Of a stretch of DNA of 64,000 nucleotides, positions 1-64,000 are shown in pieces (positions within the stretch are counted from its first letter, which is position 1; each line of letters starts with the position of its first letter). Source of the stretch: Thermodesulfobacteriota bacterium (GTDB taxonomy: Bacteria > Desulfobacterota > Desulfobacteria > Desulfobacterales > SURF-7). The stretch is taken from NCBI GenBank assembly GCA_049320885.1, contig JBMORA010000009.1:224001-288000 (forward strand), written 5' to 3'. The translations under genes and the position numbers were made by a program. The notes below the pieces were generated by a model. That model was not told the DNA's origin. It did not search any database and saw nothing but the letters and a program-made list of their open reading frames with translations.

Positions 1-66
1 CGAGCTCGTGGTGGATATTCTCGGTAAAGGCTTGTCGAACACGACAATATTAGAAGAGGAGGGGGT

Positions 67-663
67 ATGAAAGCGATCGGCATCAACGCCAGTCCGCGGA
101 AAAACGGCAATACCCAGACCCTGGTGGCGGCGGTTCTCCAGGGTGCTGCGGAAAACCGGGCGGAAACGCGTCTGGTCAATTTGCGGGAACTCGCGATCAA
201 CGGGTGTCTGGGATGTGAGGGCTGTAAGAAGCAGATCGGCAAGTGCGCGCAGAAAGACGATCTCACCCCGTTGCTGCAGGAGCTGGCGGACTATGACGCC
301 ATCGTTCTGGGAACGCCGGTTTACTGGTTTCATGTCAGCGCCCAATTTAAAATGCTGGTGGATCGGCTCTACTGTTTTTTGGATTTTGGCAGAGATCCGC
401 AGACGGGTGAAGACTATTACCGCTTCGTGTTTCCCGCGGGCAAGAAATTCGTTATCATCGTTTCCCGCGGCGATGCAGAGCCGCCGGGAATGTTTCCCCA
501 GTTTTACCGGCAGCTCGACGAATGGCTCAACGTGATTCCGCTTTCCTTGAACGCCGGACAAGTTGAATTGCTTCATCAGTATGGCGCGAACGTTGACCGA
601 AACGCGGCGAGAAGCGATTCCGCTCTTATGGAAAAGGCCCTGTCGCTCGGGCGCAGGCTGTAA
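67..663 (+). CDS. Iron-sulfur flavoprotein / NADPH-dependent FMN reductase (flavodoxin family)
   Basis: N-terminal ASPRKNGNT; CLGCEGC-X6-C cluster motif; GTPVYW; strong SD (GAGGAGG) upstream. Confidence 0.85.
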   Translation: MKAIGINASPRKNGNTQTLVAAVLQGAAENRAETRLVNLRELAINGCLGCEGCKKQIGKCAQKDDLTPLLQELADYDAIVLGTPVYWFHVSAQFKMLVDRLYCFLDFGRDPQTGEDYYRFVFPAGKKFVIIVSRGDAEPPGMFPQFYRQLDEWLNVIPLSLNAGQVELLHQYGANVDRNAARSDSALMEKALSLGRRL

Positions 664-826
664 ATGGCCATGGCGTTGGGCAAAATGCGGGTAGGTGGCG
701 GATTAAGCACCCTGGCACGAAAACTCAACACTCGTCAAATACTGCTGTGACATGGTATAAGATCCATGGGCAACCAATGAAAGCCCTGTCGATGTCCGCT
801 TTTCTCAATCATTGAGGTGCAGCGCC

Positions 827-1963
827 ATGACCTATTGTCTGATGGATGGAAACGAGGCCGTGGCCCGGGCCGCCATGGCGTCGGGTTGCCGGTTTTTTGC
901 AGGGTATCCCATCACGCCGGCCACGGGAATTCTGAACAGCATGCTGGCCCTGCTGCCGCCGGCAGGCGGCGTTTGCCTGCAGGGAGAGGATGAAATCGCC
1001 TCCATCGGCTACTGCCTGGGAGCCTCCATGGCCGGGATGAAGGTCATGACCGCCACCTCGGGACCCGGCATCAGTTTGTACAGCGAACAGATTTCATTCG
1101 CCATCGGCAGCGAGATTCCCATTGTCATCGTCGATGTGCAGCGCCTGGGGCCTTCCACCGGCTCCGCCACCCGCGGAGCCGACGGCGATATTCAGTTTCT
1201 GCGCTGGGGCAACAGCGGCGGTATGCCGGTGATCGTGCTGGCTCCGGTGGATGTCCAGGATTGCTATGAACTGACGGTTCAGGCCTTCAATCTGGCGGAA
1301 ATCCATCGCTGCCCGGTGTTCATCGCCTCCAACAAGGAAGTGGCCATGACCCGGGAAAGCCTCGATACGGATATTCTAAAAATCCCGGAGATTGTCCGGC
1401 GTCGGGCGCCCAAGGGGGAGAAACCTTATCTGCCCTTTACCGTGGAAACAGGCCGGTATGTCCCGGACTTCCGGCCCATGGGCGGCAATGTCATTGTCCG
1501 GCAGACTTCGTCCACTCACGGACCGGACGGGCACATCACAGCGGATCCGGCCGAAATCGCCGCCAACCGGAAGCGCCTGATGGAAAAACTGGCAGATGCA
1601 CCCGATTTCTTCTCGTTCGAGCAACAGCCGGACCGTCCGGAAACCGATCCGGTGGTGATCACCTACGGCGTCACGGCCAGGGCTGCCCGGGCGGCTGCGA
1701 AGGAATTGCGGGAAGAAGGCATCCATGTGGCGTTGTTGATTCTGAAAAGCCTTTGGCCGGTGCCTGGAACAACGATTGTGCGATATACCAGGAATGCGGC
1801 CGCAATTGCCGTTATCGAGATGAACCTCGGCCAGTATGTCCACGAGATCAAACGTCTGGTCCCCGACAGGCCGGTGCGGTTCTTCGGAAGAATGGACGGG
1901 GCACTGATCACCCCGCAGCAAATCAAGGAGGTCATCCGCCATGCCGGACAGTCTGCTGAATAA
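827..1963 (+). CDS. 2-oxoacid:ferredoxin oxidoreductase alpha subunit
   Basis: DGNEAVA, FFAGYPITP, EDEIAS, TATSGPG, QRLGPSTG motifs; ATG at 827 follows GAGGT SD. Confidence 0.9.
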   Translation: MTYCLMDGNEAVARAAMASGCRFFAGYPITPATGILNSMLALLPPAGGVCLQGEDEIASIGYCLGASMAGMKVMTATSGPGISLYSEQISFAIGSEIPIVIVDVQRLGPSTGSATRGADGDIQFLRWGNSGGMPVIVLAPVDVQDCYELTVQAFNLAEIHRCPVFIASNKEVAMTRESLDTDILKIPEIVRRRAPKGEKPYLPFTVETGRYVPDFRPMGGNVIVRQTSSTHGPDGHITADPAEIAANRKRLMEKLADAPDFFSFEQQPDRPETDPVVITYGVTARAARAAAKELREEGIHVALLILKSLWPVPGTTIVRYTRNAAAIAVIEMNLGQYVHEIKRLVPDRPVRFFGRMDGALITPQQIKEVIRHAGQSAE

Positions 1964-3239
1964 AAGTCGGCCGCCGGTTTTCTGCCCTGGATGCAGCCAT
2001 GAGAAGGTCGTCTACGCCTTGAATACGGCTTTCATGAACATGGGGCTGTCCGGCGAACGAATCGCCATCGTCAGCGATATCGGCTGTTCCGGCCTGTTCG
2101 ACACGTTTTTCAACACCCATGCCTTTCACGGGCTCCACGGTCGGGCCCTGACCTATGCCGCGGGCCTGAAGCTGGCCTGCCCGGAACTGACGGTGGTGGT
2201 GACCATGGGCGACGGAGGCCTGGGTATCGGCGGGGCCCATCTGCTGGCCGCCTGCCGCCGCAACCTGGATATCACCCTGCTGGTGCTGAACAACCTGAAT
2301 TACGGCATGACCGGCGGGCAATGCTCGCCGACGACGCCCCAGGACGCCCAGGTGGACTCCGGCTTTTTGAACCGATTGGAAACGCCCCTGGCGGTGACGG
2401 AACTGGCCTTCTGCGCCGGCGCCGGCTATGTCGCCGACTGTTCGAGTTATCAGAAAAATCTTCCGGAAGAGCTGGAACGGGCCATCCGCTTTGAAGGCTT
2501 TGCGGTGATGGATATCCGCGGGATCTGCCCGGGACGCTATACCCGCAACAACAAACGTTCCCCCCGCTCCATCGACCAGGAAATTGCCTGCCTGCCCAAA
2601 CAGCCCCCAATCCGCGCCAGGGCGGGAAGAAAAGAATACGGACGTCATTACCGGGAGCTCAGCGCAGCGCAGAAACCGGCCGCCCCGCCCATCGGGGTGG
2701 CGATCCGGCATCGCCCGCCTTCGACCATCCGGCAGGAAATCATCATCCTCGGCGATGCCGGCCAGCGGGTGCTAACGGCGGGTGAGATTCTCTGCCTGGC
2801 CGGCATGAGCGCCGGCCTCCGTGTAACCCAGAAAAACGATTACCACATTACGGTGCTGCGGGGGCCGTCCATCAGTGAGATCGTTCTGTCACCCGATGAT
2901 ATCGACTATACAGGGATTGTCCGGCCCGGGGTCGTTATCGCCATCGGCCAGGAAGGGGTGAATGCGCGCCGCAACCTGTTCGCCGGTCTGGATGCCGAGA
3001 GCCTTGTCGTGAAAGCACCGGGCATCCAGCTGCCGCCGCATCCGGGAACGGACATTCCAGCGGATTTTTCCAAACACGGCGTCAAACGCGAGGACTGGGC
3101 GCTCGCTTCACTGTGGGTCATGGCCCGGCTTGAAAAGGCAATTCATGCGGAAATGCTGCGCTCGGCGCTTTCGACACGTTTCCACGGCGAGGCTTTGGAA
3201 TCGGCGCTCGCATTGGGTGGACCGGATTTTTGGGCATAG
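1941..3239 (+). CDS. 2-oxoacid:ferredoxin oxidoreductase beta subunit fused to a C-terminal gamma-like domain
   Basis: FCPGC, DIGC, HGRA, ThDP motif GDG...NN..YGMTGGQCSPT; C-terminal half has EIIILGDAGQ...GEIL and SEIVLS gamma-type segments; overlaps alpha gene. Confidence 0.85.
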   Translation: MPDSLLNKSRPPVFCPGCSHEKVVYALNTAFMNMGLSGERIAIVSDIGCSGLFDTFFNTHAFHGLHGRALTYAAGLKLACPELTVVVTMGDGGLGIGGAHLLAACRRNLDITLLVLNNLNYGMTGGQCSPTTPQDAQVDSGFLNRLETPLAVTELAFCAGAGYVADCSSYQKNLPEELERAIRFEGFAVMDIRGICPGRYTRNNKRSPRSIDQEIACLPKQPPIRARAGRKEYGRHYRELSAAQKPAAPPIGVAIRHRPPSTIRQEIIILGDAGQRVLTAGEILCLAGMSAGLRVTQKNDYHITVLRGPSISEIVLSPDDIDYTGIVRPGVVIAIGQEGVNARRNLFAGLDAESLVVKAPGIQLPPHPGTDIPADFSKHGVKREDWALASLWVMARLEKAIHAEMLRSALSTRFHGEALESALALGGPDFWA

Positions 3240-3254
3240 ACCCGCAATTCCCGC

Positions 3255-4034
3255 TCAGGTGGTCAATGCCTGGATCCGCATCATGAAGTCGCCGATATCC
3301 CGGCCGTATTCCGGCGATCCCTCCACCGATAGATAGCCTTTGCGCACGGCCTCCACCATATTGACATCGTTCAGAATAATGGGCAGGGCGCCCTTGATCC
3401 CGTTGAATTTCATGTGCACGAACGGATGGCGCCGGGAATAGAAACCCCGTCCGGATTTTGATTTCCCTGCCTTTACGCGCAAATAGGCGGCGATATCCGG
3501 CTCGCCGTCCACGGACATCTGGTAAATCCGTTCGGGTTGCTTGGCGGTCCATTTGGCCATTTCCGGGTCGCCGCCCTTGTTATACTGGCTGAGGGCCGTG
3601 GTGATCATGTAAACGGTCAGCTTGACTTTCATGCGCTGCTTGAAGGGATCCTTGGGCCGCGCGTTGGGCATGAGGACCTTCAGGTAGAGGAGCAGGGCGA
3701 AGACCTTGATCAACAGACCGATTTTCCAAAGCCCCTTGATGACCGGGATCACCGGTTTGCCGGCCAACATGGCGTTCAGTTTGGCGACGCTGCCGAAGGC
3801 GAAGGTGATGTCCGGTTTGGGGCTTACTCCCTGGACGATTTCCAGTTCGCCGTTCTGAAACCGCAGAAAAGCGCCGACATCGCCGGCCGGGTCTTTGGCA
3901 ATGAACTGGACGTCGGCCGTAACCCCTTCAAATTTCCGTTTCATGGCCGGATCGTCGGACAGGACCACCTTCATCACCGGAAACAGGGCCCGCAGAAAGA
4001 TCCGGGCGCTCATCAACTCAGTCGGAGTAGCCAT
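3255..4034 (-). CDS. Hypothetical protein with two SCP2-like (sterol carrier/lipid-binding) repeats
   Basis: Start MATPTELM at 4034, abutting the upstream stop; two repeats of helix-DP-strand-strand-G..PD/H.I.F; C-terminal VEAVRKGYLSVEGS resembles the SCP2 'A...G.l.v.Gd' motif. Confidence 0.6.
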   Translation of the reverse strand: MATPTELMSARIFLRALFPVMKVVLSDDPAMKRKFEGVTADVQFIAKDPAGDVGAFLRFQNGELEIVQGVSPKPDITFAFGSVAKLNAMLAGKPVIPVIKGLWKIGLLIKVFALLLYLKVLMPNARPKDPFKQRMKVKLTVYMITTALSQYNKGGDPEMAKWTAKQPERIYQMSVDGEPDIAAYLRVKAGKSKSGRGFYSRRHPFVHMKFNGIKGALPIILNDVNMVEAVRKGYLSVEGSPEYGRDIGDFMMRIQALTT

Positions 4035-4035
4035 A

Positions 4036-5046
4036 TCACACCTCATCTTCCCAGTCGTCGTCTTCTTCAAAGTCCTTGCCCATGACTTCCCGCACCTTCT
4101 TGATGATGCCGTCGGTATCGAATTGATAATGGCTGTACAGATCCTCGGGATAGCCGACGATGCAGAAGCAATCGGGGATGCCCACCTTTTCGAAGGCGCA
4201 GCCTTTTCCAGAGGCGGCGATGATGTCGGCCACGGCGCTGCCGAGTCCGCCCTGGATGTTGTGATCCTCGAAGGTGATGATCCGCCGGGTTTCCCGGATG
4301 GCTTCCTGAATCGCCTGCTCGTCAATGGGTTTGATGGTGTGCATGTTGAGCACCCGGACGCTCAGGCCGTCATTCTGTTTCAGAAATTTGGCGGCTTCGA
4401 GCGCCTGCAGGACGGTGACCCCGCAGCAGATCAGGGTGATATCCGTGCCCGGATGCATCAGCACGGCCTTGCCGATCTGGAAACCATAGTCATCGGTTTC
4501 ATAGCAGCGCGGTTCGAATCCCCGTCCGATGCGGATATATACCGGGCCCGGGTAATCGACGCAGGCCTTGACCGCATTGGCGGTTTCCACCCCGTCGGCC
4601 GGCGCGATCACGGTCATGTTGGCCAAAGCCCGCATGACAGCCAGATCCTCGGTGCAGTGGTGGGTGGTTCCGGCGGCGCCGAAGGAAGTGCCGGCATGGG
4701 TGGCGATGATTTTTACATTCAGGTTTTGATAGCAGATGTCGGTACGCACCTGCTCGGCGGCTCGCAGGGTGGTGAACACCGCCATGGTGGAAACGAAGGG
4801 CAACAGGCCGGATTTGGCCAGCCCGGCGGCCATGCCGAAGAGATTCTGTTCGGCGATGCCGACATTGAAAAAGCGTTCCGGAAATTTGTCCGCAAATTTT
4901 CCGATTTTGGTGGATTTGGCCAGATCCGCGGACAGCCCCACGATTTTGGGATACTTCTCTCCCAGCACACAAAGAACCTCGCCATAGATGTCCGCCTGGG
5001 TCATGGTGTTGGCGTCATATACATTCCAGGTTAAACCTTCGGTCAT
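4036..5046 (-). CDS. Transketolase C-terminal subunit (split transketolase)
   Basis: LSADLAKST, FFNVGIAEQN, RAAEQVR, GTTHH..ED, GPVYIR, TIKPID, EDHNIQGGLGS. Confidence 0.92.
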   Translation of the reverse strand: MTEGLTWNVYDANTMTQADIYGEVLCVLGEKYPKIVGLSADLAKSTKIGKFADKFPERFFNVGIAEQNLFGMAAGLAKSGLLPFVSTMAVFTTLRAAEQVRTDICYQNLNVKIIATHAGTSFGAAGTTHHCTEDLAVMRALANMTVIAPADGVETANAVKACVDYPGPVYIRIGRGFEPRCYETDDYGFQIGKAVLMHPGTDITLICCGVTVLQALEAAKFLKQNDGLSVRVLNMHTIKPIDEQAIQEAIRETRRIITFEDHNIQGGLGSAVADIIAASGKGCAFEKVGIPDCFCIVGYPEDLYSHYQFDTDGIIKKVREVMGKDFEEDDDWEDEV

Positions 5047-5061
5047 ATACCCCCCTTTGTG

Positions 5062-5096
5062 GAATTACGAATTACGAATCGGGAATTACGAATGAT
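5062..5096. repeat. Heptamer tandem repeat GAATTAC x5 (degenerate), intergenic
   Basis: GAATTAC GAATTAC GAATCGG GAATTAC GAATGAT between the two transketolase genes. Confidence 0.8.
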
Positions 5097-5110
5097 GGAT
5101 GGAAGTCGTT

Positions 5111-5947
5111 TCAGCCGTACATGCGGTCCACGGACTGCTTGGCTTTCTCCCGGGTTTCCGTATCCAGGCCGCCGTAATGCCACTTGACTTCGTTTTCCAT
5201 GAACTCGACGCCTTTGCCTTTGACCGTGTGGGCGATGATCACCACCGGCGCGGAAGTTTCCGAAAGGGCGTAGTCGATGGCGCCGCAAAGTTCCCGGTAA
5301 TCGTGACCGTTGACTTCCTGGACGATGAAGCCGAAGGCTTTCCATTTATCGGCGAAGGGTTCCAGGCCCATGATCTGCTCGGTGGTACCGTCGATCATCA
5401 GTTTGTTGCGGTCCACGAAGGTCAGGAGATTGGTCAGTTTATAGTGACGGATGGCCATGGCCGCCTCCCAGTTGGTGCCCTCGTTGCACTCCCCGTCGCC
5501 GAGAATGCAATAGGTCCGCCAGTTTTTTTTCTGCACCCGGGCGCCCAGGGCCAGCCCGGCGGCGATGGGCAGACCGTGGCCCAGGGAGCCGGTGGAAACG
5601 TCGACTCCCTTGACCTTCAGACAATCCAGATGCATGCCGAAGGGGGATTTGAACTTGTTGAATTCCTGCAGCTGGTCGAAGTCGAAATAGCCCTTGCGGG
5701 CCAGAAGCGGTGCGTACCCGACCCCGCCGTGCCCCTTGCTGAGTACCATGCGGTCGCGGTCTTCCCAGGCCGGATTGTCGGGTTTGACGTTCAGATACTT
5801 GTAATAGAGTGTCACCAATATCTCCACCATGCTCATGGCGCCGCCGATATGGGCGCCGCCGGCCCAGTAAGTGATATCGATGATGTCTTTCCGCATCTGG
5901 CGTGCGACGGCCGATAGCCGGGTGATGTCCTGATCGGTGATGGGCAT
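5111..5947 (-). CDS. Transketolase N-terminal (ThDP-binding) subunit
   Basis: HIGGAMS, DRMVLSKGH, STGSLGHGL, GDGE...NWEA...DRN, HTVKGKG; start MPITDQ after GGAGG SD. Confidence 0.92.
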   Translation of the reverse strand: MPITDQDITRLSAVARQMRKDIIDITYWAGGAHIGGAMSMVEILVTLYYKYLNVKPDNPAWEDRDRMVLSKGHGGVGYAPLLARKGYFDFDQLQEFNKFKSPFGMHLDCLKVKGVDVSTGSLGHGLPIAAGLALGARVQKKNWRTYCILGDGECNEGTNWEAAMAIRHYKLTNLLTFVDRNKLMIDGTTEQIMGLEPFADKWKAFGFIVQEVNGHDYRELCGAIDYALSETSAPVVIIAHTVKGKGVEFMENEVKWHYGGLDTETREKAKQSVDRMYG

Positions 5948-6014
5948 ATGTTCCTCCTGTTGAACCGGTTGTTCGTGGGTTCGCGGCGCCGATCCGGAGC
6001 GCCGTGTTTTTCGG

Positions 6015-7259
6015 TTAATGGCCGTATTTTTTTTCAATCGCCTGAAAGGCTTCAGCCGCGATGGACAAGGTTTGCTCGATATCCGCGTCCGTATGGGCCG
6101 TGGACACGAACCAGTTGTGATGCGGGGTGAAATAGGCCCCGCGCTTGGTGCATTCCGCGCACCATTCCTGATGCAACATCAGGCTTTCGTCATCGGTGAT
6201 CCGCAGATACGGCATGGCCGGCGCGCCTGTTATTTTCAGGTTGTAGCCGTGCGCGGCGGCGGCGGCCACCAGACCGCTGCACAGCTTTTTGCCGATGTCG
6301 CGCATTTTTTCCGGGCCGTTGACGGACTGGAGTTCCTTCAGTGTCGCCAGGGCCGCGGCCATGGGCTGGGACTGGAACCAGTAACTGCCGGTGTAAAAAA
6401 CCCGGGCGGCGATACCCTTCAGCGACTCCCTGCCCATGAGGGCCGACAGGGGATAGCCGTTGGCGATGGCCTTGCAGAAACAGACCAGGTCGGGCTGAAA
6501 GCCGAAATAATGGTGGGAGCCTTGCATGTCCATCCGGAAACCGTGGCGGATGTCGTCGCTGATGAGAAGGATGCCGTTTTGACGGCATACGGTTTCCATC
6601 CGCGGCCAATACCCATCCACCGGCAGGGCGTTGTCCGCAAAGGCGGGCACGTGGTAGGGTGTGGCGATGAAGGCGGCGATTTCCCCGGGATGCTCCTGGA
6701 TGGCGCGTTCAAATGCCGCGGTGTCGTTCCAGGGAATCCGGATGATATTGGTCCAGTCTTCGTCAATCAGGCCGTGGTGGCCGGGGGCCTGCATCCAGGG
6801 GGCTACCCCGTGATAGCCGCCGTCGATCATGACGATTTTTTTTCGGGCGGTTGCGTCCCTGGCCACCATGATGGCGTAATTGGTCACGTCGCCGCCGTTT
6901 TTGGCGAAAAAAGCCCAGTCCATGCCACTCACCAGGTTGACCAGATGCTCGGCCAGCTCCACCATGACCGGAGAGGCGCCGGTGGTGCAGTTGCCCGCCG
7001 CTACCTGCCCGGCGGCGGCGGCGTCCACCACCGGATGGTTATATCCCAGCACCATGGGGCCGTAAGCGCACATGTAATCGATGAATTCGTTGCCGTCCAC
7101 GTCCCAGAAGCGGGCCCCGGAGGCTTTGGCGGTATAGAAAGGGTAATCCGTGGCCGGAATCAAGGGTGCCGGGCTGAAATGACCGTAAATGCCGCCGGGG
7201 ATCACCCTGGCGGCGCGTTTGAACCATTCCTGTGATTTGGGGTATTGATAGGTTTGCAT
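6015..7259 (-). CDS. Class III PLP aminotransferase (glutamate-1-semialdehyde aminomutase-like)
   Basis: VIPGG, WDVDGNEFIDY..AYGP..LGY, GGYHG, DDIRHGFR, PLP lysine in FCKAIANGYP; start may be 7259 or 7289. Confidence 0.88.
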   Translation of the reverse strand: MQTYQYPKSQEWFKRAARVIPGGIYGHFSPAPLIPATDYPFYTAKASGARFWDVDGNEFIDYMCAYGPMVLGYNHPVVDAAAAGQVAAGNCTTGASPVMVELAEHLVNLVSGMDWAFFAKNGGDVTNYAIMVARDATARKKIVMIDGGYHGVAPWMQAPGHHGLIDEDWTNIIRIPWNDTAAFERAIQEHPGEIAAFIATPYHVPAFADNALPVDGYWPRMETVCRQNGILLISDDIRHGFRMDMQGSHHYFGFQPDLVCFCKAIANGYPLSALMGRESLKGIAARVFYTGSYWFQSQPMAAALATLKELQSVNGPEKMRDIGKKLCSGLVAAAAAHGYNLKITGAPAMPYLRITDDESLMLHQEWCAECTKRGAYFTPHHNWFVSTAHTDADIEQTLSIAAEAFQAIEKKYGH

Positions 7260-7324
7260 ATCCAGGGTCCTTCCGGGAAAAATTTCCATGTCACTCGCTT
7301 GAAAGCCGAAATGGGCCTCCGATG

Positions 7325-8086
7325 TCAGGACAAATACAGGGGGATCCGGTCCAGCACCAGACTCATGGCGTCCAGCATGGGGGTCTGGCCTTTGATTACC
7401 ACATCGCCCGCGGCAATGGCGCTGAACGCATCCATCTTTCCGTTCAAAAAGGCGTTGGCCACCTGTACGTTCCGCATGAACATGCAGGCCATGGGCTTGT
7501 CGACATCCCCGCGTCCCGCCTCGATGGCACCGTTGTTAAAAAACACATGAACCGCCGGCCCTTCCGGCAGGATTTTCATCAAAATTGGGCCGTTGCGCAT
7601 GTGACCCACCGCCAGCCGGGCGATGGGATCCAGCTTCGCCAGCTCTGGCACGGCAAAGACGGCCGTGTTCATGGTCAGGCGGGTATTCATGGTCAGATAG
7701 AATTCATCCGCCAGCAATTTTTCCGTGGGCTTGAGAAAATGTTCCAGCCGGGCCGTGAGCGTGGCGAAATCTTTAGCGAGAAACGGCAGCTTGGTGAAGC
7801 CCTTCAGCGGAATGGGGTTCCCCTTGCCCGCCATCATGCGGTTCAGATGGGCCGGGGAGAGGAAGAACAGTTTTACCGTTGGAGCGGGAATGATTCCACG
7901 ACCCACGCGGCAGCCGCCGTTTTCAAAGACAATGTGCGCCTGCGGTCCGTTCCAGACGCTGAACTGGATGGATATGCGCCAACTGGCCGTAAAGGCTTTC
8001 ATTTCCGGATCCCAGGCAACCACATCCTCGAGGTTCTGCAGGACCGCGTATAAATTCAGGTTGGATTTGATCAATTCGGCCGTCAT
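7325..8086 (-). CDS. Hypothetical protein with two SCP2-like repeats
   Basis: Internal duplication (DP...GP.AH.vFeNG...GRG....P); C-terminal FLNGKMDAFSAIAAGDVVIKG is an SCP2 signature. Confidence 0.65.
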   Translation of the reverse strand: MTAELIKSNLNLYAVLQNLEDVVAWDPEMKAFTASWRISIQFSVWNGPQAHIVFENGGCRVGRGIIPAPTVKLFFLSPAHLNRMMAGKGNPIPLKGFTKLPFLAKDFATLTARLEHFLKPTEKLLADEFYLTMNTRLTMNTAVFAVPELAKLDPIARLAVGHMRNGPILMKILPEGPAVHVFFNNGAIEAGRGDVDKPMACMFMRNVQVANAFLNGKMDAFSAIAAGDVVIKGQTPMLDAMSLVLDRIPLYLS

Positions 8087-8100
8087 GTGAAAATGCCCCC

Positions 8101-8129
8101 TTGCAAAGCGGTTTCGCCCGGAGTATAGT
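8101..8129 (+). promoter_or_regulatory. Sigma70-like promoter for tetR-ald
   Basis: TTGCAA (8101-8106), 17 nt, TATAGT (8124-8129). Confidence 0.55.
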
Positions 8130-8138
8130 AGGCATGTG

Positions 8139-8156
8139 AGTGAGTGCTTGCTCACT
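8139..8156. promoter_or_regulatory. Putative TetR operator AGTGAG-N6-CTCACT
   Basis: Inverted repeat in the divergent intergenic region next to a TetR gene, overlapping both predicted transcription starts. Confidence 0.65.
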
Positions 8157-8184
8157 ATTACCCAGGCCGGGGTGAAAAAGTCAA
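8155..8184 (-). promoter_or_regulatory. Sigma70-like promoter for the SCP2/aminotransferase/transketolase operon
   Basis: Minus strand TTGACT (8184-8179), 18 nt, TAATAG (8160-8155). Confidence 0.45.
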
Positions 8185-8242
8185 GGGAAAAGATCCCCAA
8201 CCCGTTTCACCCCTGTATTTCGGTTACGTTGCGGATCTCAGG

Positions 8243-8947
8243 ATGAAAGATATGACCCGGGAAAAAACCCAGTTCCAGAACGGCGGCTACACCGTTAAAA
8301 AGCATTACACGGAAACATTTGAAAAGATCGCTGAGGATAAGCGCGCCACCATTTTGCGGGTCGCGGCCGCCGAATTCGCCGCCAACGGCTTCAGGACCGC
8401 CAATATCAATGTGATTGCCCGCAAGGCGGGCATCAGTATCGGCTCCATGTATAAATATTTTACGTCGAAGGAAAATCTGTTTCTGACGATCATCGATCAC
8501 GGCTACCAGGTGCTGGCCGACGTACTGGCGGAGGTGGATTTGAATGCCGGCGACATCTTCGATAAAATCGAGCGGCTGCTGCGGGCGGCCCAGCAATATT
8601 CCCGAAAATACCCGGAGCTGAACCAGATCTACGTGGATATCGCCTCCGAAGGGTTGTCGCATCTGTCGGTGATGCTTTCGCGAAAGATGGAGTCCATTTC
8701 CGCCGCGTTTTACCGGAGCATGCTTTCCCTGTCCAAGCAGAAGGGGCTGGTGGATGCGGCAGCGGATGATTTCGTCACCGCCTTTTGTCTGGATAACCTG
8801 ATCCTGATGCTGCAATACTCGTATACAACGGATTATTATCGGGAGCGGATGAAAATATTCGCCGGTGAGGATGCCCTGGAAGACGATGAACGGATCATCC
8901 GGGGCATGATGCGGTTCATCCGCGGTGCGCTGGCGCCCCGTTCCTGA
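8243..8947 (+). CDS. TetR/AcrR family transcriptional regulator
   Basis: HTH: ILRVAAAEFAANGFRTANINVIARKAGISIGSMYKYFTSKENLF; start uncertain (8243/8252). Confidence 0.92.
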   Translation: MKDMTREKTQFQNGGYTVKKHYTETFEKIAEDKRATILRVAAAEFAANGFRTANINVIARKAGISIGSMYKYFTSKENLFLTIIDHGYQVLADVLAEVDLNAGDIFDKIERLLRAAQQYSRKYPELNQIYVDIASEGLSHLSVMLSRKMESISAAFYRSMLSLSKQKGLVDAAADDFVTAFCLDNLILMLQYSYTTDYYRERMKIFAGEDALEDDERIIRGMMRFIRGALAPRS

Positions 8948-8996
8948 CTGGGCAGCGTCGTTCCCCATCGTAACGTCAATATAAGGAGGACTTGTC

Positions 8997-10103
8997 ATGA
9001 AAATCGGAGTGCCGAATGAGATCAAGATCAGGGAAAGACGTGTGGCGCTGACGCCTGCCGGTGCGTTTGCCCTCGCGGAAAAAGGCCATGAGGTGTTTGT
9101 GGAACGGAGTGCCGGCATCGGCTCCGGAATCATGGATGACGACTACAAACGCATGGGTGCGAGCATCCTGAATACCGCGGACGAAGTCTGGGGGGCGGCG
9201 GACATGATCATCAAGGTGAAGGAACCCATCGATCCGGAGTTCGACCGCATGAAACCCGGCCAGATATTGTTCACCTATCTCCATCTGGCGGCGGACGAGG
9301 CCCTGACCAGAAAACTGCTGGAACGCGACATCATCGGGATTGCCTATGAAACCATTCAGCTGAGTGACGGCAGTCTGCCCCTGTTGACCCCCATGAGCGA
9401 GGTCGCCGGCCGCCTGGCGGTGCAGGTGGGCTGTAATTGTCTGGAAACACGCAACGGCGGCAAGGGGCTGCTGTTGTCCGGCGTTCCGGGCGTGGGGCCT
9501 GCCAAGGTAACCATCCTGGGAGGCGGCATCGCCGGAGTCAACGCGGCTCAGCTGGCCATGGGCATGGGCGCCTATGTGACCATTCTGGATATCAACCTGA
9601 ACCGGCTGCGCCAGCTGGACCATTTGTTTCATTCCCATGTGGTCACCCTCATGTCCAATCCCACCAACATCGAGGATTGCATCGCTCAATCCGATTTGGT
9701 GATCGGCACGGTGTTGATTCCAGGCGCCCGGGCTCCCAAGCTGATAAAAAGGAGCTATCTGCAGAAGATGGAACCGGGTTCGGCCCTGGTGGATGTGGCC
9801 ATCGATCAGGGCGGCTGCGCCGAAACCAGCCGGCCCACCACCCACGATGACCCGATGTTCATTGTCGACAGCATCGTGCATTACTGCGTAACCAACATGC
9901 CCGGCCAGGTGCCCCGCACCTCCACCTTCGCCCTGACCAACGCCACCCTGCCCTATGCGTTGGCACTGGCCAATAAGGGGCTCAAAAAAGCCCTGCATTC
10001 CGACCCGGCCCTGGCCAAGGGACTGAACGTCTACAGGGGCAAGCTCACCCGGAAGGAAGTGTCGGAGGCGGTGAATATCCCGTTTGAGGAAGTAAAATTG
10101 TAA
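8997..10103 (+). CDS. ald: Alanine dehydrogenase
   Basis: [61 protein letters not shown]. Confidence 0.96.
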
Positions 10104-10966
10104 TGGTGCGAAGCGAAAAGCCTAAAGCGGAAAGCAGCCCGGATGAAGAGATTGCTCGAATGGAACAGGCCGGTTTCAATCCGGGAAAGCATGGCTTCGA
10201 TCAGATACCGATTCTTGCCGTCGGCCGCGGATGGATGGTGGCGGATAAACCCGCGGGTATGAGCATTCATAACGCGCCGGGAGAAGACCTTTGTTCGCTG
10301 GTTTCGGAAAAGGTTCGACAGCGGCCGGATATCGGCGAGCTGTTTGGCATCGACCCGCCGAACACAGGCTTCGGAGCGGATATCCATCCGGTTCACCGCC
10401 TGGACAGGGAAACCAGCGGTGTGGTGCTGCTTGCCGCTGATCGGGAGATTTTTCGTTTTTTTTCAAAACAGTTTACTAGTCGAACCGTGATAAAAACATA
10501 CGTTGCACTGGTGCACGGCCGTCTGGAGATGCCCGGAGGGGCGGATTCATGGGGAATTTGGGAATGGCCCCTTTCAAAAACAGCCGCGGGTCGCAGCAGG
10601 CCCCAGGGGGTCGGCCGCCGCCACCCCAGCAGTACCAGATATCGCGTTCTTGGCCACAGCGAGCATTATACCATGGTGTCACTGGAACTGCTCACCGGGC
10701 GCACCCACCAGATCCGGCGGCATGCAAAACTAGCAGGCCACCCGGTTGTCGGGGATGTGCGCTACGGCTCGGACCGGGCGGTGAATTTTCTCCGAAAGCA
10801 GCGAGGATTCGACCGGCTGGCCCTGCATGCCCGGGCGCTTTCCATACAGCTTCCGGGCAAAGATGATCAAACCACCATAGAGACAAGGACAATTCCGAAT
10901 CAGATGCGGATATTATTTGAAGAAGATTGGATTGGAAGGGAAGAGGCAACGAAGGAACAGCAGTAG
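10103..10966 (+). CDS. RluA family pseudouridine synthase
   Basis: DKPAG, catalytic [32 protein letters not shown]. Confidence 0.9.
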
Positions 10967-11256
10967 TCCGTGATTTTCTTCACTTTCAGCCCGAATGCTG
11001 ATTTCGCCGGGACTTCAAAGGACTCGCCGCCTTGAATCGTTTTCCATTCCACCTGTCCCGGCAGCAGCACATCCAGTTCTCCGGACATGATTTCCATGAT
11101 TTCCCTGGCGTCGGTAGTAAATTCATATTCTCCCGGAAGCATGATCCCAAGGGTCTTTCGGGAACCGTCCGGGAAAATAACGGAACGGCTGGCGACATTC
11201 CCATTAAAGTAGATATTGGCTTTCTTGACAACCGTGACGCCTTTAAATTCAGTCAT
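10900..11256 (-). CDS. ppnP: Pyrimidine/purine nucleoside phosphorylase (DUF1255)
   Basis: [31 protein letters not shown]...EIMEI..G...F.VPA.S.F...DYCCSF; start MTEFKG at 11256. Confidence 0.9.
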
Positions 11257-12041
11257 GAGCTTCCTTCTAACCCGTCCTCCGATGACAACTGGTTGATTTT
11301 CTCCAAACAATTCCACAGTTCCAGTATTTCCGGCAGCAATTGCCATTCTTTCGGCATCGTCGCGTGGCGTTCGCCATTGTTGATGAAGCGGTAGAAATGG
11401 ACCGTACAGGCCCGATATTCCAGCCGGCCTTCCGCCCAGCGAGTATAATTCCCCGGGAAGATACCGGCCACTTTCCATCCCATTTGCTTAAACCAGATAT
11501 ATTGGGTGATGTTGTGCCAGGTTTCGCAGAAAACCGTGACATATTCGGCGCCGCTTTCCTTCAGCCAGTTATACATCAGGGCCATTTCGGACCAGATGCG
11601 AACCGACATCCTGCCTTTCCGGAAATCCGGATGGATAGCGACGAAACTCATTTCAATATGGAGATTTTTGTCCCACTTCGTCAGGATGGTGGCAAAGACG
11701 AGGCAATGTAGTCCCAAATCCTCCCCGACGATCATGATATGATCCTTTTCTGTAGCGTCTTTTTCCCAATTTTCCGGCAGCGCGAATCTGGATGGATATT
11801 CTTCTGGAAACAGGATCCATTCGTGGACCGATCCATACACTTCCGGATACGAAGCCCGCCATAATTCAGCCGCTGCGTCAATGTCGCCGCGGGTCAATAA
11901 CCGAAACCGGAAAGACTTGTCGGCAATGTCCACGTGACCGATATTCGGCCAAATAACTTTTTTGTCGGTGATTTCCCGCAACTCGCAAGACTTCCCCATT
12001 TCACGATAGGCGCTGTATTTTCCCATATCCAGTCTGTTCAC
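11253..12041 (-). CDS. Hypothetical protein, GNAT-like acyltransferase fold
   Basis: [28 protein letters not shown] (motif A-like), [12 protein letters not shown]. Confidence 0.55.
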
Positions 12042-12084
12042 TTGCGGTTTCCTTTTCCAAGGTTTTTAAAACCGTAAAAAGTCT

Positions 12085-13143
12085 TCAGTAGTAGCGCGGC
12101 GGATAGTAGGCCCCCCATTTGCTGCCGATGATTTTTTTATCGCAGGAGAGCTGCCGGTCCAGGCTTTCCAGATCCGTATAGGGGCCGCTCATGGAGTTGA
12201 TTCCAGTGTAGCTGGAAACAAGCAGGTAGCTGCCGTCATCCTGGATGACCCCAGCTCCGGTGTGAAGCCCGTCCCAGGGATCCTCATCCCATTTAACGCT
12301 GCGCATAAAGGTTTTGTAACCGGCTCGTCCCAGCATGTACTGCGTGAAATAGGCCGCATCCGTGCATTGGGCGGTTTTGGCAAAAAAGGTGAAATAGACG
12401 CCGCTGGAAGGCGTTTTACGGAAAAGAAAATATTTATTGATGTAATAACTGACGAGTTCTGGAGAATTCAGCCGGTCGGCGACCGTATGGAATTGCTTCC
12501 AGCGGGATTGCCGGATCGCTTTTTCTATGATATTCCAGTCATGGGTGTCAAACAACTCCTTGTTTTTCAGAAAATCATCCATGATATGACTTTGCAACTG
12601 TCGATCCGTGCTTCGTTTTATGCGTGACGCATACTCGGTTTTTCCCGCATCGGGGGGCATCCGTTGGATTATGTCATGGATGACGGAACTGATGATCAAT
12701 CCGGGTTCCCCATTCCAGGCGGCGTCCAGGATTTTTGTCAAGGAATAGGCCGGATCGTTTTTTGAAAAGCCGGTGTCAGACGATCCGGCAGAGGGTACGG
12801 GGAGGTTCCGGGGAAGGCAGCGACCGTTCGGTTCAACGGTTTTACTTACATTCAGACCGAGCAGCTTGCCGGAGGCCTCCAGTTTTTCATCCTGAAGCAG
12901 CCAAAAAAAGGCCTGCAGTGGCGAACAATACTCCCGAAAGGCAGGCAGGCCGACTGTCTGCATTTGATCGAGCATATGATCGAACCGGTCAGGGGATAGC
13001 TGATACATACGGAACAGATTGTCGAGCGCCTGACGCGTGGCATCCGATTCGAGATTCCGGAGCTCTGGGAGTTTGGCCAGTTCCTCCGCCAGGAGATGGT
13101 TCGATCGGTCTATCTGCATCAGGTTGTCGGCAATGGAATGCAT
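12085..13143 (-). CDS. Hypothetical protein with a C-terminal transglutaminase-like Cys/His motif
   Basis: AQCTDAAYFTQYMLGRAGY...LHTGAG; start uncertain. Confidence 0.5.
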   Translation of the reverse strand: MHSIADNLMQIDRSNHLLAEELAKLPELRNLESDATRQALDNLFRMYQLSPDRFDHMLDQMQTVGLPAFREYCSPLQAFFWLLQDEKLEASGKLLGLNVSKTVEPNGRCLPRNLPVPSAGSSDTGFSKNDPAYSLTKILDAAWNGEPGLIISSVIHDIIQRMPPDAGKTEYASRIKRSTDRQLQSHIMDDFLKNKELFDTHDWNIIEKAIRQSRWKQFHTVADRLNSPELVSYYINKYFLFRKTPSSGVYFTFFAKTAQCTDAAYFTQYMLGRAGYKTFMRSVKWDEDPWDGLHTGAGVIQDDGSYLLVSSYTGINSMSGPYTDLESLDRQLSCDKKIIGSKWGAYYPPRYY

Positions 13144-13263
13144 GCGGTTCCGTTTTTGAATTTTTGAAATTGATGCGAAAATTGACGGGAAAAAGTCTCC
13201 GCTGACTTCGTTGCCTTGATATAGACGCATATCGTCAAAAATACAATATGTGAAATGGTTCCG

Positions 13264-13992
13264 TCAATGCGGAGCACGGGTTAAGCGCAGAAAGACTTCC
13301 TCAAGATCGCCCGTTTCGTTTCCGGCGGTTTGCCTCAGCTCGTCCACCGTGCCGCCGGCGATGAGCCGGCCGCGGTGGATGATACCGATGCGGTGGCAGA
13401 TGTCTTCGGCGATTTTCAGGGTGTGGGTGGACATGAAAATGGTCTTTCCCGCCGCAGCCAGTTCGCGGAACAACTCCCGCACCATTTTGATGCCCTCGGG
13501 ATCGAGCCCCACCAGGGGCTCGTCCACCACAATGAGATCGGGATCGTGCAGCAGGGCCGCGGCCATGATCAGGCGCTGTTTCATGCCGTGGGAATAGGAT
13601 TCAATCAGTTCGTCGGCCCAGTCCAGGAGGGCGAACATTTGCAGATGAGTCTCGGCCCGGACGTGAAATTCGTCCTCCGGAACTCCGTAGAGGTCGGCGA
13701 TGAAGCGCAGGAATTCCATGCCGGTCAGTTTTTCATACAGAAACGGACGATCCGGGATGAAACCGATGCGCTGTTTGGCGGCCACCGGGTCACGGGCCAT
13801 GTTGAATCCGGCGATGACGACGTCGCCCTGGGTGGGCGCGATGAGACCGCCGATCATTTTGATGGTGGTGGTCTTGCCGGCGCCGTTGGGTCCGATGAAA
13901 CCAAATATTTCACCCCGGGGAACCATCAGATTCAGCCGGTCCACGGCGGTAAAGCCGCCGAATTTGCGTGTTAGATTTTTCAATTCGATCAT
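13264..13992 (-). CDS. ABC transporter ATP-binding protein
   Basis: Walker A GPNGAGKTT, signature YSHGMKQR, Walker B IVVDEP, H-loop STH. Confidence 0.95.
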   Translation of the reverse strand: MIELKNLTRKFGGFTAVDRLNLMVPRGEIFGFIGPNGAGKTTTIKMIGGLIAPTQGDVVIAGFNMARDPVAAKQRIGFIPDRPFLYEKLTGMEFLRFIADLYGVPEDEFHVRAETHLQMFALLDWADELIESYSHGMKQRLIMAAALLHDPDLIVVDEPLVGLDPEGIKMVRELFRELAAAGKTIFMSTHTLKIAEDICHRIGIIHRGRLIAGGTVDELRQTAGNETGDLEEVFLRLTRAPH

Positions 13993-14041
13993 GCCGGGGC
14001 ACCTCCTTCCCTAACGGCAGCAGGCTATCGCGCCGAGGGTT

Positions 14042-15517
14042 CTAATCCATGGCCTCCACGCGGATCGTCACCCGGCCGAGCAGGGAAATCAGCACGGCCT
14101 GGAGATTCTGCTCACCCGTGGCGAAACGCAGATGAGTTACATCCGCCGGGAATTGCCCGAACAGCGGATCCACCGTAATCCAGCGTCCGACATACACCCC
14201 ATTCCAGGCATGGTAATAAAATCGGTCGTTCAAATACACCAGGCCGGCTTCCACCCGCGCCGGGATACCGGCGGCCCTGGCCAGGGCCGCGAACAACACG
14301 GCGTGCTCGTTGCAATCCCCCACGCGGTTTTCAAGTGTTGCCAGGGCGTCCGGTATAGACAAGGCCGGTCTTTTCTCCACATGTTGCCTGATCCAGGAAA
14401 CGATCTTGCTGATGCGGATCAAAACCGCGTCCTCCGGAGACACGATTTCCCCGATCAATTTCCGGAAACGCGGATGATCCGACTGAATGAACAGCGAAGG
14501 GGAAAGAAGGGCACGTGCTTCTTCCGGCAGTGCTTCCTCCGGCAGCCGGTCGGGAATATCCCCGAGAAATTCCTTGCGGATCTGGAGCAGACCGTTTGAA
14601 TAGCTTTGCCGCCCATCCCCCAGGGTCTGGCCTTCCAGGTGAACGCCGCCGATACGGACGGAGAGGGTTTCAAGTCCCGCCGGGGCCTCGATATGGACAT
14701 TGGAGGGTACCGCGGCCGCCAGGGTCAGATCCCGGCCGCCTTCCCGGGGTATGTCGGACAAGGCGTCCTCCCGGCTGGTGTTTTCGAGGCGCAACCCCAA
14801 AAGGCCTTCTTCCCTCAGCACGTTTCCTTGGGCGTCGATCCAGGCGGTCTGGTTCGTTTCCCGGTATTGGAGGATCAGTTTCCGGGCGGTCACGATTTGA
14901 CCGCGGTGGGAAATGGTTTCTTCCGCCGCCACCTGAACCACCACCGGCTGCATAGCCATGGCGGTGGGGTCGAAAATGGAAAACCGGAGATGTTCACCTT
15001 CCCGGAGATTCCTGGCGGCAAGCCCGGGAATCAAGACTGCCGAGAGAGACGGTCGTTCCTGGATGGGGATGTCGACGGTGCGGCCGGGGTTGCCCGAATC
15101 CGTTGTGATGCGGATGGCCTGATCAACGATCCTGCCGGTCGCACTGAAACGGAAAGCGCCGGAGGCGATTCGAAAATCAAAGGCATCCAGGGTCATATCC
15201 GGCAACAGGCGGGCCGAGGTGCCCATTTCCAGATCCTGGGTCAGGCCCATGGTGTTGAGGCGCAGGAAGACGTTCTCCCGAAGGGAATAGCCGGTCTCCG
15301 TACGCTGAAACACCGAATGGGAATAGCCGATCCGGCGGTCGTTCTGGTACACGTTCATCCAGGTTTCTTTTTGGGCGGCATCGCCGGCAAGCGGGGCGTG
15401 GAGTGTCGAATCCGGCCGGTTTTCAAAAACACCCAGCCGCCACGCCAGCATCGCCAGAAAAACAAGCCCGAAAAAGACCCCGGCAATCAGGATATGTCTG
15501 AAGGACCGATCGGCCAT
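14042..15517 (-). CDS. Membrane-anchored transglutaminase-like domain protein
   Basis: N-terminal TM helix; GDCNEHA..FAALARAAGIPAR, YHAWN, WITVDP catalytic triad. Confidence 0.88.
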   Translation of the reverse strand: MADRSFRHILIAGVFFGLVFLAMLAWRLGVFENRPDSTLHAPLAGDAAQKETWMNVYQNDRRIGYSHSVFQRTETGYSLRENVFLRLNTMGLTQDLEMGTSARLLPDMTLDAFDFRIASGAFRFSATGRIVDQAIRITTDSGNPGRTVDIPIQERPSLSAVLIPGLAARNLREGEHLRFSIFDPTAMAMQPVVVQVAAEETISHRGQIVTARKLILQYRETNQTAWIDAQGNVLREEGLLGLRLENTSREDALSDIPREGGRDLTLAAAVPSNVHIEAPAGLETLSVRIGGVHLEGQTLGDGRQSYSNGLLQIRKEFLGDIPDRLPEEALPEEARALLSPSLFIQSDHPRFRKLIGEIVSPEDAVLIRISKIVSWIRQHVEKRPALSIPDALATLENRVGDCNEHAVLFAALARAAGIPARVEAGLVYLNDRFYYHAWNGVYVGRWITVDPLFGQFPADVTHLRFATGEQNLQAVLISLLGRVTIRVEAMD

Positions 15518-15551
15518 GGTTCCCCTGTCGCATACACGGTGTTGGAGGCTC

Positions 15552-17438
15552 CTATACGATCCGTTTGAACAGTTTTTCAAGAGACGGAAGCGACCATCGA
15601 ATCCAGATGGGACGGCCGTGGGGGCAGTGGGATGGATTTCCGCATTGTTCCAACTGCCGGATCAAGTGATCCATCTCCTTTTCACTCAGCCGCTGATGGG
15701 CCCGCAGCGCGCCGTGGCAGGCCATCAGGATGCGGCATTCATCCATGACAGCCTCCATTCCCCGGGAAAAACCCACATCCGCCACCCGGTCGATCATGGC
15801 AAGAATGAGGGGGCGCATTTCCCGGTCCGCGATCAGGGCCGGGGCGGACTTGACGGCGAAGGACCGGCCGCCGAACGGATCGATGGCCAGACCGTTTTGC
15901 TGCAAATCCGGCAGGAGCTGCTCCAGAATGGCCGCCTCCTTGTATCCCAGGTCGATGATTTCCGGCATGAGCAGCCGCTGAACAGCCGGCCGGGCGCTTT
16001 CGGCTCCGGCCTTCAACTGTTCGAAGAGGATCCGTTCATGGGCCGCATGCTGGTCCACCAGAATCACTCCCTCATCGGATTCGCAGATAATGTAGGTGTT
16101 GTGGGCCTGGCCGATCACGCGAAAGGAAACGGATTCCGGTTTTTCCCACAGGGTTTGCTGCGGTTTGACTGGAGCGGGTTCCCGCCGGGATGGATTTAAT
16201 GCCGGTGAAGGTTCGGGAAATTCGATACCGTTCCGGCCACCCCCATAGGATGGCAAGCGTTCGGAAACGGCTGGAGGACTGGAATCCGCGGCAGTACAAT
16301 GCGGAAAACCTTCGGGTTTCCCCGCCGGCAACGGGAATGCATTTTCGGCCCCGGTCCGGCAATCATGAACCGAAGCGGGTGAGGGGAAGCGCTTTCCGGA
16401 TTCAACCGACCCGGGGACCGGAGAGGGCTGCCGCTGCCAAGGCGGCCTGGCGGCCCTGGCCCAGACATCCGTCACCGCCTGTTTCAGCAGATCATAGACG
16501 GTCTGGTATCCAGAGAACCGCACTTCGTGTTTGGTGGGATGCACATTGACATCGAGCTGGTCGAAGGGTACCTCGATGAAGATCACGGCCACGGGGAAAC
16601 GGCCTTTCATCAGTCGGCCGCGATACCCTTCAAACAGGGCATGCTGGAGCCCGCGGTCGCGGATATAGCGGCCGTTGACATATACATATGTTTTTTGGGA
16701 GGAACTGCGGGTGAGTTCCGGAGAGGAAATCCAGCCCCTGACGGCGGCCGACGGCGTCTCGGCCCGGATGGCGTGGAGGTCATGACGGAGGTCATGCCCC
16801 AATACCGAAAGGACCCGTTCCAGGGGATCGGCGCTCAAGGGCCAGCTTTTCAACGGTCTTTCGTTGTGGATCAGACGAAAATGGATCCCGGGACATCCCA
16901 GGGCAATGGCGGCCACGGTTTCCGCCAGATGACCCATCTCCGTCTGGCCGGACTTGAGAAATTTCCGTCGGGCGGGTGTATTGTAAAACAGGTGACGAAC
17001 GGAAATCATGGTTCCCACCGGAGCGCCCACGGCGGTGACCTGTTTGATCCGGCCGCCTTCCACTTGAACGGCGGTGCCGGTTTCGGAGGCGGCGTCCCGG
17101 GTGATCATCTCAAGCCGCGAAACCGCCGCAATGCTGGGGAGGGCTTCGCCGCGGAATCCCAGCGTGCTGATGCGGAACAGATCCTGGTCGGTGCGGATTT
17201 TACTGGTGGCGTAGCGTTCCAGGGAAAGCAGGGCTTCGTCCCGGGACATGCCGACGCCGTTGTCCGCCACCCGGATCAGGGAGCGACCGCCGTTTTCGAT
17301 CTCGACGATGATTTTGGCGCTCTCCGCATCGATGGCGTTTTCGATCAGCTCCTTGGCTACCGAAGCCGGACGTTCCACGACTTCGCCCGCGGCGATCTTG
17401 TTGGTCAGGATTTCAGGGAGTATCTGTATTTTCGGCAC
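15552..17438 (-). CDS. mutL: DNA mismatch repair endonuclease MutL
   Basis: KIAAGEVVERPASV.KELIENAIDA, GFRGEAL, DVNVHPTK.EV, DQHAAHER, CPHGRP. Confidence 0.97.
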   Translation of the reverse strand: MPKIQILPEILTNKIAAGEVVERPASVAKELIENAIDAESAKIIVEIENGGRSLIRVADNGVGMSRDEALLSLERYATSKIRTDQDLFRISTLGFRGEALPSIAAVSRLEMITRDAASETGTAVQVEGGRIKQVTAVGAPVGTMISVRHLFYNTPARRKFLKSGQTEMGHLAETVAAIALGCPGIHFRLIHNERPLKSWPLSADPLERVLSVLGHDLRHDLHAIRAETPSAAVRGWISSPELTRSSSQKTYVYVNGRYIRDRGLQHALFEGYRGRLMKGRFPVAVIFIEVPFDQLDVNVHPTKHEVRFSGYQTVYDLLKQAVTDVWARAARPPWQRQPSPVPGSVESGKRFPSPASVHDCRTGAENAFPLPAGKPEGFPHCTAADSSPPAVSERLPSYGGGRNGIEFPEPSPALNPSRREPAPVKPQQTLWEKPESVSFRVIGQAHNTYIICESDEGVILVDQHAAHERILFEQLKAGAESARPAVQRLLMPEIIDLGYKEAAILEQLLPDLQQNGLAIDPFGGRSFAVKSAPALIADREMRPLILAMIDRVADVGFSRGMEAVMDECRILMACHGALRAHQRLSEKEMDHLIRQLEQCGNPSHCPHGRPIWIRWSLPSLEKLFKRIV

Positions 17439-17488
17439 GGCGTCCGATCATCCCATGAAGTTGGCAACCCCGGGGTCAGCAGTCCCGG

Positions 17489-17668
17489 TTACTGGTTTTT
17501 TTCCTGTAGCAGGCGCATCAAGGTCTCGGCTTCGGCCGGGGACAGGTCGAATTTCAGGCAGGCCTCTCCCACCAGTTCGCTGATTTTTCTGCCCGGCGCG
17601 TCCTGACGCATTTCGGAAATCCATTTCACCGCTTTGCGGATATCTTCTCCCTCGGGTATGATATTCAT
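17489..17668 (-). CDS. Small hypothetical protein (59 aa), missed by the ORF track
   Basis: MNIIPEGEDIRKAVKWISEMRQDAPGRKISELVGEACLKFDLSPAEAETLMRLLQEKNQ*; AAGGAG SD upstream; fills the gatA-mutL gap in operon orientation. Confidence 0.75.
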   Translation of the reverse strand: MNIIPEGEDIRKAVKWISEMRQDAPGRKISELVGEACLKFDLSPAEAETLMRLLQEKNQ

Positions 17669-17719
17669 GACAACTCCTTTTCAGCCCCTGGTTCAAGCCG
17701 TCCCCGGTTCATGGGGCGG

Positions 17720-19180
17720 TTACAACTTCGGCCGTTTTTTGTGGAAATCCGTCGCTTGTTCAAAATGATAAGCAGCCTTCAGCAAGGTCCCTTCATCAAA
17801 ATGCCGGCCCATGAACTGCAAACCGATGGGCAGGCCCTCCTGGGAAAAACCGCAGGGCACGGACAGGCCGGGGATGCCGGCCAGGTTGGCGGATATGGTA
17901 AATATGTCGGAAAGATACATTGTGAGTGGATCGTCGGTCTTTTCGCCGATGGCGAATGCCGGTGTCGGCGCCACCGGCGACAACAGCAGGTCACAGCTTT
18001 CAAAGGCCTTGCGGAAATCCTCCATGATAAGGGTCCGGACTTGGGAGGCCTTGCCGTAATAAGCATCGTAATATCCGGCGGAGAGGGCATAGGTGCCGAT
18101 AATAATCCGCCGTTGGACTTCCGGCCCGAAACCCGTTGACTTGGTGCGGCGGTACATGCGGATCAGGTCGTCGGCTTCCCGGCTGCGGAATCCGTACCGC
18201 ACGCCGTCGTAACGGGCGAGATTGGAACTGGCCTCGCAGGGTGCGATGACATAATACACCGCCACGGCATAACGGGTATGGGGCAGGGAAACCTCGACAC
18301 ATTCGGCGCCCAACTCCGTCATGGTTGCGACGGCCCGGTCGATGGCGGCCGCCACATCCGCATCCAGTCCCCGGGAGGGTCGATATTCCGCGGGGATGCC
18401 GATTTTCAGACCTTTCAGGCTTCCGCCCAGAAAAGCGGCATAGTCCGGAACGCTTTCCGGCACGGACGTGGAGTCCTGGGGATCGTATCCGCTGATGACA
18501 TTCATCAGCAGGGCGCAGTCCCGTGTATCCTTGGTCAGGGGACCGATCTGGTCCAGGGAGGAGGCAAAAGCCACCAGACCGAAACGGGAGACCCGGCCGT
18601 AGGTCGGTTTCATGCCCACGACGCCGCAGTGGGAGGCGGGCTGCCGGATGGAGCCCCCGGTGTCCGAGCCCAGTGATCCGAGACACATGTCCGCCGCCAC
18701 GGCAGCGGCTGAACCGCCGGAGGAGCCACCGGGAATCCGCTTTGGATTCCATGGATTTCGCGTCAGCTTGAAGCCGGAGTTCTCCGTGGAGGAACCCATG
18801 GCGAATTCATCCATATTGTTTTTCCCCACAAGGACGGCGCCGGCGGATTTCAGCTTCCGGATGACCGTGGCGTCATACGGCGGAACGAAATTTTCCAGGA
18901 TGCGGGAGGCGCAGGTGGTGCGCAACCCCTTGGTGCAGATCAGATCCTTGACGGACAAGGGGATGCCGGTAAGCGGTCCGCCCTGTCCGGCGGCCAGATC
19001 CTTGTCGGCCTGCTGCGCCTGTTGCAGGGCCTCCTCGGCGCAAACGGTCAGGAAGGCGCCGATTCCGGCTTCCACCGCCTCAATCCTTTCCAGCACGGCC
19101 CGGGTCAATTCCACGGCGGAAATATCGCGTTTCCGCAGCATTTCATGGGCCTGGTGGATGGTCAATGCATGCAGTTTCAT
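17720..19180 (-). CDS. gatA: Asp-tRNA(Asn)/Glu-tRNA(Gln) amidotransferase subunit A
   Basis: Amidase signature [42 protein letters not shown]. Confidence 0.97.
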
Positions 19181-19188
19181 AACTCTCC

Positions 19189-19476
19189 TTATCCGACGAC
19201 TTTGGGCACCACAAAAGCACCTTCTTCCTGTTCCGGTGCATTGGCAAGGGCCGTTTCCCGGTCCAGATGGTCCCGAACCACGTCATCCCGGAAAGCGTTG
19301 GTAAAGGGGATCGCGTGGGATGTACCCGCGATTCCGCCGGTATCGACCTCATTCAGTGTCGCTACATATTCCAGAATGTTTCCGATCTGATCGGCGAATT
19401 TTTCCAGCATTTCATCGGCGATGTCCAGTCTTGCCAGGTCCGCGACATGCCGGACTTCCTCCATTTTGATTTTCAT
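19189..19476 (-). CDS. gatC: Asp-tRNA(Asn)/Glu-tRNA(Gln) amidotransferase subunit C
   Basis: [12 protein letters not shown]...NAFRDD...ALANAPE....FVVPKV; precedes gatA. Confidence 0.95.
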
Positions 19477-19515
19477 ATGTTCCTCCGGGAGCAACACCAT
19501 GGGCCGCCCATGCGG

Positions 19516-20277
19516 CTATCGGTTTATCAGCAACGCGCCGGGAAATTCCCTGCGGATGGCCGCCAGCTTGCCGACAGCTTCCTCGCGGTTGCTGAAGCCT
19601 CTGATCCGCACGCGATACCAGTTTTCCTTTTTGGCATTCTGACCGGCGACGATGAAAGCCGGGTACCCGCTTTTTTTCAACCGCAATACCAACTGGTCGG
19701 CAGAGGCCGAATCCCGCGTGGCGGCCACCTGAATAACCTGATTGAAGGTTTCCGGATTGTCAAGGACAGATTTTTTCAGTGAATCGGCAACCGGCTTTTT
19801 CTCAACCGGCAGGGTTTTCGGTTTCGGCTTTATGTCTTTAGCCGCTGTTTTCACTGGTTTTTCTTCTTTTGTCGGCACGACGGGAGCGGCCGCCGTCTCC
19901 GGAGGTTTCGGCGGAGATTTGGGTTGGGAGGGAGCCGGGGGAGGAGGCAGGCTTACCGATGGGTCGATTTTTTCCTCTTTCAGTACATCGTAGAAATCGA
20001 CAGCCGGCCTTTCGGCAAGGGCCTCCGCATCTTCCCGGATGCTTTCCCGTTCCTTTTCCAATACCTGGGATTTCAGGGCGAGCAATTCTTTTTGCAGCCG
20101 GTCCATGTCGAAATGCACCGGAGCCGTTCCACGACCCACCAGGACACCCAGGACAAAGGTCCAGGCGGAAATGAACAGCACGGCCGCCGCCCATCCCGCC
20201 GCCCGTTTCCGGCTGAGCTGCAGAAACGGCTCGTCCTCATCCGGTTGATTTGTTGCTTTGCCGCACGATTGCTTCAT
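19516..20277 (-). CDS. SPOR domain-containing membrane protein (FtsN/DedD-like)
   Basis: TM helix FVLGVLVGRG, Pro/Lys-rich linker, C-terminal IQVAA...WYRVRI..F; follows argS. Confidence 0.85.
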   Translation of the reverse strand: MKQSCGKATNQPDEDEPFLQLSRKRAAGWAAAVLFISAWTFVLGVLVGRGTAPVHFDMDRLQKELLALKSQVLEKERESIREDAEALAERPAVDFYDVLKEEKIDPSVSLPPPPAPSQPKSPPKPPETAAAPVVPTKEEKPVKTAAKDIKPKPKTLPVEKKPVADSLKKSVLDNPETFNQVIQVAATRDSASADQLVLRLKKSGYPAFIVAGQNAKKENWYRVRIRGFSNREEAVGKLAAIRREFPGALLINR

Positions 20278-20285
20278 GTCCAGCG

Positions 20286-21962
20286 TTACATTTTTTCCGG
20301 TGCGGAAACACCCAACAGCGTCAAACCGTTCCGGATCATTTTTTGAACCGCCAGAACCAGACTGAGCCTGCCGTTTGTCAGCTCCGCATCCTCGGTCAGC
20401 ACCTTGTGTTTGTTGTAATAGGCATGAAATGCCGCAGCGAGCTCCATCAGATAATAGGTGATCCGGTGGGGCTCCAGCAATTCGGCCGCCGTTCGGACGA
20501 CCTCGGGATAATAGCCCAGCTGTTTGATCAAATCAATCTCTTCGGCCGCTTCCAGTCTGGCCAGCGCCGACGGATTCCATTCCACCGGCTGGATATGGTT
20601 TTCCTCGCGGGCCTTGCGGATGATGCTGGCGATCCTGGCGTGGACATACTGCACATAATAGACCGGATTTTCGTTGGTTTTTTTCTTCGCCAACGCCAGA
20701 TCGAAATCCAGCGGACTTTCATAATGCCGGGTCAGAAAAATGAAGCGGGCCGCATCGCGCCCCACTTCCTGGACGACTTCCTGCAGGGTGACGAATTCTC
20801 CCGAACGGGTGGACATGGCCACCGGCATCCCGTCGCGCTGCAGATTGACCAGGTGGACCAGAATAACATGAAACTGGTCTTTCCGTCTGCCGGAAGCCTC
20901 CACGGCGGCGGTGACGCGCTTGATATATCCGTGATGGTCGGCTCCCCAGACATCAATGACCCGTTCGAATCCGCGCTCATACTTGTTTTGATGATAAGCG
21001 ATATCCGAAGCGAAATAGGTCGTCAAACCGTTTTCCCGGACAACCACGCGGTCCTTCTCATCGCCGTATGCGGTGGTCCGGAACCATTTGGCGCCGTCTT
21101 TTCCATAGACCACGCCGCGGGATTCCATATCCTGAAGCACGGCCTGCACCGTCCCGTTATCGTACAAGGACTGCTCGCTGAACCACTGGTCAAAGGTGAC
21201 GCCGAAATCGGTCAGATCCGTCCGGATCCCTTTCAGGATGCTGTCCGCCGCGAACCGGGCGCAATAATCCACCGCGGCTCCGGTTTCCATCCGGAGCAAT
21301 TCCGCCCCTTTTTCCTCCCGGACCTGAGCCGCCAGTTCCCGGATATAGGCCCCCTGATAGCAATCCGCCGGAAAATCCACCTTTTCCCCCAGAAGCTCCC
21401 GGCAGCGCAGGAAAACCGACAGGCCCAGGGTCCGGATCTGGCGTCCGGAATCGTTGATGTAATACTCCCGCTGGACATTGTAGCCGCAAAAGGAAAGAAT
21501 ATTGGCCACCGAATCGCCCACGGCCGCGCCGCGACCATGCCCCACATGGAGGGGGCCGGTGGGATTGGCGCTAACGAATTCCACTTGAATGTTTCTGCCC
21601 GCCCCGATATTCGCGCGTCCGAACTGAATGTCGGCCCGCAGCATTTCCAGCAGCAGGGCATGCCAGGCCGCCGGGCGGATGAAAAAATTGATGAACCCCG
21701 GGCCGGCGATTTCCGTTTTGGCGATGATCCCGGTTTCATCCGGAAGATGGGCCAGCAGGATTTCGGCGATTTTGCGGGGAGGCATTTTCTGGGATGCGGC
21801 CATCTGCATTGCCAGATTGGTGGCGTAATCTCCATGGGCCGCGGATTTCGGCAACTCCACGGTGACTTCCGGGACAGCGGCGGACGGCAGCTGACCGCTT
21901 TTATGGGCGGCCCCGGCCGCCGCATGGATCATCTTTCGTAGTTTCTCTTTCATCTTCGCCAT
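20286..21962 (-). CDS. argS: Arginine--tRNA ligase
   Basis: [57 protein letters not shown]. Confidence 0.97.
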
Positions 21963-22159
21963 AATTCCAGGATAATGAATTCAACCTCCAGCCCTCACCG
22001 CACCCCAAAGGCATCCGTCGCGTATGGACCGGAATTCCAGCCGGGCTTTATCGAAGGCGCTTGTTGAAAAGCGCCTTCCGCTACACGGATGGTGTCATGT
22101 CGGTATGGCAGGGCTTTCCGGATTGGTATGGATCGTGATGGACGAAACGCGGCGTTGGT

Positions 22160-22648
22160 TTATTTCTCCTCATCCTCTGCCAGCAATGCATCGTCGTCGT
22201 CCGCCACGCGCAGGGCCGAGGGAGGAGAGGCGATGGATTTGATGTCGCTTTCCTCCAGGAAATTTTCATCCTCGATTTCGTCTTCCAGCAGGTCATCGAT
22301 TTCAACGGATGTATCCAGTTCATCCAGGAGGGGTTCCCTTTCGATCCGGATTTTGGAAAGGAACTCACTGTCATCAAAGGACATTTCCACCGGTTCCTTG
22401 CCCCCGGACTGCAGAAATGTCCGGACGGCTTCCGCCAGCCGGACGGCGCAATTGCGGGCGGGATAAAAACTGGGTGTTCTGATGGCGGCCAGAAGGGCGA
22501 TATCGTCGTTCTGGGCGGCTTCGATCTTGGACCGGTCAAACACTTCCTCAAAAACCAGTGTCATCATGCCCTTGTCGAGTTCCGCCGATTCCTTGATGCG
22601 GAGCTCGTTTTCATTTTCGCCGTTTAAAATTAAATAATTATGTCTCAT
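22160..22648 (-). CDS. Hypothetical protein with a very acidic C-terminus
   Basis: 162-aa ORF with GGAG SD and a promoter upstream; Asp/Glu-rich tail. Confidence 0.7.
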   Translation of the reverse strand: MRHNYLILNGENENELRIKESAELDKGMMTLVFEEVFDRSKIEAAQNDDIALLAAIRTPSFYPARNCAVRLAEAVRTFLQSGGKEPVEMSFDDSEFLSKIRIEREPLLDELDTSVEIDDLLEDEIEDENFLEESDIKSIASPPSALRVADDDDALLAEDEEK

Positions 22649-22684
22649 TTGGTATCTCCTCGGGCAATCATGCCGAAATATAAT

Positions 22685-22720
22685 GCGCGCCTATTATAGG
22701 AGCTTTTCCTGTTTTTGCAA
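22685..22720 (-). promoter_or_regulatory. Sigma70 promoter with GC-rich discriminator
   Basis: Minus strand TTGCAA (22720-22715), 16 nt, TATAAT (22698-22693), then GCGCGC. Confidence 0.6.
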
Positions 22721-22859
22721 TAATAAAGCAACAAAGCCGCCGATGATGCAACTTGCCGCTGATAAATCCCAAAAAAATCTTGCCTATGGCGTGTTCAAAA
22801 AACTGAAAGGCCCTATTTCAATTGCAGGCAATTCCCCCTGGGGCCGGCTCAAGAAACTA

Positions 22860-22888
22860 TTGACCTTGAGCAATCGGAATGCTATCAA
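22860..22888 (+). promoter_or_regulatory. Promoter for the tRNA-Ser pair
   Basis: TTGACC, 17 nt, (TG)cTATCAA directly upstream of the tRNA. Confidence 0.45.
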
Positions 22889-22903
22889 CAAAAGTCCATG
22901 TGA

Positions 22904-22991
22904 GGAGGGATGGCCGAGTGGTTGAAGGCGGCGGTCTTGAAAACCGTTGAGTGTCAAAGCTCCGTGGGTTCGAATCCTACTCCCTCCGCCA
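22904..22991 (+). tRNA. tRNA-Ser (anticodon TGA)
   Basis: GGAGGGA/TCCCTCC acceptor stem, CTTGAAA anticodon loop, long variable arm, GGTTCGAATCC, encoded CCA. Confidence 0.96.
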
Positions 22992-22999
22992 GACTTTGC

Positions 23000-23093
23000 G
23001 GAGAGATGGCCGAGTCGGCTGAAGGCGCTCGCCTGCTAAGCGAGTGTGTGGTGTAAAGCTGCACCGAGGGTTCGAATCCCTCTCTCTCCGCCA
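23000..23093 (+). tRNA. tRNA-Ser (anticodon GCT)
   Basis: GGAGAGA/TCTCTCC acceptor stem, CTGCTAA anticodon loop, long variable arm, GGTTCGAATCC, encoded CCA. Confidence 0.96.
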
Positions 23094-23106
23094 TATCGAT
23101 ACATCC

Positions 23107-23138
23107 GGCCCGGCTCGTTGAGTCGGGCCTTTGTTTTT
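23107..23138 (+). terminator. Rho-independent terminator after the tRNAs
   Basis: GGCCCGGCTC-gtt-GAGTCGGGCC followed by TTTGTTTTT. Confidence 0.8.
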
Positions 23139-23151
23139 GGGCGGTAGGCGC

Positions 23152-23445
23152 TCAGATGGAAGCGATCTCTTCCATGACGGTGATCTCCGGGTTGCCGTCC
23201 AGGATCCCCAGTATCCGGGTCATGAAGGACTGGAAGTGCGGCGCTGTTGAATGAGCGTCCAGGGCGGCCTTGTCCTTGTAACGCTCCATGACCACCAGGG
23301 TGTTGGGCGTTTTCCTGGCCCGATTCAAGGTATAGCCGAGGGTGCCTTCCTCCCGGGCCACGTTTTGGATCAGTTCCCTGAAAAGTCCGATGGCCTCCTC
23401 CACCTTGCCTTCCTGTATCGGTAACTTCGCAATCAGTCCGAGCAT
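23152..23445 (-). CDS. Antibiotic biosynthesis monooxygenase (ABM) / putative quinol monooxygenase
   Basis: 97 aa; EEGTLGY...VMERYKD.AALDAHS.APHF; AAGGAG SD. Confidence 0.85.
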   Translation of the reverse strand: MLGLIAKLPIQEGKVEEAIGLFRELIQNVAREEGTLGYTLNRARKTPNTLVVMERYKDKAALDAHSTAPHFQSFMTRILGILDGNPEITVMEEIASI

Positions 23446-23544
23446 AACTATTTCTCCTTATGATAGTGTCCGAATGTGGCGACCCTTGCCCTGTGCCGGG
23501 GCACTGTATCAAGATCCATGGGGCTTGTAAACACGATAGCAGGG

Positions 23545-23560
23545 CTTTACCGCGGTAAAG
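23545..23560. promoter_or_regulatory. Perfect 16-bp palindrome CTTTACCGCGGTAAAG, candidate operator
   Basis: Lies in the divergent ABM / nitroreductase intergenic region. Confidence 0.4.
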
Positions 23561-23651
23561 ATTCCTGATATCCATACATTCTGATTGCTTGGCGCCGGGC
23601 CTTGCGGGATCTGTCAAATAACAAGGGCAACCAAGAATGGGGGAGAACGCC

Positions 23652-24575
23652 ATGAAAGTCGACCGAACCGTCACCACCCGAATCGATCCGGAGCGTTGCA
23701 CCGGATGCGGTCTGTGCATCGAGGTTTGTCCGGAAGAGACCATCAGCCTGCGGAACAAGAAGGCCGTCATTACCGGTGCTTCATCCCTGAATTGCGGACA
23801 CTGCGCTGCGGTTTGTCCCACCGGCGCCATATCGGTCGCCGGCATCGATCCGTCACTGACAAGTTTTAGCTCTTTTTCGTTGCAGGAGAAGTGGCTGCCC
23901 CACGGCCGGCCGGATACAGCCGACCTGGTCCACCTGATGCTCTCCCGGCGTTCCTGCCGGAATTTCAGATCCGATGCGGTCGCTCGTGATTTGTTGGAAG
24001 ACCTCGTGAAAATAGGAGTTACCGCTCCTTCCGGCTCCAACTGTCAGCCGTGGACCTTCACGATTCTGCCGGACCGGGATTCCGTGGATGCCCTGGGAAG
24101 GAGAACCGCGCAGTTTTTTCGCAAGCTGAACCGGATGGCGGAAAAGAGCTGGCTGCGTGCCGCCCTGAGGGTTATGGGCAAACCGGAACTGGAAGAGTAT
24201 TATCAGGCCTATTTCGAGAGCGTTCAGGAAGGTCTGGTGAAATACGACACTGGAAAAAAGGATTTGTTGTTTCACGGCGCCCCGGCCGCCATCATCGTGG
24301 GCGCCAGCCAGGATGCCAGCTGTCCCGCGGAAGACGCCCTGCTGGCCACCCAAAATATTTTGCTGGGTGCCCATAGCCTGGGGCTTGGAACCTGTTTGAT
24401 CGGCTTTGTGGTCGCGGCCATGAAGGCGGACAAGGGGATCGGCCGCTTTCTGGGGCTGCCCCGGGATGAAAAGGCCTACGCGGTGATCGCCGTGGGGTAT
24501 CCTGCCGAAACATACCAACGTGTCGCCGGCCGGAAAAAGGCGCGCATCCGTTTTGTCCGTTTACCGGCCGCCTGA
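23652..24575 (+). CDS. Nitroreductase family protein with N-terminal 2x[4Fe-4S] ferredoxin
   Basis: CTGCGLCIEVCP and (S)LNCGHCAAVCP; RRSCRNF, APSGSNCQPW, LGLGTCLIG, AVGYP. Confidence 0.9.
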   Translation: MKVDRTVTTRIDPERCTGCGLCIEVCPEETISLRNKKAVITGASSLNCGHCAAVCPTGAISVAGIDPSLTSFSSFSLQEKWLPHGRPDTADLVHLMLSRRSCRNFRSDAVARDLLEDLVKIGVTAPSGSNCQPWTFTILPDRDSVDALGRRTAQFFRKLNRMAEKSWLRAALRVMGKPELEEYYQAYFESVQEGLVKYDTGKKDLLFHGAPAAIIVGASQDASCPAEDALLATQNILLGAHSLGLGTCLIGFVVAAMKADKGIGRFLGLPRDEKAYAVIAVGYPAETYQRVAGRKKARIRFVRLPAA

Positions 24576-24604
24576 ATATCCGGCCATCCATCGAAAGGCG
24601 GAGG

Positions 24605-25435
24605 TCAATACAATCTTTCGTCGGCCTGGACATCTCCGAACCAGCGCTCAAAGGTCGTATTGTAAAGGGTCCAGGTTAAAAAATTGGAGATTCCCCACTG
24701 GACCGAAAAGGCCTGCTCCGGGCAGCCATTCAAACACCGGTAACACCGGATGCAGGTAGCGGCGATTTCCGGTTTGGGATTGAGGCGGATGCTTTTCGTC
24801 GGACACTCGTTGACGCACCATGCACAGCTGTTGCAGCGATCTCCGGCTTTGGGCATGGGCATGAGGAACCGCATCAGCGGCTCCTTCAGAATTGCGCCCA
24901 TGAAATGGTACAGACCCAACCCATGCCGGAATGCTTCCGGGCGGCTATCCTTCATGGGCCCCGATGAATCCGATGCCAGATGGTTCAACAGGGCCGTGGC
25001 AAATCGCCGGGCCTGTTCCAGATCGGATCGATCGGGGCGGCCCGGAAAACGGCCCACGAGACAAGGAATGGGATAATAACAGGTCCCCCGACATAAAAAC
25101 CCCCCTGCAACTCTGGCGCCTTTGGTTTTCAAGGGGCCGGCCAGATCCCACAACACCCGGCCGGGAGCGCCGCCGGAAGTCGAGAAAACAAAGGCCTTCT
25201 TGCCTTCCAGGGAAGGCAGGCCGCGGAGAAATTCCCGCACCGGCGTCGGCGCCTGGCTTTCAAAACAGGGGGCGCCCACGCCGACAAGATCAGCCGCGGC
25301 AACATCGGCATGGGTGGCCTTCTTGAACGCGATGGTTTTCACGGCATGCCCGGCCTCCTGGCAGACACCGGCGATGGCCTTTGCCACCTTGCGGGTGTTT
25401 CCTGTCTGGGAGAAGCAGACGATATGGATTTTCAC
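24605..25435 (-). CDS. EFR1-type flavodoxin-ferredoxin fusion
   Basis: FSQTGNTRKVA flavodoxin start; C-terminal CNSCAWCVNECP and CIRCYRCLNGCP. Confidence 0.85.
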   Translation of the reverse strand: MKIHIVCFSQTGNTRKVAKAIAGVCQEAGHAVKTIAFKKATHADVAAADLVGVGAPCFESQAPTPVREFLRGLPSLEGKKAFVFSTSGGAPGRVLWDLAGPLKTKGARVAGGFLCRGTCYYPIPCLVGRFPGRPDRSDLEQARRFATALLNHLASDSSGPMKDSRPEAFRHGLGLYHFMGAILKEPLMRFLMPMPKAGDRCNSCAWCVNECPTKSIRLNPKPEIAATCIRCYRCLNGCPEQAFSVQWGISNFLTWTLYNTTFERWFGDVQADERLY

Positions 25436-25464
25436 GGCATCGCTCCTTTCCGTTTTTCAGCCGG

Positions 25465-26004
25465 CTATCCGAGGTGGTTGGCGATGGCCAAAGGCGAGGG
25501 GACATCGCCGATGGTTTTCCCATAGTGAGCCCAGGCGATGGTCTTTTCCCGGGAAACCACAAAAACCGCCGGAAGCTGGGTCTCCCGGCCTTCAAATTTT
25601 CCATGGCGAAACCCGCGCGCGGTTGCCTTGACGGCAGCCACAAGACCGGCCGGATGAAGGTATTTGAAGATTCCGCCGGTTTCGACCCCATACAGCCGGA
25701 AGAGTTCTCCCGTCGGGTCGCAGACGATGGTGAAGGGCCAGTCTTCCGGGTTGGCGTGGATGGCGAGGGTGGCCGGCGGACTCTGCAGGAATACCAAAAC
25801 CTCGGCCTGCTTGCGGTTGAACAGGCCGATCTCCCGCTTCAAATCGGCCATCTCCATCCGGCAGACCGGGCAGCCGAAATATCGCAGAAAAACCAGCACC
25901 GCGGTTTTCCCGGCTGTGGCGGAATAGAAGTTCCGGCTGATGTCCCACGGGGTCTCGAAACGGAAGTCCTCGGCTTTGTCGCCCGGTTTGAGCATCGGTG
26001 CCAT
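25465..26004 (-). CDS. Peroxiredoxin-like (AhpC/TSA) protein
   Basis: LKPGDKAEDF, FLRYFGCPVC, CDP...LF..YG, QLPAVFVV. Confidence 0.8.
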   Translation of the reverse strand: MAPMLKPGDKAEDFRFETPWDISRNFYSATAGKTAVLVFLRYFGCPVCRMEMADLKREIGLFNRKQAEVLVFLQSPPATLAIHANPEDWPFTIVCDPTGELFRLYGVETGGIFKYLHPAGLVAAVKATARGFRHGKFEGRETQLPAVFVVSREKTIAWAHYGKTIGDVPSPLAIANHLG

Positions 26005-26077
26005 CTGGGTAACGCCTCCTCTTAATATTTCTTTTTTATCCGATTGGTTATCTCTCTATGACAAAAAATGGACGCTG

Positions 26078-27961
26078 TCAAGGCCGCGGCGCTTCCTCCT
26101 GTTCCAGGAACACCAGCGACCGGATTTGGGTATTCCACAGAAACAGTTTCCGTCCATCCGGCAACCGGCCGCTGAACCCGCAGGGTTTGCATCCCAGGAG
26201 TTTCACCACTTCGCCGTTCCTCATGACCAGGGTTTGCACCATGGGTCGGCCCATTTCCGAGACCGGGTCCCTGGCTTCAAAGCCGTGATCGAGCCGTCGG
26301 ATTTCCTCGAAGGGCAGCAACTTGTATTCCTCCCTGGTGAAAACCCTTCCTAAGATATTCGTCCGGGGGGTTACCCGGTAGGAGCCGGAATAGAAATAGA
26401 TCTGGTGAAGGTCGAACTCCCGGCCCCGGGTATCGGTCAGACGTCCGCGAAACCCCTGCTCTTCGGCGGCTGCGCCAAAAGCCGCAGCGACAACCGGATA
26501 ATCGTCCTTTCCGGATTTGGAGGCCCGGGGGCTGATGCGGGTCTCACCGATTTCCAGCCAGAGAGGGAAGTCCCGGATTTGAAGCCATTCTTCCACATCG
26601 GCGATTTGAAGGGTCGGATGAGGGAAGTAGGTGTCCAGGGACAGCTCATAGGTTCCGGGTTCCAGCTTTCTCATCAGGTCCGGATTGAATTCCTCCCAGC
26701 AGCCTTTCATTCCGCCGCCGATCAGGCCCGGTACATCATCCGGCGGATCGAGAAATCGTTCGTCATCCACAACGTGCAGGGTGATGATGCCGTACAGCAT
26801 TTCCGGCAACAACAGATTCGGAAACCAGGCGCCAACGCCCGCTTTGGTGTTGAAGCCCCATTGGAAGCGGGACAGGTCGATGTTGTTTGTAAAATAGTCG
26901 GGAGAATGATTCCCGGTGAAGCGGAATCCGTCGCGGTTCCGGTCGGTATAGGCCATGCCGCCCTTCAGGCCGGGAAAGTCGCCGTATATTTTCCAGGTCC
27001 AGTCATTGATACCGAAGGTGTTGAACACCCATTTGAGCCGGAACGGAATGGTCAGTTGGACCGGCGTATAGGTGAGGCGCTCATAGTATTCATTGATGGA
27101 AAAAATCGAGGGCGAGGAAAGGTTGAACAGAATGCGGAAATGGTTTTCCACGCGGCGCAGCACGCGTACCGGTCCGTCCTTCCAGCCGATGACCAGGGAT
27201 TTGAAATCCTCCTCGGTTTTATGGATGTGAATGAGATGGAAGAACGCATCCACCGACAGGCGGACCTTGATCCGGTCGAAAAAATCCCGGCCGTTGCCGC
27301 CCGCGGATTCCGGATAGACAATGTCCATGTAGAAAGGAGCGCCCTTCCGGTATTTGAGGCGGTAATAAGCGCTCCGGACGATTTCTTTTTCCGGAAGGTA
27401 TTCCACATAATCGGTCGGGGACATCGGCGGGGCGTTTTCCGGAAAATGAATGAGGTAGATCCAGCCTTTCCGGGAGGCATCCCTGGGATCGCTGACGATG
27501 ATTTCCATCCCCCTGTCGCCCAGTGTTTCCCAGGCAGTCGGAAGCACTTGCCCGCCCGCATCCTTGGCCATCAATACCATCTCGTCGTTGTAATCAAAGC
27601 GGCCCTTGTCAACATCCCGCCCGGACGCTTTGCCGTTTGTCAAAATGAACTCTCCCTCCGGGTCCCGCTCATCAATTTGAAAGGGGATGACCTTGAACCG
27701 ATTTCCGTCGTGGGCGAACAGCCGCAGGTTTTCAATCCGGGTGCCATGGAATTGGGGCAGCAGATCGCCGGGCACCACCAGCGGATCATATCGGCGGGCC
27801 AGGGTTGTGGGGACGAGAAGGATTTCCGGATGACCGCCCGGTCCCGGATCAGAGAGACTTTCCAGAACCATCCCGGGCTCTCCCGCCCCAACCGGCGTGA
27901 TGATGAGTGTCATCATCCAGATCACGGCAGGAAACAAAAGTCTTGTCCGGAAAGCTCCCAT
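26078..27961 (-). CDS. Large secreted hypothetical protein
   Basis: Signal-peptide-like N-terminus from MGAFRTRLLF; IPFQIDERD...DYNDEMVLMAKDAG and DGPVRV segments; no catalytic motif recognised. Confidence 0.65.
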   Translation of the reverse strand: MGAFRTRLLFPAVIWMMTLIITPVGAGEPGMVLESLSDPGPGGHPEILLVPTTLARRYDPLVVPGDLLPQFHGTRIENLRLFAHDGNRFKVIPFQIDERDPEGEFILTNGKASGRDVDKGRFDYNDEMVLMAKDAGGQVLPTAWETLGDRGMEIIVSDPRDASRKGWIYLIHFPENAPPMSPTDYVEYLPEKEIVRSAYYRLKYRKGAPFYMDIVYPESAGGNGRDFFDRIKVRLSVDAFFHLIHIHKTEEDFKSLVIGWKDGPVRVLRRVENHFRILFNLSSPSIFSINEYYERLTYTPVQLTIPFRLKWVFNTFGINDWTWKIYGDFPGLKGGMAYTDRNRDGFRFTGNHSPDYFTNNIDLSRFQWGFNTKAGVGAWFPNLLLPEMLYGIITLHVVDDERFLDPPDDVPGLIGGGMKGCWEEFNPDLMRKLEPGTYELSLDTYFPHPTLQIADVEEWLQIRDFPLWLEIGETRISPRASKSGKDDYPVVAAAFGAAAEEQGFRGRLTDTRGREFDLHQIYFYSGSYRVTPRTNILGRVFTREEYKLLPFEEIRRLDHGFEARDPVSEMGRPMVQTLVMRNGEVVKLLGCKPCGFSGRLPDGRKLFLWNTQIRSLVFLEQEEAPRP

Positions 27962-28147
27962 GACTTTGTGATAACACAAAAAACGGAAGATACAAGAATA
28001 AAGATTCAAGCGACATCGGGATGGAGTAATCAGTAAAAACCGCTTCCCCAATCGCACGGTATACGACGGGAGGGTGGGGTCCGGTTGGAAAAAAGCGGTC
28101 GCAAAAGCAACGGCCAAGGCGATGGGGGATATCCGCCTTCCTGTGAA

Positions 28148-29431
28148 TTATGAATCCGGAAACACCATGCGCAGCAATTGTTCGCGGCTGATCATGCCCT
28201 TGAAGCATCCATTCTGATCCAGCACCGGCAGGCGCTTGATTCCCTTGGCCGTCATGAGGTGAATCGCCTCGTCGAGAACGGTTTCTTCCAAAACTGTCAG
28301 GAGATTCCTCTGCATCACCTCGCCGGCTGACTTTTTAAGCAGATTTCCGCCCGGGCCCCTGTCCGGACGGGACTGACCCCTGCGGTGCGTCAAGGCGGCG
28401 ATATACTCCCAAACGCCCCTGGGGTGACGGTCGAAAACGGCCAGCAGATCCCGGTCCGAGATCATTCCCAGAAACCGTCCGGCTTTGTCCACCACCGCCA
28501 CCCGCTGAATCCGGTCGGCATCGATGAGTCGGATCACCTCCAGCACGGGCGTTTCTGGTAATACGCTGCGGGTTTCCCGGTGCATGATGTCGGACACGAA
28601 CCGCGGATCGTCGGTGGCGACATTTCTCTGCCGCAAGGCCTGGCGGTTGGGAAAATCCCTGGAGATGGCCTGAAAAATATCGATCCGCGACAGCATCCCG
28701 GCCAACCGTCCTTCTCCATCCGTCACCGGCATGCGTTTCACCTGGTGCCGGATCATGGCGCGGACGGCGTCCGTTGCCAGGGAATCGGCACTGATGGTGA
28801 CCACCGGGTGGGACATGATTTCCTCGGCGCATTTTCCGGCAAGTTCCGCCAGCAATCTATCCATTGCCGATCGATCCGCTGTCGGCATCAGGCCGACCCG
28901 CAGGGGCAGGTTCGCCCGGTAGATCAAATCCGTCTGGGTGATGATGCCCGCCGGCCGGTTCTGCTCATCCACCACCGGAACACCACGAAAGTCGGCATTG
29001 CACAGCAGTCGCGCCGTGTCGCTAACCGGGGTTTTTCTCGATACGGCTTTTGGGGCGGGTGTCATGATATCCCGGACACGCAGGTGGCTGGGAATCAGGG
29101 ACGGACGGATCCGGTAGCGATGGATGGTGATTTCCCGGCTGGTGACGATTCCCTCGCCGACCATGGCTTCCATTTCCGGCAAGACCCGCGCCAGTTCAGA
29201 GGACGGCAGCAGGATTTCGACTTTTATGGGCATATTATAAGACAATTCCAGGATATTGCGCGTGGCCCGGTCCCCGTTTTCATAACAGGCGTCGGTCCCT
29301 TTCAAAACCATGCAGCGGGCTCCGATTTTCAGATCCCGGGTATAATCCACCAGGGCCTCGGCCAGGGATTTGCGGCCGGAACGCGCACTTTCGCTGATAA
29401 AGATTTCAATCATGCTGTATGGAAAAGTCAT
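28148..29431 (-). CDS. DUF190 (PII-like) domain fused to four CBS domains
   Basis: IEIFISE...LELSYNMPIKVEI (DUF190); four CBS repeats (V.DIM...VPVVD...GII...DL). Confidence 0.85.
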   Translation of the reverse strand: MTFPYSMIEIFISESARSGRKSLAEALVDYTRDLKIGARCMVLKGTDACYENGDRATRNILELSYNMPIKVEILLPSSELARVLPEMEAMVGEGIVTSREITIHRYRIRPSLIPSHLRVRDIMTPAPKAVSRKTPVSDTARLLCNADFRGVPVVDEQNRPAGIITQTDLIYRANLPLRVGLMPTADRSAMDRLLAELAGKCAEEIMSHPVVTISADSLATDAVRAMIRHQVKRMPVTDGEGRLAGMLSRIDIFQAISRDFPNRQALRQRNVATDDPRFVSDIMHRETRSVLPETPVLEVIRLIDADRIQRVAVVDKAGRFLGMISDRDLLAVFDRHPRGVWEYIAALTHRRGQSRPDRGPGGNLLKKSAGEVMQRNLLTVLEETVLDEAIHLMTAKGIKRLPVLDQNGCFKGMISREQLLRMVFPDS

Positions 29432-29436
29432 GGAAT

Positions 29437-29826
29437 CTATCCGTTCGCAAGGAGTCGTTTCACCACCCACATGCCTGCCAGAACAGAAGCAAAGCCGAAA
29501 ACATTGCTTGCCAGGATGTTCATGCCCGCTGTCAGCGGGTCGCCGCCGCGAAAGGCTTGAATGGATTCCAGGGCGTAGGTTGAAAATGTCGTCAGCGCCC
29601 CCACAAACCCGGTCATGAAGAACAGGCGCGCCGATGGACCGAAAAACGGGGTGCGATCGGCCATGGCGAATGCCGCACCGATGAAAAAACAGCCGATCAG
29701 GTTGGCGGCCAGGGTCCCCAGCGGGAAGCGGCCGTTATAAACAGCCGCGGCGGCCCATGAAAGTCCGAACCGGCAGACGGCGCCGAGGCATCCTCCCGCC
29801 ATGACCAGCAGAATTGATTTCATCAC
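29437..29826 (-). CDS. crcB: Fluoride efflux channel CrcB/Fluc
   Basis: GGCLGAVCRF, FPLGTLAANLIGCF, TGFVGALTTFST. Confidence 0.95.
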   Translation of the reverse strand: MMKSILLVMAGGCLGAVCRFGLSWAAAAVYNGRFPLGTLAANLIGCFFIGAAFAMADRTPFFGPSARLFFMTGFVGALTTFSTYALESIQAFRGGDPLTAGMNILASNVFGFASVLAGMWVVKRLLANG

Positions 29827-29832
29827 TCTTTC

Positions 29833-31128
29833 TCAGGACCGCCTGTTCATCAGTTCTTCAATTTCATCCGGCTCGATGGGAATATTCCGGGTAAGGTCCA
29901 CCGGACCTGTTGCGGTCAACAGGATATCGTTTTCAAGCCGGATTCCAAATCCTTCTTCACGGATGTAGATGCCCGGTTCGCAAGTCAGCACCATGCCGGC
30001 CGAAAGCGGCTGATTCCGGTCCCCGTTGTCGTGGACATCAAGCCCCAGATGATGGGAAACCCCATGCATGAAGTATTTCCGGTACAGGGGGTCATCCTTG
30101 GATTGCCGCTTTACCTCACCGCGCTGCAACAAGCCCAGGCGGACAAGTTCTCCCTCCATATATTCCCCCACCTGTCGCTGATACTGGTCCAGGGTGATTC
30201 CGGGATGAAGTTCCTGAATCGCCGCCCGCTGGATGCGCAAGACGGATTCATACACATCGCGCTGCCGGGGAGTGAAACGACCGTCCACCGGGATTGTCCG
30301 GGTGACATCGGCGGCGTAATTGGCGTATTCCGCACCCGTGTCGATCAGCACCAGATCGCCTTCCCGGCACTGATGATGATTTTTGACGTAATGCAATACG
30401 CAGGAATTGGCTCCGGATGCGACAATCGGCTCGAAGGCCGGCCCCCGCGAGCGATTGCGGATATATTCATGGACGATTTCCGCCTCGATTTCAAATTCCC
30501 ATACACCCGGACGGATAAAGCCGAACAACCGCCGAAAACCCTTTTCCGTAATCCCGCAGGCCCGGGAGATCAGGGATATTTCCATCTCGGATTTGATGAT
30601 CCGAAGATCGCGCATCAACGGCGCCAGACGCTGGTAATGGTGCAGGGGGAAGGACCGTTGGCACCAGTCGATGAAGCGTCTGTCACGACTTTCCACAGCG
30701 GTGTCGGCCCGCAGATGTTCGTTGGTGTTGAGATAGATATGATCGGAGGCGATCAGCAGCGGCCGCAGGATTTTTTCAAACATGCCCGTCCAGTAAACCG
30801 TCCGGACCCCGGATACCGTCCGGGCCTCTTCCTGGGAGTATTTTTCGCCCTCCCAAAGCGCAATTTCCGCGTTGGTTTCCGGAATGAACAACATCTCCCG
30901 GTGCTTTTCCTCCACCGCGTCCGGGCAGATCACCAGGATACAGTCGGCCTGGTCGATGCCGCACAAATAGAAGAAATCCGTCTGCTGAATGAACGGGCGG
31001 GTACCGTCCCCGCTGGTGGGGGATACATCACTGGCATGCAGAATGGCGATGGCTTTCGATTTGAGACCACGAGCCAGGCGGCTGCGGTTGGTGATGAAAA
31101 GCGTCGGATCGACAGGTGCGTATCGCAT
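29833..31128 (-). CDS. Xaa-Pro aminopeptidase (aminopeptidase P)
   Basis: DFFYLCG, LRIIKS..EI, LHY, DTGAE...YAADVTRT, HGVSHHLGLDVHD, EPGIY, GIRLENDI. Confidence 0.92.
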   Translation of the reverse strand: MRYAPVDPTLFITNRSRLARGLKSKAIAILHASDVSPTSGDGTRPFIQQTDFFYLCGIDQADCILVICPDAVEEKHREMLFIPETNAEIALWEGEKYSQEEARTVSGVRTVYWTGMFEKILRPLLIASDHIYLNTNEHLRADTAVESRDRRFIDWCQRSFPLHHYQRLAPLMRDLRIIKSEMEISLISRACGITEKGFRRLFGFIRPGVWEFEIEAEIVHEYIRNRSRGPAFEPIVASGANSCVLHYVKNHHQCREGDLVLIDTGAEYANYAADVTRTIPVDGRFTPRQRDVYESVLRIQRAAIQELHPGITLDQYQRQVGEYMEGELVRLGLLQRGEVKRQSKDDPLYRKYFMHGVSHHLGLDVHDNGDRNQPLSAGMVLTCEPGIYIREEGFGIRLENDILLTATGPVDLTRNIPIEPDEIEELMNRRS

Positions 31129-31133
31129 GATGG

Positions 31134-31499
31134 TTATGGCAGCAGTTCCTGGACGGCGGCAATCAAATCCTTTTGGGCGATGGGTTTGGCGAATGTACGG
31201 ACTGCGCCCAGTTTTTGGGCCAGGCTCAGATAATCCGTCGGTTTGTTTCGTCCCCCCCCGGACATGGCGATGATTTTGATGCCAGGACACGCCCGTTTCA
31301 TTTCAATGATGGTTTCCAGGCCTTCTTTTTCCGGCATGATGATATCGGTGATGATCAGGTCGGCCGGGTCGTTCCGCTGAAGCGCCAGGGCTGCTTTTCC
31401 GTCCGGGGCGTCCGATACCCTGAGACCGATGCGTTCAAGCATCTGGCGGAGCATGGAGCGGATCTGGGGTTCGTCGTCAATGATCAGGACATGCGGCAT
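31134..31499 (-). CDS. Single-domain response regulator receiver
   Basis: VLIIDDE, DLIITDIIMPEKEG, IIAMSG, AKP. Confidence 0.92.
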   Translation of the reverse strand: MPHVLIIDDEPQIRSMLRQMLERIGLRVSDAPDGKAALALQRNDPADLIITDIIMPEKEGLETIIEMKRACPGIKIIAMSGGGRNKPTDYLSLAQKLGAVRTFAKPIAQKDLIAAVQELLP

Positions 31500-31598
31500 A
31501 GGGAGCCTGCCTTTCGGATATGGAGTCGGATACGACTGGGACACTGGAAAAAGTATACCAGAGCCGAATGAAAAAGGTCAAACTGAATCCTCCCGCTG

Positions 31599-32390
31599 TT
31601 AACGGCCGGATTGCTTCTGAAGCATGCGTTCCAGGGCCGACCGGTGATCCTCACTGGAATGGCACAGGGCCTGGAAGGCGGCGGACTGTTCCAGAAGATG
31701 CGGCAGTGCCATGTACTGCCCCATGTATAAAAGCCGTTTCGACAGACGAAGCGCCGCCGCCGGTTTGTCGGTGATTTTTGCCGCCAATGCCTGGGCGCTC
31801 TGGAGCAGGACATGGTGATCGACCACCTGGTTTACCAGACCGATGGCAAGGGCTTTTTCGGCCTCGATCACCTCGCCGGTGAACGTCAGCTCGCAGGCAT
31901 TGGCCATCCCGACGACCCGGGGCAGGAAATACGCGCCGCCATCGCCAGGTATCAGGCCCACCTGCAGAAAAGTCTCCCCGAATTTTGCCCGGACCGAGGC
32001 GATGCGCATATCGCACATCAACGCCAGATCGCATCCCGCCCCGATGGCCGGTCCGTTGACCGCCGCGATGGTGGGCACCTCCACTCCGTGAAGCGCCAGG
32101 GGTATGCGCTGGATATTGCGGCGGTAGTTCTCCATGATTTGCAGGGGTGAACCGGCGAACATCCCCGATTTCGAATACATGTCCTTGATATTGCCGCCGG
32201 CGGAAAAAGCCGGGTCGGCGCCGGTGATGATCAGCACCTTGATGTGCATGTCGGCATTGACCAGACGGCAGGCGCCTTCCACTTCACCGATGATGTCGGC
32301 GCCGGTGATCGTGTTCCGGATTTCCGGCAGGTTGAGGGTGAGGGTGGCGACGTGACCGCTGATATGAAACAGAATGGTCTTGAAATCCAT
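31599..32390 (-). CDS. Enoyl-CoA hydratase/isomerase family protein
   Basis: AFSAGGNI, PTIAAVNGPAIGAGCDLALMCDMRIAS, GLIPGDGG. Confidence 0.92.
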   Translation of the reverse strand: MDFKTILFHISGHVATLTLNLPEIRNTITGADIIGEVEGACRLVNADMHIKVLIITGADPAFSAGGNIKDMYSKSGMFAGSPLQIMENYRRNIQRIPLALHGVEVPTIAAVNGPAIGAGCDLALMCDMRIASVRAKFGETFLQVGLIPGDGGAYFLPRVVGMANACELTFTGEVIEAEKALAIGLVNQVVDHHVLLQSAQALAAKITDKPAAALRLSKRLLYMGQYMALPHLLEQSAAFQALCHSSEDHRSALERMLQKQSGR

Positions 32391-32436
32391 ACGCATTCCT
32401 CCCAGGTTGGCGCCTTGTTGATTGTGATCCGATGCG

Positions 32437-33696
32437 TTACGAGGGCATCACATCCGGCTTGAAATCCAATGTGGCGAAATGATCCGCCAGGGTTTCCTCC
32501 CGCCGGATCAGCTCGATGTTCCCGTCGGCCCGCAGCAGCAGTTCCTTGGGTCTCAGCCGTCCGTTGTAATTGAATCCCATGGCGTGACCATGGGCCCCGG
32601 TGTCGTGAATCAGCAGCAGGTCTCCCGGGGAAATTTTCGGCAGGCATCTCTGGATGGCGAATTTGTCGTTGTTCTCGCAGAGCGCGCCGACCACATCCAC
32701 CGGCTCCTTTGCCGGTGCGCCGTTCTTCCCGTGAATGCTGATTTCATGATAGGCGCCGTAAATGGCGGGCCTCATCAGCGCCGACATGCAGGCATCCACG
32801 CCGATATATCGCCGGTAGGTGTTTTTTTCGTTGATGACCGTTGTGACCAGAACGCCGTGAGGACCGGTCATATAGCGCCCGCTTTCGACGTATAGCGCCG
32901 GGGCATAACCGTTTTTCCGGCCGAACGCGTCAAAGCAGGCGGCGGTTTCCCGGCCAAGGGCGGAAATGTCCAGGGGGTTTTGGTCCGGGGTGTAAGGGAT
33001 GCCGAACCCCCCGCCGATATTGACGAAATCAAATCGAATCCCCAGGGCCGCCGTTATGGACTCGGCCAAATCCAGGATCATGGTGACGGTATCGATCATG
33101 TACCGGTAATTCAATTCGTTGGAGACCAGCATGGTATGAAGCCCGAAGCGTGCGGCGCCGCGATCCCGGGCCTTCCGGTAGGCCGCTATCATCTGATCGT
33201 GATGCAGTCCGTACTTTGCCTCCACCGGATTGCCGATGATGTGGTTGCCGCTGCGCCGGGGACCCGGATTGTAACGGAAGCAGATCAATTCCGGCATTTC
33301 CGGTAATTTTTCCAGCAGGGTGATGTCATCGAGATTGATGACGGCGCCGCCGTCTTTCAAGGCATATTCGAACTCCTCCCTGCTGGTGTTGTTGGAGGTG
33401 AACATGATGTCCGCCGCCACAGCTCCTGCCTGTCGGCTGAGGGCGATTTCGGCTATGGAACTGCAATCGAATCCGAACCCCAGCTCCTTCATGATGCGGA
33501 GGATGCGAGGATTCGGCAGGGCCTTGACCGCATAGTATTCCCGGAAGCCGGGGATGGCGCTGAAAGCCGCGTTCAAATTCCTTCCGGTGGCGCGGATGCC
33601 GATTTCGTCATATATATGAAAAGGGGTCCCGAAATGGGCGGCCGCCTTTTTTACAACAGGGTCCAGGCGGTTCAAAAAATCGTTGCTCATGGGCAT
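32437..33696 (-). CDS. lysA: Diaminopimelate decarboxylase
   Basis: GTPFHIYDE, YAVKALPN, EAKYGL, NIGGGFGIPY, ESGRY, VGALCENND, GAHG.AMGFNYNGR. Confidence 0.92.
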   Translation of the reverse strand: MPMSNDFLNRLDPVVKKAAAHFGTPFHIYDEIGIRATGRNLNAAFSAIPGFREYYAVKALPNPRILRIMKELGFGFDCSSIAEIALSRQAGAVAADIMFTSNNTSREEFEYALKDGGAVINLDDITLLEKLPEMPELICFRYNPGPRRSGNHIIGNPVEAKYGLHHDQMIAAYRKARDRGAARFGLHTMLVSNELNYRYMIDTVTMILDLAESITAALGIRFDFVNIGGGFGIPYTPDQNPLDISALGRETAACFDAFGRKNGYAPALYVESGRYMTGPHGVLVTTVINEKNTYRRYIGVDACMSALMRPAIYGAYHEISIHGKNGAPAKEPVDVVGALCENNDKFAIQRCLPKISPGDLLLIHDTGAHGHAMGFNYNGRLRPKELLLRADGNIELIRREETLADHFATLDFKPDVMPS

Positions 33697-33731
33697 AAGG
33701 TCATATCTCCTTCCGGAATCAAAAAAAACGC

Positions 33732-34220
33732 TTACCCCTCATCCGGCTGGAGTGTCGCCGGATCGATGGAATGCAGCGGGATTTTGGCCGTTTCTTTTTG
33801 GGTGGACAACACGATATGGGTTTTATGGGAACGCACCGGTGCGAGGGGCAGGATTTTTTCCCGCAGCAATCGTTCCAGTTCCCGGTGATCCGCCGTGCGC
33901 ACTTTTAATAGGTACCCGTCCAGGCCGGAAAGGAAATGAACTTCCTGAACTTCCGGCAGGGCGGAAAAACAAAGTCCCCAGTCCTTCGTCCCATCGGCGG
34001 GATCTGTCCGCAACAAAACGAAGGCCACCAGGCTGCGCCGAAAAAACTCCGGATTCAGGCGGACCTCGTATCCATCGATAACGCCCTGTTTTTCGAGCTT
34101 GCGGATTCGCTCCAGGACCGCCGAGGGCGCCATGCCCACCTGTCGGGCCACCTCCACGTTGGGAATACGGGCCTGCCCCTGCAAAATATTCAGAATTTTA
34201 ATGCCAATTTCGTCTATCAT
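33732..34220 (-). CDS. Lrp/AsnC family transcriptional regulator
   Basis: ILNILQ..ARIPNVEVARQVGMAPSAVLERIRKLEKQGVIDGY; PEVQEVHFLSG. Confidence 0.92.
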   Translation of the reverse strand: MIDEIGIKILNILQGQARIPNVEVARQVGMAPSAVLERIRKLEKQGVIDGYEVRLNPEFFRRSLVAFVLLRTDPADGTKDWGLCFSALPEVQEVHFLSGLDGYLLKVRTADHRELERLLREKILPLAPVRSHKTHIVLSTQKETAKIPLHSIDPATLQPDEG

Positions 34221-34331
34221 TCTTATAATCACCAATTTTACAGACCAATAGTCTTAAAAATGGCAAATGTCAAGAATAATTCATCGGTATCCGCCGGTGC
34301 CGGAGGATAAACCCGCCGCCGGCTGTCAGGC

Positions 34332-35270
34332 TCATTGGCGGGGCTGTCCGATCAGTCGACCGGCAATGGCGGTCCAGCCGTCATCGCGGAGCTGCTCCAG
34401 AACCCGGAAACCGACGCTCTCCATTTTGGCGATCACGGTTCCACCCCGCTCCTCGGCGATTCCGGAACAGATCAAAATGCCGCCATCCGATAATGCCGAC
34501 CCGATGGAATCCAGCAGCGTCAGCACCACTTCCGAAAGGATGTTGGCGGCCGCCAAATGGAAGCGCCGGGGGACTTCCTGAATCAAGTCTCCGGCAGCCA
34601 CCGAAAAGCGCAGCGGATCGATATGGTTCAGGGATAGATTGCCGGCGGCGATGCCCACGGCGGTTTCATCATGGTCGATGCCCAATCCACTGCGGGCGCC
34701 CAATTTGGCCGCGGCGATCATCAGGATGCCGGAGCCCGTGCCCACGTCCAGAAAATCGTCTCCCGGCCGGAGATGCCGTTCGATCAGGCGGATGCACATG
34801 GCGGTGGTGGGGTGGGTGCCGGTTCCAAAAGCCATGCCCGGATCGATTTCCAGAACAACGGCGTCGGGTTCCGGCAGGTAGTCCCGCCAGGTGGGCTTGA
34901 CCACTATGCGGTCGGTGATTTTCTCCGGCCAGAAGAATTCTTTCCAGGATTCGGCCCAATCCTCCTCATCCACTTGGCGATAGTGAACCCGGGTGGAAAT
35001 GCCTTCCCTGTCTGCCAGCCGTTTCAGGGAGGCCTCCAGTTCCAGCCTGCGTCCTTCAAAGGACTCATTCAGGACAAAATAACCGATCACGGCATGATGG
35101 GTCGGCCGGGGCAGGGCGTCCTCGCCCCATCCTTCCGCCGGTTCCTCGGACGGATCCTCGATCCACACTCCCTGGAGGCCGAAGCCGTCAAAGAGGTCGG
35201 CGATCAGTTCGATTGCCGGCCGGGGCTGATCACCCTCGTAAACAACCTTTGCTTCCATCCATTTCATCAC
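34332..35270 (-). CDS. prmA: 50S ribosomal protein L11 methyltransferase
   Basis: EEDWAESWK, IDPGMAFGTGTHPTT, LDVGTGSGIL, ANIL. Confidence 0.95.
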   Translation of the reverse strand: MMKWMEAKVVYEGDQPRPAIELIADLFDGFGLQGVWIEDPSEEPAEGWGEDALPRPTHHAVIGYFVLNESFEGRRLELEASLKRLADREGISTRVHYRQVDEEDWAESWKEFFWPEKITDRIVVKPTWRDYLPEPDAVVLEIDPGMAFGTGTHPTTAMCIRLIERHLRPGDDFLDVGTGSGILMIAAAKLGARSGLGIDHDETAVGIAAGNLSLNHIDPLRFSVAAGDLIQEVPRRFHLAAANILSEVVLTLLDSIGSALSDGGILICSGIAEERGGTVIAKMESVGFRVLEQLRDDGWTAIAGRLIGQPRQ

Positions 35271-35453
35271 ATGGTCCTTTCCGGTATCTTGATGTTCAGG
35301 GATTTCCTTATCGTACCAAAATCAAGCCGTGTCAAGGGAACCGTCTTGACGCACCGACATGTCTGGATTATGAGTTGACAAAGCGAATATGCACATAAAA
35401 GGGGGACGGTTATCGAAAAGCGCATCGTCGAAGAAGCCGCGGAATTCATTCGC

Positions 35454-36242
35454 ATGGAAGTCGGCGGCCGGCACCGGGTGGGAATTCTGACCGGCACGGG
35501 GCTCGGCGAAGTCGCCGCCGGTATGGCGGATATCCGCGCCGTGGATTATGCGGCCATTCCGCATTTCCCCACCGCCACCGTGGCAGGTCATTACGGGAAG
35601 CTCCTTAGCGGAAACCTGGCAAACAATCCGTTACTGGTCATGCAGGGCCGGTTCCATCTGTATGAAGGCTACAGTCCGCGTCAGGTCGCCTTTCCCATCC
35701 GCCTGATGAAAGCCCTGGGCATTGAAATCGCGATCATCTTGAATGCGGCGGGCGGTTTGAATCCCTGCTTTCGGGAAGGAGACATCATGCTGCTCTCCGA
35801 TCATATCAATCTGACGGCCTGCAACCCGCTTACCGGTCCCAACGAGGACACCTGGGGCATTCGTTTCCCGGATATGAGCGCTGTTTATGACGGACCTCTT
35901 CGCGGCCTCGCGGATTCAGCCGGCAGGGACCATGGAATCCGATTCCGTCAAGGTGTGTATGCCGGACTGCCGGGGCCGGCATTGGAAACGCCGGCGGAAA
36001 CCAGATGGCTCCGCGCCATGGGGGCGGATGCCGTGGGCTTTTCAACCATTCAGGAGGTCATCGCGGCGGTTCACGCGGGCCTGCGTGTCCTGGGGTTATC
36101 CATCATCACCAACCTGAATGACCCGGAGCACCCGGCGAGGACGACCCTGGAAAGCGTGCTCCAGGTCGCCCGGCGGTCGGCAGCCGTTCTTGCGCCGATC
36201 CTGGGTACCATTGTGGAGCGTATCCATGAACCGGCAAGCTGA
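35454..36242 (+). CDS. Purine-nucleoside phosphorylase (trimeric PNP I type); true start probably further upstream
   Basis: GTGLG, IPHFP..TV.GH.G, QGRFHLYEGY, NAAGG, DHIN, RFPDMS, GP..ETPAE, GADAVG.ST. Confidence 0.92.
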   Translation: MEVGGRHRVGILTGTGLGEVAAGMADIRAVDYAAIPHFPTATVAGHYGKLLSGNLANNPLLVMQGRFHLYEGYSPRQVAFPIRLMKALGIEIAIILNAAGGLNPCFREGDIMLLSDHINLTACNPLTGPNEDTWGIRFPDMSAVYDGPLRGLADSAGRDHGIRFRQGVYAGLPGPALETPAETRWLRAMGADAVGFSTIQEVIAAVHAGLRVLGLSIITNLNDPEHPARTTLESVLQVARRSAAVLAPILGTIVERIHEPAS

Positions 36243-37548
36243 TCTCCTGATCCGGAACGGCCGGATTCTGACCCGGCCATCATCCGGTGATCTGATCGAA
36301 AACGGCACGATCGTCATTCGGAAAGACAAGATTGCCGCAGTGGGAAGCGCCGCGGAAACCGCGGACTGGACGGCCGCTGAAGTCATCGACGCCGGCGGCG
36401 GCATTGTCATGCCGGGCCTTGTCAACACGCATACCCATCTGCCCATGTCCCTTTTCCGGGGATTGGCGGATGATCTTCCGTTGATGACCTGGCTCAACGA
36501 GCATATTTTCCCGGCCGAGGCCTCCCGGATCAACCCCCAGACCGTGGAAATCGGCGCGCGGCTTTCCATTGCCGAAATGCTGCTGTCCGGAACAACCACC
36601 TGCTGCGATGGGTATTTCCATGAAGACATCGTGGCCGCCGTGGTTCAGGAAACCGGAATACGGGCGGTTCTGGGACATGGGGTGATCGACTATCCGGCCC
36701 CCGGTGTTCCGGACCCGCGGGAAAATGTCCGCCGGGCAATGGATTTCTGTGACGGCTGGCAGGAGATTTGCCCCGAAATCAGGCCTTCCGTTTTTTGTCA
36801 TTCTCCGTATACCTGCTCGGCGGAAACTTTGCGCAAAGCCAAGGCGGCCGCCACGGAGAGAGGCCTGCTGTTTCAAATCCATGCGGCGGAAACCCGGGCC
36901 GAGGTAAAGCAGATCCGGGCGCAACACGGGATGACGCCGGTGCAATATCTCGACGGTCTGGGGCTGCTGGATCCCTTGACGCTGCTGGTGCATGCCGTCT
37001 GGCTCGATGAACGGGACATCGGGCTGATCGCCCTGCGGGGCGCTACGATTTCCCACAACCCGGAGAGCAATATGAAACTCGGCGCAGGTATCGCTCCGGT
37101 GCCGGCATTTTTGAATTCCCATATTCCGGTGGGTCTCGGCACCGATGGATGTGCCAGCAACAACGACCTGGACCTTTTCGGGGAGATGGACACAGCCGCC
37201 AAGCTGCACAAGGTCAACGGCCTTGACCCGACGCTGCTCAGCGCCCGTGAGGTGTTGACCATGGCAACCAGCGGAGGTGCCGAAGCCATCGGTCTGAACC
37301 GGGAGATCGGTTCGCTTGAAGTGGGAAAGCAGGCGGATCTGATTGTCATCGATACGCAAAAACCCCACCTGGTGCCCATGTACCATCCTGTTTCCCATCT
37401 CGTCTACGCGGCGCGGGGATCGGATGTCCGGGATGTGTTCGTCGCCGGGAAACCGCTGGTGAGAAACCGTTCCTTGCTGACCATCGATTCGGCCGATCTC
37501 TTTCGCCGGGTATCAGAGTTCGTTGTCGGACAGGATCGAGTCCGTTGA
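36226..37548 (+). CDS. Amidohydrolase, MTA/SAH deaminase-like
   Basis: PGLVNTHTH, HSPYTCS, IHAAET, HNPESNMKLG, GLGTDG.ASNN.LD; adjacent to PNP. Confidence 0.85.
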   Translation: MNRQADLLIRNGRILTRPSSGDLIENGTIVIRKDKIAAVGSAAETADWTAAEVIDAGGGIVMPGLVNTHTHLPMSLFRGLADDLPLMTWLNEHIFPAEASRINPQTVEIGARLSIAEMLLSGTTTCCDGYFHEDIVAAVVQETGIRAVLGHGVIDYPAPGVPDPRENVRRAMDFCDGWQEICPEIRPSVFCHSPYTCSAETLRKAKAAATERGLLFQIHAAETRAEVKQIRAQHGMTPVQYLDGLGLLDPLTLLVHAVWLDERDIGLIALRGATISHNPESNMKLGAGIAPVPAFLNSHIPVGLGTDGCASNNDLDLFGEMDTAAKLHKVNGLDPTLLSAREVLTMATSGGAEAIGLNREIGSLEVGKQADLIVIDTQKPHLVPMYHPVSHLVYAARGSDVRDVFVAGKPLVRNRSLLTIDSADLFRRVSEFVVGQDRVR

Positions 37549-37860
37549 CCTTCCCGCGTCTGTTTTTTTCCCAAGGGGGCGTGCGAAGGTGAACTTGGCC
37601 GGATTGACCACCATTTTTTCGGCAGCCAAGGAAATATTGCCGCCGGGAGCGGAAAACGGCAGGGAGACAACGAACATTGCGCTGCCGAAGACCAGCGCCG
37701 CCAGACCCAGCGGCCTTGCGATCAGCGTATCAGCCACCATGGAACCGGCGTCCAGGTTCGTTGCCGCTGCATGCCCGTCGGCGGCGGCGCCGAGCGACAC
37801 CAGGGTTACCGCCACTATTATCTGTTTTATTTTTTTCAAGATTCGTTTGGGTAGGGTCAT
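37513..37860 (-). CDS. Small exported/membrane hypothetical protein
   Basis: Signal peptide, then M.AD..IARPLG...FVVSLPFSA.GGN...PA.FTF.RPLG pattern. Confidence 0.7.
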   Translation of the reverse strand: MTLPKRILKKIKQIIVAVTLVSLGAAADGHAAATNLDAGSMVADTLIARPLGLAALVFGSAMFVVSLPFSAPGGNISLAAEKMVVNPAKFTFARPLGKKTDAGRSTDSILSDNEL

Positions 37861-37943
37861 TTGTTTTTCCCCATTTAGAAAGGGTCCCTGTTATCCAGCC
37901 GGTTTCCCAGGGCGGCCGGTCGACCCTGAAGCATGCCTGAGTA

Positions 37944-37972
37944 TATATAGAAGGGAAGCCGCTGCATGTCAA
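37944..37972 (-). promoter_or_regulatory. Sigma70 promoter for the 37860 gene
   Basis: Minus strand TTGACA, 17 nt, TATATA. Confidence 0.5.
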
Positions 37973-38077
37973 GCAAGGCTTCGCGGGATCAAAACCGCTT
38001 ATTGACACCGATGGAATTTTACGATAGTTCATCGACGCTAGCGATGTTTTTTACAGCCATGAATTAGGGAAACCAGA

Positions 38078-39772
38078 ATGATTATAGGGCTGGATGTCGG
38101 CGGTACCCATACGGATGTCGTGTTGCTCGATCAGGAAAGCCTGGTTAATGAAATCAAGGTGCGCACCGATTCATCGGATTTGTTCCAAAGCGTGTTGGAA
38201 GGCCTGGAACGGATAACCGCCGGCGTGGACCCGAAAAAAATTGAACGGGTGGTGCTGAGCACGACATTGACGACCAATGCCATCGTCCAGGGCGCCGTGC
38301 CGAATGTCGGGATGATTGTTTCCAGCGGTCCTGGTATCGATCCGGAATATTACCGCACCAATGAACAGTATTACCCGGTGTCCGGCTCCATCGACCATCG
38401 CGGCCGTCGTATCACGCCGGTGGATCCGGAACAGATCAAGGCGGTGGGCAGAACCCTGGCCGCCGCGGGCGTCCGTCATGTGGGTGTGATCGGTAAATTT
38501 TCCGCCCGCAATCCGAGCCATGAGCTGGAGATCCGGCGAATCCTGCGTGATCATTTCGAGCATATTTTCCTCGGACATCGTATTTCCGGCAATCTCAATT
38601 TCCCCCGGCGTATTGCTACCACCTTTCTGAATGCGGCGGTATACCCGATTCACAAGGAATTCTTCACGGCGGTCAAGCGATCCCTGGATCGCCATGGATT
38701 GAAGGTGCCCATTCATATACTCAAGGCCGACGGCGGCACCATGAGTTTCGAGTTTTCCATTGATTTTCCGGGCCAGACCATTCTTTCCGGGCCCGCGGCC
38801 AGCGTTATGGGCGCCTGCGCTTTCGCACCGGTGGATGAGGATGTCATCGTCCTGGATATCGGCGGCACCACCACCGACATGGCGGTCCTCATCGGTGGCG
38901 CGCCCCTGCTCGACCCTTTCGGCATCGAACTCTGCGGATACAAAACCCTGATTCGATCGTTGAATACGCGTTCCATCGGGGTGGGCGGCGACAGCGTCGT
39001 GCGCATTATCCGGGGGGAGCTGTGCATAGGGCCGGACCGGTGCGGCATGGCTATGGGGTATGGCGGACCGTCGCCCACACCCACCGATGCTTTGATGGTT
39101 CTCGGCATCATGCCGGATGGTGAAAGGGATCGGGCGGTTGCCGGTCTGGAACCGCTGGCCGCATCTTTGGGAATCAGTCTGGAAGAGACAGCGAATCGGA
39201 TTTTCGACCTCGCCTGTCAGAAAATCCTGACGGAAGCCGTTCAAATGGTGGAACAGATCAATTCCAAACCCGTATACACCATCCATGAATTGCGGGAAGG
39301 CTATCGGGTGGATCCCAAAAAAATGATGGTCCTGGGCGGACCCGCGCCCTATTTTGCGGAACGGCTGGCCGCCAACAGCAGTTTCAGGGTCAACACGGTC
39401 CCCAAATGGAAAGTGGCCAACGCCATCGGTGCGGCGCTGGCTCGGACCACCTGCGAAGTCACCTTGTTCGCCGATACCGAGCGGGGAATTCTTACAGCCC
39501 CGGAAGAAAAATTCAAAAAGAATGTATCCAGGGATTTCTCCCGGGAACAGGCGGTTGAAAAAGCGTTTGACCTGTTGAAGGAGAAAGCCTTTGTCAGAGG
39601 GGCAAACCCCAGGGATCTCGAAATCGAATTGCTGGAGGATCTCCAGTTCAATATGGTGAGGGGGTTTGACACCACCGGGAAAAATATCCGCATCAAGGCG
39701 CAGGTCAAGCCCGGACTGATTCATGGGTACGGTGCGGTGGCGGAAAGGCTGTCGAAGAAAGAAGCCCCATAG
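38078..39772 (+). CDS. Hydantoinase/oxoprolinase A-type (ASKHA ATP-binding) protein
   Basis: GLDVGGTHTD, STTLTTNA, SGPAAS, DIGGTTTD, PTPTDAL, VANAIGAA. Confidence 0.88.
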   Translation: MIIGLDVGGTHTDVVLLDQESLVNEIKVRTDSSDLFQSVLEGLERITAGVDPKKIERVVLSTTLTTNAIVQGAVPNVGMIVSSGPGIDPEYYRTNEQYYPVSGSIDHRGRRITPVDPEQIKAVGRTLAAAGVRHVGVIGKFSARNPSHELEIRRILRDHFEHIFLGHRISGNLNFPRRIATTFLNAAVYPIHKEFFTAVKRSLDRHGLKVPIHILKADGGTMSFEFSIDFPGQTILSGPAASVMGACAFAPVDEDVIVLDIGGTTTDMAVLIGGAPLLDPFGIELCGYKTLIRSLNTRSIGVGGDSVVRIIRGELCIGPDRCGMAMGYGGPSPTPTDALMVLGIMPDGERDRAVAGLEPLAASLGISLEETANRIFDLACQKILTEAVQMVEQINSKPVYTIHELREGYRVDPKKMMVLGGPAPYFAERLAANSSFRVNTVPKWKVANAIGAALARTTCEVTLFADTERGILTAPEEKFKKNVSRDFSREQAVEKAFDLLKEKAFVRGANPRDLEIELLEDLQFNMVRGFDTTGKNIRIKAQVKPGLIHGYGAVAERLSKKEAP

Positions 39773-39837
39773 AGGCCTGACGGGCTGCGGGTTTCTGTCC
39801 GAGGGAAGCGGATGGCAAGGAGTGCCGGAGAACGCAG

Positions 39838-41148
39838 ATGATTAAAAGCAAAAACCGAACCGGGTTGGTGTTTTTTCCCGCTTTTGACTGGGCCATTGAT
39901 CCCACCCACCCGGAACGGGAAGAACGGCTGCTCTACACCCAGGATCAGGTGTTTGAGGAAGGGATCCTGGATATTGACGGTATCATCGAATACAAGCCGG
40001 ACCTGGTGACGGTCCGGGATGTCCAGAGGGCCCATTTTTGCGTGCCGGATGTATGGTCCGTCACCACCGAGTCCCATTTTATCAGCGCCGGAGGCGCCAA
40101 AACCATCGGCATGGCCGTGATGGAAAAAAAAATCGAGCGTGGATTCGCGCTGGTACGTCCCCCGGGACATCACGCCATGCGGGTGGTCCACGGTTGCAGA
40201 GGGTTTTGCAATATCAACATCGAAGCCGTCATGATTGAATACCTGCGCAAGGCTTACGGTATCCGGAGGGTTGCCATTGTGGATACGGACTGTCACCACG
40301 GTGACGGTACCCAGGATATCTACTGGCATGATCCCGACGTCTTGTTCATCTCCCTGCATCAGGACGGCCGGACCCTGTATCCCGGATCCGGATTCGTGAA
40401 CGAACTCGGCGGCCCCAACGCGTTCGGCGCCACCATCAATATCCCGCTGCCCCCCTATACAGCGGAAGAAGGATTCCTGTACACCATTGAAAAGGTGGTC
40501 CTGCCGATTCTGGCGGAGTTCAAACCGGAGCTGATCGTCAACTCCGCGGGTCAGGACAACCATTACTCCGATCCCATCACCAACATGAATTTTTCCGCCC
40601 AGGGATATGCCCGCCTGACCGATCTCCTCAAGGCCGACATCGCTGTCCTGGAGGGCGGGTATGCCATCGAGGGAGCGCTGCCCTATGTGAATGCCGGCAT
40701 TATTCTGGCCATGGCCGGACTCGATTACAGTCATATCCATGAACCGGATTATGATCCGGACCGCATCCGCCAGGCCCGCAGCGTCACCCAGCAGATCAAG
40801 GAAACCGGCGACAAGGTTTTGAACTACTGGCGGGAGCGGGAGAGAATCCAGGAAAGAATGCGTCCGGATGGACCCTACAGCGAACGACCCCGCAGAATTT
40901 TTTACGATACGGACGGCATCGCTGAGTCACAGACGGAAAAGGTCCGGATCTGCAAGGATTGCGGCGGGGCCTTGCGCATTCATTCCCAAACGGATAGCGG
41001 CGCCAATATCCTGGCGATTCATATTCCCCTTTATGCCTGTCGCGCCTGCCGGGAGACCGGTTATCGCTGGTATGGGGAAGCCACCGGAAATGATTACCAG
41101 ATGGTGCATCTGCAAGACAGACCCAAGGATGAATATCTGATCAAATAG
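39838..41148 (+). CDS. Histone deacetylase-family amidohydrolase with C-terminal Cys4 extension
   Basis: HPE...RL, RPPGHHA, GFC, DCHHGDGTQ, SLHQ, SAGQD.H..DP, LEGGY; CKDC...CRAC. Confidence 0.9.
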   Translation: MIKSKNRTGLVFFPAFDWAIDPTHPEREERLLYTQDQVFEEGILDIDGIIEYKPDLVTVRDVQRAHFCVPDVWSVTTESHFISAGGAKTIGMAVMEKKIERGFALVRPPGHHAMRVVHGCRGFCNINIEAVMIEYLRKAYGIRRVAIVDTDCHHGDGTQDIYWHDPDVLFISLHQDGRTLYPGSGFVNELGGPNAFGATINIPLPPYTAEEGFLYTIEKVVLPILAEFKPELIVNSAGQDNHYSDPITNMNFSAQGYARLTDLLKADIAVLEGGYAIEGALPYVNAGIILAMAGLDYSHIHEPDYDPDRIRQARSVTQQIKETGDKVLNYWRERERIQERMRPDGPYSERPRRIFYDTDGIAESQTEKVRICKDCGGALRIHSQTDSGANILAIHIPLYACRACRETGYRWYGEATGNDYQMVHLQDRPKDEYLIK

Positions 41149-41184
41149 TCGGTAATAGCAACGGATAGAACCATATACACCTCC

Positions 41185-42081
41185 TTGACGCATAATCTGA
41201 CCCTGCGGGCGCGAATTCTTCAAGAGATCCGCCGTTTTTTTGTCAGCCGGGATTTTCTGGAGGTCGAAACCCCTTACCGAATACCGGCGCCGGCTCCCGA
41301 GGCGCATATTGCGGCCCCGCCTTCGGGAGACTGGTTCCTGCATACCTCGCCGGAGCTTTGCATGAAGAGGCTTCTGGCCCGGGGAATCCCGCGGCTTTTT
41401 CAGCTTTGCCGATGTTTCCGGCAGAACGAACGCGGTGAGCGGCATCTTCCGGAATTTACCCTGTTGGAATGGTATGCCGCCCATATGGACTATCACGGCA
41501 TGATGACGCAATGCGAGGAACTGATCCATGACATCAGCGTCCGGCTCGGTCTGGGCGGCCGCATCCGTTATCAGGGCCACGACATTGACCTGTCGCCGCC
41601 ATGGCCCCGGGTAACGGTTGCCGAGGCGTTTCGCCGGTTCACCGATGTTACACCGGAACGCGCGTTGTCCGAAGGATGTTTCGATGAACTCGTCGGCTGC
41701 CGCATCGAACCAGGACTGGGCCTGGAAAAACCGGTTTTTTTATGCGAATACCCGGTCTCCCAGGCGGCTCTTGCAAGGGTCTGCCCCGAAAACCCGGCGG
41801 TGGCCGAGCGTTTCGAGTTGTATATCGGCGGTTTGGAGCTTTGCAATGCATTCACCGAACTGACGGAGCCGCTGGAGCAACGCCGAAGATTTGAAATCCA
41901 GCTTCGTCAAATGCAGACCGAAGGCTGCCGGGTGTATCCCATGCCGGAAAAATTTCTGAAGGATTTATCCCATATGCCCCCGGCCGCCGGCAATGCCCTG
42001 GGCATCGACCGTCTCGTCATGCTGTTCGCGGATACGTCCCGGATCGATGATGTGGTGGCCTTTACCCCGGAAACATTATAA
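41185..42081 (+). CDS. epmA: EF-P lysine aminoacylase (GenX/PoxA)
   Basis: FLEVETP, LHTSPELCMKRLL, FRQNE.G.RH.PEFTLLEWY, AERFELY..G.EL.N.F.EL, ALGIDRL; no anticodon domain; TTG start. Confidence 0.9.
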   Translation: MTHNLTLRARILQEIRRFFVSRDFLEVETPYRIPAPAPEAHIAAPPSGDWFLHTSPELCMKRLLARGIPRLFQLCRCFRQNERGERHLPEFTLLEWYAAHMDYHGMMTQCEELIHDISVRLGLGGRIRYQGHDIDLSPPWPRVTVAEAFRRFTDVTPERALSEGCFDELVGCRIEPGLGLEKPVFLCEYPVSQAALARVCPENPAVAERFELYIGGLELCNAFTELTEPLEQRRRFEIQLRQMQTEGCRVYPMPEKFLKDLSHMPPAAGNALGIDRLVMLFADTSRIDDVVAFTPETL

Positions 42082-42106
42082 ACCGATTCATACGGAAAGG
42101 ATGGCC

Positions 42107-42898
42107 ATGGACCGGAAAACCCGTTTCATTGACCTGAGCATATCCATCGAGGCGGATCTTCCCAGCGATCCGCCCATGATGATTCCCAAAATCGATTATC
42201 TGGATCATGAATCCGGAGCGGAACAGATGCAGCTGTTTTTCCCGGGTGTTAGAAAAGATCAATTGCCTGGAGGATTGGGCTGGGCCGTGGAATTCGTGGC
42301 CCTGACCACCCATTCGGGGACGCATCTGGATGCGCCGCATCATTATCACCCCACCATGGACAAAGGCAAACCGGCGCTCACCATTGACCAGATTCCCCTG
42401 GAATGGTGTTTCAGCGACGGAGTGGTGCTGGATTTTTCCGCCAAGGCGGACGGCGACAGGATTACGGCCGCTGATGTGGAAACCGAATTATCCCGCATCG
42501 ATTATCGGCTGAAGCCGCTGGATATCGTTCTTATCCGAACGGGTGCGGACAAGGTCTGGGGAAAGGCGGAGTATCTGACCAAGGGCGCCGGCATGACCCG
42601 CGAGTCGACGCTTTTTTTGTTGAACCATGGGGTGAAGGTGGTGGGAACGGATGCCTGGTCCTGGGATCGTCCGCTGCCCTTCCTGTCCCAGGAATTCCAG
42701 GCAACCGGCGATCCCGCGGTGATCTGGGAGGCGCATTTCGCCGGCATTGAAAAAGGGTATTGCCATATGGAAAAAATGGCGAACCTGGACAAAATTCCGC
42801 GGCCGCATGGATTCAAGGTGTCCTGTTTCCCGGTGCGCATTAAATCGGCCTCGGCCGCATGGGTGCGGGCCGTGGCCATGGTGGCGGAGGAACTGTAA
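42107..42898 (+). CDS. Cyclase family (kynurenine formamidase-like) metal hydrolase
   Basis: IDLS, THSGTHLDAP.H, DIVLIRTG, VGTDA, HMEKMANLD. Confidence 0.88.
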   Translation: MDRKTRFIDLSISIEADLPSDPPMMIPKIDYLDHESGAEQMQLFFPGVRKDQLPGGLGWAVEFVALTTHSGTHLDAPHHYHPTMDKGKPALTIDQIPLEWCFSDGVVLDFSAKADGDRITAADVETELSRIDYRLKPLDIVLIRTGADKVWGKAEYLTKGAGMTRESTLFLLNHGVKVVGTDAWSWDRPLPFLSQEFQATGDPAVIWEAHFAGIEKGYCHMEKMANLDKIPRPHGFKVSCFPVRIKSASAAWVRAVAMVAEEL

Positions 42899-43034
42899 CA
42901 AGATCACCACAAGCTGTTTGCATTTTCCCGGGAAACATACTATGGCCTTCATGTAGTCCGATGGTGATGTTTTCAGGCCGGTCCCCGCGCCGCAAAACCA
43001 ATTAACCCACTGTTTGTCTGGAAGGAGTCCGATG

Positions 43035-44084
43035 ATGAAACCGAATCCGGTCGCTTTGGTAGCAGCGATAATGGTGTGCTTTTCCCTCTGTCCGGAGGGC
43101 CTTGCCAAGGAAAACGCGAAGACGGTCATCAAGATCGCCACCCTGGCTCCCAAAGGCTCCATGTCGGCCAACATGTTGGATGAACTAAACACCAGGATCA
43201 TGGAGCAGACCAATCGGGAGGTGGCTTTTAAAATTTACTACGGAGGCGTGCAGGGGGATGCGCAGGATGTGTTGCGAAAAATCAAGTTCAAGCAGTTGCA
43301 TGGGGCCATGCTGGCTTCCTACGGGTTGGGGCAGATCGCTTCGGACATCCGCGTGACGGGCCTGCCGTATATATTCAGAAATTACCAGGAAGTCCGGTAT
43401 GTGCGGGAGAAATTGAAGGATCACATGGACAATTCGATGAAAGCCAACGGTTTTGTGGCCCTCGGATGGTATGACATCGGCTTTGTCTACAGTTTTTCCA
43501 AAGTGCCGATCACTTCCGTGGAAGTCGCCCGCCAGCAGAAATTCTGGGCCCCGGAAGGCGATCCCTTGGCGCAAAAGGTTTACGAGGTCATCGGGATCAC
43601 GCCGGTCTCCCTCTCCATTACGGATGTGATGACATCGCTTTCAACGCGCCTGATCGATGCCGCCAGCGCACCGCCGCTGGCGGCGGTGGCTTTCCGCTGG
43701 TACACGAAATTCAAGTACATGACGGAATATCCTTCCACCAACGTACTGGGCGCCCTGGTGGTCGACAAGGAAATTTTCAATAAAATTTCCCCGGAAAGTC
43801 AGGAGAAAATGCTGGCGCTCAGCCAGGAATATTGCCTGAAAATCCAGGAAGGACACCAGAAGGAAAACGAAAAAAGCATTCAGCTGTTAAAAAAATCAGG
43901 TATCTCCATCGTCAGAAATCAGGATGACGCGGGCTATCAGAAATTCATCGACGATACGGCCAACCGGACAATGGAAGCCTTGACGGGGCAATTGTTCTCA
44001 AAAGAACTTCTCGATCGCATGCTTGCTTATCTGAAGGAATATCGCGACCTGCACCCGGAAAGCGCCGTGGAGAAGATCGAATAA
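43035..44084 (+). CDS. TRAP transporter substrate-binding protein (DctP family), copy 1
   Basis: Signal peptide; IKIATLAPKGS, YYGGVQGD..DVLRKI, LPYIF. Confidence 0.85.
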   Translation: MKPNPVALVAAIMVCFSLCPEGLAKENAKTVIKIATLAPKGSMSANMLDELNTRIMEQTNREVAFKIYYGGVQGDAQDVLRKIKFKQLHGAMLASYGLGQIASDIRVTGLPYIFRNYQEVRYVREKLKDHMDNSMKANGFVALGWYDIGFVYSFSKVPITSVEVARQQKFWAPEGDPLAQKVYEVIGITPVSLSITDVMTSLSTRLIDAASAPPLAAVAFRWYTKFKYMTEYPSTNVLGALVVDKEIFNKISPESQEKMLALSQEYCLKIQEGHQKENEKSIQLLKKSGISIVRNQDDAGYQKFIDDTANRTMEALTGQLFSKELLDRMLAYLKEYRDLHPESAVEKIE

Positions 44085-44099
44085 CCAAGAGGTATGACC

Positions 44100-45143
44100 A
44101 TGAAACGCATAAGCCTGATCGTTTTGCTCGTCTTTTTGTGCCTGGCCGCTGTCCAGCGGCCGGCCTTTGCGGCGGAAGAAGGCGGCGTGACCATCAAACT
44201 CGCCACCCTGCTGCCCAAAGACTCCGGGGGCGTCTTTGAAAAATTCCGCAAGGAGGTCGCCCATCGAACGGGCAACCAGGTTCGTATTAAAATCTATTAC
44301 GGCGGGGTCCAGGGGGATGAATTCGATGTTTTGCGCAAAATCCAGTACAAGCAGCTCCATGGGGGCTCTTTCACCGGCCATGGCCTGGGCAGGATCGTTC
44401 CGGCGGTGAGAATCACGGAACTCCCCTATCTGTTTAAAAACTACGGCGAGCTGTCATACGTGCGCTCCCAGCTGGAAGAAACCATGAACAGCCTTTTTTT
44501 TCAGGAAGGATACGTGGTGCTGGGCTGGTATGAGACCGGTTTCGCGTATGTTTTTTCCAAAGTCCCGATTACAAGCGTCGAAGTGGCCCGGGAACAGAAA
44601 TGGTGGATGTGGGAGGGCGATCCCATGCAGCAGGCGACGTTCGACGCTATGGGCATCAGCCCGGTGTCCCTCTCCCTGACGGATGTGATGACCTCGCTGT
44701 CCACGCGGCTGATTGACGCCGCTGCCACGACCCCTTTCGGGGCCGTCGCCTTCCGCTGGTACACGCGCTTCAAGTTCATGGGGGAGTACCCCATCGCCAA
44801 CGGAATCGTCGCGGTGGTCGTCACCCGCGAGGTCTGGGATAAAATTTCGGCGGACAACCGGCAGAAGATTCAGGAATTCTCAAAAGAATTGTTTGCCGGA
44901 ATGGTGAAAGAGCGCAGGGCGTCAAACGATCAAAGCATTGAGGTTCTGAAGAAGGCGGGGATTTCCGTCGTCCCCTTCGATACGCAGAGCGAGGCGATGC
45001 AATTCGTCCTTTCAGCCGCCGAAAAGGCCAGGGAGAATATGGTCGGCCAGCTGTATACCCGGGAATTGCTGGATCGAACGGAATCGCTATTAGAGGAATA
45101 TCGGGGCAGGAATCCCGGGAGCGATGTGGTGAAGATCCATTAG
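44100..45143 (+). CDS. TRAP transporter substrate-binding protein (DctP family), copy 2
   Basis: Signal peptide; IKLATLLPKDS, YYGGVQGDE.DVLRKI; clear paralogue of copy 1. Confidence 0.85.
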   Translation: MKRISLIVLLVFLCLAAVQRPAFAAEEGGVTIKLATLLPKDSGGVFEKFRKEVAHRTGNQVRIKIYYGGVQGDEFDVLRKIQYKQLHGGSFTGHGLGRIVPAVRITELPYLFKNYGELSYVRSQLEETMNSLFFQEGYVVLGWYETGFAYVFSKVPITSVEVAREQKWWMWEGDPMQQATFDAMGISPVSLSLTDVMTSLSTRLIDAAATTPFGAVAFRWYTRFKFMGEYPIANGIVAVVVTREVWDKISADNRQKIQEFSKELFAGMVKERRASNDQSIEVLKKAGISVVPFDTQSEAMQFVLSAAEKARENMVGQLYTRELLDRTESLLEEYRGRNPGSDVVKIH

Positions 45144-45202
45144 GAATGAAAGACGGGCGTCTGAAGCCACCGTTGGGATTTGTTTTTCGTCTGAGGATGA
45201 CA

Positions 45203-47428
45203 ATGAAAGCGTTTTTTTCAACAACCAGCCATGGGCCGACCGGGCGAAGAGCGGTCTGGTTTTTGGTTTTCGCCGCTCTGATCGGATGCAGTGGAAGCGA
45301 TTCCGCGCCGGAGTCCGTCTCCTTCGAAAAACCGGCCGAGGTCGATAATTCAGGTTTTTACGGCAAATACAAGGTCGATCTGGAGATCGGAGCCGGCACG
45401 GAGGAGACGTTTATTGCGACCATCGGCGGCGATCCGAATTTCAAGGGCCAGGATGGTTATTTTTATATTCCCGCAGCGGAGAGCAGCGCAGCCTATACCG
45501 TAAAAGATCGGGAGGTGGCTGTCAACGTCGATGGGAACACCGTGGCGATCGAACAATCGGGAACCGGGTGGACCTACGATCTCGTGCTTGAATATTCCGC
45601 GGCAACCGGCGGGATCGTCATCAGTGGAAATGCCGATGCGGATGACCCGTTGGAGCCCAGGGGTACGATTTCCGGCAGCGCCGTGAAGGTCGAGGAAACC
45701 GCGGATTGGATCGATGGGGATTATGTCAATACACTGGGAATGACCTACATGAAAATTCCCGCCGGCGAATTCACCATGGGGAGTCCGACCGGGGAAGGGG
45801 GACGCTATGTCAATGAAACCCAGCATCCGGTTCGCCTGACGAGAAATTTTTACCTGCAGACCACCGAGGTGACCCAGGAGCAGTGGCGAACCGTGATGGG
45901 ATACAGCGCCGCCGGGTTTGCGGGCTGCGGCGTTGACTGTCCGGTGGAGAGCGTTTCCTGGAATGACGCCCGGGAATTCATCGCTCAGCTCGGCACCCGC
46001 GAAGGCCGACGTTATCGGCTGCCGACGGAAGCGGAATGGGAATACGCCGCCAGGGCCAACGGTACGGAAGCTTTTCCCAACGGCGATATCTCCCATATCG
46101 GCACGGGCCGTGATCCCCGGCTGAACGTGATCGGATGGTATGCCTATAATTCGAACCGCATGACCCGGCCGGTGGGAATGAAAATGCCCAACGCCTGGGG
46201 TCTTTATGACATGCATGGAAATGTGCAGGAGTGGTGTGAGGACTGGCAGGATGAGTATCCGAACAGTTCGGCCCTCAATCCCATAGGCCCCTCGTCAGGG
46301 GTGTTGCGGATTTTGCGCGGCGGCGCCTGGAACAGTCGCAGCGCCTTCTGCCGGTCGGCCTATCGCTCCGCCGCCGAGCCGAGTGAACGCAGCGACGGCA
46401 ACGGATTTCGAACGATTGTGATGTTTCCGCCTGCGGCGACCATCATAAACCCGGTAAGTGGATCGGAACATAGGTATCGGGGATCGGTTTCATTCCAGGC
46501 CAGTGCCGAGGATGCGGAGGACGGGAAGCTGTCTGGTCAAAAGCTGGTATGGCAATCCGACATGGATGGCCGAATCGGGACGGGCTCGTTCTTCCAGACC
46601 GCGGCGTTGTCGAAAGGCGTTCATACCATCACGCTGACGGTCTCCGACAGCGATGGGCAAAAAACCGTCGACACGACAACCATCACGATTTCCAGTCATC
46701 AGGATACCGTCACCAACGAATTCGGCATGGCATTCATCCTGGTGTCCCCGGGCTCATTCATGATGGGCAGTCCCCCTGATGAACCGGGGCGGAAATCGGA
46801 CGAAATCAGTCACCAGGTGACTTTGACGAAGGATTATTATTTGCAGAAAACCGAAGTGACCCAGGGCCAGTGGCGGATGGTGATGGGCGCCAATCCTTCC
46901 CGGTTCTATCGATGTGGCGACGACTGCCCGGTGGAGAGCGTTTCCTGGGACGATGCCCAGGCGTTCATCGCCGCTCTCAATGGGATGACGACAGACGGCT
47001 CTGTCTACCGTCTGCCCAGCGAAGCGGAGTGGGAATATGCAGCCAGATCCGCAAGCGTCACGGCATTTGCGAACGGAAACATCACCCACATTGGATCGGG
47101 CTTCGATCAAAATCTCGATCTCATGGGGTGGTACATCTATAATTCGCAGGGGCAAATTCATCCAGTGGGTCTCAAACAGGCCAATGAATGGGGTTTTCAG
47201 GATATGCACGGCAATGTGATGGAATGGTGCCAGGACTGGATGGGTAAATATTCACCCTACTCCATAACGGATCCCGCTGGACCTTCGGCTGGCACCTTGC
47301 GTGTCATGCGCGGTGGAAATATGACGAGTGATGCATCGAACTGCCGCTCCGCCACCCGCCTATCCGCCAAACCGGAAAGACGCAGCGATACAACTGGACT
47401 TAGGCTGGTTCTTGTTCCGGCAGAATGA
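45203..47428 (+). CDS. Lipoprotein with two FGE-sulfatase (SUMF1/C-type-lectin fold) domains separated by a PKD/Ig-like domain
   Basis: Lipobox-like AALIGC; two copies of F.MGSP...TEVTQ.QW...PVESVSW.DA...RLP.EAEWEYAAR...DMHGNV.EWC.D..RGG; linker SAEDAEDG.LSG..LVW.SD.DG...G.HTITLTVSDSDG. Confidence 0.88.
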   Translation: MKAFFSTTSHGPTGRRAVWFLVFAALIGCSGSDSAPESVSFEKPAEVDNSGFYGKYKVDLEIGAGTEETFIATIGGDPNFKGQDGYFYIPAAESSAAYTVKDREVAVNVDGNTVAIEQSGTGWTYDLVLEYSAATGGIVISGNADADDPLEPRGTISGSAVKVEETADWIDGDYVNTLGMTYMKIPAGEFTMGSPTGEGGRYVNETQHPVRLTRNFYLQTTEVTQEQWRTVMGYSAAGFAGCGVDCPVESVSWNDAREFIAQLGTREGRRYRLPTEAEWEYAARANGTEAFPNGDISHIGTGRDPRLNVIGWYAYNSNRMTRPVGMKMPNAWGLYDMHGNVQEWCEDWQDEYPNSSALNPIGPSSGVLRILRGGAWNSRSAFCRSAYRSAAEPSERSDGNGFRTIVMFPPAATIINPVSGSEHRYRGSVSFQASAEDAEDGKLSGQKLVWQSDMDGRIGTGSFFQTAALSKGVHTITLTVSDSDGQKTVDTTTITISSHQDTVTNEFGMAFILVSPGSFMMGSPPDEPGRKSDEISHQVTLTKDYYLQKTEVTQGQWRMVMGANPSRFYRCGDDCPVESVSWDDAQAFIAALNGMTTDGSVYRLPSEAEWEYAARSASVTAFANGNITHIGSGFDQNLDLMGWYIYNSQGQIHPVGLKQANEWGFQDMHGNVMEWCQDWMGKYSPYSITDPAGPSAGTLRVMRGGNMTSDASNCRSATRLSAKPERRSDTTGLRLVLVPAE

Positions 47429-47522
47429 GTACGCCTGTGTTTACGGCGGGAGTATGACGGGCAATCGGATGGATTGGTAAACGGAAATTCTCATATCAAT
47501 CGACTCGGAAGGGAGTAGCAGG

Positions 47523-48869
47523 ATGAAACAAGATTGGACCAGCGTATTGCGCGCCATGAACCGGCAATTTATGCAGGCCGTCTGGCAAAAGGCCAAAAAC
47601 CGCCGGTTGGACGAACTGGATGAAAGCGAAAAGCAGATCGCCATGATCATGCTGGATCACGCCGCGGAATTCCGCAGCCGGTTCGAACAGGCCGCGGCGG
47701 TCGAAGGAAAGACCGTCGACGAGGAGGAAATCAATCCATTCATGCATATCTGCCTCCATGCCGTGGTGGAAAATCAGCTGGCGGAAAGGGAGCCTCCCGA
47801 GGTCTATCACTTCTACCAGGCGATGATCAAAAAAAAGTGCGGCCGTCATGACGCGCTGCACTTGATCGCCAATATTCTTTTCCCCATGGTGTTCCGGGTG
47901 CTTCGATCCGGCAAGGAATTTGACCTGGAAACGTATTGCGCCATCCTCAACAAAATGAAAAATCGGAAACCGGAAAAAATTCCGGAGCTGGTGGAGGAGG
48001 AGCTTTACGAGACGGGGTATTTCGACGATCTGGAACTGGAGTTCGAAACAGTGGAAAGCAGTGTGGCCGCCAAGGAACTGGATGGCTTGATCGATGATAT
48101 TTCCTCCGGAGGAACACCGAAAATATTGCGCAGCAAAAACGGGGGCCGGGCGGTATTGTTTTCCCTGGAGGAATTCGAACTTTTTCTGGAAGAAAAGGAC
48201 GAGCATGCCGATGGGGATGAGGAGCCCGATGCGGAAAATCGGGCGACCGCATCCCCGCAGGCGCCTCCCGATTTGGACCGGAATTTTGCCAGGGTCTACC
48301 GGTTCCGCATCACCCTGGAAGAAACGGAGCCGCGCATCTGGCGTCTGATCGAGGTTCCGGAGAACTACACCTTCTGGGATCTGCATGTGGCCATTCAGGA
48401 CGCCATGGGGTGGCAGGACAACCATCTCCACCGGTTTGAAATCCATCACCCGAAAACCGGCCAGCTGCTGGAAATCGGCATTCCCGGCATGGATGAGACG
48501 GAAGAGACCACCGCCGCCGGATGGCGGTATCCGATCAGCGAGCTGTTTTCCCTGAAACACCCGGCGGCGGAATATCTCTACGACTTCGGTGACGACTGGC
48601 GGCACAGCGTGGTCCTGGAAGAAATTCTCGAGCGCCGCAAATCCCAGAAATATCCCCGCTGCCTGGAGGGCCAGGGCGCCTGCCCGCCGGAAGACTGCGG
48701 CGGGATTCCCGGATTTTACGATCTACTTGCGGTGCTTCAGGATAAGGAGCATCCGGAATACGATGAAATTCTGGAATGGGTCGGCCGAAAATACGATCCG
48801 GCGGTTTTCGATCCCCGGAAGGTCGTTTTCTGGGATCCCCGGAAACGATGGCGGATGGCGTTTGATTGA
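47523..48869 (+). CDS. Fusion of DUF1841-like domain, Phd/YefM-like segment and plasmid pRiA4b ORF-3 family domain
   Basis: NPFMHICLH.VVENQL...RHDALH; IWRLIEVP...TF.DLH.AIQ.AMGW...HLH.F; YLYDFGDDWRH; ACPPEDCGG..G. Confidence 0.8.
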   Translation: MKQDWTSVLRAMNRQFMQAVWQKAKNRRLDELDESEKQIAMIMLDHAAEFRSRFEQAAAVEGKTVDEEEINPFMHICLHAVVENQLAEREPPEVYHFYQAMIKKKCGRHDALHLIANILFPMVFRVLRSGKEFDLETYCAILNKMKNRKPEKIPELVEEELYETGYFDDLELEFETVESSVAAKELDGLIDDISSGGTPKILRSKNGGRAVLFSLEEFELFLEEKDEHADGDEEPDAENRATASPQAPPDLDRNFARVYRFRITLEETEPRIWRLIEVPENYTFWDLHVAIQDAMGWQDNHLHRFEIHHPKTGQLLEIGIPGMDETEETTAAGWRYPISELFSLKHPAAEYLYDFGDDWRHSVVLEEILERRKSQKYPRCLEGQGACPPEDCGGIPGFYDLLAVLQDKEHPEYDEILEWVGRKYDPAVFDPRKVVFWDPRKRWRMAFD

Positions 48870-48929
48870 CCTTGCAAAATGTTTCCCGGGCACAGATAAT
48901 CGGCGGGGAGATCCGGAAGGCGAGGGGTG

Positions 48930-49325
48930 ATGGAAGATCATATCCGGTCCTCAAAAAGAAGTGGGAGCATCGAATTTTTCATTGTTCAACGGGAGCCGGA
49001 TTGTGTCATCAGCCGGATGCCGGTCGCAGCCGGGATGCTCAACCCCTATGGCATCGTCCAGGCCGGCGCCATGGTCTGGCTGGCTGATGTCACCGCGTCG
49101 GTGTTGATCCTGGAAAATCAGCCCATGGAAGAAAAAGGCAAGGGGTTTCCCCTGGCGGTGGATCTGCACACCTCCCTGGTGGGGAACCAGCGTGAGGGCG
49201 AAATCAAAGCCGAAGCCCGGTTTGTGAAAAAAGGCCGGAAAGTGAGCGTGATCCGGACGCGCCTCACCGGCGACGGTGACCGTCTGCTGGCGGAAATCAC
49301 CAGCACCCACGTGGCGGCCGGATAA
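48930..49325 (+). CDS. PaaI family thioesterase (hot-dog fold)
   Basis: MLNPYGIVQAGAMVWLAD; AEARFVKKGRKVSV. Confidence 0.85.
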   Translation: MEDHIRSSKRSGSIEFFIVQREPDCVISRMPVAAGMLNPYGIVQAGAMVWLADVTASVLILENQPMEEKGKGFPLAVDLHTSLVGNQREGEIKAEARFVKKGRKVSVIRTRLTGDGDRLLAEITSTHVAAG

Positions 49326-49349
49326 TTTTTCGGCGCCGACGATCTCCCC

Positions 49350-49967
49350 ATGGACCTTCTTACCGCGGAATTTTACCGGCAACGATTCCGGGACTGTGCC
49401 GATGAGTATGAAAAGGCCACACTGCCGGCGCTCCACCGCCTGATTCTTTCTGTTGCCCTGCCGGGGTGCGGTGTGCTCGAAATCGGGTCCGGTTCCGGAC
49501 GGGAGGCGGCGCTACTGAAGGCCGCCGGCTGCCGGGTCACGGTTACCGATGGCTGCCCGCAAATGCTGGCAGAGGCCATCCGGCTGCATCCCGAGCTGGC
49601 CGCCAACGCCCGAACAGCCGATTTCCCCCTGCCGGATGACGACCCGCTACTGATAGAGCGGTTTGACCTGGTGCTGGCCCTCGCCCTCATCATGCATTTG
49701 ACCGATCCGGACTTGGAACGCTTCGCCCACCAGACGGCCGGGATCACCCGACCCGGCGGGGCCCTGATCCTCTCCCATTCCTCAGGCCGCCGGAATTTGC
49801 ACCGGGATCGCGATCCTGAGAATCGCCTGATCATCGAGCGTTCCGTTACGGACATCTGTCATCGATTCACCTTGGCTGGCTTTGACCAGCAGGTGGCTAT
49901 CCAGAGCCAGGACGGTCTGGGCCGGGAACCTATCTCCTGGTCCACCCATATGTTTCGAAAAAGATAG
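49350..49967 (+). CDS. Class I SAM-dependent methyltransferase
   Basis: VLEIGSGSGREA, FDLVLA...MHL, RPGGALILS. Confidence 0.85.
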   Translation: MDLLTAEFYRQRFRDCADEYEKATLPALHRLILSVALPGCGVLEIGSGSGREAALLKAAGCRVTVTDGCPQMLAEAIRLHPELAANARTADFPLPDDDPLLIERFDLVLALALIMHLTDPDLERFAHQTAGITRPGGALILSHSSGRRNLHRDRDPENRLIIERSVTDICHRFTLAGFDQQVAIQSQDGLGREPISWSTHMFRKR

Positions 49968-49973
49968 GTAAAC

Positions 49974-50000
49974 CACGGATGGCACGGATGGCACGGATGA
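49974..50000. repeat. 9-mer tandem repeat CACGGATGG x3
   Basis: cacggatgg cacggatgg cacggatga just after a stop codon. Confidence 0.85.
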
Positions 50001-50198
50001 GGATTAAGCGGTTTTCTCCGGCCTTGCCGGAACCACTTCGCGGACATACGAAAGTTTTTGACTTGTAAGGTTTTCTGACCGATTTTATTTTGTCTTCTGA
50101 CTCCTGAATAGCTTCCCGCGGCCGGTTCATGGCATCTCTTTTGCTTCCTTTAACCTCCGAAAGACCTTCCAGGAGCCCCGTGAACAAAGGATACCGCC

Positions 50199-50618
50199 AT
50201 GGGAATCAGTAAAATCGGATATCAAAACGGCAGGTTGTCAAATGAGCAGACCTTGCTGGGCGATGAGCGGAAACAGCAACTCAAGGAAATTCTTGCAGGA
50301 TATCATCCGGAAAATATTTCCGCGGAGGAGCAGTCGCGCCTGTGGGCGGAATTGAAGGCCGCCGGGATTCCGCGCAACCGGGAAACCATCCAGCTGCTTC
50401 AAAAAGCCGGGTTTGATATCGCTCCATTGCCGGCCGGTCAGGACCGGCAGGGGATTCCGGACATCCAAAGCGGGCAGCTGGTGACCCCCCGCATTCTGGA
50501 CTTGTTCCGGCAGCGGGATTCCGGCAACATCACCGAGGCGGAATTCCAATCCCGGATCGAAGATCTCAAACAGCTCCTGCACACCCCCACCGGAACCCTG
50601 CTGGATCGCAGCGCCTGA
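50199..50618 (+). CDS. Hypothetical protein
   Basis: 139-aa ORF with AAGGA SD and host-like codon usage; ends TGTLLDRSA. Confidence 0.6.
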   Translation: MGISKIGYQNGRLSNEQTLLGDERKQQLKEILAGYHPENISAEEQSRLWAELKAAGIPRNRETIQLLQKAGFDIAPLPAGQDRQGIPDIQSGQLVTPRILDLFRQRDSGNITEAEFQSRIEDLKQLLHTPTGTLLDRSA

Positions 50619-50731
50619 CGGCCGGCTTCTCTCCGGAAATCCTTCCCGAGTGACGGTATCTCCAAATCAACGCGCGTCAGGCAACAGGACTTGCCTTATA
50701 CTCCTTGACAATATCCATGCCTGTTGTACAT

Positions 50732-50965
50732 AGGCTGACACTTGAGGAAGCCCGGAAAGGTTTAATCATTTTTAACAGCATCCCGTTACGGTATGTCGAA
50801 GTGGATTTCGCTAATGCATTACAATTATCTAAAGCGATCAATATGTATGCCTATGACGCCTATGTCTTAGATTGCGCAATTAGATATAACGCATCTTTGC
50901 TGACTTTAGACCGCAAATTAGTTGCGGCGGCCCAAAGCATAAATATTCAAATACTGGAGGTTTAG
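50732..50965 (+). pseudogene. 5'-truncated VapC/PIN-domain toxin
   Basis: C-terminal PIN motifs YAYDAYVLDCA and LLTLDRKL are present; the N-terminal D(T/A)S acidic motif is missing. Confidence 0.75.
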
Positions 50966-50966
50966 G

Positions 50967-51185
50967 ATGCAAATCTATACATATTCGGAGGCAAGACAAA
51001 AACTTGCATATGTATTGGAGCAAGCAGAAAACACAGGTAAGGTGTTAATTCGAAGAAAAGACGGTAGAACATTCGCACTGGTACCAGAAAAAACAGCTTC
51101 ATCCCCTCTCGATGTTCCTTCGGTTAAAGCAAAGATTACTACTCAAACGATTGTGGATATAATTCGAGAAGGAAGAGAAAGGTAG
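50967..51185 (+). CDS. Phd/YefM family antitoxin
   Basis: YTYSEARQKLA.VLEQAE..G.V.IRRKDG; GGAGG SD. Confidence 0.85.
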   Translation: MQIYTYSEARQKLAYVLEQAENTGKVLIRRKDGRTFALVPEKTASSPLDVPSVKAKITTQTIVDIIREGRER

Positions 51186-51243
51186 AACGTTGCCTGCTGG
51201 GCTTGTTTTGTCAGCGGGATTCCGGCGACACAGCCATATGAAT

Positions 51244-51312
51244 AATCTGTGTAAATCGGTGTAATCTGAGGATAGAAAAAATCGGTGGATAAAAACGGAC
51301 TATCCGCAGATT
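51244..51312. repeat. Degenerate 9-10-mer tandem repeat with an inverted partner
   Basis: aatctgtgta aatcggtgt aatctgaggata ... tatccgcagatt (inverted copy at 51301-51312). Confidence 0.6.
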
Positions 51313-51739
51313 GTCGTTGGCGTAGAAGAACCGTCCAGAATCGTCGGTGTTGATGAAGAGCGTCTCAAGAGGATCTTTGAGATAGCGATTCAGCGGCTCA
51401 CGCCGCGGATACGGGCAACCCTTTCGTTTCAAGAGATCGAGGGCAAGAGAGTAGCCATTTTTGGTGTACCACGCTCAGCCTCTGTCGTTCTGGCTGATGG
51501 CAGTGCCTTTGTCCGCAGCGGTACCTTACCCAGCCAATGGCTTTAAGCTACCGGAGAAACCAGATACAAAGACTATAGAAGCGCTTGCTAATTCAATCGA
51601 GAAGCAGACGACGCTCATCGAAGAGCTGAGAGAAGAAATACGGGTCAGCAATAGCTGGAAGAGCAAATGGAAGGATTACTTGATTTTTGGGTTTGTGGGT
51701 GCAATCCTCGGTGCAATCGCGACTATCTTGATCGGTTGA
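51307..51739 (+). pseudogene. Fragment of an AlbA_2/Schlafen-like domain protein with C-terminal coiled coil and TM helix, frameshifted
   Basis: Frame from 51301 reads IVVGVEEPSRIVGVDEERLKRIFEIAIQRLTP...IEGKRVAIF.VPRS...AFVRSG; switches frame near 51525-51545 into ...EKQTTLIEELREEI...DYLIFGFVGAILGAIATILIG*. Confidence 0.6.
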
Positions 51740-51741
51740 TG

Positions 51742-51799
51742 TGCCCCACCCGGCCTGCTGCGGATTCTGTTCCCTCGCTGCAGAGGTTGGGTATTATAG
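51742..51799 (+). mobile_element. Degenerate integron attC-like site
   Basis: Just after a stop codon: GCCCCAC (R'' GCCCAAC-like), ccggcct/aggttgg and ctgctgcg/cgctgcag arms, ends ATTATAG (R' GTTRRRY-like). Confidence 0.5.
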
Positions 51800-51834
51800 A
51801 TCAAAAAAGCCATATAAAAAGCCATATTTTTATA

Positions 51835-51863
51835 TTGACATACTTTCTTTTCCAACCTACTAT
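51835..51863 (+). promoter_or_regulatory. Sigma70 promoter of brnT-brnA (leaderless geometry)
   Basis: TTGACA (51835-51840), 17 nt, TACTAT (51858-51863); preceded by tandem AAAAAGCCATAT x2 (51804-51827). Confidence 0.7.
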
Positions 51864-51869
51864 AAAATA

Positions 51870-52163
51870 ATAAAAAAACAATCTGATTTTGATTGGGATG
51901 CCGACAAAGACAATCTCAATCAGGAAAAGCATGGCGTTTCGTTTGCTCTGGCACAACTTGCGTTTCTGGACCCTGACCGTGTTATCCTTGAAGATTTTGA
52001 GCACGGGGATGATGAGAAACGGTACTATTGCCTTGGCAGAGTCTCTGCCGGAATAATGACCGTTCGATTTACGTACAGAAAAAACAAAATCAGAATTTTT
52101 GGCGCCGGATATTGGCGGAAAGGAAAGAAAATATATGAAAGGGAAAATCAAATACACGGATGA
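51870..52163 (+). pseudogene. brnT: BrnT family toxin with ATA at the expected start codon
   Basis: FDWDADKD..NQEKHGVSF..A...F.D...E.RY..LG...TVRFT.R...IRIFGA; in-frame ATA at 51870 and no ATG before the conserved N-terminus. Confidence 0.75.
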
Positions 52164-52362
52164 GCCCATTGGGAAGGTCAAGGTTATTCCTGATTTTCTC
52201 CCATCCCCAGAAGAACTCGCTCTGAAAGACGAGACCGTGAAGGTTACAATTGTGTTAAGCAAAGCAAGTGTCGATTTTTTTAAAAAAGAGGCCAAAAAAT
52301 ATAACACTCAATATCAGAAAATGATCCGCAGACTTTTGGATGAATATACCGTTCATCAGTAA
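52135..52362 (+). CDS. brnA: BrnA/CopG-like antitoxin
   Basis: DFLPSPEEL...VKVTI.LS..SVDFFKK.A......YQ.MIR.LLD.Y; overlaps the brnT end. Confidence 0.8.
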   Translation: MKGKIKYTDEPIGKVKVIPDFLPSPEELALKDETVKVTIVLSKASVDFFKKEAKKYNTQYQKMIRRLLDEYTVHQ

Positions 52363-52390
52363 ACGCGGATCCATAAAAGGAAGCATACGC

Positions 52391-52720
52391 ATGGACATGT
52401 GGAAGTTCTTTAACATCACGCATCGGGAGCACACTCTCTGCAATCCGATGAGTCTTGAGAAACTTGAACAGCTTATCACACTTCTGCCGTTGAAACCCGG
52501 GGCGCGCGTGCTTGATATCGCCACTGGCAAGGGCGAGTTTCTCATCAAGCTTGCAGAGCGGTACCGGCAAATGACAGGGACAGGCGTTGATTTCTCTCCC
52601 CACTGCATTGCCGATGTCCGCAAGAAACATCAAGAACGTGTTCCCGATGCCCAGCTCCATTTCTTGGAGATGGACGGGGCCAAGTATGTCCGGATGCGGC
52701 TATGGACGCACATGTTCTGA
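52391..52720 (+). pseudogene. 3'-truncated class I SAM methyltransferase
   Basis: LCNPMS.EKL, RVLDIATGKGE, GVDFSP, EMDGAKY, then loses similarity at about 52690. Confidence 0.7.
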
Positions 52721-53216
52721 ATTGATAGAGGCCGGTTATCACAATGTAGTCGGGATTGACATCTCTGAGGAAATGATAAGACGCGGTAGGTGGCTGAATG
52801 GCGATCTGAACCTTCATATTTTTGACGGCAGGTCAGTTGATTTCGAAGATAGCTCCTTTGACGCCTGTATTTTGTTGGCGGTACTCACCTGCATACCATA
52901 TGATGGAGGGCAAAACCGTACCATAGATGAAGTACACAGGTTGCTTCGACCCGGTGGCATGGTATTTATCAGTGATTATCCCCTGCGGAAGGACGAGAGG
53001 AACCAAAAACGATACCGTGAGTTCGAAAAACAATTTGGGACTTTTGGCATTTTTAGGACTGAGAATGCTATCCTTCGCCATTTCGATATGAGTCGGATAT
53101 ACCAACTCCTATCGAGATTTGAAATCCTTTGGGAAGAGGTCATCAGAGTTTGCACAATGAATGGCAACGAATCAGATGTTTTCCAAATTGGGGCACGGAA
53201 GAAAAATATCGGCTGA
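52691..53216 (+). pseudogene. 5'-truncated class I SAM methyltransferase
   Basis: Begins mid-motif I (GCGYGR), then GIDISEEMI, SFDACILLAVLTCI, LRPGG; stop codon lies inside the attC left end. Confidence 0.7.
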
Positions 53217-53298
53217 CCCAGCATGAACTCGGACTGGGAATCAGCTGCTACGCTTCGCGTTGCAGCTATTTTCCAACCGGTTATACTGAACATTCGCT
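53211..53298 (+). mobile_element. Degenerate integron attC site
   Basis: GGCTGAC (R'') ... CAGCAT(G)AAC/GTTATACTG (L boxes with extrahelical G) ... AGCTGC/GCAGCT, ACGC-ttc-GCGT ... ATTCGCT (R'); a long imperfect hairpin containing the upstream stop. Confidence 0.7.
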
Positions 53299-53447
53299 TT
53301 CATAAAATCAGCTGAAGGGGCTGAAGGGGATAGTATATGGTCGGACCACGATAAGTAGTTAAACGTAAAATAAATAAGTAGTAAAAACGTTGTTCAAATT
53401 AGCCCATAACCGATTTTTTGAGGGCAAAAAAGAGTTTAGGAAAAGGC

Positions 53448-53789
53448 ATGTCGATAAAACACTTAATTCCAGATGACCCCCAACAATTTATCCAACGCAA
53501 TGTAATCCAAAGGAAAATATTTTGGACATACCATGTGAATATGCGTTTGAAAGGCCGTTCCATTTCCCGAGATGCAATTATCAATTCTCACGATAGTTAT
53601 GAAATATTGTAACAATATCAGAATGATAAATATTTTCCAAGCTATCTTGTTCGTTCTGAATACCATAATGATATAGTACATATTCTGTTTGCAGCTGATG
53701 TGAAAGATGATAATATTCGTATTATTACCGCCTATCGCCCGACTTTGGGAGAATGGGAAGAGGGCTTTAGAATAAGGAGGCAATCTTGA
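53448..53789 (+). pseudogene. DUF4258 family putative toxin with an internal stop
   Basis: IFWTYHVNMRLKGRSISR...EIL*QYQNDKYFPSYLV...HILFA.D....RIITAYRP...W; TAA at 53610-53612; the frame continues to TGA overlapping the next ATG. Confidence 0.8.
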
Positions 53790-54010
53790 TGAAATGCCAT
53801 TTGTGTGGATCAAAATTGGAGTCTTTGATCACCGACCTACCTTTCAAAATCAGCGATACGACCATTGCCATTTTGAAAGGTATGCCGATTTTGCAATGTG
53901 AAAATTGTGGTGAGTATCTGATTGATGATTCGGTGATGAAACATGTTGAAAAAATCCTGGAACGGGTAAGCGCAGATGCTGAGCTAGAAATTATTCGTTA
54001 TGCCGCTTGA
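53789..54010 (+). CDS. YgiT-type zinc finger / MqsA-like antitoxin
   Basis: MKCHLCG...P.LQCENCGEY; TGATG coupling and AAGGAGG SD. Confidence 0.85.
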   Translation: MKCHLCGSKLESLITDLPFKISDTTIAILKGMPILQCENCGEYLIDDSVMKHVEKILERVSADAELEIIRYAA

Positions 54011-54085
54011 AGATTTGTTTGACCGCTATGAATGCCCAACCATTCACATAAAACCTCTATGCACCGCTGATATGGAAAAAAAGTG

Positions 54086-54559
54086 ATGTCCGATAGAGCC
54101 GCCATGGCAACGGAAAAATTCCTGAGTGGATACAACTGAGCCCAGGCCGTCCTTTACGCTTTCCGGGACGAAAGCGAATTGCCGGGGGAAACAGCCTTGA
54201 AGATCGCGTGTGGCCTGGGTGCGGGCATGGGGCGAAAAGAGGAGGTCTGCGGCGCCGTGACCGGCGGGATTCTTGTCCTGGGATTGCGGCATGGCCGGGG
54301 CGGCCAAGATGATCGCTCGGCCATGGAATCAACATACCGGAAAACCCGGGAGCTTATGGACCGGTTTGCCGCGAAGCATGGCACGTTCATTTGCCGCAAG
54401 CTGCTGAATGGCTGCGAGTTGACGACGGACGAAGGGCAGAAGTACTTTAAGGAAAACGACCTGTTGAACAAGACCTGTGTCCCGTGTGTTCAGACTGTTG
54501 TTGGGATCCTTTTGGATCAGGAGGAAAGCAATGCCACAATTACTGGGCATCCGCATTAA
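54086..54559 (+). CDS. C_GCAxxG_C_C family redox protein, probable selenoprotein (in-frame UGA at codon 18)
   Basis: FLSGYN-TGA-AQAV (family motif NCAQ), GLGAGMG, CGAVTGG, CRKLL, CV; stem-loop at 54157-54176. Confidence 0.7.
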
Positions 54560-55754
54560 AAATTATAAATCACTAAAGTCTGTCACACTGGGGCAGATCG
54601 GATATGGGCAAGGAGATGCCCTGCCGCCGCTCAGTTGCTTTATCGGTCCGAATGGAAGCGGCAAATCGAGTCTGCTGGATTCATTTGGATTTCTTTCTGA
54701 TTGCCTGCGAGAAGGGGTGGAGGCTGCCTGCGACAAGCCGCAACGCGGAGGTTTCGGGCGATTACGAACCCAAGGGTGTGATGAATCGATACAGTTTGAC
54801 ATTTATTACCGGGAGAATTTGACCGCCAGGCCAATAACGTACAATTTTGAAATTACCGAGGACAAAGGAGTCCCCATCGTTCTTCGCGAACATCTCCGCC
54901 AGCGTAGAAAAGGCCAAAAACATGGACAACCATTTACATTCCTTCGACTTGAAAGAGGGAAGGGAGTTGTATGGGCTGGAGAAAAAACCGAAGACGAGGA
55001 AGGCGCAACCCAACAGGATATCAAACTGGAAGATAATGACCGGCTCGGGATTACAACGCTTGGTCAATTATCCGAACATCCGCGCATCGTAGGATTGCGT
55101 GCCTATATCGAGAATTGGTACCTTTCTTATTTTATCCCGGATGCGGCCAGGCGGTTACCGCCGGCAGGGGCGCAAAAGCATCTTGATCGAACCGGTGAAA
55201 ATCTCGGGAACGTGGTCCAGTTTCTTGAGAGGAATCATAAGACTCGTTTTGATAGCATTTTGGAACGAATACGGCAACGAATTCCTGGAATCGAAAAAAT
55301 CGAAACAGAAAAAAGTCAAGATGGCCGGCTGTTATTGAAGTTCAATGAAGCAGGCTATCAGGATCCGTTTTTTCAACAGAACATGTCCGATGGAACATTA
55401 AAGATGTTTGCTTATCTGCTGCTTCTTGAAGATCCGGAACCGCCTTCGTTTGTTGGAATAGAGGAACCTGAAAACGGACTCTATCATAGATTGGTGGAAC
55501 AACTCGCCAGCGAATTTCGCCGGTATTCTGAAAAATCGAAAGGCAAACTTCAGGTATTGATAACAACCCATTCTCCACAGTTTGTTGATGCATTGAGCCC
55601 CGAACAAGTTTGGCTGATGGAAAAGGATGAAAACGGATTCACTCAAGTCAAGCGCACAGCCGATATGCCCATCATAAAAACCCTTGACGAAGAAGGAATA
55701 CCGCTTGGCAGCCTATGGTACAGCAATCACCTTGAGGAAAGATTCGCGGGATGA
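54531..55754 (+). CDS. ABC-type (AAA_21-like) ATPase
   Basis: IKNYKSL, GPNGSGKSS, MSDGTLKM, GIEEPENGLY, QVLITTHSP. Confidence 0.88.
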   Translation: MPQLLGIRIKNYKSLKSVTLGQIGYGQGDALPPLSCFIGPNGSGKSSLLDSFGFLSDCLREGVEAACDKPQRGGFGRLRTQGCDESIQFDIYYRENLTARPITYNFEITEDKGVPIVLREHLRQRRKGQKHGQPFTFLRLERGKGVVWAGEKTEDEEGATQQDIKLEDNDRLGITTLGQLSEHPRIVGLRAYIENWYLSYFIPDAARRLPPAGAQKHLDRTGENLGNVVQFLERNHKTRFDSILERIRQRIPGIEKIETEKSQDGRLLLKFNEAGYQDPFFQQNMSDGTLKMFAYLLLLEDPEPPSFVGIEEPENGLYHRLVEQLASEFRRYSEKSKGKLQVLITTHSPQFVDALSPEQVWLMEKDENGFTQVKRTADMPIIKTLDEEGIPLGSLWYSNHLEERFAG

Positions 55755-56380
55755 GGATTCATTTTTTTGTTGAAGGTCTATCGGAAAAGACTTTTCTGCA
55801 AGTATGGTTGCCTAGATTTCTGCCTGCGAGCCACTCTTTCAAGATCATTCCTCACAGGGGTAAAGGCAAAATTCCCGGCGATCCGGGTAAGAAGCCGGAT
55901 CCAAGACGGCAAGGACTTTTGGATCAATTACCGGCAAAACTCAGGGCCTATGGAAAGGAATTGCATCGCGATACGGATAGAATTATTGTACTTGTTGATT
56001 TGGATCACGATGATTGTCTGATCCTTAAGAAAAAGATGGTTGATTTGCTTGATTACTGCGATACCCCGCCGGTCGCTCTTTTCCGGATTGCTATCGAAGA
56101 AACCGAGGCTTTTTATCTCGGTGATCGATCAGCTATCCGGGCCGCTTTTCCAAAGGCGAGAATATCGCTTCTGGACACATATATTCAGGATAGCATTTGC
56201 GGCACTTGGGAATTGTTCATGGAAGCAATAAGAGAGACTTCGGATGACAAGGTGCGCTGGGCCGGAATAATGGGCAGGCATTTGACAACAAAGTGGAAAG
56301 GCGCGTTTGCAAATAAATCCATATCATTTCAACAATTTTGCAAAGGGATTTTGCAAATGGCCGGTGAGCCGATCGATTGA
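55751..56380 (+). CDS. DUF4276-like TOPRIM-fold protein
   Basis: FFVEGLSE, VLVDLDHDDC, IAIEETEAFYLGD..AI..AFP, NKS.SF..F; ATGA coupling to the ATPase. Confidence 0.75.
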   Translation: MRIHFFVEGLSEKTFLQVWLPRFLPASHSFKIIPHRGKGKIPGDPGKKPDPRRQGLLDQLPAKLRAYGKELHRDTDRIIVLVDLDHDDCLILKKKMVDLLDYCDTPPVALFRIAIEETEAFYLGDRSAIRAAFPKARISLLDTYIQDSICGTWELFMEAIRETSDDKVRWAGIMGRHLTTKWKGAFANKSISFQQFCKGILQMAGEPID

Positions 56381-56481
56381 AAACGCTTTAAATCGACCTG
56401 TATGGATGCTCATTCCTGTAAATTATGAAAATTTGTCACAAAACAACCTTGAATAATACGAATAAACATCAATAAAAATGG

Positions 56482-56509
56482 TTGACATTTCCGAAATCGG
56501 CTGTAATTT
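56482..56509 (+). promoter_or_regulatory. Sigma70-like promoter, leaderless geometry
   Basis: TTGACA, 16 nt, TAATTT; ATG 6 nt downstream. Confidence 0.45.
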
Positions 56510-56515
56510 GGGGGC

Positions 56516-57871
56516 ATGAAACGAGCCATCGACCCGATTCTCGATCAATGGAAAGACAGTCGCGTGCGTCAGCCGCTGCTGGTCCGGGGGGCCCGGCAAG
56601 TCGGCAAGACCCGTTCGATAACGGATTTCGGCAGGCGGGCGTTTGACAACATCGTGACGGTGAATTTTGAAGAACGGCCCGAGTTGAGCCGCTGCTTTTC
56701 GGATTTCGATCCCAAGGGGATCATCGACCGCCTGTCCATCCTGACCCGGGAAACCATCCGGCCGGGGAAAACCTTGCTGTTCCTGGATGAAATCCAGGAA
56801 TGCCCGCGGGCGATAACCGCCTTGCGGTATTTTGACGAAAATATGCCGGAACTTCATATTGTCGGCGCCGGGTCGCTGGTGGAGTTCGCCTTGCGCTCGG
56901 AGGGCTTTCGCATGCCCGTCGGACGTGTGCAAAGTCTGTACATGGTTCCGATGTCCTATGAAGAATTTCTGACCGCCATGGGGGAAGAGCGGCTCGTTGA
57001 GTATCTCGGCGGTGTTGATGCAACAACCGGGATGGAGCCGATCATTTCCGAAAGGCTGGAACAATTGTTCCGCCAGTATTTGCTGGTGGGCGGGATGCCC
57101 AGGATCGTCGACGCCTTCCGGGAAAAGGTGTTCATGGAGGAATTGCAGCGGCTGCAATCCAGCCTCATTCGCACCTATTCCGATGATTTCGCCAAGTATG
57201 CGTCCACCGCCAGGCACAAGTATCTGAAGGAAGTGTATGCCGGTGCGCCCAGGATGGTGGGCAGGCGTTACAAGTATTCGCAGGTCAACCCGGACATCGA
57301 GTCCAAATTCCTGAAAGAGGCGGTCGAACTGCTGGTTGATGCAAGGGTGTTGTATCGAATCTGCCACGCATCCGGTGAAGGCGTGCCGCTGGCTTCAACC
57401 ATGAATGAACGCAAATTCAAAATTGCGTTTCTCGATGTCGGCTTGATGCAAAATGCGCTGGGCATTCAGGCCGACATCGTTTCCGAGGTCAGCGTCATGC
57501 GGATCAACGCCGGCAGCCTCGCGGAACAGGTCGTTGCCCAGGAACTGATCGCCCATGCGGATTCGTACGTTGATAAAAAACTCCATTTCTGGACAAGAGA
57601 AGAACGTGGGAGCAGTGCCGAAGTGGATTATCTCATGGAAATCGCCGGCCGGCCGGTGCCTGTGGAAGTGAAATCCGGCGCCGGGGGTTCTCTGAAAAGT
57701 ATGCGTCTCTTTCTGGAAAAATATCCCAAAACACCGCTCGGCATCCGCTATTCCCTGCATGAACTGTCCTATCACGATCGAATCCTGTCGATTCCATTGA
57801 CCATGATCGGCCAGACGCATCGGCTGGTCCGCATTTTCATGGATGAGAATTTAGTGTTAAAACAAAGTTGA
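56516..57871 (+). CDS. AAA+ ATPase (AAA_14 plus DUF4143 type)
   Basis: VRGARQVGKT, LFLDEIQ, AGSL, PMSYEEFL, VGGMP, DVGL, AEVDY...PVEVKSG. Confidence 0.9.
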   Translation: MKRAIDPILDQWKDSRVRQPLLVRGARQVGKTRSITDFGRRAFDNIVTVNFEERPELSRCFSDFDPKGIIDRLSILTRETIRPGKTLLFLDEIQECPRAITALRYFDENMPELHIVGAGSLVEFALRSEGFRMPVGRVQSLYMVPMSYEEFLTAMGEERLVEYLGGVDATTGMEPIISERLEQLFRQYLLVGGMPRIVDAFREKVFMEELQRLQSSLIRTYSDDFAKYASTARHKYLKEVYAGAPRMVGRRYKYSQVNPDIESKFLKEAVELLVDARVLYRICHASGEGVPLASTMNERKFKIAFLDVGLMQNALGIQADIVSEVSVMRINAGSLAEQVVAQELIAHADSYVDKKLHFWTREERGSSAEVDYLMEIAGRPVPVEVKSGAGGSLKSMRLFLEKYPKTPLGIRYSLHELSYHDRILSIPLTMIGQTHRLVRIFMDENLVLKQS

Positions 57872-57935
57872 AGCTTGCTTTGGGATACAATGGAGTATGC
57901 TATATGATACTGATATCGCGGCATCTTGAATAATC

Positions 57936-58862
57936 ATGATGAACATCGCCACCACCATTGTCCCCATTTTTTCGGTCATCGTGCTGGGCTGGATCGCCCA
58001 TCGCCGGGGGTTCATTCCCGCCGAATTCATTGTTCCCGCCAACCGCATTGTCTACTACCTGGCCATCCCGGCCATGATTTTCAAGGTGGTGGCCCGGACG
58101 GATTTCAGCTCCAGTTTTCAGGGCCGGGTGACGGTGATCGCCTGGCTTGCCATGGCTGCGACCTTCGCCTTTTCCTGGGGGACCGGCAAGCTGATCCAAT
58201 TCCGCCGGGGCCGTCTGTCCACCTTCATCCAGAGCGGCTACCACTGTAATATCGGTTACATGGCTCTGGCGGTGGCCTATTATTATCTGGGAAACGAGGG
58301 CTTGGCGCGAACCGGCATGCTGGCGGCTTTTCTCATGCTGCTGCAGAACGTGCTGTCCGTGGCGGTGCTCAGTTATTACGCCCGGGAGGAAACCGGCGGG
58401 CAGAAATGGCGACGGACCGTCGCCAACATTTTCGGGAACCCCATTCTCCTGGCCGCGGCGGCCGGCATGCTGTTTTCACTGTTGCGCATTCCGGTGCCTT
58501 CCGTGGCGGACAGGAGCCTCGAAATCCTGGGTGGAATGGCCCTGCCCATGGCCCTGATCCTGATCGGCGCCTCCCTGTCCTTCCGGATGATCCGGCGCCA
58601 TCTGTGGGCAATCCTCTGGAGCGCGGGAGCGGTGAAACTGCTGCTGCTTCCCGGTCTGGCCTACGCAGCCTTCCGGTTCCTGGAAATTCCCGGCCGGGAT
58701 TTCCTGCCGGCGATCATTCTTTTGGCGAGTCCCACGGCTACGGTTACGTATGTGATGGCCAGGGAGATGGGCGGTGATCCGGATTTCGCCGTGGGGGCCG
58801 TATCGGCCGGCACCCTGTTGTCGGCGGTGACCTTTTCCTTCTGGCTGTCCCTTTCGGCCTGA
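57936..58862 (+). CDS. AEC family (auxin efflux carrier) transporter
   Basis: Many TM helices; VYYLAIPAMIF, NIGYMAL, NPILLA, PMALILIGASL, SPTA. Confidence 0.9.
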   Translation: MMNIATTIVPIFSVIVLGWIAHRRGFIPAEFIVPANRIVYYLAIPAMIFKVVARTDFSSSFQGRVTVIAWLAMAATFAFSWGTGKLIQFRRGRLSTFIQSGYHCNIGYMALAVAYYYLGNEGLARTGMLAAFLMLLQNVLSVAVLSYYAREETGGQKWRRTVANIFGNPILLAAAAGMLFSLLRIPVPSVADRSLEILGGMALPMALILIGASLSFRMIRRHLWAILWSAGAVKLLLLPGLAYAAFRFLEIPGRDFLPAIILLASPTATVTYVMAREMGGDPDFAVGAVSAGTLLSAVTFSFWLSLSA

Positions 58863-58899
58863 TGTCCCCCCCCGGACCGTTTGCCGTTTTGGAATCCGG

Positions 58900-59580
58900 T
58901 CAGGGAGCGAAACGGAGCTCGCCGAAACAGCGGGGCAGGTGAAAATTCAGCTCATCCACCGGCGACCAGGCGGCCCAGTGGGGCCGGGAGGTTTCATCGC
59001 CGCATTTGTAGAAATTGGCCCGCCAGCAGGTTCCGGGGTCAACGCTGAAATCTCCGGCGTATTTCCGCAGCAGCGCGAACGGAATATAAAATTCGAGATG
59101 CCAGCAGGTTTCCCGGGTCAGCTCCGGTTCCACTATGGGCGGCAGGGAGGCGTAAATGTCAACGCTGCCGCCCTCCCCGGGTGTCAGCTTCGTGAAGGCG
59201 CGGAAACCGTCCGGTGTTCGCCGCGGGTCGGTGATATAATACATCAGGGCCGCCCCGCCGCAGTTGAATTCGAAATTGAAATACCCGGAGTCCGGCCGCG
59301 GCTGGACAAAAAACTCCACGCAGCTGTCCTTGTAAACTTCCGATTGAAACCCTGTCCGGACGCAGCGAACGAACCGGTCCTGCACCTGGAAAAGACCGAA
59401 CAACCCTTCCGGGTTCGACAGGATTTTCACCCGCGTGACGGGGCGGTGGGTGCCGCTCTCAGGTCTGAATGCCGCGATTTCCAGGAACGGGGCGTTTCCC
59501 CAGACTTCGCCGCCCCATTGCCCCTTCAGCTCCGGTCGGTTGTCCGTTCTGTGGATTGTATACACCGGCAGGTTCGCCAT
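58900..59580 (-). CDS. Carbohydrate-binding family 9-like protein
   Basis: VYKDSCVEFF, YFNFEFNCGG, WRANFYKCGDET..PHW..W.P....NFH.P..FG. Confidence 0.82.
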   Translation of the reverse strand: MANLPVYTIHRTDNRPELKGQWGGEVWGNAPFLEIAAFRPESGTHRPVTRVKILSNPEGLFGLFQVQDRFVRCVRTGFQSEVYKDSCVEFFVQPRPDSGYFNFEFNCGGAALMYYITDPRRTPDGFRAFTKLTPGEGGSVDIYASLPPIVEPELTRETCWHLEFYIPFALLRKYAGDFSVDPGTCWRANFYKCGDETSRPHWAAWSPVDELNFHLPRCFGELRFAP

Positions 59581-59764
59581 GACTTGTTCTCCGGTTCGGG
59601 CCACTTGCGGAAACCGGCGGACCGGTTGACAAGCGTCCGGTAAAAAGATAATTTGAGTTCATCCCGTGCACGGCCGTTTCTCGCGAAGGAAGCGGCCAAC
59701 GCGGATCGGGCTGCGCGCAGGCCGACGGTATCATCTCTTTTTGGTTTCATGAAAAGGAGTCCCC

Positions 59765-60241
59765 ATGCCCGGTATCCGGTATACGATCCTCCTGGGTCTA
59801 TTGGCTCTGCTCTTCCTGCCGTCCCGTCCGGCCGAGGCCGTGCGGGGCTACACCGAACGAGACTATATCATCGACCGCTACAACCGCTTCCAGGGCTATG
59901 AGCCGGTGCTGTATGAGCCTTACACCATCAGCGTATCCGACACCCGGTGGGATCAGGTGTTCGGTTACGTCATGAGCAAGGACCGCACCCTGCTGTTGGA
60001 AATAACGCCGGTGACAGCCTCGGCCGGGGTGATCATGTTCGGCAGCGAGACCGGGTCGCCCCGATGCCTCAAGGCGGTCTGGGCCCACGACAACATCACG
60101 GAACCCATCCGGTTCTGGACGGACCGGTTCTGGTCGCCGGACGACCGGGAGTGCGATAACACCTACACCGATTGTCCGCGGATCATGTTCAGGGCCACCA
60201 GCGGCACCTTGGGGGTGAGCGTCCTGGAACGGAAAAAATAA
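59765..60241 (+). CDS. Secreted hypothetical protein
   Basis: AAGGAG SD; signal peptide ending AEA; host-like codon usage. Confidence 0.7.
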   Translation: MPGIRYTILLGLLALLFLPSRPAEAVRGYTERDYIIDRYNRFQGYEPVLYEPYTISVSDTRWDQVFGYVMSKDRTLLLEITPVTASAGVIMFGSETGSPRCLKAVWAHDNITEPIRFWTDRFWSPDDRECDNTYTDCPRIMFRATSGTLGVSVLERKK

Positions 60242-60251
60242 GTCCGTTCCG

Positions 60252-61019
60252 TCACCTCCGCGCTTTGAACGCTGTATTTTTCATCTTCAGGCGTTCCACC
60301 AGCGTGTACATCAGAAACAACGGATTCCCCCACAGGTAACGGACCAGTCCCCGGCGGGGTTCCTCCAACAGCATCCACAGCCATTCCATGTGGTTGTCCA
60401 GCATCCAGCGGGGCGCCCGGGTCCGCAAGCCGGCCATGTACCGGTAGGCGCTGCCGCAGATCATGAACACCTTGACGTTCAGCTTCCGGCAATTGTCCAG
60501 CACCCATTTTTCCTGCAGGGGCATGCCCATGCCCACCCACAGGATGTCCGGCGCGGCCCGGTTGATGAGCCGGATTGTCGCTTCGTTTTCCGGACCTCGT
60601 TTTTGAAAAAAACCATGCTGGGTTCCCACGATCCGGATCCGGGGAAACGCCTGCCGAATGCGCGCGGCGGCTGCATCCGGAAGCCCTTCCGGCCCGCCCA
60701 GCAGGAACAGACGGTACTGCCGGTCCGCGATGTGCCGGGACAGGGGCGGCCACCAATCGGCCCAGGTGATCCGCTGCGGGATACGATAGCCGAAGGCCTT
60801 GGCCGCCAGAATGATCCCGCCGCCGTCCACATGCACCACGTCCGCCTGTTTGAAAAAATCCGCCAGCCAGGGCCGGGTCCGGGCCAGGTTGACGGCGTGG
60901 GCGTTGACGGAAAGAATGAAACCGGGGCCGCCCCGGCCGATGAGGCGGTCGATTTCCGCGTGGATTTCCACCATGCCCGCCGCCGTCACTTTGATTCCCA
61001 ACATCTCCAATTGCCGCAT
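60252..61019 (-). CDS. WecB/TagA/CpsF family glycosyltransferase
   Basis: SVNAH, DGGG, RITWAD, FLLGG, HGFF, DILWVGMGMPLQEKW, RAPRWM...MEWL. Confidence 0.92.
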   Translation of the reverse strand: MRQLEMLGIKVTAAGMVEIHAEIDRLIGRGGPGFILSVNAHAVNLARTRPWLADFFKQADVVHVDGGGIILAAKAFGYRIPQRITWADWWPPLSRHIADRQYRLFLLGGPEGLPDAAAARIRQAFPRIRIVGTQHGFFQKRGPENEATIRLINRAAPDILWVGMGMPLQEKWVLDNCRKLNVKVFMICGSAYRYMAGLRTRAPRWMLDNHMEWLWMLLEEPRRGLVRYLWGNPLFLMYTLVERLKMKNTAFKARR

Positions 61020-61030
61020 GGGGTCTCCTT

Positions 61031-61924
61031 CTATATCTGCCGTCGCCTGCGGGCCCGGACTACCTCCTGTTGGATGTTCTTCCCCAACAACCGTTTCAGT
61101 TGTTCCCTTCTCAGGAACTCCGCCAGACGAAGATCTTCCAGCCGCGGTTCCGAGCGCATCCAGGCCAGCGCATAGCCAAGCAGGATGAGCAGGCCCGCGC
61201 CATGGGGCGGCTCCAGCGCGCGATAGATCGCCCGTCCCAGAACGAACAGCGGCAGGGCGCGCACGGCGTACATGCCCCGGCCGTGACCGATATGGCCGCG
61301 AAGCATTCCTTTTTCCGAGCCGGTCATGCGCAGATGCCGGATGGCCAAATCCCGGAAGGAGCGCGTTTCCCAGCCCAGCATGCGGGCCCTGGCGCCGTCC
61401 AGGATATCCCAGCCGTAAATCGGAAGGAGGCCGTTGATCCCTCGAAAGCACGTCATCCGGTAGGTTTTGCAGGCCCCGGTCACGTGAAAATCCGGAAAGC
61501 GCTCCTCGATCCAGGCGCCCCGGTGTTCAATGAAGAGTTTGCCCGAGGCCATGCCGAGGCTGCGGTCCGCCTGAAATCGCGCCAGCAGGGTTTCAAAATA
61601 GTCTTCCGGCAATAGAATGTCCGCGTCCAGTTTGACCAGATACTCCATTTCCTGATGGAGATGGGGGAGCCCGTCGTTGAAAACCCGGACAACGTGGGCG
61701 CCCAGTTCCCGCCGGACTTTCCCGGTGCGTCGGACCGGATGGATGAACGGGTATGCCTGGCGCGCTTCGGTAAGGAGCCGCCAGGTGGCGTCCGTGGAGC
61801 GGTCGTCCACGATGACCCAGCGGCTTGGTTTCCAGGTCTGGGCGGCCACGGCCCGGATGACCCGGGGCAGAAAAGCCGCTTCGTTATGGGCCGGCGTTAT
61901 GATGGCGTAGGATGGCTGTCTCAT
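61031..61924 (-). CDS. Glycosyltransferase family 2
   Basis: IITPAHNEA, IVDDRSTDAT, KLDADI, GWD. Confidence 0.92.
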   Translation of the reverse strand: MRQPSYAIITPAHNEAAFLPRVIRAVAAQTWKPSRWVIVDDRSTDATWRLLTEARQAYPFIHPVRRTGKVRRELGAHVVRVFNDGLPHLHQEMEYLVKLDADILLPEDYFETLLARFQADRSLGMASGKLFIEHRGAWIEERFPDFHVTGACKTYRMTCFRGINGLLPIYGWDILDGARARMLGWETRSFRDLAIRHLRMTGSEKGMLRGHIGHGRGMYAVRALPLFVLGRAIYRALEPPHGAGLLILLGYALAWMRSEPRLEDLRLAEFLRREQLKRLLGKNIQQEVVRARRRRQI

Positions 61925-63156
61925 GGTTTTTCCATTTTGATTTCCTCCCGGAAAATCCTTTCCAGAATGCGGGTGTTGGTGGCAGCCTCATAGCGTTTCT
62001 CCGCATGGCGGCGTCCGGCGGCGCCCATTTCCACCATCCGCTCCGGGTCCTGAGACAACCGGGCCAGGCAGTCCGCCAGGGCCGCCGGGTCGTTCCGGGG
62101 ATAGAGCAGGCCGGTTTCGCCCGTTATCACCATTTCCGGCAGGCCCGTCATGTCCGGCGCCACCACCGCGCGCCCCTTGGCCATGGCCTCGATGACGGTC
62201 ATGGGCGTGCCCTCGCTTCTGGAGGATAACACCATGACATGGCACCAGTCGAACTGGCGGGCCACCTCCGCTTCGAATAGCGGCCCCGTCATTGCAACCC
62301 GGCCGGCAAGACCATGGGCCTCGATCAGCCGGGAGATCCGGGTTTTGATGGGGCCGTCCCCCACCAGGCGGCAGACAAACGGTATTCCCAAGTCCCGCAG
62401 GCGGGAACAGGCTTCGAGCAGCAACTCATGGCCTTTCACCGGATCGAACCGGGCCACGTTCAGAATGCGCAAGGGGGGAATCGGCGCTGGCGGAACAACC
62501 GTCCGCCACGGGGGCTGCGAAACGGACAGTCCCAGGGGGACCACGAAAAAGCGCTGTCGGCCCAGGGCGGGAAACCGCCGGCGCAGAAAGTTTACATGAT
62601 ATCGGCAGTTGGATACCACGAAGCGGGCCCGCCGCAGTTTTTCGAACGTCATGGGCTGGGGCAGCAGTACGTCCGAGCCGTGAATGCTGATGCTGTAAGG
62701 AATACCGCTGAGCGTTTCCAGCAGCATGGCCACGCCGGCCGCGCCAAAAGCGAAATGGACATGCACATGGACGACGCGGTTGTTCCGCAGGTGTTCCGCC
62801 AGAACCGCGGCCCCGGCCAGTCGGGCCAGATTGCGGAAGCGTTGGCCCGGGAAGGCGTCCGTCACCTTCAGCGCCAGTCCGATGGCCCGCAGATACCGCC
62901 GGGGATGTCGAACAAGCCATCCCAAATTGGCCTTCAGGTAGGGCAGGGGACGAACGGGGTTTAAATAGAAGGTCCCATCCACCAGGTCCCGGTCGCCGGG
63001 ATGGAAGGCGCCCGTCGCCGGCGGGCGGTTGGCCGCCAGCAGCGGAAAGAGGCCGACGCTGTTCAGACCCCGGACTTCCCGCTGCAGAAAGGTGGTGTTG
63101 AGGTGCGGAAAGGTGGAGAAAAAATAGGCGATTTTTAGTTCCGGAAGGTTCATCAT
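61921..63156 (-). CDS. Glycosyltransferase family 4 (WcaL-like)
   Basis: HVHVHFA, SIHGSD, VARFDPVKG, VGDGP, SRSEGTP..VIEAMA, GLPEMV. Confidence 0.92.
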   Translation of the reverse strand: MMNLPELKIAYFFSTFPHLNTTFLQREVRGLNSVGLFPLLAANRPPATGAFHPGDRDLVDGTFYLNPVRPLPYLKANLGWLVRHPRRYLRAIGLALKVTDAFPGQRFRNLARLAGAAVLAEHLRNNRVVHVHVHFAFGAAGVAMLLETLSGIPYSISIHGSDVLLPQPMTFEKLRRARFVVSNCRYHVNFLRRRFPALGRQRFFVVPLGLSVSQPPWRTVVPPAPIPPLRILNVARFDPVKGHELLLEACSRLRDLGIPFVCRLVGDGPIKTRISRLIEAHGLAGRVAMTGPLFEAEVARQFDWCHVMVLSSRSEGTPMTVIEAMAKGRAVVAPDMTGLPEMVITGETGLLYPRNDPAALADCLARLSQDPERMVEMGAAGRRHAEKRYEAATNTRILERIFREEIKMEKP

Positions 63157-63178
63157 CGGTTGCGATTGGATCCCGGAT

Positions 63179-64000
63179 TTATTGACAGTCCGCGGGCTGC
63201 TCGGACATAATCCGGCGGCTCCCCTTTCCCTGTCCCGATGCGGCCCGATATTGCGAGAAGGAGGAATATTCCCGGTCCAGGTAGACAAACGCGCCCTTCC
63301 CGCAAAAAAGGTTGTTGGTTTCCGAATAACCGCTTGCGGCGCCTTTCTCCACGATCAGAAAACCGTCCTCGTACCGGCCGATGATCCGGTTCAGGTTGAT
63401 TCTCACCTGGCGGACCCCGGCCATCAGGCGGATGCCGCAGTCCGCGGTTACATGGTGGAGCCGGTTGCCGGCGATATGGATACGCTGGGGTTTTCCCCCC
63501 TGCCCCTGGCCGTAGAGGGAGATACCGCCGCGGAGGTTGTTTTCGAAGTCATTGCCGGAAATGATGGTGTCGCTGCAGGTCAGCGGTGGATCCACCCAGA
63601 CGGACAAGCCGAAGTCCCCGTTTTCCAGCAGCCGGTTCCTTTCAATGCGGTTCCGGTCGCCTTCCATGCGGATGCCCACCCGGGCGTTGCCGGACACCTG
63701 ATTGGCGCGCACCTCGTTGTCGTTCCCCAGGATATAGACGCCGTGGCCGTCTTCGCCGGTCCCGGTCCGGTTCCGGCCGTTTTCCAGGATTCGGTTGCCT
63801 TCGATGCGGTTATGATGACCGCCCACGTATATGCCGCTGTATCCATCCAGACCGCAGTTTTGAATGGTATTGCCCTCGATCACATTGTAGTCCGCTCCAT
63901 GGTCCTCCGCATCCAGATGGTCGTGGAGGTGGATCCCGTTGCGGAGGGAATTGCGGACGACGAGTCCCCGGATGCAGACATGGGAGGCGTTCCAGAGGAT
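63179..64000 (-). CDS. Right-handed parallel beta-helix repeat protein (partial; 5' end outside the window)
   Basis: Repeated N.IEGN.I..N...GIY/GVY/GIR units; frame stays open to position 64000. Confidence 0.85.
   Translation of the reverse strand: MLWNASHVCIRGLVVRNSLRNGIHLHDHLDAEDHGADYNVIEGNTIQNCGLDGYSGIYVGGHHNRIEGNRILENGRNRTGTGEDGHGVYILGNDNEVRANQVSGNARVGIRMEGDRNRIERNRLLENGDFGLSVWVDPPLTCSDTIISGNDFENNLRGGISLYGQGQGGKPQRIHIAGNRLHHVTADCGIRLMAGVRQVRINLNRIIGRYEDGFLIVEKGAASGYSETNNLFCGKGAFVYLDREYSSFSQYRAASGQGKGSRRIMSEQPADCQ

Follow-up and report, generated by a model that had tools for sequence, protein, structure and literature searches.

The locus and its conservation

The window, i.e., the whole 64,000-nt stretch of DNA that was analysed, holds five minus-strand genes that diverge from tetR and ald with one operator between them, and all seven genes of the preliminary description were confirmed. 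The parts are listed by position.

3255-4034, minus strand: SCP2-B, tandem SCP2-fold protein, 259 aa (SCP2 fold by model and hhalign)
4036-5046, minus strand: TK-C, C-terminal subunit of a split transketolase, 336 aa (best PDB match 6YAJ)
5111-5947, minus strand: TK-N, N-terminal (ThDP pyrophosphate) subunit of the split transketolase, 278 aa (PF00456)
6015-7259, minus strand: FumI-like class III (PLP) aminotransferase, 414 aa, catalytic Lys263 (best PDB match 6HBS)
7325-8086, minus strand: SCP2-A, tandem SCP2-fold protein, 253 aa (PF02036, E 2.2e-07)
8101-8129, plus strand: predicted sigma-70-like promoter of tetR-ald (9/12 consensus matches)
8135-8156, strand not given: palindromic TetR-type operator, core 18-mer at 8137-8154, consensus TGAGYRAGYRCTYRCTCA
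8252-8947, plus strand: tetR, gene of a TetR-family regulator (PF00440)
8997-10103, plus strand: ald, alanine dehydrogenase gene (TIGR00518)

From SCP2-A to SCP2-B the intergenic gaps of the operon are 65, 67, 64, and 1 nt, SCP2-B starting 1 nt past the stop of TK-C. A check of Pfam domains agreed with the earlier statement that kinase, isomerase and sugar transporter are absent from the cluster. The 2-oxoacid:ferredoxin oxidoreductase genes at 812-3239 and the pseudouridine synthase gene at 10103-10966 were rejected as cassette members, as they do not recur in related loci.

The SCP2, aminotransferase and transketolase genes had been treated as one set, and this grouping holds across genomes: the order SCP2, aminotransferase, TK-N, TK-C, SCP2 is kept in 44 of the 51 genome loci that could be scored, representing four or more phyla, and the SCP2 genes are co-conserved with the other two, the absence of which would have counted against reading them as one pathway. 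These counts were filtered, the raw ones being inflated by cross-matches between SCP2-A and SCP2-B and by E1-beta matches. The arrangement is not due to chance: in all loci that extend 1.3 kb or more upstream (71/71) the aminotransferase is preceded by SCP2-A, and 48/58 loci reaching 4 kb or further downstream have TK-N, TK-C, and SCP2-B next in order. In a metagenome scan with a sister TK-C as query, SCP2-B came directly after TK-C in 64/67 scorable loci. SCP2-A thus travels with the aminotransferase as its partner, and SCP2-B with the transketolase. Cultured carriers are Desulfosarcina widdelii, Desulfatibacillum alkenivorans and two Desulfoluna species, and the scan also found the cassette in host-associated bacteria.

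The full TK-N/TK-C/SCP2-B trio is missing beside the aminotransferase in 10/58 loci. Where the cassette is split, relocated transketolase genes carry their own operator (genomes G453, G455, and G456) and in G453 keep SCP2-B. Some more distant aminotransferases adjoin other ThDP enzymes, and one is fused to SCP2. In 28/80 loci a tetR homologue of 45% identity or more is found no further than 10 kb away. Downstream of the cassette a gene for a class 3, fatty-aldehyde-type aldehyde dehydrogenase (ALDH; same strand) was found in 7/80 metagenome loci and an aldehyde:ferredoxin oxidoreductase (AFOR) gene likewise in 7/80; phosphoesterase genes also occur with the regulon or the cassette. A gene for a VOC protein follows SCP2-B in 16 loci and has no match in this genome; that it might epimerise C3 is a guess, as its PDB matches are weak only (E 3.5e-4). 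A glycyl radical enzyme that adjoins ald in seven Desulfobacterales loci was excluded, its gene here being on another contig and without the operator.

The proteins of the cassette

The best PDB match of the aminotransferase is FumI (6HBS; 335 bits, E 4.8e-99, about 41% identity by hand count from the alignment), the fum cluster of which may include a ThDP-enzyme gene (fumK, given no weight here); the best HemL match reaches 167 bits. A class III PLP fold, the catalytic Lys and FumI-like motifs are all present, and among 125 homologues Lys263 is kept in 124 and Asp236, Arg238, Trp155, and His27 in every one. The protein is not a HemL, as had been considered: it scores 211 against a cut-off of 527.3 (TIGR00713) and 228 against 398 (NF000818), it has Y-G-H, D-D-I-R, and T-G-S-Y-W where HemL has N-S-P-V-R, D-E-V-M, and A-G-T-L, and the genome encodes its own HemL, which is 30% identical to it and carries the HemL motif forms. 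Its identity to FumI lies below the 61-74% spanned by the characterised HFB1 transaminases in the available part of PMC9858248 and does not by itself place it among them. Relatives at about 40% identity occur in unrelated contexts, which counts against a sphingoid-base reading, and no monophyly is claimed for the cassette-linked aminotransferases since their set has a support of 0.12 in the tree. As far as PMC3136697 was available, FumI converts hydrolysed fumonisin B1 and pyruvate to the 2-ketone and alanine and does not use 2-oxoglutarate, and no sphinganine assay is reported for it there.

This use of pyruvate, not 2-oxoglutarate, would explain the presence of ald. The identity of its product is clear (TIGR00518, 532.9 bits against a cut-off of 391.85), but the proposal that Ald is a member of the pathway stands only in part, as ald adjoins the cassette in only 13/80 loci (16 raw matches less three, of about 30% identity and transhydrogenase-like). 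In G412, G415, and G473 it is relocated yet still behind the operator. Ald is best regarded as an accessory enzyme that would regenerate pyruvate.

The best PDB matches of the transketolase halves are 6YAK for TK-N (E 4.1e-76) and 6YAJ for TK-C (E 2e-81). The ThDP motif and the catalytic His cluster (H26, H66, H100, H261, and H473) are kept in 60/60 and 55/55 sequences, and His33, His73, His106, and His257 of TK-N are invariant in 60/60. The numbers H26, H100, H261, and H473 follow PMC11387542. The equivalent of D469, which in canonical transketolases binds the 2-OH of the acceptor, is Ala125 in the operon TK-C; it is never Asp and always Ala or Gly in the two sets of 55 and 79 sequences. Substitutions of D469 improve E. 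coli transketolase on non-hydroxylated aldehydes (PMC3657141, available text). The loss is not special to the operon enzyme, Asp being found in only 75/150 outgroup TK-C representatives. Loss of the phosphate-binding residues had been predicted and holds for one of the four: R358 (here Ala18) is kept in 9/55 and 10/79 sequences, while the equivalents of S385, H461, and R520 remain in 55/55 and 79/79, so that phosphorylated substrates are still possible. In a tree with 150 unnamed TK-C representatives the operon transketolase forms its own clade, and the genome encodes a separate housekeeping transketolase, DXS and HemL. The clustering with housekeeping transketolases that would have counted against the earlier interpretation was not seen in that tree.

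Natural D-erythro bases are expected, by CIP reasoning, to give a (3R)-ketodiol; the configuration of the FumI substrate at C3 is presumably the opposite. The C3 stereochemistry, a difficulty that the earlier interpretation overlooked, speaks against the proposed cleavage, as characterised transketolases prefer 3S. Within the available portions of the two papers, S-selectivity is described for the E. coli enzyme (PMC3657141) and for the split transketolases tested (PMC13663882).

In each SCP2 protein Pfam detects one SCP2 domain only, one of the two just below cut-off. Nonetheless, the tandem SCP2 repeats described earlier are backed by other methods: the AlphaFold models (pLDDT 95.3 for SCP2-A and 94.1 for SCP2-B) show two repeats in each, with target-normalised TM scores of up to 0.67 per predicted domain, the top Foldseek matches of both models are SCP2 proteins and the SCP2 domains of alkylsulfatases, and hhalign aligns the two proteins as full-length paralogues (99.6%, 24% identity). 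A predicted complex of TK-N, TK-C, and SCP2-B scored 0.31 against a mark of 0.32 and is counted neither for nor against an interaction.

The predicted operator and its putative regulon

An operator matrix trained on 43 sites from the operons of other genomes gives the site at 8135-8156, immediately 3' of the predicted tetR promoter (1 sigma-70-like promoter found vs. 0.1 expected), a score of 27.1; the next best in the window, its own overlapping register aside, is 3.0. TetR would bind at this predicted operator and is presumed to be the repressor of the regulon. In the 5.6-Mb genome 6/9318 tiles of 600 nt score at least 17, and the top three sites belong to the operon and to two genes elsewhere.

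G000:C65, strand not given: FadL-type porin gene (top operator site, 32.8)
G000:C9:71153-73231, outside the window, strand not given: neutral ceramidase gene (PF04734, 556 bits; operator site 29.8)

The site in C24 (20.6) was rejected, as it lies within a coding region, and those in C22 as part of a FadR-type beta-oxidation regulon; the beta-oxidation genes of this genome have a distinct FadR-type box scoring 18-19 and their own YsiA-type TetR. The ALDH3 and AFOR genes of this genome are without the operator.

The ceramidase matches CerN, which we take to belong to the SphR regulon of P. aeruginosa, over its full length (E 6.7e-160). It scores above cut-off for PF04734 and PF17048, carries a signal peptide, and its metal and catalytic motifs, the roles of which we assume, align. 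The ceramidase query matched only 13/80 cassette genomes; seven of these other 13 genomes have the operator upstream of the gene, three with only 54-59% protein identity and four being close kin, and six lack it there. The operator is also found before a divergent ceramidase-like gene in G418, and in the complete genome G425 the pattern has two sites only, at the operon and at the ceramidase.

In 9/10 genomes the operator precedes a gene which we term 'SPT-like' because its product does not reach the NCBIfam cut-off (best model NF047600, 499-515 bits against 640) although an SPT is its best PDB match (3A2B, E 1.4e-121). The tandem sites there partly resemble a FadR-type box and may therefore be bound by a different regulator. 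No close SPT-like match was found in 70/80 cassette genomes, nor in this genome, where the best reaches only 36% and an S1P lyase is absent as well. S1P-lyase-like proteins are encoded in 34/80 cassette genomes, which counts against the sphingoid-base reading; their genes were rejected as regulon members, the operator being found before 0/19 scorable ones. NAD(P) transhydrogenase genes lie behind the operator in nine genomes.

A candidate route for sphingoid bases, its alternatives and known systems

Sphingoid bases are indicated as the substrate because FumI is the closest solved relative of the aminotransferase and a ceramidase lies under the same operator, and the operon probably serves to break down free sphingoid bases, first by transamination and then by ThDP-dependent cleavage to a fatty aldehyde and a C2 unit. 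The earlier sphingoid-base interpretation is thereby supported on genomic grounds. From the gene identities, synteny, active-site residues and common operator that were observed, we infer substrates, direction, C2 acceptor, SCP2 roles and TetR ligand as follows. The TetR regulon would scavenge ceramide and free sphingoid bases without kinase or lyase. The secreted neutral ceramidase would release a long-chain base and a fatty acid from ceramide, and the FadL-type porin would aid import. SCP2-A may hold the acyl chain while the aminotransferase transfers the 2-amino group of the base onto pyruvate, so that alanine and a 1,3-dihydroxy-2-ketone result, and Ald would turn alanine into pyruvate, ammonia and NADH, drawing the transamination forward. 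With SCP2-B, the split transketolase would cleave between C2 and C3 and release the long-chain aldehyde (hexadecanal from sphinganine), the C2 unit staying on ThDP and most likely being handed to an aldose phosphate. A class 3 ALDH or an AFOR could then oxidise the aldehyde for beta-oxidation. We found no published description of such a transamination-then-ThDP route to sphingoid-base breakdown.

Since the transaminase, transketolase and Ald reactions are all reversible, the same genes could in principle make amino lipids without SPT, as had also been suggested, the transketolase joining a fatty aldehyde to C2 donated by fructose-6-P or xylulose-5-P and alanine from Ald serving the aminotransferase as amino donor. 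The missing close SPT-like match in this genome and in 70/80 cassette genomes, the transhydrogenase genes behind the operator and the operator shared with the SPT-like gene would suit this. The reverse direction is nevertheless not favoured, and we hold it very unlikely, because a signal-peptide ceramidase, an import porin and Ald are co-regulated with the operon and the recurring neighbours are aldehyde-oxidising genes, not acyl-CoA reductases; moreover, no ceramide synthase, glycosyltransferase or export gene recurs among the annotated clusters, and genomes with an SPT-like gene would have no need of the route. The Sga route sets no precedent for SPT-independent synthesis either, since it retains an SPT-type enzyme (PMC12134224, available text). 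Unlikely, too, is the same chemistry on another or a broader range of long-chain 2-amino-3-ols, for example capnine from sulfonolipids, fungal metabolites analogous to sphinganine, or bases in 1-deoxy or phosphorylated form, with the 'ceramidase' freeing the substrate from an N-acyl derivative. The invariant His residues that contact the donor hydroxyls (equivalents of H100, H261, and H473) and the operator in common with the SPT-like gene (9/10 genomes) argue against it, and the enzyme expected for a 1-deoxy substrate would be an E1 of the acetoin-dehydrogenase type, as found in some loci without the transketolase; this alternative draws on the C1 methyl of the known FumI substrate (PMC3136697, in the portion available), three retained phosphate-site residues out of four, the accompanying phosphoesterase genes and the 67/80 genomes in which our query found no canonical ceramidase.

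That the cassette only detoxifies, the aminotransferase disarming antimicrobial bases while the transketolase acts on an unrelated ketose and a general lipid regulator works through the box, is highly improbable. Relocated transketolase genes retain SCP2-B (G453) and their own operator, the transketolase clade, which without exception lacks Asp at the D469 equivalent, is kept in the cassette across phyla, and beta-oxidation in this genome has a different box and a separate TetR, against which stand a resemblance of the operator to that FadR-type box (18-19), the 10/58 loci with SCP2-A and aminotransferase beside no full trio, and the inhibition of bacteria by sphingoid bases, which P. aeruginosa detoxifies (PMC11398299, available text). 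A steroid route, in which a DesAB-like desmolase would act on an amino-steroid or corticosteroid side chain, can point to the proposed cleavage of a dihydroxyacetone side chain by the split transketolase DesAB (PMC3735941, as far as available) and to the binding of sterols by SCP2 folds. We consider it barely credible, as the operon shares its regulon with ceramidase, SPT-like and fatty-aldehyde enzymes, and neither a hydroxysteroid dehydrogenase nor a DesD-type symporter is among the recurring neighbours.

Sphingoid bases occur in abundance, inhibit microbes and serve as signals in hosts. For their disposal by anaerobic bacteria the cassette offers a concrete candidate route. It is conceivable, although we lean slightly against it, that anaerobes consume free sphingoid bases mainly by this route, which would have gone unrecognised until now, with a naturally R-tolerant long-chain transketolase fed by dedicated SCP2 proteins, a TetR that senses sphingoid bases and, in some spirochaetes, weighs their breakdown against synthesis by SPT, and a role in the gut. 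If so, its users would span sediment sulfate reducers, digester spirochaetes, host-associated Actinomycetaceae and gut Bacillota, and gut carriers would shape dietary and host sphingolipid levels. The cassette also suggests a natural role for the FumI family, used for mycotoxin detoxification, and a transketolase natively handling C16 aldehydes, possibly R-selective, would be valuable for biocatalysis.

The S1P lyase route spends ATP, cuts by a PLP-dependent retro-aldol and yields phosphoethanolamine, and a class 3 ALDH acts after the fatty aldehyde. That kinase/lyase route (PDB 3MAD, 4Q6R) and the proposed one would share the net C2-C3 cut to a fatty aldehyde, whereas here nitrogen would be removed first and ThDP would make the cut. 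The split transketolase of Carboxydothermus hydrogenoformans (PDB 6YAK/6YAJ) is the closest solved structure of both halves, with the ThDP motif and His cluster conserved, but its residues equivalent to R358 and D469 are still Arg and Asp, as against Ala in both places in the operon enzyme. DesAB of Clostridium scindens, likened here by description, is likewise an extra split transketolase of an anaerobe, is substrate-inducible, and is proposed to cut a C2 ketol unit from a hydrophobic molecule and to feed it to the pentose phosphate pathway (PMC3735941, available part); here, however, the aminotransferase would create the ketol, and the partners 20-HSDH and DesD symporter are absent from the 64-kb window and from the recurring neighbours of the cassette. 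In P. aeruginosa the SphR/CerN/SphBCD system also ties a neutral ceramidase to sphingoid-base metabolism in one regulon, but it works by periplasmic oxidation with cytochrome c and a predicted aldolase, under an activator, to a product given as unknown in the text available (PMC11398299), and has no homology to the cassette enzymes except for the ceramidase. FumI of Sphingopyxis sp. MTA144 (PDB 6HBS) differs in that its known substrate carries a methyl at C1, against a hydroxyl in the substrate proposed here; the hosts of the cassette are anaerobic and the partners are two SCP2 proteins and a split transketolase, with no fumonisin esterase. It is nevertheless the closest solved relative, with common motifs around the PLP site, and its pyruvate-to-alanine deamination of a long-chain 2-amino-3-ol, as described in the portion of PMC3136697 available, fits the presence of ald.

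Gene row, conservation and distribution

The seven-gene layout given in the preliminary description is borne out, with all genes present as described. Five minus-strand genes separated by small gaps encode SCP2-A, the aminotransferase, the transketolase (TK) halves TK-N and TK-C, and SCP2-B, and tetR and ald diverge from them. SCP2-A and SCP2-B are full-length paralogues with two SCP2 repeats each in models. The closest relatives are Desulfobacterales genomes (aminotransferase identity 89%) and the host is therefore probably a sulfate reducer of this order. As the host genome (G000, completeness 98%) has separate TK, DXS and HemL genes, named from alignment patterns, the operon enzymes are extras. 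At 812-3239 of the window, genes for a 2-oxoacid:ferredoxin oxidoreductase (alpha and fused beta-gamma) are convergent with the operon and not co-conserved.

Species genomes (185,579) were scanned, and the best 80 of 219 relatives, from Desulfobacterota, Spirochaetota, Hydrogenedentota, Myxococcota and other phyla, were kept for locus counts. Among these best 80, SCP2-A was upstream of the aminotransferase at all loci with sufficient upstream DNA (71/71), the TK pair and SCP2-B were downstream in 48/58, and the full five-gene order was found in 44/51; the set is co-conserved. In the same 80, tetR was nearby in 28 and ald in 13. A second, independent scan with a sister TK-C as query gave 80 metagenome loci, including L349-L354, one of them from an assembly named as human gut; among loci that could be scored, 45 of 48 had the aminotransferase and 64 of 67 had an SCP2 gene immediately 3' of TK-C. 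Homologues are named from Mobiluncus, Varibaculum, Arcanobacterium, Mobilicoccus and Vallitalea among others, and Atlas clusters are mostly Bacillota. The cassette is uncommon within its own phylum, where 69/401 genomes match at E <= 1e-60, about half of them HemL-like, and only 2 of 40 loci fetched from those matches have the full row. In gut-type loci SCP2-B is followed by a calcineurin-like phosphoesterase and a GDPD (L349:10240-12381), which possibly remove sphingomyelin head groups.

The aminotransferase and the split transketolase

The best solved match of the aminotransferase is FumI (6HBS; E 4.8e-99, 335 bits; about 41% identity counted from the alignment), followed by HemL at 167 bits. 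It is not a true HemL, in line with the preliminary description, as it falls below HemL cut-offs and carries FumI-like motifs; these are near-invariant across 125 homologues, and the HemL of G000 carries the HemL forms. FumI is described as converting hydrolysed fumonisin B1 (HFB1) to the 2-ketone, with pyruvate preferred and 2-oxoglutarate not used (PMC3136697), and this preference would explain ald in the cassette. The comparison with FumI has two limits: proven HFB1 transaminases are reported to be 61-74% identical to reference enzymes (PMC9858248), and, of fifteen plasmid relatives found at about 40% identity, the four examined all have unrelated contexts. At about 50% identity, some aminotransferases still have SCP2-A beside them but an E1-type ThDP enzyme in the vicinity, two at 42% come after an acetolactate-synthase-type ThDP enzyme, one adjoins an S1P-lyase homologue, and many others are without such a neighbour.

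Two other arrangements were seen. At L122:4654-7293, L144 and L118, SCP2 fused to an E1-alpha/beta ThDP enzyme is followed by enoyl-CoA hydratase, SCP2-A and the aminotransferase, possibly a variant for 1-deoxy amino-alcohols. On a Novosphingobium capsulatum plasmid (L271:7083-10227) a FumI-like aminotransferase has a class II aldolase on one side and a carbohydrate kinase on the other, and TetR, a TonB receptor and ALDH are also present; this may be a kinase/aldolase alternative.

Both TK halves are closest to the split TK of C. hydrogenoformans. In a TK-C tree with a backdrop of 150 representatives, the 55 cassette-linked sequences and six unnamed representatives form a clade of 61 (FastTree support 1.0). 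The catalytic His cluster is invariant. The supposed loss of phosphate-binding residues (roles from PMC11387542) held only in part: the counterpart of R358 is mostly lost, with Arg in 9/55 and 10/79 sequences, but those of S385, H461 and R520 are retained in all (55/55 and 79/79). At the position corresponding to D469 every sequence has Ala or Gly (55/55 and 79/79), and in E. coli TK substitutions of D469 are reported to increase activity on propanal, with D469Y reversing selectivity (PMC3657141). This pattern would fit a donor that releases an aldehyde lacking a 2-OH, with a sugar phosphate still serving as acceptor. Since the outgroup has Asp at this position in only 75/150, loss of D469 marks specialisation and not this particular substrate.

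The shared operator and its targets

The main evidence for the sphingoid-base reading is the shared operator and regulon. The single operator claimed earlier was recovered as one palindromic site. A matrix was made from 43 operon-upstream sites, picked by a hand-written consensus from 75 loci of other genomes; three G000 sites score above 25, and only 6/9318 tiles reach 17.

Sites in G000 scoring above 25 with the operator matrix
Score 32.8 (top): upstream of a FadL-type porin and a 5'-nucleotidase-like lipoprotein (G000:C65:32-3457, L165)
Score 29.8 (second): upstream of a neutral ceramidase that has a signal peptide and lies 150 kb outside the window
Score 27.1 (third): 8135-8156, between the minus-strand operon and plus-strand tetR

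The FadL/lipoprotein unit, which in relatives gains an MFS transporter and a 251-aa secreted protein, is possibly a module for head-group removal and import. Another TetR regulon, of the FadR/YsiA type, whose box is related to this one yet distinct (G000:C22:39352-46058, L167), contains acyl-CoA dehydrogenase, Fe-S oxidoreductase and ETF genes.

The ceramidase query matched in 13/80 cassette genomes versus 3/400 phylum genomes, sets that differ in taxa. An operator was within 600 nt of the ceramidase in 7/13 (four close kin, three at 54-59% identity); of the six genomes without it, three also lack the operon operator. Pattern searches covered 44 genomes and 51 fetched regions. Among the matches listed, the operator precedes a divergent ceramidase-like gene in G418, an ald that has been relocated in G412, G415 and G473, FadL units (G401, G407, G409, G448) and phosphofructokinase (G454), and accompanies relocated TK genes (G453, with SCP2-B included and AFOR divergent, G455, G456). 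NAD(P) transhydrogenase is also behind it in at least nine genomes, confirmed by Pfam in three and judged from sequence similarity in six, and so are several secreted proteins without annotation. As a control, no site was found within 1.5 kb of S1P-lyase-like genes (0/19 scorable; 20 of 41 matches fetched).

Secreted, Pfam-less spirochaete proteins encoded immediately 3' of a strong operator (L244, L245, L247, 330 aa; L250, L254, L257, 484-698 aa; L237, L241) are candidate new ceramidases or uptake proteins. SPT-like genes occur in 10/80 genomes, nine with tandem sites 22 nt apart and the tenth with only 125 nt of upstream sequence; those in Spirochaetota MAGs with tandem operator-like sites (L241, L249, L258, L259) suggest unrecognised sphingolipid producers. 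S1P-lyase-like genes (L357-L365), at several spirochaete loci directly 3' of a membrane-protein gene, are not under the operator.

A proposed route and its relation to known systems

The most economical reading, and one we consider rather likely, is a three-step breakdown, in which ceramide would be hydrolysed to the free base, the base transaminated to a 2-keto-1,3-diol with formation of alanine, and the ketodiol cleaved by the ThDP enzyme to a fatty aldehyde and a C2 unit. It is also possible that the cassette works in reverse, in synthesis, although this fits the ceramidase, the porin and the aldehyde oxidases poorly. A class 3 ALDH that matches human fatty aldehyde dehydrogenase at E 1.8e-101 lies downstream on the same strand in 7 of the 80 metagenome loci (53 of these loci have 4 kb or more of downstream DNA), an AFOR likewise in 7, and a flavin ene-reductase, which would suit 2-hexadecenal derived from sphingosine, in 3. 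An unassigned glycyl radical enzyme with its activase, below every NCBIfam cut-off, lies beside ald in 7 Desulfobacterales loci (L034:3533-6839 and kin); in G000 it is on another contig (G000:C46:53130-55466).

The chief difficulty for the breakdown route is stereochemistry at C3. D-erythro bases are expected to give a 3R ketodiol. The split TKs tested so far are reported to be S-selective (PMC13663882). A VOC protein, a candidate C3 epimerase, is downstream in 11/80 metagenome loci and 5 genome loci, with no match in G000.

Searches of the open-access literature gave no account of the route. Its component enzymes belong to known kinds; DesAB provides a precedent for specialised catabolic split TKs (PMC3735941), and the nearest bacterial system, as described in PMC11398299, is SphBCD.
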